Part shown: piece after piece, positions 1 through 15,022 of the stretch | Numbering within the stretch: position 1 is the stretch's first letter | Layout: every line of letters starts with the position of its first letter | Assembly: GCA_027340875.1 (NCBI GenBank) | Contig: DAIENX010000021.1 | Coordinates: forward strand, 1 to 15,022 | Length of the DNA: 15,022 bases | Direction: 5' to 3' | Origin: Elusimicrobiota bacterium | GTDB lineage: Bacteria; Elusimicrobiota; Elusimicrobia; Elusimicrobiales; UBA9959 | Notes under the pieces: generated by a model | The model's input: the letters and a program-made list of their open reading frames with translations, nothing else | Told to the model about the DNA's origin: nothing | The model's database searches: none | Position numbers and translations under genes: made by a program

Positions 1-1008
1 GTCTCCCGCACCCTTTATCTCAGCGTGGCCGTGCTGCCCGAGCCGGTGCGCACCTGCATGGGCCTGGGTTACCTGCTCTGCCGCGCTCTCGACACTGCCG
101 TGGATACTTCGGGGATACCGGCACAGGAGAAGCTGAAGATACTATCCCTGGCCCGCGCTATCAACGATCCCGGTTCCCGCGAAGCCCTGCTCCACAAGAT
201 CAGGGCGCTCTCTGAATTTCCGGCCCCGCAGGGGGAGCGGGAGCTGCTGCTGAAGTTCGGCAAGGTGCTCGATATCTTCGCCGCCCTGCCGGAAGAGGAC
301 AAGCCGCTGTTCACCGACCTGCTGGGCGGGATAGCCTCAGGCATGGAGATGGACGTCCGCAGTTTCCCCGGCGGCGCCCCTGCCGCCCTGCCGCGCGCCT
401 CGGACCTCGAGCGCTACTGCGCATTGATAGGCGGCGTTCCCGGGATATTCTGGGCCCGTCTATACCGCCAGGCCATCAGGCGCTCCACCCGCGGCGGCTT
501 CCTCTCGGAAAAGGACGCCGAGATGATAGGCGCGGCCCTGCAGATGACGAATATCCTGAAGGACATGGCGGCCGACCTGGCGAACGGCCGCTGCTATATC
601 CCGCAGGAGGACCTGGACACCAGGAACATGAAGCCGGGCGACCTGCTGGACAAGGCTAACATGGGACGTCTCAGGGAGATAGTCCTGAAATGGGTCATGT
701 GGGCCGTCGACCGGCTGGACCAGAGCGAAGCCTTCGTTTCCGCGATCCCGAAGACCGAGGCGGCGCTGCGCGCCGCTACCATCTGGCCCATCTACTGGTC
801 CATGGACACGCTCGAGGAAGTGGTGCGGTCCAACCTGTTGGACTCCGCGGAACGGCCGAAGGTGGGCCGCTTACGCATCTATGGCACCATAGCGGCGACC
901 CCGCCGCTGCTGCTCAGCAATACCGCCTTCGCCCGCGGCTACCGTTTCCGCCGGGAAACGCTGATAGGCGCGATAACGGGGGGGAACTACGAGGGGAGGT
1001 CGTTATGA
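1..1008 (+). CDS. Squalene/phytoene synthase family protein (farnesyl-diphosphate farnesyltransferase-like), 5' end outside the window
   Basis: Frame is open from base 1 (VSRTLYLSVAVLP, matching the SQS VSRTF..S..LP motif), so the GTG at 25 is not the start. Motifs: YLLCRALDTAVD (first DxxxD), YC..IGG.PG, LQMTNILKDMAADLANGRCYIP (second motif). Confidence 0.88.
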   Translation, partial: VSRTLYLSVAVLPEPVRTCMGLGYLLCRALDTAVDTSGIPAQEKLKILSLARAINDPGSREALLHKIRALSEFPAPQGERELLLKFGKVLDIFAALPEEDKPLFTDLLGGIASGMEMDVRSFPGGAPAALPRASDLERYCALIGGVPGIFWARLYRQAIRRSTRGGFLSEKDAEMIGAALQMTNILKDMAADLANGRCYIPQEDLDTRNMKPGDLLDKANMGRLREIVLKWVMWAVDRLDQSEAFVSAIPKTEAALRAATIWPIYWSMDTLEEVVRSNLLDSAERPKVGRLRIYGTIAATPPLLLSNTAFARGYRFRRETLIGAITGGNYEGRSL

Positions 1009-1490
1009 GGAAGTTGACGCTTTTCGCGGCGGTCCTGGCCGCCTGCGCCTGCGCCAGGCAGCTGACTCCCACCGAGAGGGAGGAGGCCAGGCGCGCCGAC
1101 ATGGAGCTGACCAGCGTGATGGACATGGTCAAGAACAGGCAGATCCCGCCCATAGACTTCGAGACCGGCTCAGCCAAGCTGAAGCCTTCCTCGTACGAGC
1201 TGCTGGACCGCATAGCGGTGATCCTGATAAACAAGAACCGCCTGAAGCTGATAGTGGAAGGCCACACCGACGACGTGGGCTCGGCCGAGTACAACCAGGA
1301 CCTTTCGCTGCGCCGCGCCAACTCGGTGAAGATGTACCTGGCGACCAAGGGCGTCTATCCGGACTATATCCGCATCTACGGCTACGGTGAGACGAAGCCC
1401 GTGGTGGCCGAGAAGACCCCGGAGGCCCGCGCGCTCAACCGCCGCGTCGAGTTCCGGATAACCACCAGGGACTGGGGAACGGTGTACTGA
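1005..1490 (+). CDS. OmpA/Pal-like peptidoglycan-binding lipoprotein (161 aa)
   Basis: ATG at 1005 overlaps the upstream stop (ATGA), with GGAGGT SD. Signal MRKLTLFAAVLAAC carries a lipobox. OmpA_C motifs: IDFETGS, VEGHTD..G..EYN..LS.RRA.SV..YL, GYGETKP, NRRVEF. Confidence 0.92.
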   Translation: MRKLTLFAAVLAACACARQLTPTEREEARRADMELTSVMDMVKNRQIPPIDFETGSAKLKPSSYELLDRIAVILINKNRLKLIVEGHTDDVGSAEYNQDLSLRRANSVKMYLATKGVYPDYIRIYGYGETKPVVAEKTPEARALNRRVEFRITTRDWGTVY

Positions 1491-1506
1491 GCCCGGACCA
1501 CGAAAT

Positions 1507-1537
1507 AAAAAAGCCCCGGAGAGCCGGGGCTTTTTTT
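1507..1537. terminator. Bidirectional intrinsic terminator between convergent OmpA-like gene and obgE
   Basis: AAAAAAGCCCCGG-agag-CCGGGGCTTTTTTT. Confidence 0.92.
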
Positions 1538-1541
1538 ACGG

Positions 1542-2897
1542 TCAGTCGCCGTAGTCCTGCCGGTACTTCCGGTACTTGTAGGCGAACTTGCTCTGTCTGC
1601 CTTCGGGGAGCTTCTCGTCGCTCCATTCGAATTCCCTGTCTACGATGCGCACCGCGTCGCCCTCTCCCGCGCCGGCCTTTTTAAGGGCCTTGTCCAGGCC
1701 TATGGTCTTGAAGATGCGGCGCAGGCGGTCCCAGGAATCCGGCTGGGAGAAGTTGGTCATCGCTATCAGCTTCTCCACCTTCGTTCCGGTCACGACGAAG
1801 GCTCCGGTGTGGTCTTTCGCCACCTTGAAGCCTTCCGAAGGACGGCGGAAGGCGGCCGCCCCTTCCGAAGCGCGGTAGAGTTCCTCTTCCTTTATCGTCG
1901 GCAGCAGCTTTATGACCCTGTCCAGGAGGCGGCTGACCCCCTTGCCGGTCACTGCGGAGATCAGGAAGATCTCCTTCTTCCTGAACTTCTTCTGCAGGGC
2001 TTCCTGCACCTTCTCCGTCCCCGGCAGATCGGATTTGTTCACCGCCAGCAGCGCCGTTTTCTTCGCGAGCAGCGGATGGAAGTTCTTCAGCTCCTTCTCT
2101 ATGACGCGCACAGCCTGCTCCGGTTTCAGGTCGCCGAAGCCGGCCGGGTCCACCAGGTGCACCAGCAGCTTGGTGCGCAGCACGTGCTTGAGGAAGAGGT
2201 CGCCGAGGCCGCGGCCTTCGTGTGCGCCTTCGATAAGGCCGGGGATGTCGGCGGCGGCGAAGCTTTTACCCTTGTGGGTCACCATGCCGATGTTGGGGTT
2301 GAGCGTGGTGAACGGGTAACCGGCTATCTTGGGCCGGGCGGCGGAAATTGCGGCGAGCAGCGTCGATTTCCCGGCGTTGGGGAAGCCGACCAGGCCCACG
2401 TCTGCCAGCACGCTGAGCTCCAGCCAGGCCTCGTACTCCTCTCCGGGTTCTCCGTTCTCCGATATCTTCGGTGCGGTATTGAAACGCGTCTTGAAGGCGG
2501 TGTTGCCGCGGCCGCCGCGGCCGCCTTGGGCCGCGAGGAAGCGCTGGCCGTCCTCCTTCAGGTCTGCCAGCACCGCGCCCTCGCGCTTGACCACCGTCCC
2601 GAGGGGGACGTAAAGGGTCTTGTCCTCGCCGTCGGCCCCGTCCCGCTTGTTGCCGCCGCCGGGCGCGGCGTCGCCGGCCGTGATATGGGGATGGAAGGCT
2701 ATCTCGCGCAGCGTCGTGATGTTGGCCGAGGCCACGAACCAGATGCTGCCGCCCCTGCCGCCGTGGCCGCCGTCCGGGCCGCCGTACGGGATGAACTTCT
2801 CCCGGCGGAAGGAGGAGGCGCCGTTGCCGCCCTTGCCGGCCTTGAGGAAGACGTGGGCGGTGTCTATGAAATCGTGCGAGGTCCTTGGTTTGGACAT
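1542..2897 (-). CDS. obgE: GTPase Obg/CgtA with C-terminal OCT (DUF1967) domain, 451 aa
   Basis: Gly-rich Obg fold (FID...AGKGGNG..SFRREKFIPYGGPDGG), G1 GFPNAGKST, YPFTT, DIPG, NKSD, ISA, and a C-terminal L..AG..EGD.V.I...EFEW segment. Start placed at MSKPR (2897) because the longer ORF runs through a terminator into rpmA. Confidence 0.97.
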   Translation of the reverse strand: MSKPRTSHDFIDTAHVFLKAGKGGNGASSFRREKFIPYGGPDGGHGGRGGSIWFVASANITTLREIAFHPHITAGDAAPGGGNKRDGADGEDKTLYVPLGTVVKREGAVLADLKEDGQRFLAAQGGRGGRGNTAFKTRFNTAPKISENGEPGEEYEAWLELSVLADVGLVGFPNAGKSTLLAAISAARPKIAGYPFTTLNPNIGMVTHKGKSFAAADIPGLIEGAHEGRGLGDLFLKHVLRTKLLVHLVDPAGFGDLKPEQAVRVIEKELKNFHPLLAKKTALLAVNKSDLPGTEKVQEALQKKFRKKEIFLISAVTGKGVSRLLDRVIKLLPTIKEEELYRASEGAAAFRRPSEGFKVAKDHTGAFVVTGTKVEKLIAMTNFSQPDSWDRLRRIFKTIGLDKALKKAGAGEGDAVRIVDREFEWSDEKLPEGRQSKFAYKYRKYRQDYGD

Positions 2898-2903
2898 ATG
2901 TTT

Positions 2904-2909
2904 ATAATA
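2904..2909 (-). promoter_or_regulatory. Putative -10 box (TATTAT) 6 nt before the obgE ATG; leaderless start
   Basis: Minus strand ...TTTTT-TATTAT-aaacat-ATG. No SD and no convincing -35. Confidence 0.55.
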
Positions 2910-2947
2910 AAAAACCTCCCGAACGTTCCACGCCCGGGAGGTTTTTT
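2909..2947 (-). terminator. Intrinsic terminator between rpmA and obgE
   Basis: Minus strand AAAAAACCTCCCG-GGCG-tggaa-CGTT-CGGGAGGTTTTTT. Confidence 0.85.
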
Positions 2948-2959
2948 CCTTTCGGGTGC

Positions 2960-3220
2960 TTACTTCGCGGCGGGGTAGACGCTGATCTGCTTCTTGCCGC
3001 GCTTGGCCCACTCGAACTTCACTACGCCGGTGACGATCGCGAACAGCGTGTCGTCCGAGGCCCGCCTGACGTTGTTGCCGGGCAGGAACTTGGTGCCGCG
3101 CTGGCGTACCAGTATCTCGCCCGCGTTGACCTTCTGCATGCCGTAGCGTTTCACGCCAAGGCGCTGGCCGGGGCTGTTGCGGCCGTTGCTGGTTGAACCT
3201 TGTCCTTTAGTATGCGCCAT
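2960..3220 (-). CDS. rpmA: 50S ribosomal protein bL27
   Basis: [49 protein letters not shown]. No N-terminal extension and no prp gene between rplU and rpmA. Confidence 0.98.
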
Positions 3221-3266
3221 AATGTCCTCTGTTGTCTAATGCCGCTAGCGCGGCCGGGCCAAAAAC

Positions 3267-3578
3267 TTAAGACAGCTGAATGTCCTTCACTTCTATCTCG
3301 GTGAGTTCCTGGCGGTGCCCCGAAGCCTTCTCGTAGGCTTTCTTGGTTTTCTTGCGGAAAACGATGATCTTGGGGCCTCTCAGATGCCGGATGATCCGGG
3401 CGGTTACTTTGGCGGCGGGAGTCTTGGCAGCCGCGGCTTCCTTAGCTTCCTGAGAAGCGGACCACAGGGCCTTGAAGGTCACTTCGGTGCCTTCCTGGCC
3501 GGTGAGCTTCTCCACCTGCAGGATCTCGCCCGGAACTACCCAGTACTGCTTGCCGCCTGTTTCGATGATTGCGTACAT
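3267..3578 (-). CDS. rplU: 50S ribosomal protein bL21
   Basis: MYAIIETGGKQY, VEKL, RGPKIIVF.KK, GHRQ.LT; adjacent to rpmA. Confidence 0.98.
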   Translation of the reverse strand: MYAIIETGGKQYWVVPGEILQVEKLTGQEGTEVTFKALWSASQEAKEAAAAKTPAAKVTARIIRHLRGPKIIVFRKKTKKAYEKASGHRQELTEIEVKDIQLS

Positions 3579-3587
3579 AGTGGATAT

Positions 3588-3616
3588 ATATTAGCAAAAA
3601 TCGGCCTCCTAGGCAA
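3588..3616 (-). promoter_or_regulatory. Sigma70-type promoter of rplU (near-leaderless)
   Basis: TTGCCT (3616-3611), 17 nt spacer ending in TGC (extended -10), TAATAT (3593-3588), 9 nt, ATG. Confidence 0.7.
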
Positions 3617-3698
3617 TAAAATACGCGGCGGGAAGGGAATGGGTCTTCGGTCCCATAAGATCGGGGGACTTTAGACGCTTCCGGAGCCGGCCGCGGAT
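3617..3698 (-). ncRNA. Candidate ~80-nt structured RNA or rplU leader (family unassigned)
   Basis: Begins at the predicted TSS of an upstream TCGACA-17-TATTAT promoter. Nested pairings CGCGGC/GCCGCG, GGAAG/CTTCC, ATGGG/CCCAT, followed by UAUUUUAUU. Confidence 0.3.
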
Positions 3699-3703
3699 AT
3701 TCC

Positions 3704-3732
3704 ATAATATATGCATGAACTCCAAGTGTCGA
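3704..3732 (-). promoter_or_regulatory. Sigma70-type promoter pointing toward rplU (upstream promoter)
   Basis: TCGACA (3732-3727), 17 nt, TATTAT (3709-3704); both boxes are 5/6 matches to consensus. Confidence 0.6.
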
Positions 3733-3743
3733 GCGAACATTCT

Positions 3744-4139
3744 ATGAAACTTCTCCGATACCTGCCTGCCGCCTTCCTGACCGTATTGGCGCTGCCGCTC
3801 TTCGCCGCGGCCGCCCTGCCCGAGGCCAAGCCGTCCCGGCAGATACTCTCCGGGCTTTCCCAGCCGGCCACCTCGCAGGCCCTGATCACGCAGGCCGTGG
3901 ATTTCGACGCCCTCAGCGTCACCGACCCGCTTTACCGGGAGGGCTCGCTCCGCCTGCTTGAACAGGAAGTAAAGAACGACGCCGAAATGAAGAAGGCACC
4001 GGCCGATATGCGCGACGCCCCGGTCTCCAGGAAGAGGACCGGAGCAGCGCCGGCTCCCGGCAAGGACGTACGTCTCAAGAAGACCAGGGTGAAGAAGCCC
4101 GTGCACGCCGATCCCCTCAAGGAAAAGAAGGCGCTCTGA
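3744..4139 (+). CDS. Hypothetical secreted protein with Lys/Arg/Pro-rich tail
   Basis: MKLLRYLPAAFLTVLALPLFAAA is a Sec signal-like segment; GC3-rich codons; followed by a terminator. In-frame ATG at 3711 is an alternative start. Confidence 0.72.
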   Translation: MKLLRYLPAAFLTVLALPLFAAAALPEAKPSRQILSGLSQPATSQALITQAVDFDALSVTDPLYREGSLRLLEQEVKNDAEMKKAPADMRDAPVSRKRTGAAPAPGKDVRLKKTRVKKPVHADPLKEKKAL

Positions 4140-4162
4140 CCTGCCTGCCACGGCGCCGGCCC

Positions 4163-4193
4163 GCAGACCCCCGCTTCGCGGGGGTTTTGCTTT
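4163..4193 (+). terminator. Intrinsic terminator
   Basis: GCAGACCCCCGC-ttc-GCGGGGGTTTTGCTTT. Confidence 0.75.
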
Positions 4194-4215
4194 CGAGAGG
4201 CATAATTAATAAAAT
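4187..4215 (+). promoter_or_regulatory. Sigma70-type promoter of the 4243 gene, overlapping the terminator 3' arm
   Basis: TTGCTT (4187-4192), 17 nt, TAAAAT (4210-4215); the downstream leader carries a GGAGGA SD. Confidence 0.7.
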
Positions 4216-4242
4216 AGACAGCGTCAGCGCTGGAGGAGCGAT

Positions 4243-4950
4243 ATGGTACACGAAAAACTTGCATTCATAACGGAGCCCTTCCTGGAGCCCGTGATGGACC
4301 TGTGGAACCACATGTCCTCCTACCTTCCCAAGCTGATAGCCGCCTTCGCCTTCGTTCTGTTCGGCCTGTTCGCCGCGCGCATAGTCAGCTCGCTGCTTGA
4401 GCAGTTCCTGCGCCGGATAAAGATGGACAAGTACACCAGCAGCGTTGGCATCAACGAGCTGTTCATCCGCTTCGGCTTCGGCAAGTCGCCCGCGCACGTG
4501 ATCTCCTTCCTGGTCTACTGGGCGCTGCTGCTGGTCTTCCTGGTGACGGCCTCCAAGATACTCGATCTCACCGTCATAGCCGACATCCTGCAGCGCTTCA
4601 TCAACTTCCTGCCCAACCTGCTGGCCGCCATCTTCATAGGTTTCGGCGGGCTGATGTTCGCGCGCTTCATGGCCAACGTCGTGATGAACTCGGCCACCGC
4701 CAACAACCTGAAGGGCGGCCGCTCGCTGTCCAAGATGGTCAACTTCATCATCGTGGTGCTGACGATGATAACGGCCATCGAGCAGCTGGGCATCAAGATG
4801 AAGATGATCATCGGCGGCATCAACATCATGTTCGCCGCCCTCGGTCTAGCCTTCGCGATAGCCGTCGGCCTCGGCGCCAAGGACATCGCCCACGACATCC
4901 TGAAGAACCTCCTCACCGAGACCAAGGAAGAGGGCCGGGAAGAAAAGTGA
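4243..4950 (+). CDS. CmpX-like membrane protein with two MscS-associated conserved TM-helix repeats; no cytoplasmic MscS cage domain
   Basis: Two repeats, YLPKLIAAFAFVLFGLFAARIV and FLPNLLAAIFIGFGGLMFARFM. Ends at the MscS TM3-like GLAFAIAVGLGAKDI. SD GGAGGA. Confidence 0.82.
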   Translation: MVHEKLAFITEPFLEPVMDLWNHMSSYLPKLIAAFAFVLFGLFAARIVSSLLEQFLRRIKMDKYTSSVGINELFIRFGFGKSPAHVISFLVYWALLLVFLVTASKILDLTVIADILQRFINFLPNLLAAIFIGFGGLMFARFMANVVMNSATANNLKGGRSLSKMVNFIIVVLTMITAIEQLGIKMKMIIGGINIMFAALGLAFAIAVGLGAKDIAHDILKNLLTETKEEGREEK

Positions 4951-4990
4951 TCCCGCTGTCCTGAAGACAGGACCCCGGGGGGGCTTTTCT
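4942..4990 (+). terminator. Possible imperfect terminator
   Basis: GTCCTG-aaga-CAGGAC core with outer GAAAAG/CTTTTC pairing; irregular. Confidence 0.3.
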
Positions 4991-5043
4991 TCCAGCCGCG
5001 CCGCCGTGAAATTTTCAGAATAAAGTGCGAGGATGTGTCGCCG

Positions 5044-5652
5044 ATGGCTTGCGTCCTGAGAACGTCCGTCATCCTGCCCGTCTGCCTGTGCCTCTCCGCC
5101 TGTTCCGCGTCGGTCCCCATGCGGGTGGCCAGGATAAACGGGGAATTGTTCTTCGTGCTGGAGGGGAAGCCGCAGGTGGAGAGCGTGACGGTGGAGCGCG
5201 ACGCGACTCCCTGGAGCCCCGCCGAAAAAATGTGGCTTGCCGGATGTTCTGCTCCTGACGTCCCCGCGGCCCGGTCTTCGGGCGCCAAGGCCGCCCCGGC
5301 CGGCTACAAGTGCAGCGTTCACCAGATAAAGTACGGTGAAGGCGGGGAGTACCTGCCCTCGCTGAGTTTCCCTCGGTCCCTGACCAGGGGACTGAGTTAT
5401 ACCGTGCGCGTGGAGCTGGCCGGTCCCGCTGCCGCGGAGAGTTCCTTCATGCTGGAGGGAGATAACAGTATTTCGGTGACGGGAAGCGCCGTGGCCGCCT
5501 CCCATATAAAGGGCGTGACGCTGGAAACATCCTCGGGGGAGCTGTTCTACCCGTATGAGGTAAGCGTCGCCAGCGAAGCCGGGCGCGTCGTCCTGACCGC
5601 CGGCTCCCCCAGGACGGTCGTCCCCGCCAGGAAGAAGCCCGTCTCTTATTGA
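5044..5652 (+). CDS. Hypothetical lipoprotein, probably beta-rich
   Basis: Hydrophobic N-terminus with lipobox LSAC; fills the gap before a bidirectional terminator. Start is ATG 5044 or GTG 5035. Confidence 0.65.
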   Translation: MACVLRTSVILPVCLCLSACSASVPMRVARINGELFFVLEGKPQVESVTVERDATPWSPAEKMWLAGCSAPDVPAARSSGAKAAPAGYKCSVHQIKYGEGGEYLPSLSFPRSLTRGLSYTVRVELAGPAAAESSFMLEGDNSISVTGSAVAASHIKGVTLETSSGELFYPYEVSVASEAGRVVLTAGSPRTVVPARKKPVSY

Positions 5653-5670
5653 GCCGGCCCGCCGGACGCG

Positions 5671-5713
5671 AAAAAATGCCCCCGGGCATTCCTGCCCGGG
5701 GGCATTTTGTTTT
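5671..5713. terminator. Bidirectional intrinsic terminator (lipoprotein gene / rpoD)
   Basis: AAAATGCCCCCGGGCA-ttcc-TGCCCGGGGGCATTTT, a 16-bp perfect stem with A/T flanks. Confidence 0.92.
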
Positions 5714-5724
5714 CCAGCTCAACG

Positions 5725-7434
5725 TCAGTCTATGTAGTCCCTGAGCATCTTGCTGCGGCTGGGGTGACGCAGCTTCCTGATGGCCTTGGCCTCTATCTGC
5801 CGCACGCGCTCGCGCGTGACGCGGAAGATCTTGCCCACTTCCTCGAGGGTCCTGGGGTAGCCGGTCTCTATGCCGAAACGCAGCTTGATGATCTTCGCCT
5901 CGCGGTCCGTCAGCGTGTCGAGGATCTTCGTCACCTCGCGGCGGCGCAGCAGCTCGATGGCCGAGTAGGACGGCGGCAGGCCGCCGCGGTCCTCGATGAA
6001 GTCCTCGAGGTGGGAATCCTCGTCCTCGCCTATCGGGGTGGACAGCGAGATCGGGTCCTGCATGATCTTCAGCGCGTTCTTCACCTTGTCCATCGAGATG
6101 TGCATGTGCTTGGAGTATTCCTCGATCAGCGGGTCGCGGCCGAACTCCTGGCGGTACTTGCGCGTGACCTTCATCAGCTTGCTGACGAGTTCCTTCATGT
6201 GCACCGGGATGCGGATCGTGCGGGCCTGGTCGGCGATCGCGCGGTTGATGCTCTGGCGGATCCACCAAGTGGCATAGGTCGAGAACTTGAAGCCGCGTTT
6301 GTACTCGAACTTCTCGACGGCCTTCATCAGGCCGAGACCGCCCTCCTGGATCAGGTCGGAGAGCTCGAGGTTCGAGTTCACGTGCTTCTTTGCTATCGAC
6401 ACGACGAGGCGCAGGTTCGCCTTGATCAGCTTCAGCTTGTCCTGCAGGATCTGGTCCTCCAGGAACGTGATCTTGTCGTTGAGCGACATGAAGTCGTCGG
6501 GGTCTATAGGCAGCGTGCGCACCAGGTGATGCTCGCGTTCCTTGACGGCGGCCACGTTCTGCAGCGCGGCCTCGACCTCGTTCGGGTTGTAGCCCCACTT
6601 GCTCTTGAACGCGGCCGGCGTCAGGCGTTTGCGGCCCACTAGCTCGTGGTCGTGCCGCAGCTTCTCCAGGTCTCCGTAGATTTTCTGGTATTTGTCCAGC
6701 TCCAGGCGGTATTCCTTGATCTTGTGCGCGAGGTTCTTGATCTTGTTGGTCAGGCGCTTGATCTTCTCCTGGTTCAGGTTCAGGTTTATGATGTTCTTGA
6801 CTATATCCTTGCGCTTCTTGTCGATCACGCCGGCGATCTTCTTGCGCATCTCGTTGGAGAGGCGCGGCTTGTTCATTCGCTCGGTCAGTTTGGCGATCTC
6901 CTTCTCGCTGCGCGTGATGAGCTTGGCGATGTTCTTCATCTTGCGTTTCATCGCCGAGAGCTCCTGGTTTGACTTGCGGCCGCGGGGCATCAGTTCCTTG
7001 GTCGTCATCTCGTCCTGCTCGATCAGCGTCTCCCAGTTGCGGATCTCGCGCATCGTGATCGGGGACTCCAGCACCAGCATCCGCAGCTCGCGCTCGCGTT
7101 CGCGGATATTGCGGGCCAGCGTGACCTCCTCGTCGCGGGTCAGCAGCGGCACCTTGCCCATCTCGGAAAGGTACATGCGTATCGAGTTGGAAACGTCGGG
7201 CGTGGCGCTCCACTCCTCGGTGTAGGCTTCGCGCTCGGCGGCCGCGACCAGTTTGAACTTCTTGCGGTCCACCACCGCTATGCCGAGGTCCTCCAGCGTG
7301 CCCATCAGCGTGTCGATCTCCTCGCTGGACATCGACGCGTTGGTGAGCGAGCGGTTCATCTCCTCGAGGGTGATATAGCCGTGCTCCTTGCCGAGTTCCA
7401 CGAGGTCCCTTAAAGCTTTCTTAGGCTGTGCCAT
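5725..7434 (-). CDS. rpoD: RNA polymerase primary sigma factor sigma70
   Basis: Regions 1.1, 1.2 ([15 protein letters not shown]), 2 ([32 protein letters not shown]), 3 (RTIRIPVHM) and 4 ([26 protein letters not shown]). SD AGGAG; follows dnaG. Confidence 0.98.
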
Positions 7435-7463
7435 CTTGTTCTCCTGTCTGACTGCTTTTCAGA

Positions 7464-9197
7464 TCATTCTCTGCCCGAGGCTTTCAGCTCGGACATTATG
7501 CGGCTGTACTCCTGCAGCTGCTCCGGCGTCATCGCGCCGGACTTCAGCTCCTTCATGCGGCGCTCCAGCGCAAAGCGCTTCAGCATGCGCGCGGCCCCGG
7601 CGGCCGTCTGCGTCGATTGGCCGGAATCCGCGCCGAGGTCCGAAACGGCGAGCTGCATCACCAACGCGGCGTCCTCCGGCAGCGACGCCGACAGCCTTGC
7701 CGGCGCGTCCGCGCGCTCCTCCGGCGGCAGAGCCAGCAGCGCCGAATAGATCCTGCGCGCGGCCGGGCTGAAAAAAGTCTCGGGGGAGAGCCCGGCGGGG
7801 TTGTCCAGCAGGGAGGGCTCTCGCAGCAGCAGCTGCAGATAATCTCGCTCCAGCTGCGGCATCTCGGTCTGTCGTGGTTTCGGGGGTTCCGGTTGCCGGG
7901 GCAGAGCCACGGCGGCCTTGCGCAGCTGCTTCAGGACGGAGACCTCCTCCACGCCGAAGCGGGAGGCCAGCGTCTTGACCCATTCGCTCTTGAGTATCTC
8001 GTCGGTCTGGCGGGCCACGGTCTCCAGCAGCACGCCGATGGCCTGGGCCTTCTCCTGCGCCGTCGGGGTCGGTCTGGCCTTGAAGAAAAGGTTGATGCGG
8101 AACTCCAGCGGATCGGCGGCCTCCGCCAGGCGCTTCTCGAACTCGGCGCGGCCGTGTTCGTTGAGGTACTCGTCCGGGTCCAGGCCGCCGGCCAGGCTGG
8201 CCAGCCGCACGTAGAGGCCGGCCTCCATGAAGGTCTCGGCCGCCTTGACCGAGGCTTGTATGCCGGCGCGGTCGTCGTCGAACATCACCACGGTGTCCTT
8301 TGCGTAGCGCTTGACTATGCCGGAATGCTCCAGCGTCAGGTTGGTGCCCAGCGGAGCCACGGCCCAGTCGACGCCGTGCTGGTGCGCCCCTATGACGTCC
8401 ATGTACCCCTCTAGCAGCAGCAGGCGGCCGCTGCGGCGTATCTGCGGCAGGGCCTCGTGAAGTCCGTAGAGGGTCTTGCGCTTGGAGAACAGCGGCGTCT
8501 CCGGGGAGTTGAGGTACTTGGGCATCCCTTCCGGGTCCAGCACGCGGCCGCCGAAAGCGATCACGTCCCCGGACTGGCTCTTTATCGGGAAGATCACGCG
8601 GCCCCGGAACGTATCCGCGACTCTCCCGCCCTCGCGCTCGGTTATGAGCCCCGCCTTGAGCGCCAGGTCGCGGCTCCAGCCGGCCTTCTTCAGCTCGTCC
8701 ATCAGCGCCTTGCCGGTAGCCGGCGCCCAGCCGAGCTCGAACTTCTCCACGGTGGCCTTGCTGAGGCGGCGCTCGCCCAGGTAAAGCTTGGCCTTCTCCC
8801 CCGCGGGGGAGAAAAGCTGCTTGTGGTAGAAGGCCGCGGCGGCCTTCATGATCTTCTTGAGCTCCAGGCGCTCCCTGTCCTCCGGAGAGATCGGGTGGGC
8901 CTTCTCGTCGCCGTACTCCACTCCGGCCTTCTGGGCCAGCTTGCGCGCGGCTTCGGGGAACGTCAGCCCCTCTATGTCCATCACGAACTTGAAGATGTCA
9001 CCGCCGGTGCTGCAGCCGAAGCAGAAGAAGATCTTCTTGTCCGGGTTGACGGTGAAGGAGGGGGTCTTCTCGTTGTGGAACGGACAGTTGGCCTTGTAGT
9101 TGCGCCCGGCCCTCCTAAGGGACGGCACGTACTCCCGGACCACCTCTACGATGTCCAGTTTTTCCCTGATCAGCTCTATTATCGGCGAAGAACTCAT
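7464..9197 (-). CDS. dnaG: DNA primase
   Basis: Zn ribbon CPFH.EKTPSF...CFGC, FRGRVIFPI, FGGR, KYLNSPET, TOPRIM EGYMDV and FDDD.AG, DPD. Confidence 0.98.
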   Translation of the reverse strand: MSSSPIIELIREKLDIVEVVREYVPSLRRAGRNYKANCPFHNEKTPSFTVNPDKKIFFCFGCSTGGDIFKFVMDIEGLTFPEAARKLAQKAGVEYGDEKAHPISPEDRERLELKKIMKAAAAFYHKQLFSPAGEKAKLYLGERRLSKATVEKFELGWAPATGKALMDELKKAGWSRDLALKAGLITEREGGRVADTFRGRVIFPIKSQSGDVIAFGGRVLDPEGMPKYLNSPETPLFSKRKTLYGLHEALPQIRRSGRLLLLEGYMDVIGAHQHGVDWAVAPLGTNLTLEHSGIVKRYAKDTVVMFDDDRAGIQASVKAAETFMEAGLYVRLASLAGGLDPDEYLNEHGRAEFEKRLAEAADPLEFRINLFFKARPTPTAQEKAQAIGVLLETVARQTDEILKSEWVKTLASRFGVEEVSVLKQLRKAAVALPRQPEPPKPRQTEMPQLERDYLQLLLREPSLLDNPAGLSPETFFSPAARRIYSALLALPPEERADAPARLSASLPEDAALVMQLAVSDLGADSGQSTQTAAGAARMLKRFALERRMKELKSGAMTPEQLQEYSRIMSELKASGRE

Positions 9198-9240
9198 TAA
9201 TTAACAGAAAGACTTTACGCTGACGTTAGCGACGACAGGC

Positions 9241-9272
9241 AAAAAGCCGCGCGGACCGTGGCCCGCGCGGCT
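9241..9272 (-). terminator. Intrinsic terminator/attenuator between rpsU and dnaG
   Basis: Minus strand AGCCGCGCGG-gccacggt-CCGCGCGGCT-TTTT. Confidence 0.85.
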
Positions 9273-9289
9273 GATCGCGTGTTCGGCGC

Positions 9290-9481
9290 TTAGTAAGCCC
9301 TGCGGCCCCTGCGGACCTTGCGGCGGGCTTCCTGCGACTTTATCTTGCGCTTCATGCTCGGGGGCATGTAGTGCTCGCGGCGCTTTATCTCCTTGAGGAT
9401 GCCGTTGCGCTCGCAGTCGTGCTTGAAGCGCCGGAGCGCCTCTTCTATGCTCTCTTCGTCCCTTACTTTGACAAATACCAC
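9290..9481 (-). CDS. rpsU: 30S ribosomal protein bS21 (63 aa)
   Basis: V.VR..ESIEEALRRFK, EIKRREHY..PS. Start moved to GTG at 9481, which follows the SD-like AAGGTGGTGA. Confidence 0.96.
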   Translation of the reverse strand: MVFVKVRDEESIEEALRRFKHDCERNGILKEIKRREHYMPPSMKRKIKSQEARRKVRRGRRAY

Positions 9482-9527
9482 GCTGATCACCACCTTTAGG
9501 TATGCAGATTTAAATTTTCCCCGCTGT

Positions 9528-9869
9528 CTAGCCCGGGGGCCACAGCATCTTCCTGCCGCCCAGCAGGTGATAGTGCAGGTGGTCCACGGCCTGCCCGGCT
9601 CCCCTGCCGTTGTTAGTGACGAGGCGGAAGCCGCCCTCCACCTTCAGCAGCTTGGCCGTTCTTGCGGCCGCCAGCTGCAGCTTGCCTAGCAGCTCCGCGT
9701 CGGCGTCGGACACGGCCGAAAGCCTGTCTATATGACGGCGCGGGATAATAAGAACATGAGTGGGGGCCTGGGGGTTAAGGTCCAGGAAGGCCAGGATGTC
9801 GGGGTCCTCGTATACGACCTTCGAGTTCACCTCTCCGGACGCTATCTTGCAGAATATACAGTCCGCCAT
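9528..9869 (-). CDS. hinT: Histidine triad nucleotide-binding protein (HinT, purine nucleoside phosphoramidase)
   Basis: DCIFCKI, AFLDLNPQAPTHVLIIP, N.G..AGQ.V.HLHYHLLGGR. Confidence 0.96.
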   Translation of the reverse strand: MADCIFCKIASGEVNSKVVYEDPDILAFLDLNPQAPTHVLIIPRRHIDRLSAVSDADAELLGKLQLAAARTAKLLKVEGGFRLVTNNGRGAGQAVDHLHYHLLGGRKMLWPPG

Positions 9870-9877
9870 TCCCGTAT

Positions 9878-9907
9878 ATTTTATTATTTTATAGGGGGGG
9901 AGGGCAA
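9878..9907 (-). promoter_or_regulatory. Sigma70-type promoter of hinT (near-leaderless)
   Basis: TTGCCC (9907-9902), 18 nt, TAAAAT (9883-9878), 8 nt, ATG. Confidence 0.65.
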
Positions 9908-9915
9908 ATCTGCGG

Positions 9916-10503
9916 TCAGAAGCGGGACAACGGGAGCACTCGCTCCCCGAACTTGCCGGGGGTGCTTTCCAGCGGGTTGACCGACTTCCTGCTCCTGGTT
10001 ATCCGCAGGGGCCAGACGCCGGCTTTTCTGGCTTGTATGATGCCGGAATCGGAGGGGGAGGCGTAAAGGATGAATCTGCCCTTCTCAAGGGCGCGGTATT
10101 TGTCGTCCTCGCTGGAGGTGAAGCGGAACTCGTCGGCCAGCTTTCTCCAGGAGGCCTCCAGGCTGTCGGCCCCCTCCGGGCCCCGGTCCAGGAAGAGCGT
10201 TACCTTAACCCCCAGGGAGCGCAATAGCCAGGCCGTCAGCCAGGGCACCGGCTTGAGGCGCTCGAAGACGAACGAACGGTTGACCGAGTTCCAGTAGTCC
10301 GGACTCCCCGGCTGCAGCTTGTCCTTGGCCGCCGTCTGGAAGGCCGGGGTGGAATAGACCAGCCCGTCGTCGTATTCGAAGCCGGCGCGGAAGCCTATCA
10401 GCGTGTTTACGCTGAAGATGATGCCCCAGGCGCCGGCCAGCATGGCGAACGCGCGGAACCTTCCGAACCATCTGGCGAAGAAGTCCCGGAGGGCCTGGAA
10501 CAT
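9916..10503 (-). CDS. Class B acid phosphatase (AphA, HAD)-like protein with N-terminal membrane anchor; catalytic residues degenerate
   Basis: GFEYDDGLVYSTPAF aligns to AphA GFDIDDTVLFSSPGF. The C-terminus LYASPSDSGIIQARKAGVWPLRITRSRKS....PGKFGERVL..S.F aligns to [28 protein letters not shown]....AGAFGEEVI..S.Y. TGATG overlap with the upstream gene. Confidence 0.8.
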   Translation of the reverse strand: MFQALRDFFARWFGRFRAFAMLAGAWGIIFSVNTLIGFRAGFEYDDGLVYSTPAFQTAAKDKLQPGSPDYWNSVNRSFVFERLKPVPWLTAWLLRSLGVKVTLFLDRGPEGADSLEASWRKLADEFRFTSSEDDKYRALEKGRFILYASPSDSGIIQARKAGVWPLRITRSRKSVNPLESTPGKFGERVLPLSRF

Positions 10504-11951
10504 CAGTCCGCCGTTGCCCTAACGAGCCTGCCGCCGGCGGGCGGGCCGGTCACGCCCTGGCGCGCCAGGCACCAGCGTACGGCGTCCCGCACGCGGTGCT
10601 TAGAGTTCGCGAACTCCATCGCGCTCGAGAGCACCGGGTTGTCCCTGCCGCTGGCCAGCGAATCCGGGACTGCCAGATGGTATACCCTGCCCGGCACCAG
10701 GGGGCCGTTCTCGCCCTCGGTCTTCTCCAGAGCCTGGCCTCTGAGGTAAAGCTTCAGGCCGGAGACCGTTATGCCGTAGGGATGCAGGCCGTCGAGCGCC
10801 CGTTCCAGGTCCTCTCCGCGGATCTTGACGAAGACCAGGCTGGATTCGCGGGGGAAGGAGGAATAGAGGTGCCCGAGCGTGACCGGTCCGCTGGAGAGAG
10901 GGGCGGCCACCTCGTCGATGCCGATGATGGCGGCGTTGGTCCTGGCCCAGCGCCGCATGCAGTCGGCGGTGAAATCCGCGGCCGGATAGTCCCCGCCGGC
11001 CTGCAGCGGAAGAGGGGCGGAAAGGAAACCTATCTTCTTGCTGAAATGGGTCGCCGCCGCTTTGCGGTGCCTTTCCACGACCGTGAGCACGGCCGGAGAT
11101 TCGCCCAGCTTCGCGACGTCCAGCTCCACTTTCTTCAGCTTGACGTCAGTGACGCGGCCCGTGTCCGGATCGAGGTAGAGGGTTATCCTGGCGGCGTCCT
11201 TCATCCCGTGCCCGGCCCCGGCTATCCAGGCGCGCTTGACCTTGAACGGCTTTTTGATCGAGGGGTCGTCGGTGATGACCAGGTCGACCCTGGGCAGCTT
11301 GGAAAGGAATGTGCGGAAGTACTCCTGCCCGGCCGGGGCTGCGGGATTTATGTCCAGCAGCATTACTATTATCTGGGCGCCGGCTTCACGGAGAGAGTGT
11401 ATGGCCCTCTCCGCCTCGTAAGTTTCCTTCTCGAGCTTGTAGTTAGGGAGGTATTTCCGGGAGTTGGGCTTTTCCGGGGAATTTATCAGCAGTGAGAAGA
11501 AGCCCACCTTCCTGCCCCCGGCCTCTGAGACGCTCCAGCTCCTGAGGAAGTCCGGTTTGCGGTCGCTGCGGAGGTAGAGGTTGGACGCCAGCAGCGGGAT
11601 GGAGGCGGCTTCGGCGAGCCGCTCGAGCTCGTCGGGCGAGAGCGCCAGCTCTTCCATGCCGATGGCCGCGGCCGAATAGGGCACGGCGGCCGCGCATTCC
11701 GCCGCGGCCGTGCCGCCGGTCAGCCGGCCCTCCGGGGTGGCCGAGATCCAGTTCCCCAGGTCAACCGCCAGCTTCGGCTTCCGCTCCGAATCGTAAAGGT
11801 TCTTGAAGGCGGCGAAGCCGCCTCTGCCGTCCTCGGACCACAGCCGGCCCTGGGACCTGGCCGTGGCGAAGACCACCAGCTGCTCCTTCCTGCCGCAGCC
11901 GGCCAGCAGCAGGGCGGCCAGCAGCGCGGCGGGGATCGCTAATCGAGGCGT
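10503..11951 (-). CDS. 5'-nucleotidase-fold lipoprotein, catalytically degenerate; probable ACG start (482 aa)
   Basis: Colinear with the upstream paralogue (GGFAA, DLGN....TPEG, P.L..N.Y, AD.MRR, GE.L, VSGLK, GGR.VR). An in-frame lipoprotein signal (T)PRLAIPAALLAALLLAGC lies upstream of the GTG at 11876. The gene call is firm; the start is less certain. Confidence 0.82.
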   Translation of the reverse strand, partial: TPRLAIPAALLAALLLAGCGRKEQLVVFATARSQGRLWSEDGRGGFAAFKNLYDSERKPKLAVDLGNWISATPEGRLTGGTAAAECAAAVPYSAAAIGMEELALSPDELERLAEAASIPLLASNLYLRSDRKPDFLRSWSVSEAGGRKVGFFSLLINSPEKPNSRKYLPNYKLEKETYEAERAIHSLREAGAQIIVMLLDINPAAPAGQEYFRTFLSKLPRVDLVITDDPSIKKPFKVKRAWIAGAGHGMKDAARITLYLDPDTGRVTDVKLKKVELDVAKLGESPAVLTVVERHRKAAATHFSKKIGFLSAPLPLQAGGDYPAADFTADCMRRWARTNAAIIGIDEVAAPLSSGPVTLGHLYSSFPRESSLVFVKIRGEDLERALDGLHPYGITVSGLKLYLRGQALEKTEGENGPLVPGRVYHLAVPDSLASGRDNPVLSSAMEFANSKHRVRDAVRWCLARQGVTGPPAGGRLVRATAD

Positions 11952-13486
11952 ACTATCCTCCCTCCTTCGGGGCGGGACTTTATCGGATTGGACATGATGT
12001 CCTTGATCAGAAGGTCGCGTATCGGCAGCATCGTGTCTGCGGCGTTCTTGTCCTCCGAGAAGACCGCGCCGCCCGTTCCCCCGGTGGTGAGATAGTTGTT
12101 GGTGGCGACCTTGAACCTCTCGCCGTCCCCCACCGGCTTTCCGTCGCGCTCCAGCGTGATGTTGGCCGGATCGTCGGAGGGGGACCTGAAGGTCACTTTC
12201 AGTCCTGAGACCTGCAGCTTGGAAAATCCGCCGGGCAGGTTGGCCGCCATCAGGCGGCGCAGCTGCTCTCCGGTAAGCGTCAGCGTCACCAGCGTGTTCT
12301 CGAAAGGCATGACCTGGAAGATGTCGCGCATGCGGATGTCCCCTGCCTTCAGGTCGGAACGTATGCCGGGGGTGTTCTGGAACGCGACGTCCGCGCCGGA
12401 CTGCCTGCGCATCGCGTCGGTGAACCAGTTGCCTATGTCCGAGTCGAGGCCGGAGCGAGAGGAGCCCAGGTCCACTTCGGAGCGGCCTATCACCTTGCCC
12501 ATCTCCTTGTCCACCTTGGCGCTGAAGCCTTTAAGCGTCTGGACGACCTTCTGGTCCTCGCCGGTGACGTCGGTCCAGAGCGGGAGCAGCTCGTCGGAGT
12601 CCCCGGTCAGCTTGCCGGTCTTGTCGTCGAAGTTCAGCGAGATCCTGCTGACGTCTGTGAGTCCCCAGTAGCTTTCCGCTATCAGCGCGCCGCTGACCGG
12701 GTCGCGGTAGCCGCGCGTTATGCCGGCGTGGTTGTGGCCGCCTATCACCACGTCCGCTCCGGACGCCCGGGCTATCGCGAGCGTGCTGTCCGGCGGGATC
12801 TCGCCGTCATACGTCTTGCCGGTGAGGTCCTTTTTCCCGGAGAGGCCCAGGCCGAAGCCGGTATGGGAAAGCACTACGAGCGCGTCGGGTTTCTCGTTCT
12901 CGCGGATGATCCTGGCCCAGCGGGCGGCTTCCTGGCTCTCGTCCCGGAACTCCAGGTGCTTCACGTTGACCGGGAGCGTGGAGGTGGCGGTATGCTTGCC
13001 GGCTATGCCCAGCACCGCGATGCGTTTGCCCGCTACCGTGACCACCGTGTACGGCTTCAGGTAATCCGGGGCTTTTCCGGTCTCCTTCACGTAGACGTTC
13101 GCGCCCAGCCAGGGGAAGCTGGAGGCCTTTACCATGGTCCTGAGGCTGTCCTCGGTGTAGTCGTAGTCGTGGTTCCCGATGTCGCAGGCGGAGTAGCCGA
13201 GCTGGTTCATCATCGCGGCCGTCGCCATGCCCTTGGTAAGGGTCCCTTCCGGGGTGCCCTGGAAGGTGTCGCCGGAATCGAGCAGGATGTGCGGATTCTT
13301 GTCCGCGCTGACCAGCGCCGAGAGCGCCGCGAAGCCGCCGATGGTGCGGGTAGAATTCTCCTTGTCCCATTTGGCGGGGCGGGAGTAGTACCAGCCGTGC
13401 GCGTCGCTGGTGTGATAGATGTCCACGGTCAGCGACCACGCGGAGAGGGGCAGGGCGAGAAGCAGGGCGGTCAGCAGCTTTTTCAT
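11939..13486 (-). CDS. Secreted bifunctional metallophosphatase / 5'-nucleotidase (UshA-like), catalytically intact
   Basis: Signal peptide. Motifs HTSDAHG, DSGDTFQG, GNHDYD, LSH, GGHNH; C-domain N.PGIR, PFEN, ATNNYL. SD GGAG overlaps the upstream stop. Confidence 0.95.
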   Translation of the reverse strand: MKKLLTALLLALPLSAWSLTVDIYHTSDAHGWYYSRPAKWDKENSTRTIGGFAALSALVSADKNPHILLDSGDTFQGTPEGTLTKGMATAAMMNQLGYSACDIGNHDYDYTEDSLRTMVKASSFPWLGANVYVKETGKAPDYLKPYTVVTVAGKRIAVLGIAGKHTATSTLPVNVKHLEFRDESQEAARWARIIRENEKPDALVVLSHTGFGLGLSGKKDLTGKTYDGEIPPDSTLAIARASGADVVIGGHNHAGITRGYRDPVSGALIAESYWGLTDVSRISLNFDDKTGKLTGDSDELLPLWTDVTGEDQKVVQTLKGFSAKVDKEMGKVIGRSEVDLGSSRSGLDSDIGNWFTDAMRRQSGADVAFQNTPGIRSDLKAGDIRMRDIFQVMPFENTLVTLTLTGEQLRRLMAANLPGGFSKLQVSGLKVTFRSPSDDPANITLERDGKPVGDGERFKVATNNYLTTGGTGGAVFSEDKNAADTMLPIRDLLIKDIMSNPIKSRPEGGRIVRLD

Positions 13487-13495
13487 CAGGGGCTC

Positions 13496-14035
13496 CTAGA
13501 TAAGGTAAAGGGATCCGGCGCAGCGCTCCAGGGCTTCGAAGACGGAGTCGAGTCCGGAGTATATGCTACTAAATTTGAGATTTAGCGGGAAACTCGAGGG
13601 GGAACCGGCGGCCGCCGCGGCGGAAAGGGCCAGGGAGAGGGCCTTGCGGCCGGTGGCGCAGTGCGCCAGCAGCTCGGCCGAGGCGGCGGCCCTGCCGGAG
13701 CGCGAGAGCAGGCGGGGGGTCAGGGAGCAGGCCCGCTGCAGGTGCAGCAGGGCTTCCCGGCTGGGAGAGTCAGGACGGACCTGCAGCAGCGCCATGTCGG
13801 AAAAGGTCTTCTCCAGCCTGGCGGCGAAGTCGTCGGCGGCGGCCAGCGCGCGCCCGGCTTCCTGCGAGGAACCGGCCGCCCGGGCCGAGTCCAGTTCCTT
13901 CCTGAACGGCCGCAGCAGGGTGGGCGCGGCCGCCGGTTCCCTTTCCAGGTCGCCCAGCGCTTCGCCGCAGCCTGTGACGGTCCCGAGCGTGGCGCGCAGC
14001 CGCTTATCGGTGAGTCTAAGCAGGAAACTCCGCAT
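13496..14035 (-). CDS. Divergent DUF47/PhoU-like helical protein
   Basis: LKFSSIYSGLDSVFEALERCA resembles the DUF47 C-terminal IKWKEIYE.LE...D.CEDVA; ALAAADDFAARLEKT...MALLQV resembles L...LDD..D..E......LYKI. Has its own promoter and sits 9 nt from the next gene. Confidence 0.6.
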   Translation of the reverse strand: MRSFLLRLTDKRLRATLGTVTGCGEALGDLEREPAAAPTLLRPFRKELDSARAAGSSQEAGRALAAADDFAARLEKTFSDMALLQVRPDSPSREALLHLQRACSLTPRLLSRSGRAAASAELLAHCATGRKALSLALSAAAAAGSPSSFPLNLKFSSIYSGLDSVFEALERCAGSLYLI

Positions 14036-14042
14036 AATAGCG

Positions 14043-14072
14043 ATGATATTTAATTGCCGCCGTCCCGGTCAA
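14043..14072 (-). promoter_or_regulatory. Sigma70-type promoter of the four-gene operon (leaderless)
   Basis: TTGACC (14072-14067), 18 nt, TATCAT (14048-14043), 7 nt, ATG. Confidence 0.75.
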
Positions 14073-14081
14073 AGGCTGAAG

Positions 14082-14116
14082 AAAAAGCCGGGGGAGGCTT
14101 TGGGCCTCCCCCGGCT
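14082..14116 (-). terminator. Intrinsic terminator after rpsI
   Basis: Minus strand AGCCGGGGGAGGC-ccaaa-GCCTCCCCCGGCT-TTTT. Confidence 0.92.
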
Positions 14117-14136
14117 GGCAGTGCTCCGCGCTGGTA

Positions 14137-14535
14137 TTAGCGCTTGGAGAACTGGAAGCGCTTGCGGGCCTTCGGATGTCCGTACTTCTTGCGCTCGACC
14201 ATGCGGGGGTCGCGGGTGAGGAACCCGGCCTTCTTCATGGAGGAGTGGAAGCTGTCGCCGAGGCTGGCTATCGCGCGGGCGATGCCGTGGCGTATCGCGC
14301 CGGCCTGGCTGGAAACTCCGCCGCCGACCACCTTGACGACGCAGTCGAACTTCTGGTCCTTCGTCAGTTCGAACGGCGTGACGATGACGTGCTTGAGGCG
14401 GGGGTTGTTGCCGAAGTATTCCTCGGGGGTCTTCGCGTTGATGGTGATCTTGCCCTCGCCGTTCTGCGAAAGGCGTATCTGGGCTATGGAGGTCTTGCGG
14501 CGGCCGGTGGCCTGTATCAGATTCTTGTTTTCCAT
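14137..14535 (-). CDS. rpsI: 30S ribosomal protein uS9
   Basis: ATGRRKTS.A, V.GGG.S.QAGAIRHGIARA, LTRDPRMVERKKYG..KARKRFQFSKR; SD AAGGA. Confidence 0.99.
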   Translation of the reverse strand: MENKNLIQATGRRKTSIAQIRLSQNGEGKITINAKTPEEYFGNNPRLKHVIVTPFELTKDQKFDCVVKVVGGGVSSQAGAIRHGIARAIASLGDSFHSSMKKAGFLTRDPRMVERKKYGHPKARKRFQFSKR

Positions 14536-14559
14536 TTTTCTGTCTTCCTTAAGTATGGC

Positions 14560-14988
14560 TTAGGCGGTCTTCTTGACGCCGAACTGGGTCTGCGTGCCTG
14601 TGAAGATGCGCAGGCGCTTCATGCGCCTGGCGCGCATCTTGTTGTCGTCGAGCATGCGCTTGACTGCGAGCTCCAGCACCTTGGTCGAGTCCTGCTCCAT
14701 CTGCCTCTTGTAGGGGATGGTCTTCGCGCCGCCGGCGTAGCCGGAGTGGCGGAAGTAGAACTTGTCCTCGGCCTTGCTGCCGGTGATGCGGAGCTTGTCC
14801 GTGTTGGTCACTACTACGAAATCGCCGCAGTCGGTCTGGGGAGCGAAGTCGCGCTTGTGCTTGCCCATCAGTAGGACGGCTATCTTGGTGGAGAGCCGGC
14901 CCAGGACCTGGTCGGAAGCGTCTAGGAAATGCCATTTCCTGGTTTTTTCGGCCGTGTCGGCTTTGGGCAAAGTGGTTTTCTGTATCAT
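14560..14988 (-). CDS. rplM: 50S ribosomal protein uL13 (142 aa)
   Basis: RKW..LDA..VLGRL...A..L.GKHK, D.GDFVVV.N, HSGY.GG. ATG at 14988 is preferred over TTG at 15006, which lies in the promoter region. Confidence 0.97.
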   Translation of the reverse strand: MIQKTTLPKADTAEKTRKWHFLDASDQVLGRLSTKIAVLLMGKHKRDFAPQTDCGDFVVVTNTDKLRITGSKAEDKFYFRHSGYAGGAKTIPYKRQMEQDSTKVLELAVKRMLDDNKMRARRMKRLRIFTGTQTQFGVKKTA

Positions 14989-14994
14989 AGTCGT

Positions 14995-15003
14995 ATTATG
15001 ATA
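14995..15003 (-). promoter_or_regulatory. -10 region of the rplM promoter (leaderless)
   Basis: Minus strand ttttg-TATCATAAT-acgact-ATG: overlapping TATCAT and CATAAT hexamers 9 and 6 nt before ATG. No SD; the -35 is at or beyond the window edge. Confidence 0.6.
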
Positions 15004-15022
15004 CAAAATTTCCGCCCGTTGT

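Follow-up and report, generated by a model that had tools for sequence, protein, structure and literature searches.

The conserved core of a four-gene block (g1–g4) in an Elusimicrobiales bacterium is the pair g2 and g3, and not all four genes. g2 encodes a 5'-nucleotidase with a complete active site, and g3 encodes a full-length paralogue that has lost it. In every locus read that reaches g3, the gene lay directly 3' of an active copy, and none of these loci had a g3 that lacked an active copy upstream. The two genes adjoined and were coupled in all three families (f1, f2, and f3), despite rearranged flanks in f2. We tentatively propose that g3 is a lipid-anchored, non-catalytic partner, which would bind g2 and tether or tune it. 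The features of the locus are listed in Table 1; the window refers to the whole analysed stretch of 15,022 nt.

Table 1. Features of the g1–g4 locus in the window.
Feature	Position	Strand	Basis
Intrinsic terminator-like hairpin 3' of rpsI (upstream boundary)	14086..14116	-	13-bp stem and T tail
Sigma-70-like promoter TTGACC-18-TATCAT	14043..14072	-	10/12 match, tied best in the window
g1, degenerate DUF47/PhoU-fold helical bundle, 179 aa	13496..14035	-	structure match to 3L39
g2, UshA-type 5'-nucleotidase, 515 aa	11939..13486	-	PF00149 and PF02872
GGAGG, 5-nt spacer, and in-frame ACG: proposed non-canonical g3 start, within the g2 end	11949..11961	-	7 genomes of one clade
g3, pseudo-5'-nucleotidase lipoprotein (predicted), 482 aa	10503..11951	-	24% identity to g2, lipobox, ligands lost
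g4, AphA-fold (class B-like HAD) protein, 195 aa	9916..10503	-	profile and Foldseek matches to AphA
Promoter-like site for the HIT-rpsU genes (downstream boundary)	9878..9907	-	no terminator-like site ahead

A sequence-only reading of this DNA had described a single promoter after the rpsI terminator, driving four tightly coupled ORFs. Both signals were located, and a hairpin similar to that of rpsI was present in most congeneric relatives. The four intact minus-strand ORFs, the 9-nt gap between g1 and g2, and the TGATG junction of g3 and g4 were also as described, while the claimed 13-nt overlap of g2 and g3 exists only if g3 starts at the ACG codon at 11951. The −10 box ends 7 nt ahead of the g1 ATG, and g1 is therefore probably leaderless. 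In 17 of 21 genomes, a TAnnnT box was located 5–12 nt upstream of the g1 start, and one of the 21 had a Shine–Dalgarno sequence by our own rule. The search for terminator-like sites found none that separates g4 from the HIT gene, so the four-gene transcript may extend beyond g4. The protein families assigned by the same reading (DUF47/PhoU, UshA-type 5'-nucleotidase, and AphA) held up, with structure searches returning the proposed folds and not unrelated ones, as did the predicted locations of the products (cytoplasmic g1, secreted soluble g2, lipoprotein g3, and membrane-anchored g4).

The g2 product contained PF00149 (Metallophos, E 5.5e-10) and PF02872 (5_nucleotid_C, E 1.3e-35), both above the cut-off, as well as a predicted cleavable signal peptide, and it matched 3IVD (E 2e-54) and E. 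coli UshA (E about 1e-35). Like E. coli UshA (PDB 1USH/1HP1), the E. coli nucleotidase 3IVD, T. thermophilus 2Z1A, and human CD73, it combines both domains with the full set of catalytic and substrate motifs. The dimetal and substrate sites were complete: all eight metal and catalytic positions (DxH, GD, GNH(D/E), H, and GHxH) and the R410-like and F429-like substrate residues were found in 58/58 copies (R410 and F429 in UshA numbering). The score against the UshA equivalog NF007109 (184 bits vs a cut-off of 600) did not reach the cut-off, which, on sequence grounds, places g2 in the UshA superfamily outside the UshA equivalog. As g2 is predicted to be secreted with an intact site, and nucleoside uptake families (PF07662 and PF02608) as well as phosphate uptake proteins are encoded elsewhere in the same genome (G000), it would most likely act outside the inner membrane, liberating nucleosides and Pi there. 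UshA and AphA jointly support the growth of E. coli on purine nucleotides (PMC8475336), and in H. influenzae, NadN, Hel, and AphA overlap with one another (PMC10694654).

The g3 product aligned with g2 over 464 aa at 24% identity (E 3e-30), retained both domains (PF02872, E 2.3e-12), and matched UshA with a profile E of 2.5e-44; TM scores to predicted nucleotidase models were 0.88–0.89 over 442–451 residues. It has the two-domain fold of UshA-type 5'-nucleotidases over its full length; however, the dimetal centre and the catalytic His are gone, as is most of the specificity site. The window copy has R, Q, N, M, E, D, D, and S at the eight metal and catalytic positions (0/8). Of 53 copies, 48 retained at most one of the eight, with these columns varying freely, and none had the catalytic Asn-His pair; the first Asp was retained in many f2 copies. 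The Arg410-like residue was lost in 45/53 copies and the Phe429-like aromatic in 33/53, and these losses speak against a simple nucleotide-binding role for g3. Unlike UshA-type enzymes, g3 would be a lipoprotein, and its gene lies in tandem with that of a soluble active paralogue. The Cys of its lipobox (LLLAGC, with LAGC ending at Cys19) was found in 39/39 g3 copies, and a pattern rule detected a lipobox in 45/53 dead, 2/58 active, and 0/15 outgroup copies. The known Vibrio lipoprotein nucleotidases differ from g2 and g3 in carrying anchor and activity on one chain (PMC8475336).

Several conserved features were g3's own: an EFxN motif, a Cys331/Cys461 pair, Glu446 and Phe447 in 53/53 copies, and Lys50, Trp335, and Arg464 in 87–92%. 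The EFxN motif aligned with P513-G-Y-V-N of UshA, and Glu446-Phe447 adjoins the position of UshA Pro513, an interdomain contact of the open form; g3 may thus be locked in one conformation and would then be a rigid scaffold. 1OID is the open UshA form with an S228C-P513C bridge (10.64898/2026.03.29.715126).

The lipoprotein assignment of g3 is predicted from the lipobox and requires an upstream start, as the frame has no ATG, GTG, or TTG until the GTG at 11876, which already lies past the lipobox. The GGAGG-5-ACG arrangement was found in seven genomes of one clade, and 16 other inspected family members had an ATG near the g2 stop. Thus, g3 probably starts at ACG in the clade of the window, and such a start hides the lipoprotein signal from standard gene calls, with consequences for annotation. 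A frameshifted g2–g3 fusion was rejected in view of the g3 signal peptide and the normal ATG in most relatives.

The earlier expectation that the cluster is conserved in relatives held. Best scores at the level of g3 were obtained in 67/70 f2 genomes (mostly 1.2–1.9 Mb) and 14/18 f1 genomes, and three further f1 copies were highly diverged and still in place. In most f1 genomes, as well as in f3, all four genes had the same orientation and were tightly coupled. The g3 sequences formed one clade (53/53 copies, support 1.0), were full-length across the three families, and, like the active copies, were monophyletic, with both clades splitting f2 from f1 and f3. The tree places a nucleotidase duplication in the ancestor of the order, with g3 as the downstream copy, which lost the dimetal site and most substrate-binding residues and gained a predicted lipoprotein anchor while remaining under purifying selection. 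Pooled dN/dS values were far below 1, unlike the values near 1 that would have counted against the sequence-only reading: 0.17 for g2 (and likewise for dnaG), 0.18 for g3 (0.19 and 0.15 by domain), 0.11 for g4, the lowest of the four, and 0.30 for g1, looser than the other three. The corresponding site in other orders held a DUF47 gene, one active nucleotidase, a mostly intact AphA-like gene, and sometimes a PiT transporter, with PiT–DUF47–5'-nucleotidase–AphA-like as the fullest form seen. These arrangements mark the block as an old phosphate/nucleotide-scavenging operon, the parts of which degenerated at different times, g1 and g4 separately and at different nodes.

g4 matched AphA by profile (E 3.7e-11), and AphA occupied all top ten rows of the Foldseek search (E 1e-10 to 2e-9; TM 0.63–0.70); its score against TIGR01672 was 35 bits vs a cut-off of 196. 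AphA is a soluble periplasmic homotetramer. g4 shares the fold of this class B acid phosphatase (HAD IIIB) and aligns with it from the first beta-strand to the C-terminus, but has an uncleaved hydrophobic helix in place of the signal peptide and N-terminal arm. A basic N-terminal helix precedes the hydrophobic segment 18–36 (helix 2–36 in the model; hydropathy 1.75 vs a family median of 1.8), which suggests membrane anchoring. Motif I reads EYDDG (DIDDT in AphA; DxDDT), with Glu in place of the nucleophile Asp in 15/15 f1 rows, and motif IV reads SPSDSG in the window vs GDxxxD, with both aspartates missing. Among 120 homologues, EYDDG was found in 116 and GD.D in none. g4 retains Glu43, Asp45, Asp46, Arg107, and mostly Lys135. 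By contrast, both catalytic motifs were kept in 20/27 homologues outside the family of the window, including those of f3, where g3 is already present. We consider g4 an accessory that, within the family of the window, is strongly conserved and probably a membrane-anchored pseudophosphatase.

g1 is an Ala-rich, acid-poor protein in which no signal peptide was seen. Its AlphaFold model (pLDDT 93.9) matched 3L39 (Z 17.4, rmsd 2.3, 169 aligned residues); PhoU entries took ranks 1–6 of the structure search, followed by ALMT channel domains (Z 13.2–13.7). No DUF47 or PhoU match was obtained at the sequence level against Pfam, NCBIfam, and PDB profiles, none of 23 family members matched PF01865 at E 0.1, and the ExxxD motif was missing in 17/23; profile–profile comparison gave E 1e-4, and the positional orthologues are Pfam DUF47. 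Weak matches to Bcl-2, Hsp70, and dynein were taken as chance. The helical bundle is shared with DUF47 (PhoU_div) proteins of pit operons such as BT4638 (PDB 3L39), but g1 is shorter, has 8–12% acidic residues vs 16–19%, and lacks the adjoining PHO4/PiT gene, with a canonical DUF47-PiT pair on another G000 contig (C107). DUF47/PhoU proteins are not known to be enzymes. The claim that only g2 is catalytically intact and its three neighbours are dead therefore stands for g2, g3, and g4 but suits g1 only loosely, and g1 may best be regarded as an accessory, drifting DUF47 remnant. An in-frame g1–g2 run in genome G080 was not counted as fusion evidence, as it looks like a lost g1 stop in a single genome.

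If g3 is the partner of g2, it would hold the otherwise soluble enzyme at a membrane and may adjust how the domains of g2 rotate. Adjacency alone is no proof of binding, since tandem duplicates are neighbours by origin, and the covariation of g2 and g3 branch rates was weak (rho 0.20–0.24 in 36 genomes with two control genes; 0.14 in 17 genomes with six more). The weak covariation accords with the rather doubtful reading that g3 is an envelope lipoprotein, essential or useful independently of g2, which scaffolds or binds another protein or ligand and lies beside g2 only through its tandem-duplicate origin and a convenient promoter. The invariant residues of g3, its retention by genomes in which neither g1 nor g4 was detected, and the ligand-less UshA-like proteins of Caldisericia and Clostridium celatum favor such independence, whereas the coupling kept in three families despite the f2 rearrangements and the constant presence of an upstream active copy in the loci read do not. 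Also against a partnership, g3 was strongly diverged in genomes L076, L077, L079, and L080 while g2 was not, four f2 loci had two active copies per g3, and one genome, G200, has a split g3. Nor was an active–dead fusion with a g3-type module found among the 150 best representatives, in which multi-module nucleotidases were mostly active–active, with a few dead–dead or mixed. It is improbable that g3, g4, or both have cryptic activity or sense ligands through rewired sites (a Glu nucleophile in g4, or Pi binding without turnover). The residues kept in g4, its low dN/dS, and the first Asp of many f2 g3 copies would fit such a role, but g4 has neither motif-IV aspartate, and the catalytic columns of g3 vary freely.

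The sequence-only reading had proposed one trans-envelope assembly of all four proteins, relaying periplasmic nucleotide/Pi status to the cytoplasm via the g4 anchor and g1. The co-orientation in f1 and f3, purifying selection on all four genes, and a basic g4 helix facing the cytoplasm agree with it, but the complex was unsupported as a unit, and we regard the relay as quite unlikely: f2 keeps g2 and g3, with g1 found in 0/74 and g4 in 0/70 genomes searched; g1 was not detected in 17/74 f1 genomes; degeneration occurred at different nodes, with g4 motifs intact in most outside homologues; and acid-poor DUF47 copies and E-substituted g4 also occur in one order without g3. The g3–g4 rate covariation of 0.51–0.56 (36 genomes, two controls) fell to 0.36 in 17 genomes with six more controls, below g3–dnaG (0.71) and g3–mscS (0.55) in the same set, and was dropped as support because it was not specific. 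The alternative offered earlier, that redundant genes are slowly decaying as selection relaxes, is very unlikely and plausible only for g1, for which dN/dS was 0.16–0.57 in close pairs, the gene was in three pieces in genome G007, and the stop was lost in G080. A frameshift splits g3 in genome G200, and the ATG was lost in the clade of the window; however, decay was rejected for g3 and g4, which were as constrained as g2, dnaG, and HIT, with g3 full-length in three families and its lipobox outliving the loss of the ATG. Returning to the preferred partnership of g2 and g3, its most elaborate version is a long shot: a two-subunit 5'-nucleotidase whose lipid-anchored dead subunit, with domains fixed by EFxN, would tether and allosterically control the live one, dock on g4 and g1 in free-living members as a scavenging/sensing assembly across the envelope made mostly of pseudoenzymes, and have its subunit ratio partly set by the ACG start.

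Bacterial 5'-nucleotidases are usually treated as single-chain enzymes, and databases label g3-like proteins as nucleotidases. An order-wide dead lipoprotein paralogue that is under selection and outlasts genome streamlining suggests that, in the cell envelope, the UshA fold also serves a non-catalytic purpose. Such a role seems undescribed: our literature search, with subscription papers mostly outside its scope, found nothing on this operon or family, although the family tables of bioRxiv 10.1101/765248 may list them. Selection has likewise kept dead paralogues or scaffolds, as proposed for g3, in enzyme/pseudoenzyme pairs, Vps29, and the DNA polymerase B subunits. The latter two are inactive calcineurin-like phosphoesterase scaffolds. 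All these cases are eukaryotic or archaeal and intracellular, whereas g3 is a predicted lipoprotein of the bacterial envelope, encoded next to its active paralogue and putative partner. The g2–g3 pair offers a simple two-protein system for testing tethering or regulation, and the locus shows how three members of the operon turned, step by step, non-catalytic or poor in ligands, while their intact relatives can serve as controls. A PHO4 transporter preceded DUF47 in both loci of family f9.

Among the four genes of the block, g2 (UshA-type 5'-nucleotidase) and g3 (its lipoprotein twin) are homologues of opposite fate. g2 matched the Pfam families Metallophos and 5_nucleotid_C and the solved nucleotidases 3IVD (E 2e-54) and UshA (about 1e-35), and its score fell short of the UshA equivalog cut-off. 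In 58/58 upstream copies read, all eight metal/catalytic positions were kept, as were the Arg and the aromatic residue that contact the substrate. By sequence, g2 is a secreted nucleotidase with an intact active site and predicted activity. PMC8071527 describes this two-domain design, in which the N-domain holds the dimetal centre and the catalytic His and the C-domain contributes two aromatic residues. Two tandem active copies precede the single dead copy in four small f2 genomes (L054, L059, L061, and L065).

g3 shared 24% identity with g2 over 464 residues, and its Atlas model matched nucleotidase models at TM 0.88-0.89. The 53 downstream copies kept none of the eight positions in 26 cases, one in 22, and two to four in 5; the Asn-His pair was absent from all 53, and the substrate Arg and aromatic residues were kept in 8 and 20, respectively. 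By our lipobox rule, 45/53 dead, 2/58 active, and 0/15 outgroup copies were positive, and the lipobox Cys was present in 39/39 g3 copies of the first alignment. In the nucleotidase tree (454 columns, FastTree), the 53 dead copies formed one clade (support 1.0) and the 58 active copies another (0.92), each of which split f2 from f1+f3 (f1, own family; f2 and f3, same order; f6-f9, other orders of the class). The dead lipoprotein twin has been maintained over the age of the order. Cys331/Cys461 of g3 are common to the single nucleotidase of other orders. Glu446-Phe447 was present in 53/53 g3 copies; as this motif aligns with UshA P513-G-Y-V-N, its Phe and Asn are similar to the ancestral state, the Glu being the novelty. 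In 1OID, an open-form structure, P513C forms one half of a bridge introduced by engineering (10.64898/2026.03.29.715126).

The first search gave a match in 41/41 genomes, from which 40 loci were taken (four cut by contig ends). A wider draw covered 251 genomes of the phylum, with g3 level set at E 2e-109 or better. The f2 genomes, mostly 1.2-1.9 Mb and presumably, judging by that size and by bioRxiv 10.1101/765248, the gut family Elusimicrobiaceae, had two or more matches in 70/70 and a g3-level best match in 67/70. Motifs were read at 14 f2 loci, and four further loci were inspected, one cut by a contig end. In f1, the best match was at g3 level in 14/18 genomes and a highly diverged g3 was in place in three more; the last, G200, had g3 frameshifted near the linker, which may be an assembly error. 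Four f1 genomes of 1.4-2.1 Mb (L076, L077, L079, and L080) carried an extremely diverged g3 and an ordinary g2, with g1 undetected in three.

The accessory genes were distributed differently. g4 (AphA-fold) was found in 17/18 f1, 17/17 f6-f9, and 8 more distant genomes, and in 0/70 f2 genomes; g1 (DUF47/PhoU-fold) was found in 57/74 f1 and 2/2 f3 genomes, both of the latter being in the query alignment, and in 0/74 f2 genomes. In f6-f9, one nucleotidase lay upstream of g4 in 15/17 loci, always with 8/8 positions, and no g3 was found in the g4 loci. A DUF47 gene precedes the nucleotidase there; among eight tested, two were over the Pfam cut-off, one was just under, and five were degenerate. In f9, a PHO4 transporter lay ahead of the DUF47 gene (2/2 loci), and in f18 the AphA-like gene followed a sodium symporter-family transporter. 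In exactly the position of g3, flanked by the nucleotidase and AphA-like genes, two f9 loci encode a 266-aa protein whose N-terminus carries a hydrophobic segment; the one copy scanned had no Pfam match. This protein may be an anchor analogous to g3. In other orders (L081, L083, L086, L089, L093, L094, and L096), g4 is followed by what we take to be triosephosphate isomerase-, PduL-, and microcompartment shell-like genes.

Profile searches linked g1 to neither DUF47 nor PhoU. In a structure comparison, its model (pLDDT 93.9) aligned with DUF47-type BT4638 over 169 residues with a Z of 17.4, and PhoU entries held ranks 1-6; Foldseek gave the same order but at E 0.02, and the g1 profile matched positional DUF47 orthologues at E 1e-4. 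Acidic residues made up 8-12% of g1 versus 16-19% of four canonical DUF47 copies. The host encodes a canonical DUF47 adjoining a PiT gene on contig C107.

The g4 profile aligned with AphA from the first strand through to the end, AphA filled its ten best Foldseek rows, and homologues carrying names came from Elusimicrobia/Elusimicrobiales. The model has a single helix at residues 2-36; segment 18-36, with a mean hydropathy of 1.75 (across 51 homologues the median was 1.8), follows a basic N-terminus, consistent with a predicted signal anchor, although a second segment within the fold reached 1.15. The g4 of the window reads EYDDG at motif I and has lost the two aspartates of motif IV. The motif I E occurred in 15/15 f1 rows; database homologues had EYDDG in 116/120 (the other four fell outside our pattern) and GD.D in 0/120. 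Outside f1, both motifs were intact in 20/27 homologues, including both f3 genomes, where g3 is present, and f8 copies had E in three and G in two, all without any g3; g4 was therefore inactivated after g3 arose, and the two events can be separated. Two f8 genomes combine a degenerate DUF47 with an AphA-like GYDTT gene and a nucleotidase on another contig, an independent way of arriving at an inactive g4. g1 and g4 are accessory genes that degenerated separately.

Coordinates of features in the window and at other loci
Feature	Coordinates	Strand	Basis
Terminator-like hairpin, 13 pairs	14116-14086	-	sequence scan of window
Promoter TTGACC-18-TATCAT	14072-14043	-	promoter scan of window
-10 box, 7 nt, then start of g1 ATG	14035-14048	-	
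GGAGG, 5 bases, in-frame ACG, inside g2 end	11949-11961	-	
Earliest ATG/GTG/TTG of g3 frame	11876	-	
Squalene/phytoene synthase-family gene and overlapping OmpA-domain lipoprotein gene	25-1490	+	
Secreted-looking ORF, 142 aa	3711-4139	+	
Secreted-looking ORF, 205 aa	5035-5652	+	
f9 266-aa protein	L096:2535-3338	-	
f9 266-aa protein	L097:5690-6490	+	
f8 GYDTT locus	L090:6497-7099		
f8 GYDTT locus	L092:1991-2593		
Frameshifted g3, G200	L132:3224-4706		
g1 in three pieces, G007	C88:27537-28208		
g1 in frame into g2, G080	L072:902-3256		

The window is the entire contig C61 (15,022 bases) of a 2.8 Mb host genome with 64% GC. The minus-strand block is flanked by rplM-rpsI and HIT-rpsU-dnaG-rpoD; the rpl/rps, dnaG, and rpoD names are presumed, having been assigned from sequence. 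The terminator-like hairpin and the promoter of the sequence-only reading were both present, the latter as one of 8 promoter-like sites in the window versus 2.3 in shuffles. As a TAnnnT box lay 5-12 nt 5' of the g1 start in 17/21 genomes and a Shine-Dalgarno sequence (our rule) in just 1/21, this promoter is probably genuine, and the g1 transcript probably has little or no leader. The window scan gave no terminator-like site between g4 and HIT, which has a promoter-like site of its own.

The ORF coordinates confirmed the 9-nt gap and TGATG overlap of that reading; its 13-nt overlap holds only if g3 starts at 11951, where the codon is ACG, no standard start. All standard starts in the g3 frame lie downstream of the lipobox. 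The GGAGG-ACG arrangement, a candidate natural ACG start, occurred in 7 f1 genomes (the window, L031, L033, L034, L037, L039, and L040), one with an additional TTG four bases ahead of the g2 stop end; the remaining 16 f1 genomes inspected had an ATG near the g2 stop. Because the 7 form one clade in the tree, a single event of ATG loss with the signal peptide retained is indicated. Such a start would lead gene callers to truncate the lipoprotein, and the ESM Atlas record begins at the GTG, without the signal.

When Nei-Gojobori counts were summed across close pairs independent of one another, dN/dS was 0.30 for g1 (6 pairs) and 0.17, 0.18, and 0.11 for g2, g3, and g4 (7 pairs each), with 0.17 for dnaG and 0.12 for HIT as controls (4 pairs each); these are likelier too high than too low, since high GC3 (0.83-0.88 across the four ORFs) tends to depress dS. 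The values of 0.18 and 0.11 excluded the slow decay once offered as the alternative for g3 and g4, and decay as a general account is very improbable. g1 was constrained but relaxed; it is disrupted in G007 and has a read-through in G080, either of which may be an assembly error.

Periplasmic UshA-/AphA-type enzymes release nucleosides and phosphate from non-importable nucleotides (PMC8475336 and PMC10694654), and nucleoside-uptake families are encoded in the host genome. After duplication of the nucleotidase, one copy would have kept catalysis while the other gained a lipid anchor and took up binding, with g2 as the simplest partner; we favour this tentatively, at somewhat under an even chance. 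However, g2-g3 rates covary little, g3 was able to diverge far with g2 unchanged, and a tandem position requires no binding. The main rival, an envelope role of g3 independent of g2, is possible though distinctly less probable. Cryptic activity or a sensing role, set beside the few residues that g3 copies keep, is unlikely, and a full four-protein relay, set beside the separate histories of g1 and g4, is slightly more so. The pseudoenzyme status of g3 is solid; g2 as its partner, and its job, are candidates.

Pseudoenzyme partners are a known kind of protein, and dead nucleotidase folds appear from sequence to recur across phyla: ligand-less UshA-like proteins occur in Caldisericia, Clostridium celatum, and further records. 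The g3 family is apparently undescribed so far, as a literature search found no published description of it or of the four-gene operon; a ushA survey (PMC10454023) has a table row that apparently scores Elusimicrobiota negative. Other ligand-less UshA-like proteins include P0170, P0195, P0200, P0246, P0263, P0163, and P0190; some are double-module forms, namely in Clostridium celatum and in Caldisericia, where S-layer domains accompany them. Elsewhere in the window, the two secreted-looking ORFs had no Pfam match over the cut-off, and the squalene/phytoene synthase-family gene overlaps the gene for an OmpA-domain lipoprotein.

What the first reader, a model, noticed from the sequence alone, without database searches (positions are those of the whole stretch)
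11874..11967. Probable non-canonical ACG start codon behind a double Shine-Dalgarno
Seen: the minus strand reads AAGGAGG-GAGG-atagt-ACG-CCT-CGA-TTA-GCG-ATC. ACG (11951-11949) lies 5 nt after GGAGG and 9 nt after AAGGAGG. It opens a textbook lipoprotein signal, (M)PRLAIPAALLAALLLAG-C. This frame has no ATG/GTG/TTG between the stop at 12533-12531 and the GTG at 11876, which falls after the lipobox. The SD is written in A-rich codons (GAA GGA GGG AGG ATA GTA) of the overlapping upstream gene, where ATG would change its R to C. Inference: ACG initiation, helped by translational coupling, keeps the pseudoenzyme substoichiometric to the active enzyme. Standard gene callers would miss the signal peptide.
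Basis: partly seen in the sequence, partly recalled or inferred. Interest (0 to 1): 0.72.

Follow-up and report, generated by a model that had tools for sequence, protein, structure and literature searches.

The report
ACG-started lipoprotein gene in Elusimicrobia
In one branch of uncultured Elusimicrobia, a lipoprotein gene has lost its normal start codon and most likely begins at ACG, a start that gene finders do not accept, held in place by an upstream ribosome-binding motif that is conserved in the silent letters of the overlapping neighbour gene.

Summary
Observation confirmed; ACG initiation is well supported by comparison, not shown by experiment. Contigs of 4 of 4 runs carry ACG. The gene is an intact, conserved, catalytically degenerate 5'-nucleotidase lipoprotein downstream of an active paralogue in Elusimicrobiales. 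Of 41 genus-level junctions, 10 have no ATG before the lipobox; all 10 keep GGAG-6 nt-ACG in frame, against 1 of 31 ATG-bearing ones (out of frame there). In the 9-genome main clade the silent letters that build the motif are the only such invariant columns (1/59 Gly, 1/29 Arg, 1/48 Val/Ile), while the codon on the upstream stop varies (TTA, ATA, TTG, CTA, CTG). Spacing matches the genome's SD peak, and signal-peptide length from ACG matches ATG orthologues. The 'double' SD is local to 2 of 10 genomes. The idea that ACG keeps the protein substoichiometric is untested; 31 of 41 relatives use ATG. No genome-wide ACG habit was found. This scan noted ACG starts before on other DNA (e1-789981, e1-5214144); ten literature searches showed no natural bacterial ACG start.

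The parts
14043..14072 (-). sigma-70-like promoter match heading the four-gene unit (consensus match only)
   Evidence: TTGACC-18-TATCAT, 10 of 12
13496..14035 (-). gene 1: DUF47/PhoU_div-like (Pit accessory) protein, 179 aa
   Evidence: TM 0.83 to PF01865 clusters; no Pfam hit over cut-off
11939..13486 (-). gene 2: secreted 5'-nucleotidase-family enzyme, 515 aa, all five metal-site motifs intact; its last 4 codons and stop overlap gene 3
   Evidence: (PF00149 + PF02872)
11961..11967 (-). distal AAGGAGG, 9 nt before ACG; present in 2 of 10 ACG genomes only
11957..11961 (-). proximal Shine-Dalgarno GGAGG (GGAG conserved in 10 of 10), written as Gly GGG + Arg AGR of gene 2
   Evidence: anti-SD CCTCC in 7 of 7 full 16S genes of the genus
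11949..11951 (-). inferred ACG start codon of gene 3, written as third base of Val/Ile + first two bases of Arg of gene 2
11939..11941 (-). TAG stop of gene 2, 13-nt overlap with gene 3; the in-frame codon on it (TTA, 11942-11940) is the place where some relatives have ATGA
11895..11951 (-). lipoprotein signal peptide, 18 residues, lipobox LAG-C (Cys 11897-11895)
   Evidence: Cys present in every complete orthologue
10503..11951 (-). gene 3: degenerate 5'-nucleotidase lipoprotein, 482 aa, 24% identical to gene 2 over 464 residues, metal ligands lost
11874..11876 (-). GTG used by gene callers; lies after the lipobox and is not conserved
9916..10503 (-). gene 4: AphA-like (class B acid phosphatase-like) protein, ATG in TGATG overlap with gene 3; motif reads EYDDG
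   Evidence: (TIGR01672 E 9e-9, under cut-off)

Best explanation
Gene 3 has no ATG, GTG or TTG ahead of its lipoprotein signal and most likely starts at the ACG at 11951, with the conserved GGAG motif 6 bases upstream likely acting as its ribosome-binding site. Mechanism, step by step: (shown) the ribosome finishing the active nucleotidase stops 10 nt downstream of the A of ACG; (inferred) it clears local structure over the SD and a 30S subunit, fresh or re-initiating, docks on GGAG(G), placing ACG in the P site; (inferred from E. coli data) fMet-tRNA reads ACG with one mismatch and puts in Met at low efficiency; (inferred) the signal peptide is lipidated at Cys19 and the dead nucleotidase is membrane-anchored beside the soluble active one. 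History (inferred from alignments and trees): the ancestor started at an ATG on or next to the upstream stop; silent changes in the conserved G-R-I-V-R tail made GGAG-N6-ACG; the ATG was lost with a short deletion, and the motif has been kept by selection since. This happened in the ancestor of a 9-genome clade and, separately, in one other genome. Whether the weak start is selected for low output or is a frozen but sufficient fix is open; I put about 0.35 on selection for low output.
For: 10 of 10 ATG-less vs 1 of 31 ATG-bearing junctions carry GGAG-6nt-ACG; among the 11 ATG-bearing ones where that place is in frame, 0 have both. ACG is the only codon one mismatch from ATG that all 10 share upstream of the hydrophobic core; in-frame stops 9 and 12 codons before ACG in two genomes bound the search. 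Silent-site test in the 9-genome clade: all-GGG 1 of 59 Gly columns, all-AGR 1 of 29 Arg columns, all third-base A 1 of 48 Val/Ile columns, each the focal column; all-GTA 1 of 26 Val columns in the six Val genomes; identity at four-fold sites is 0.52-0.67 between subclades. Internal control: the same G-R-I-V tail at the end of gene 3, which precedes an ATG gene, has GGG in 0 of 9 and ACG in 0 of 9. GGAG spacer 6 nt is in the genome's peak (44, 34, 27, 24 of 511 ATG starts at 5-8 nt; 1 at 15 nt). Signal length from ACG 16-21 vs 16-22 in 31 ATG orthologues, p 0.10. Gene 3 is as constrained in ACG pairs (second-position/four-fold difference 0.15-0.29, 5 close pairs) as in ATG pairs (0.15-0.27, 6 pairs). 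In E. coli ACG gives mostly Met-initiated GFP, in the 0.1-1% class (10.1101/063800, Results part 1 read). SD motifs raise re-initiation efficiency (PMC2268962, passages).
Against: No RNA, ribosome-profiling or proteomic evidence was obtained. The 10 genomes are at most two or three independent events, not ten. One ATG-bearing genome (L034) has the identical GGAGG-ATAGT-ACG out of frame, so the motif can arise without use. AGR at the Arg is common in ATG relatives too, so that site adds little. The second origin (L040) also has a 32-nt deletion at the gene's 3' end and may be early decay. In two clade members the codon on the stop is TTG or CTG and could serve there. ACG was in the weakest class in E. 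coli. A 13-nt overlap lies outside the commonest coupled spacings of -4, -1 and -8 (PMC12548453, PMC10666635, passages).
Confidence: 0.8

Rival explanations
1. Re-initiation at the codon overlapping the upstream stop (TTA in the window), the place of the ancestral ATGA; GGAG and ACG are kept for another reason such as an A-rich, unstructured spacer.
For: -4 overlap is the commonest coupled spacing (PMC12548453, passages); ATGA stands here in L023, L025 and others, and TTG/CTG in L005/L007.
Against: The codon takes six forms in ten genomes (TTA, ATA, TTG, CTA, CTG, GTA), most two mismatches from ATG; it is 15 nt from GGAG, where 1 of 511 ATG starts has the motif; signal peptides would be 13-18 residues, shorter than ATG orthologues (p 2e-5), and without any positive residue in 2 of 10, while all 31 ATG orthologues have at least one.
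Confidence: 0.09
2. Start-loss pseudogene, or a cytoplasmic form made from a downstream GTG.
For: The protein lacks catalytic residues; L040 carries two deletions; the window has a GTG 7 codons after the Cys.
Against: Nine genomes at 59-74% identity between subclades keep full-length frames, lipobox and hydrophobic core, with normal constraint. The first canonical codon after the Cys lies at +6 or +7 in three genomes, +21 to +56 in six and beyond +70 in one.
Confidence: 0.04
3. C-to-U editing of the mRNA turns ACG into AUG, as in plant organelles (recalled).
For: It would explain strict conservation of ACG and normal output from a weak codon.
Against: The same edit would change the upstream enzyme's Arg to Cys or Trp on the same mRNA; C-to-U mRNA editing is not known in bacteria (recalled); no genome-wide ACG excess.
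Confidence: 0.02
4. SD-stimulated -1 frameshift fuses gene 2 to gene 3.
For: Gene 3 is in the -1 frame and an SD-like motif sits inside gene 2.
Against: No X XXY YYZ heptamer or homopolymer run in the stretch scanned before the upstream stop (up to 90 nt) in 0 of 10; a fusion would bury a lipoprotein signal that all orthologues keep at the N-terminus.
Confidence: 0.02

Closest known systems
Conserved near-cognate starts behind strong SD motifs: S. aureus infC (AUA), cvfC1 (AUU), ccpN (AUA) (PMC13009471, passages read)
   Same: Weak start codon held in register by a strong SD, conserved among relatives, missed by annotation; there it lowers output to about 10-30% of AUG.
   Different: Here the mismatch is at the second base (ACG); the site is written inside the coding tail of an overlapping gene; most relatives keep ATG; no experiment yet. 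The word ACG does not occur in that paper's main text.
Engineered ACG initiation in E. coli (Hecht et al., 10.1101/063800; Results part 1 and passages read)
   Same: ACG behind a strong SD yields full-length, mostly Met-started protein.
   Different: Synthetic reporter at 0.1-1% of AUG; ACG is not among the annotated starts they list (ATG, GTG, TTG, CTG, ATT, ATC, ATA).
Translational coupling by termination-reinitiation or RNA unfolding (PMC12548453, PMC10666635, PMC2268962; passages)
   Same: Overlapping co-directional pair with an SD inside the upstream gene; short overlaps are enriched for subunits of complexes.
   Different: 13-nt overlap and a non-canonical codon; the classic -4 position has decayed.
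UshA-type 5'-nucleotidases (PF00149 + PF02872; PDB 3ivd, 1ush)
   Same: Gene 3 aligns over its length with both domains (24% to gene 2).
   Different: All five metal/catalytic motifs are replaced in every orthologue group examined; it is a lipoprotein paired with an active paralogue across the order.
ACG starts noted earlier by this scan on other DNA (fliG in Hydrogenedentota, pta in a Coatesbacteria relative, Bathyarchaeia; AI notes, not checked)
   Same: Conserved ACG at the SD-defined start place.
   Different: Those are described as lineage-wide or multi-gene habits; this is one gene, gained within one genus, with ATG-bearing sisters as a control.

Membership tests
SD-led near-cognate start (infC/ccpN type) | No ATG/GTG/TTG able to give the conserved N-terminus | tested here: met
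   9 of 10 (L005 has a TTG on the stop)
SD-led near-cognate start (infC/ccpN type) | SD complementary to the lineage's anti-SD at usual spacing | tested here: met
   own genome lacks 16S, 7 of 7 full 16S genes of the genus end in CACCTCCTTT
SD-led near-cognate start (infC/ccpN type) | Codon and SD conserved beyond protein-level constraint | tested here: met
SD-led near-cognate start (infC/ccpN type) | Ribosomes initiate there in vivo, with reduced output | not testable with these tools
   needs Ribo-RET, N-terminomics or reporters
SD-led near-cognate start (infC/ccpN type) | Regulatory use of the weak start (IF3 or growth dependence) | not testable with these tools
   no data; most relatives use ATG
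Translationally coupled gene pair | Short overlap or spacing of stop and start | tested here: inconclusive
   13-nt overlap in 10 of 10, outside the -8 to +10 range used in PMC10666635
Translationally coupled gene pair | Downstream translation depends on upstream translation | not testable with these tools
   GGAG predicted 43-100% paired in the 10 loci, no shared fold; only a hint
Bacterial lipoprotein (SPII substrate) | Positive n-region, hydrophobic core, lipobox with Cys | tested here: met
   weak match to a signal-sequence model at residues 5-22
Bacterial lipoprotein (SPII substrate) | Lipidation shown | not testable with these tools
   none
Active UshA-type 5'-nucleotidase (gene 3) | Dimetal motifs DxH, GD, GNH, H, GHxH (motif names recalled) | tested here: not met
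   ARSQG, LGN, GMEE, LDIN, TDDPS in gene 3; intact in gene 2

The most novel reading that the evidence does not exclude
A natural, selected ACG start in bacteria that works as a dosage valve: coupling to the upstream enzyme plus a strong SD lets a second-position mismatch initiate at a set fraction, fixing the ratio of a membrane-anchored pseudo-nucleotidase to its active partner, and this is eased by an order-wide initiator tRNA with A29-U41 and C33 (50 of 50 examined) that relaxes start-codon checking.
Probability: 0.25. Interest if true: 0.75.

Novelty: new variant of a known kind. Interest (0 to 1): 0.57.

Why it matters
ACG is outside the start codons that bacterial annotation accepts, and I found no natural bacterial case in print in the searches made. 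This locus gives a clean natural experiment: one gene, ATG in most species of a genus and ACG in one branch, with the initiation signal visible as constraint on silent sites of the neighbour gene. It can be tested directly with bicistronic reporters, and would show whether coupling rescues a codon that is near background in E. coli. It also shows an annotation blind spot: 23 of 25 database proteins of this branch lack their signal peptide, and N-terminomics misses such starts because the signal is cleaved (PMC13515050, passage).

Tried and rejected
Genome-wide ACG habit: SD-preceded ACG near 5' ends 35 of 719 vs 4.35% in gene bodies, p 0.27; the 4-of-9 excess among genes without a nearby canonical start dissolved on inspection, three having an ATG downstream. 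The screen rests on my own gene caller (2377 genes) and misses short truncations. Era candidate (GGAGG-5nt-ACG, C107:13430): rejected, a GTG lies 12 codons upstream, 30 of 30 loci have a canonical codon and the nearest relative has GCG. Initiator tRNA as cause of the clade's ACG: not specific, the same arm is in ATG genomes across the order (scripts had faulty patterns). IF3: present, nothing odd seen by eye. DYW deaminase search: no match, but its controls were silent too, so uninformative. RNA evidence: no RNA holder listed. Shared RNA fold at the start: none evident. One origin for all ten: rejected, AU p 3e-97; first IQ-TREE attempts failed or timed out. Literature: ten searches, listings only unless a paper is cited; those aimed at a natural bacterial ACG start gave none; the library lacks most subscription papers, and supplements were not read (Hecht Table S5 could bear on annotated ACG starts).

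Full report
The locus. The window comes from an Elusimicrobiales genome, judged by the record titles of its relatives. The minus strand carries a four-gene unit after a promoter-like site: a DUF47/PhoU-like gene, a secreted 5'-nucleotidase with intact metal motifs (13486-11939), a second nucleotidase-like gene (11951-10503) and an AphA-like gene. The second nucleotidase is 24% identical to the first over 464 residues and has lost every metal ligand in all three orthologue groups tallied, so 'pseudoenzyme' is fair. The unit reads as phosphate scavenging (inference).

The observation. Contigs from 4 of 4 runs of one study cover the ACG with no difference. Among 85 lipobox-type genes found by my screen of the genome, 84 have a canonical start and this one has none. 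The database protein for this gene starts at the downstream GTG and lacks the signal (P0003).

Orthologues. 41 of 43 genomes of the genus have the gene; one locus was cut at its 5' end and one was not fetched, leaving 39, to which I added 2 metagenome contigs that fall in the genus on the tree (five other metagenome loci were dropped as duplicates, two as cut). Of these 41 junctions, 31 have an ATG 16-22 codons before the lipobox Cys, on or just after the upstream stop. Ten have none. All ten read GGAG, six bases, ACG, seven bases, stop. Among the 31, GGAG occurs in 4, ACG in 7 and both in 1, where the ACG is out of frame. Outside the genus 50 of 50 junctions have ATG, GTG or TTG in range (30, 20).

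Independence. Nine of the ten form one branch (92/88, unstarred; 100/100 with the ATG genome L003 included), made of four subclades 59-74% identical; the tenth sits inside a starred ATG clade, and one clade for all ten is rejected (AU p 3e-97). A tree of gene 3 alone nests L003 among the nine, so the count is two or three events and no test across ten genomes is valid. The tenth genome lost its ATG by a 14-nt deletion and also has a 32-nt deletion at the 3' end; it may be decay, and I give it little weight.

Selection on the signal. Within the nine, four-fold sites are 52-67% identical between subclades, yet the Gly is GGG in all nine (1 of 59 invariant Gly columns), the first Arg is AGR (1 of 29) and the Val/Ile ends in A (1 of 48); each single case is the focal column. 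GTA is 7.5% of Val codons in this genome and all-GTA occurs in 1 of 26 Val columns of the six Val genomes. The paralogous G-R-I-V tail at the end of gene 3, followed by an ordinary ATG gene, has GGG in 0 of 9 and ACG in 0 of 9. The AGR site is weak evidence, since many ATG relatives have it too.

Which codon? The other candidate is the codon on the upstream stop, where some relatives have ATGA. It is TTA, ATA, TTG, CTA, CTG or GTA in the ten, following the upstream gene's last codon and stop. It lies 15 nt from GGAG, where 1 of 511 unambiguous ATG starts has the motif, against 34 at 6 nt. Signals counted from ACG are 16-21 residues and all have a positive residue, like the 31 ATG orthologues (p 0.10); from the stop codon they are 13-18 (p 2e-5) and two have none. 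ACG is the only near-cognate codon shared upstream of the hydrophobic core. The genus has an ordinary anti-SD (7 of 7 full 16S genes, four from ACG genomes). No slippery sequence was found.

The gene is alive. Reading frames, lipobox and core are intact, and the ratio of second-position to four-fold differences is 0.15-0.29 in five close ACG pairs and 0.15-0.27 in six ATG pairs. In the protein database, the branch holding the nine contains 25 proteins, 23 called without the full signal, against at most 7 of 95 elsewhere (some may be contig-edge fragments, and their DNA was not seen). One of the two exceptions, P0010, may be a return to a canonical start.

How it likely works. A 30S subunit docks on GGAG(G) as the upstream ribosome terminates 10 nt further on, and fMet-tRNA reads ACG with one mismatch. 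E. coli makes mostly Met-started GFP from ACG at 0.1-1% of AUG (10.1101/063800, Results part 1); an SD raises re-initiation (PMC2268962, passages); natural AUA/AUU starts behind long SDs give 10-30% in S. aureus (PMC13009471, passages). Coupling is inferred from geometry only. The purpose is open. For selection on low output: single changes at the stop overlap would give ATG or GTG in L005/L007, and Asp and Glu both occur there, yet ACG persists. Against: three quarters of the genus and all other relatives use a canonical start for the same pair.

Wider context. The genome shows no ACG excess; an Era candidate failed; one probable CTG start was found. The initiator tRNA has A29-U41 in place of the first of the three G-C pairs, C at 33, and mostly U1-A72, in 50 of 50 copies examined across the order for the anticodon arm. 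The first-pair variant is known from alphaproteobacteria and mycoplasmas (PMC5389676, passages); that C33 is unusual in bacteria is my recall. It cannot explain why only one branch uses ACG, but it may be a permissive background.

Verdict. Real, selected and very probably an ACG start (0.8). It works like the known SD-led near-cognate starts, but in vivo initiation and regulation are untested. New variant of a known kind; earlier scan notes report ACG starts in other lineages, which I did not check and do not count as support. Interest 0.57.

Noticed in passing
G000:C97:30767-30843 (-) (L188); L189-L238: The only initiator-type tRNA found has A29-U41, C32-C33 and U1-A72; the same anticodon arm is in 50 of 50 copies examined from Elusimicrobiales families f1 and f2. 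C33 in a bacterial initiator tRNA is unusual by my recall.
   Followed up: partly
G000:C65:91876 (+) (L127, L158): Low-molecular-weight phosphatase-like gene has CTG, behind AGGAGG, where 27 of 29 relatives have ATG/GTG/TTG in an NTGA overlap (the other two have ATG one codon later): probable private CTG start.
   Followed up: yes
window 10503-9916 (-): AphA-like gene with an N-terminal hydrophobic stretch; its motif is EYDDG in every orthologue where the pattern found the gene, Glu where the nucleophile Asp is expected (recalled): possibly a second pseudoenzyme in the same unit.
   Followed up: partly
L106-L125: The pair 'active secreted nucleotidase(s) then degenerate lipoprotein paralogue' is kept across the order, with two active copies in some genomes.
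   Followed up: partly
window 14035-13496 (-): Elusimicrobiota-specific 179-aa protein with a predicted PhoU_div/DUF47 fold, heading the unit with no Pit transporter gene seen in the window.
   Followed up: partly
L034 (G030) junction: Identical GGAGG-ATAGT-ACG but out of frame with gene 3, which has its own ATG: a ready-made unused site in the clade from which the second ATG loss arose.
   Followed up: partly
L027 (G001:C44): Gene 3's frame is open 517 codons upstream of the lipobox Cys, under almost all of gene 2; not examined.
   Followed up: no
G000:C41:3852 region (L080): infC has an AGGAGG eight bases before a TTG, so IF3 probably starts at TTG rather than ATT here (by eye).
   Followed up: no
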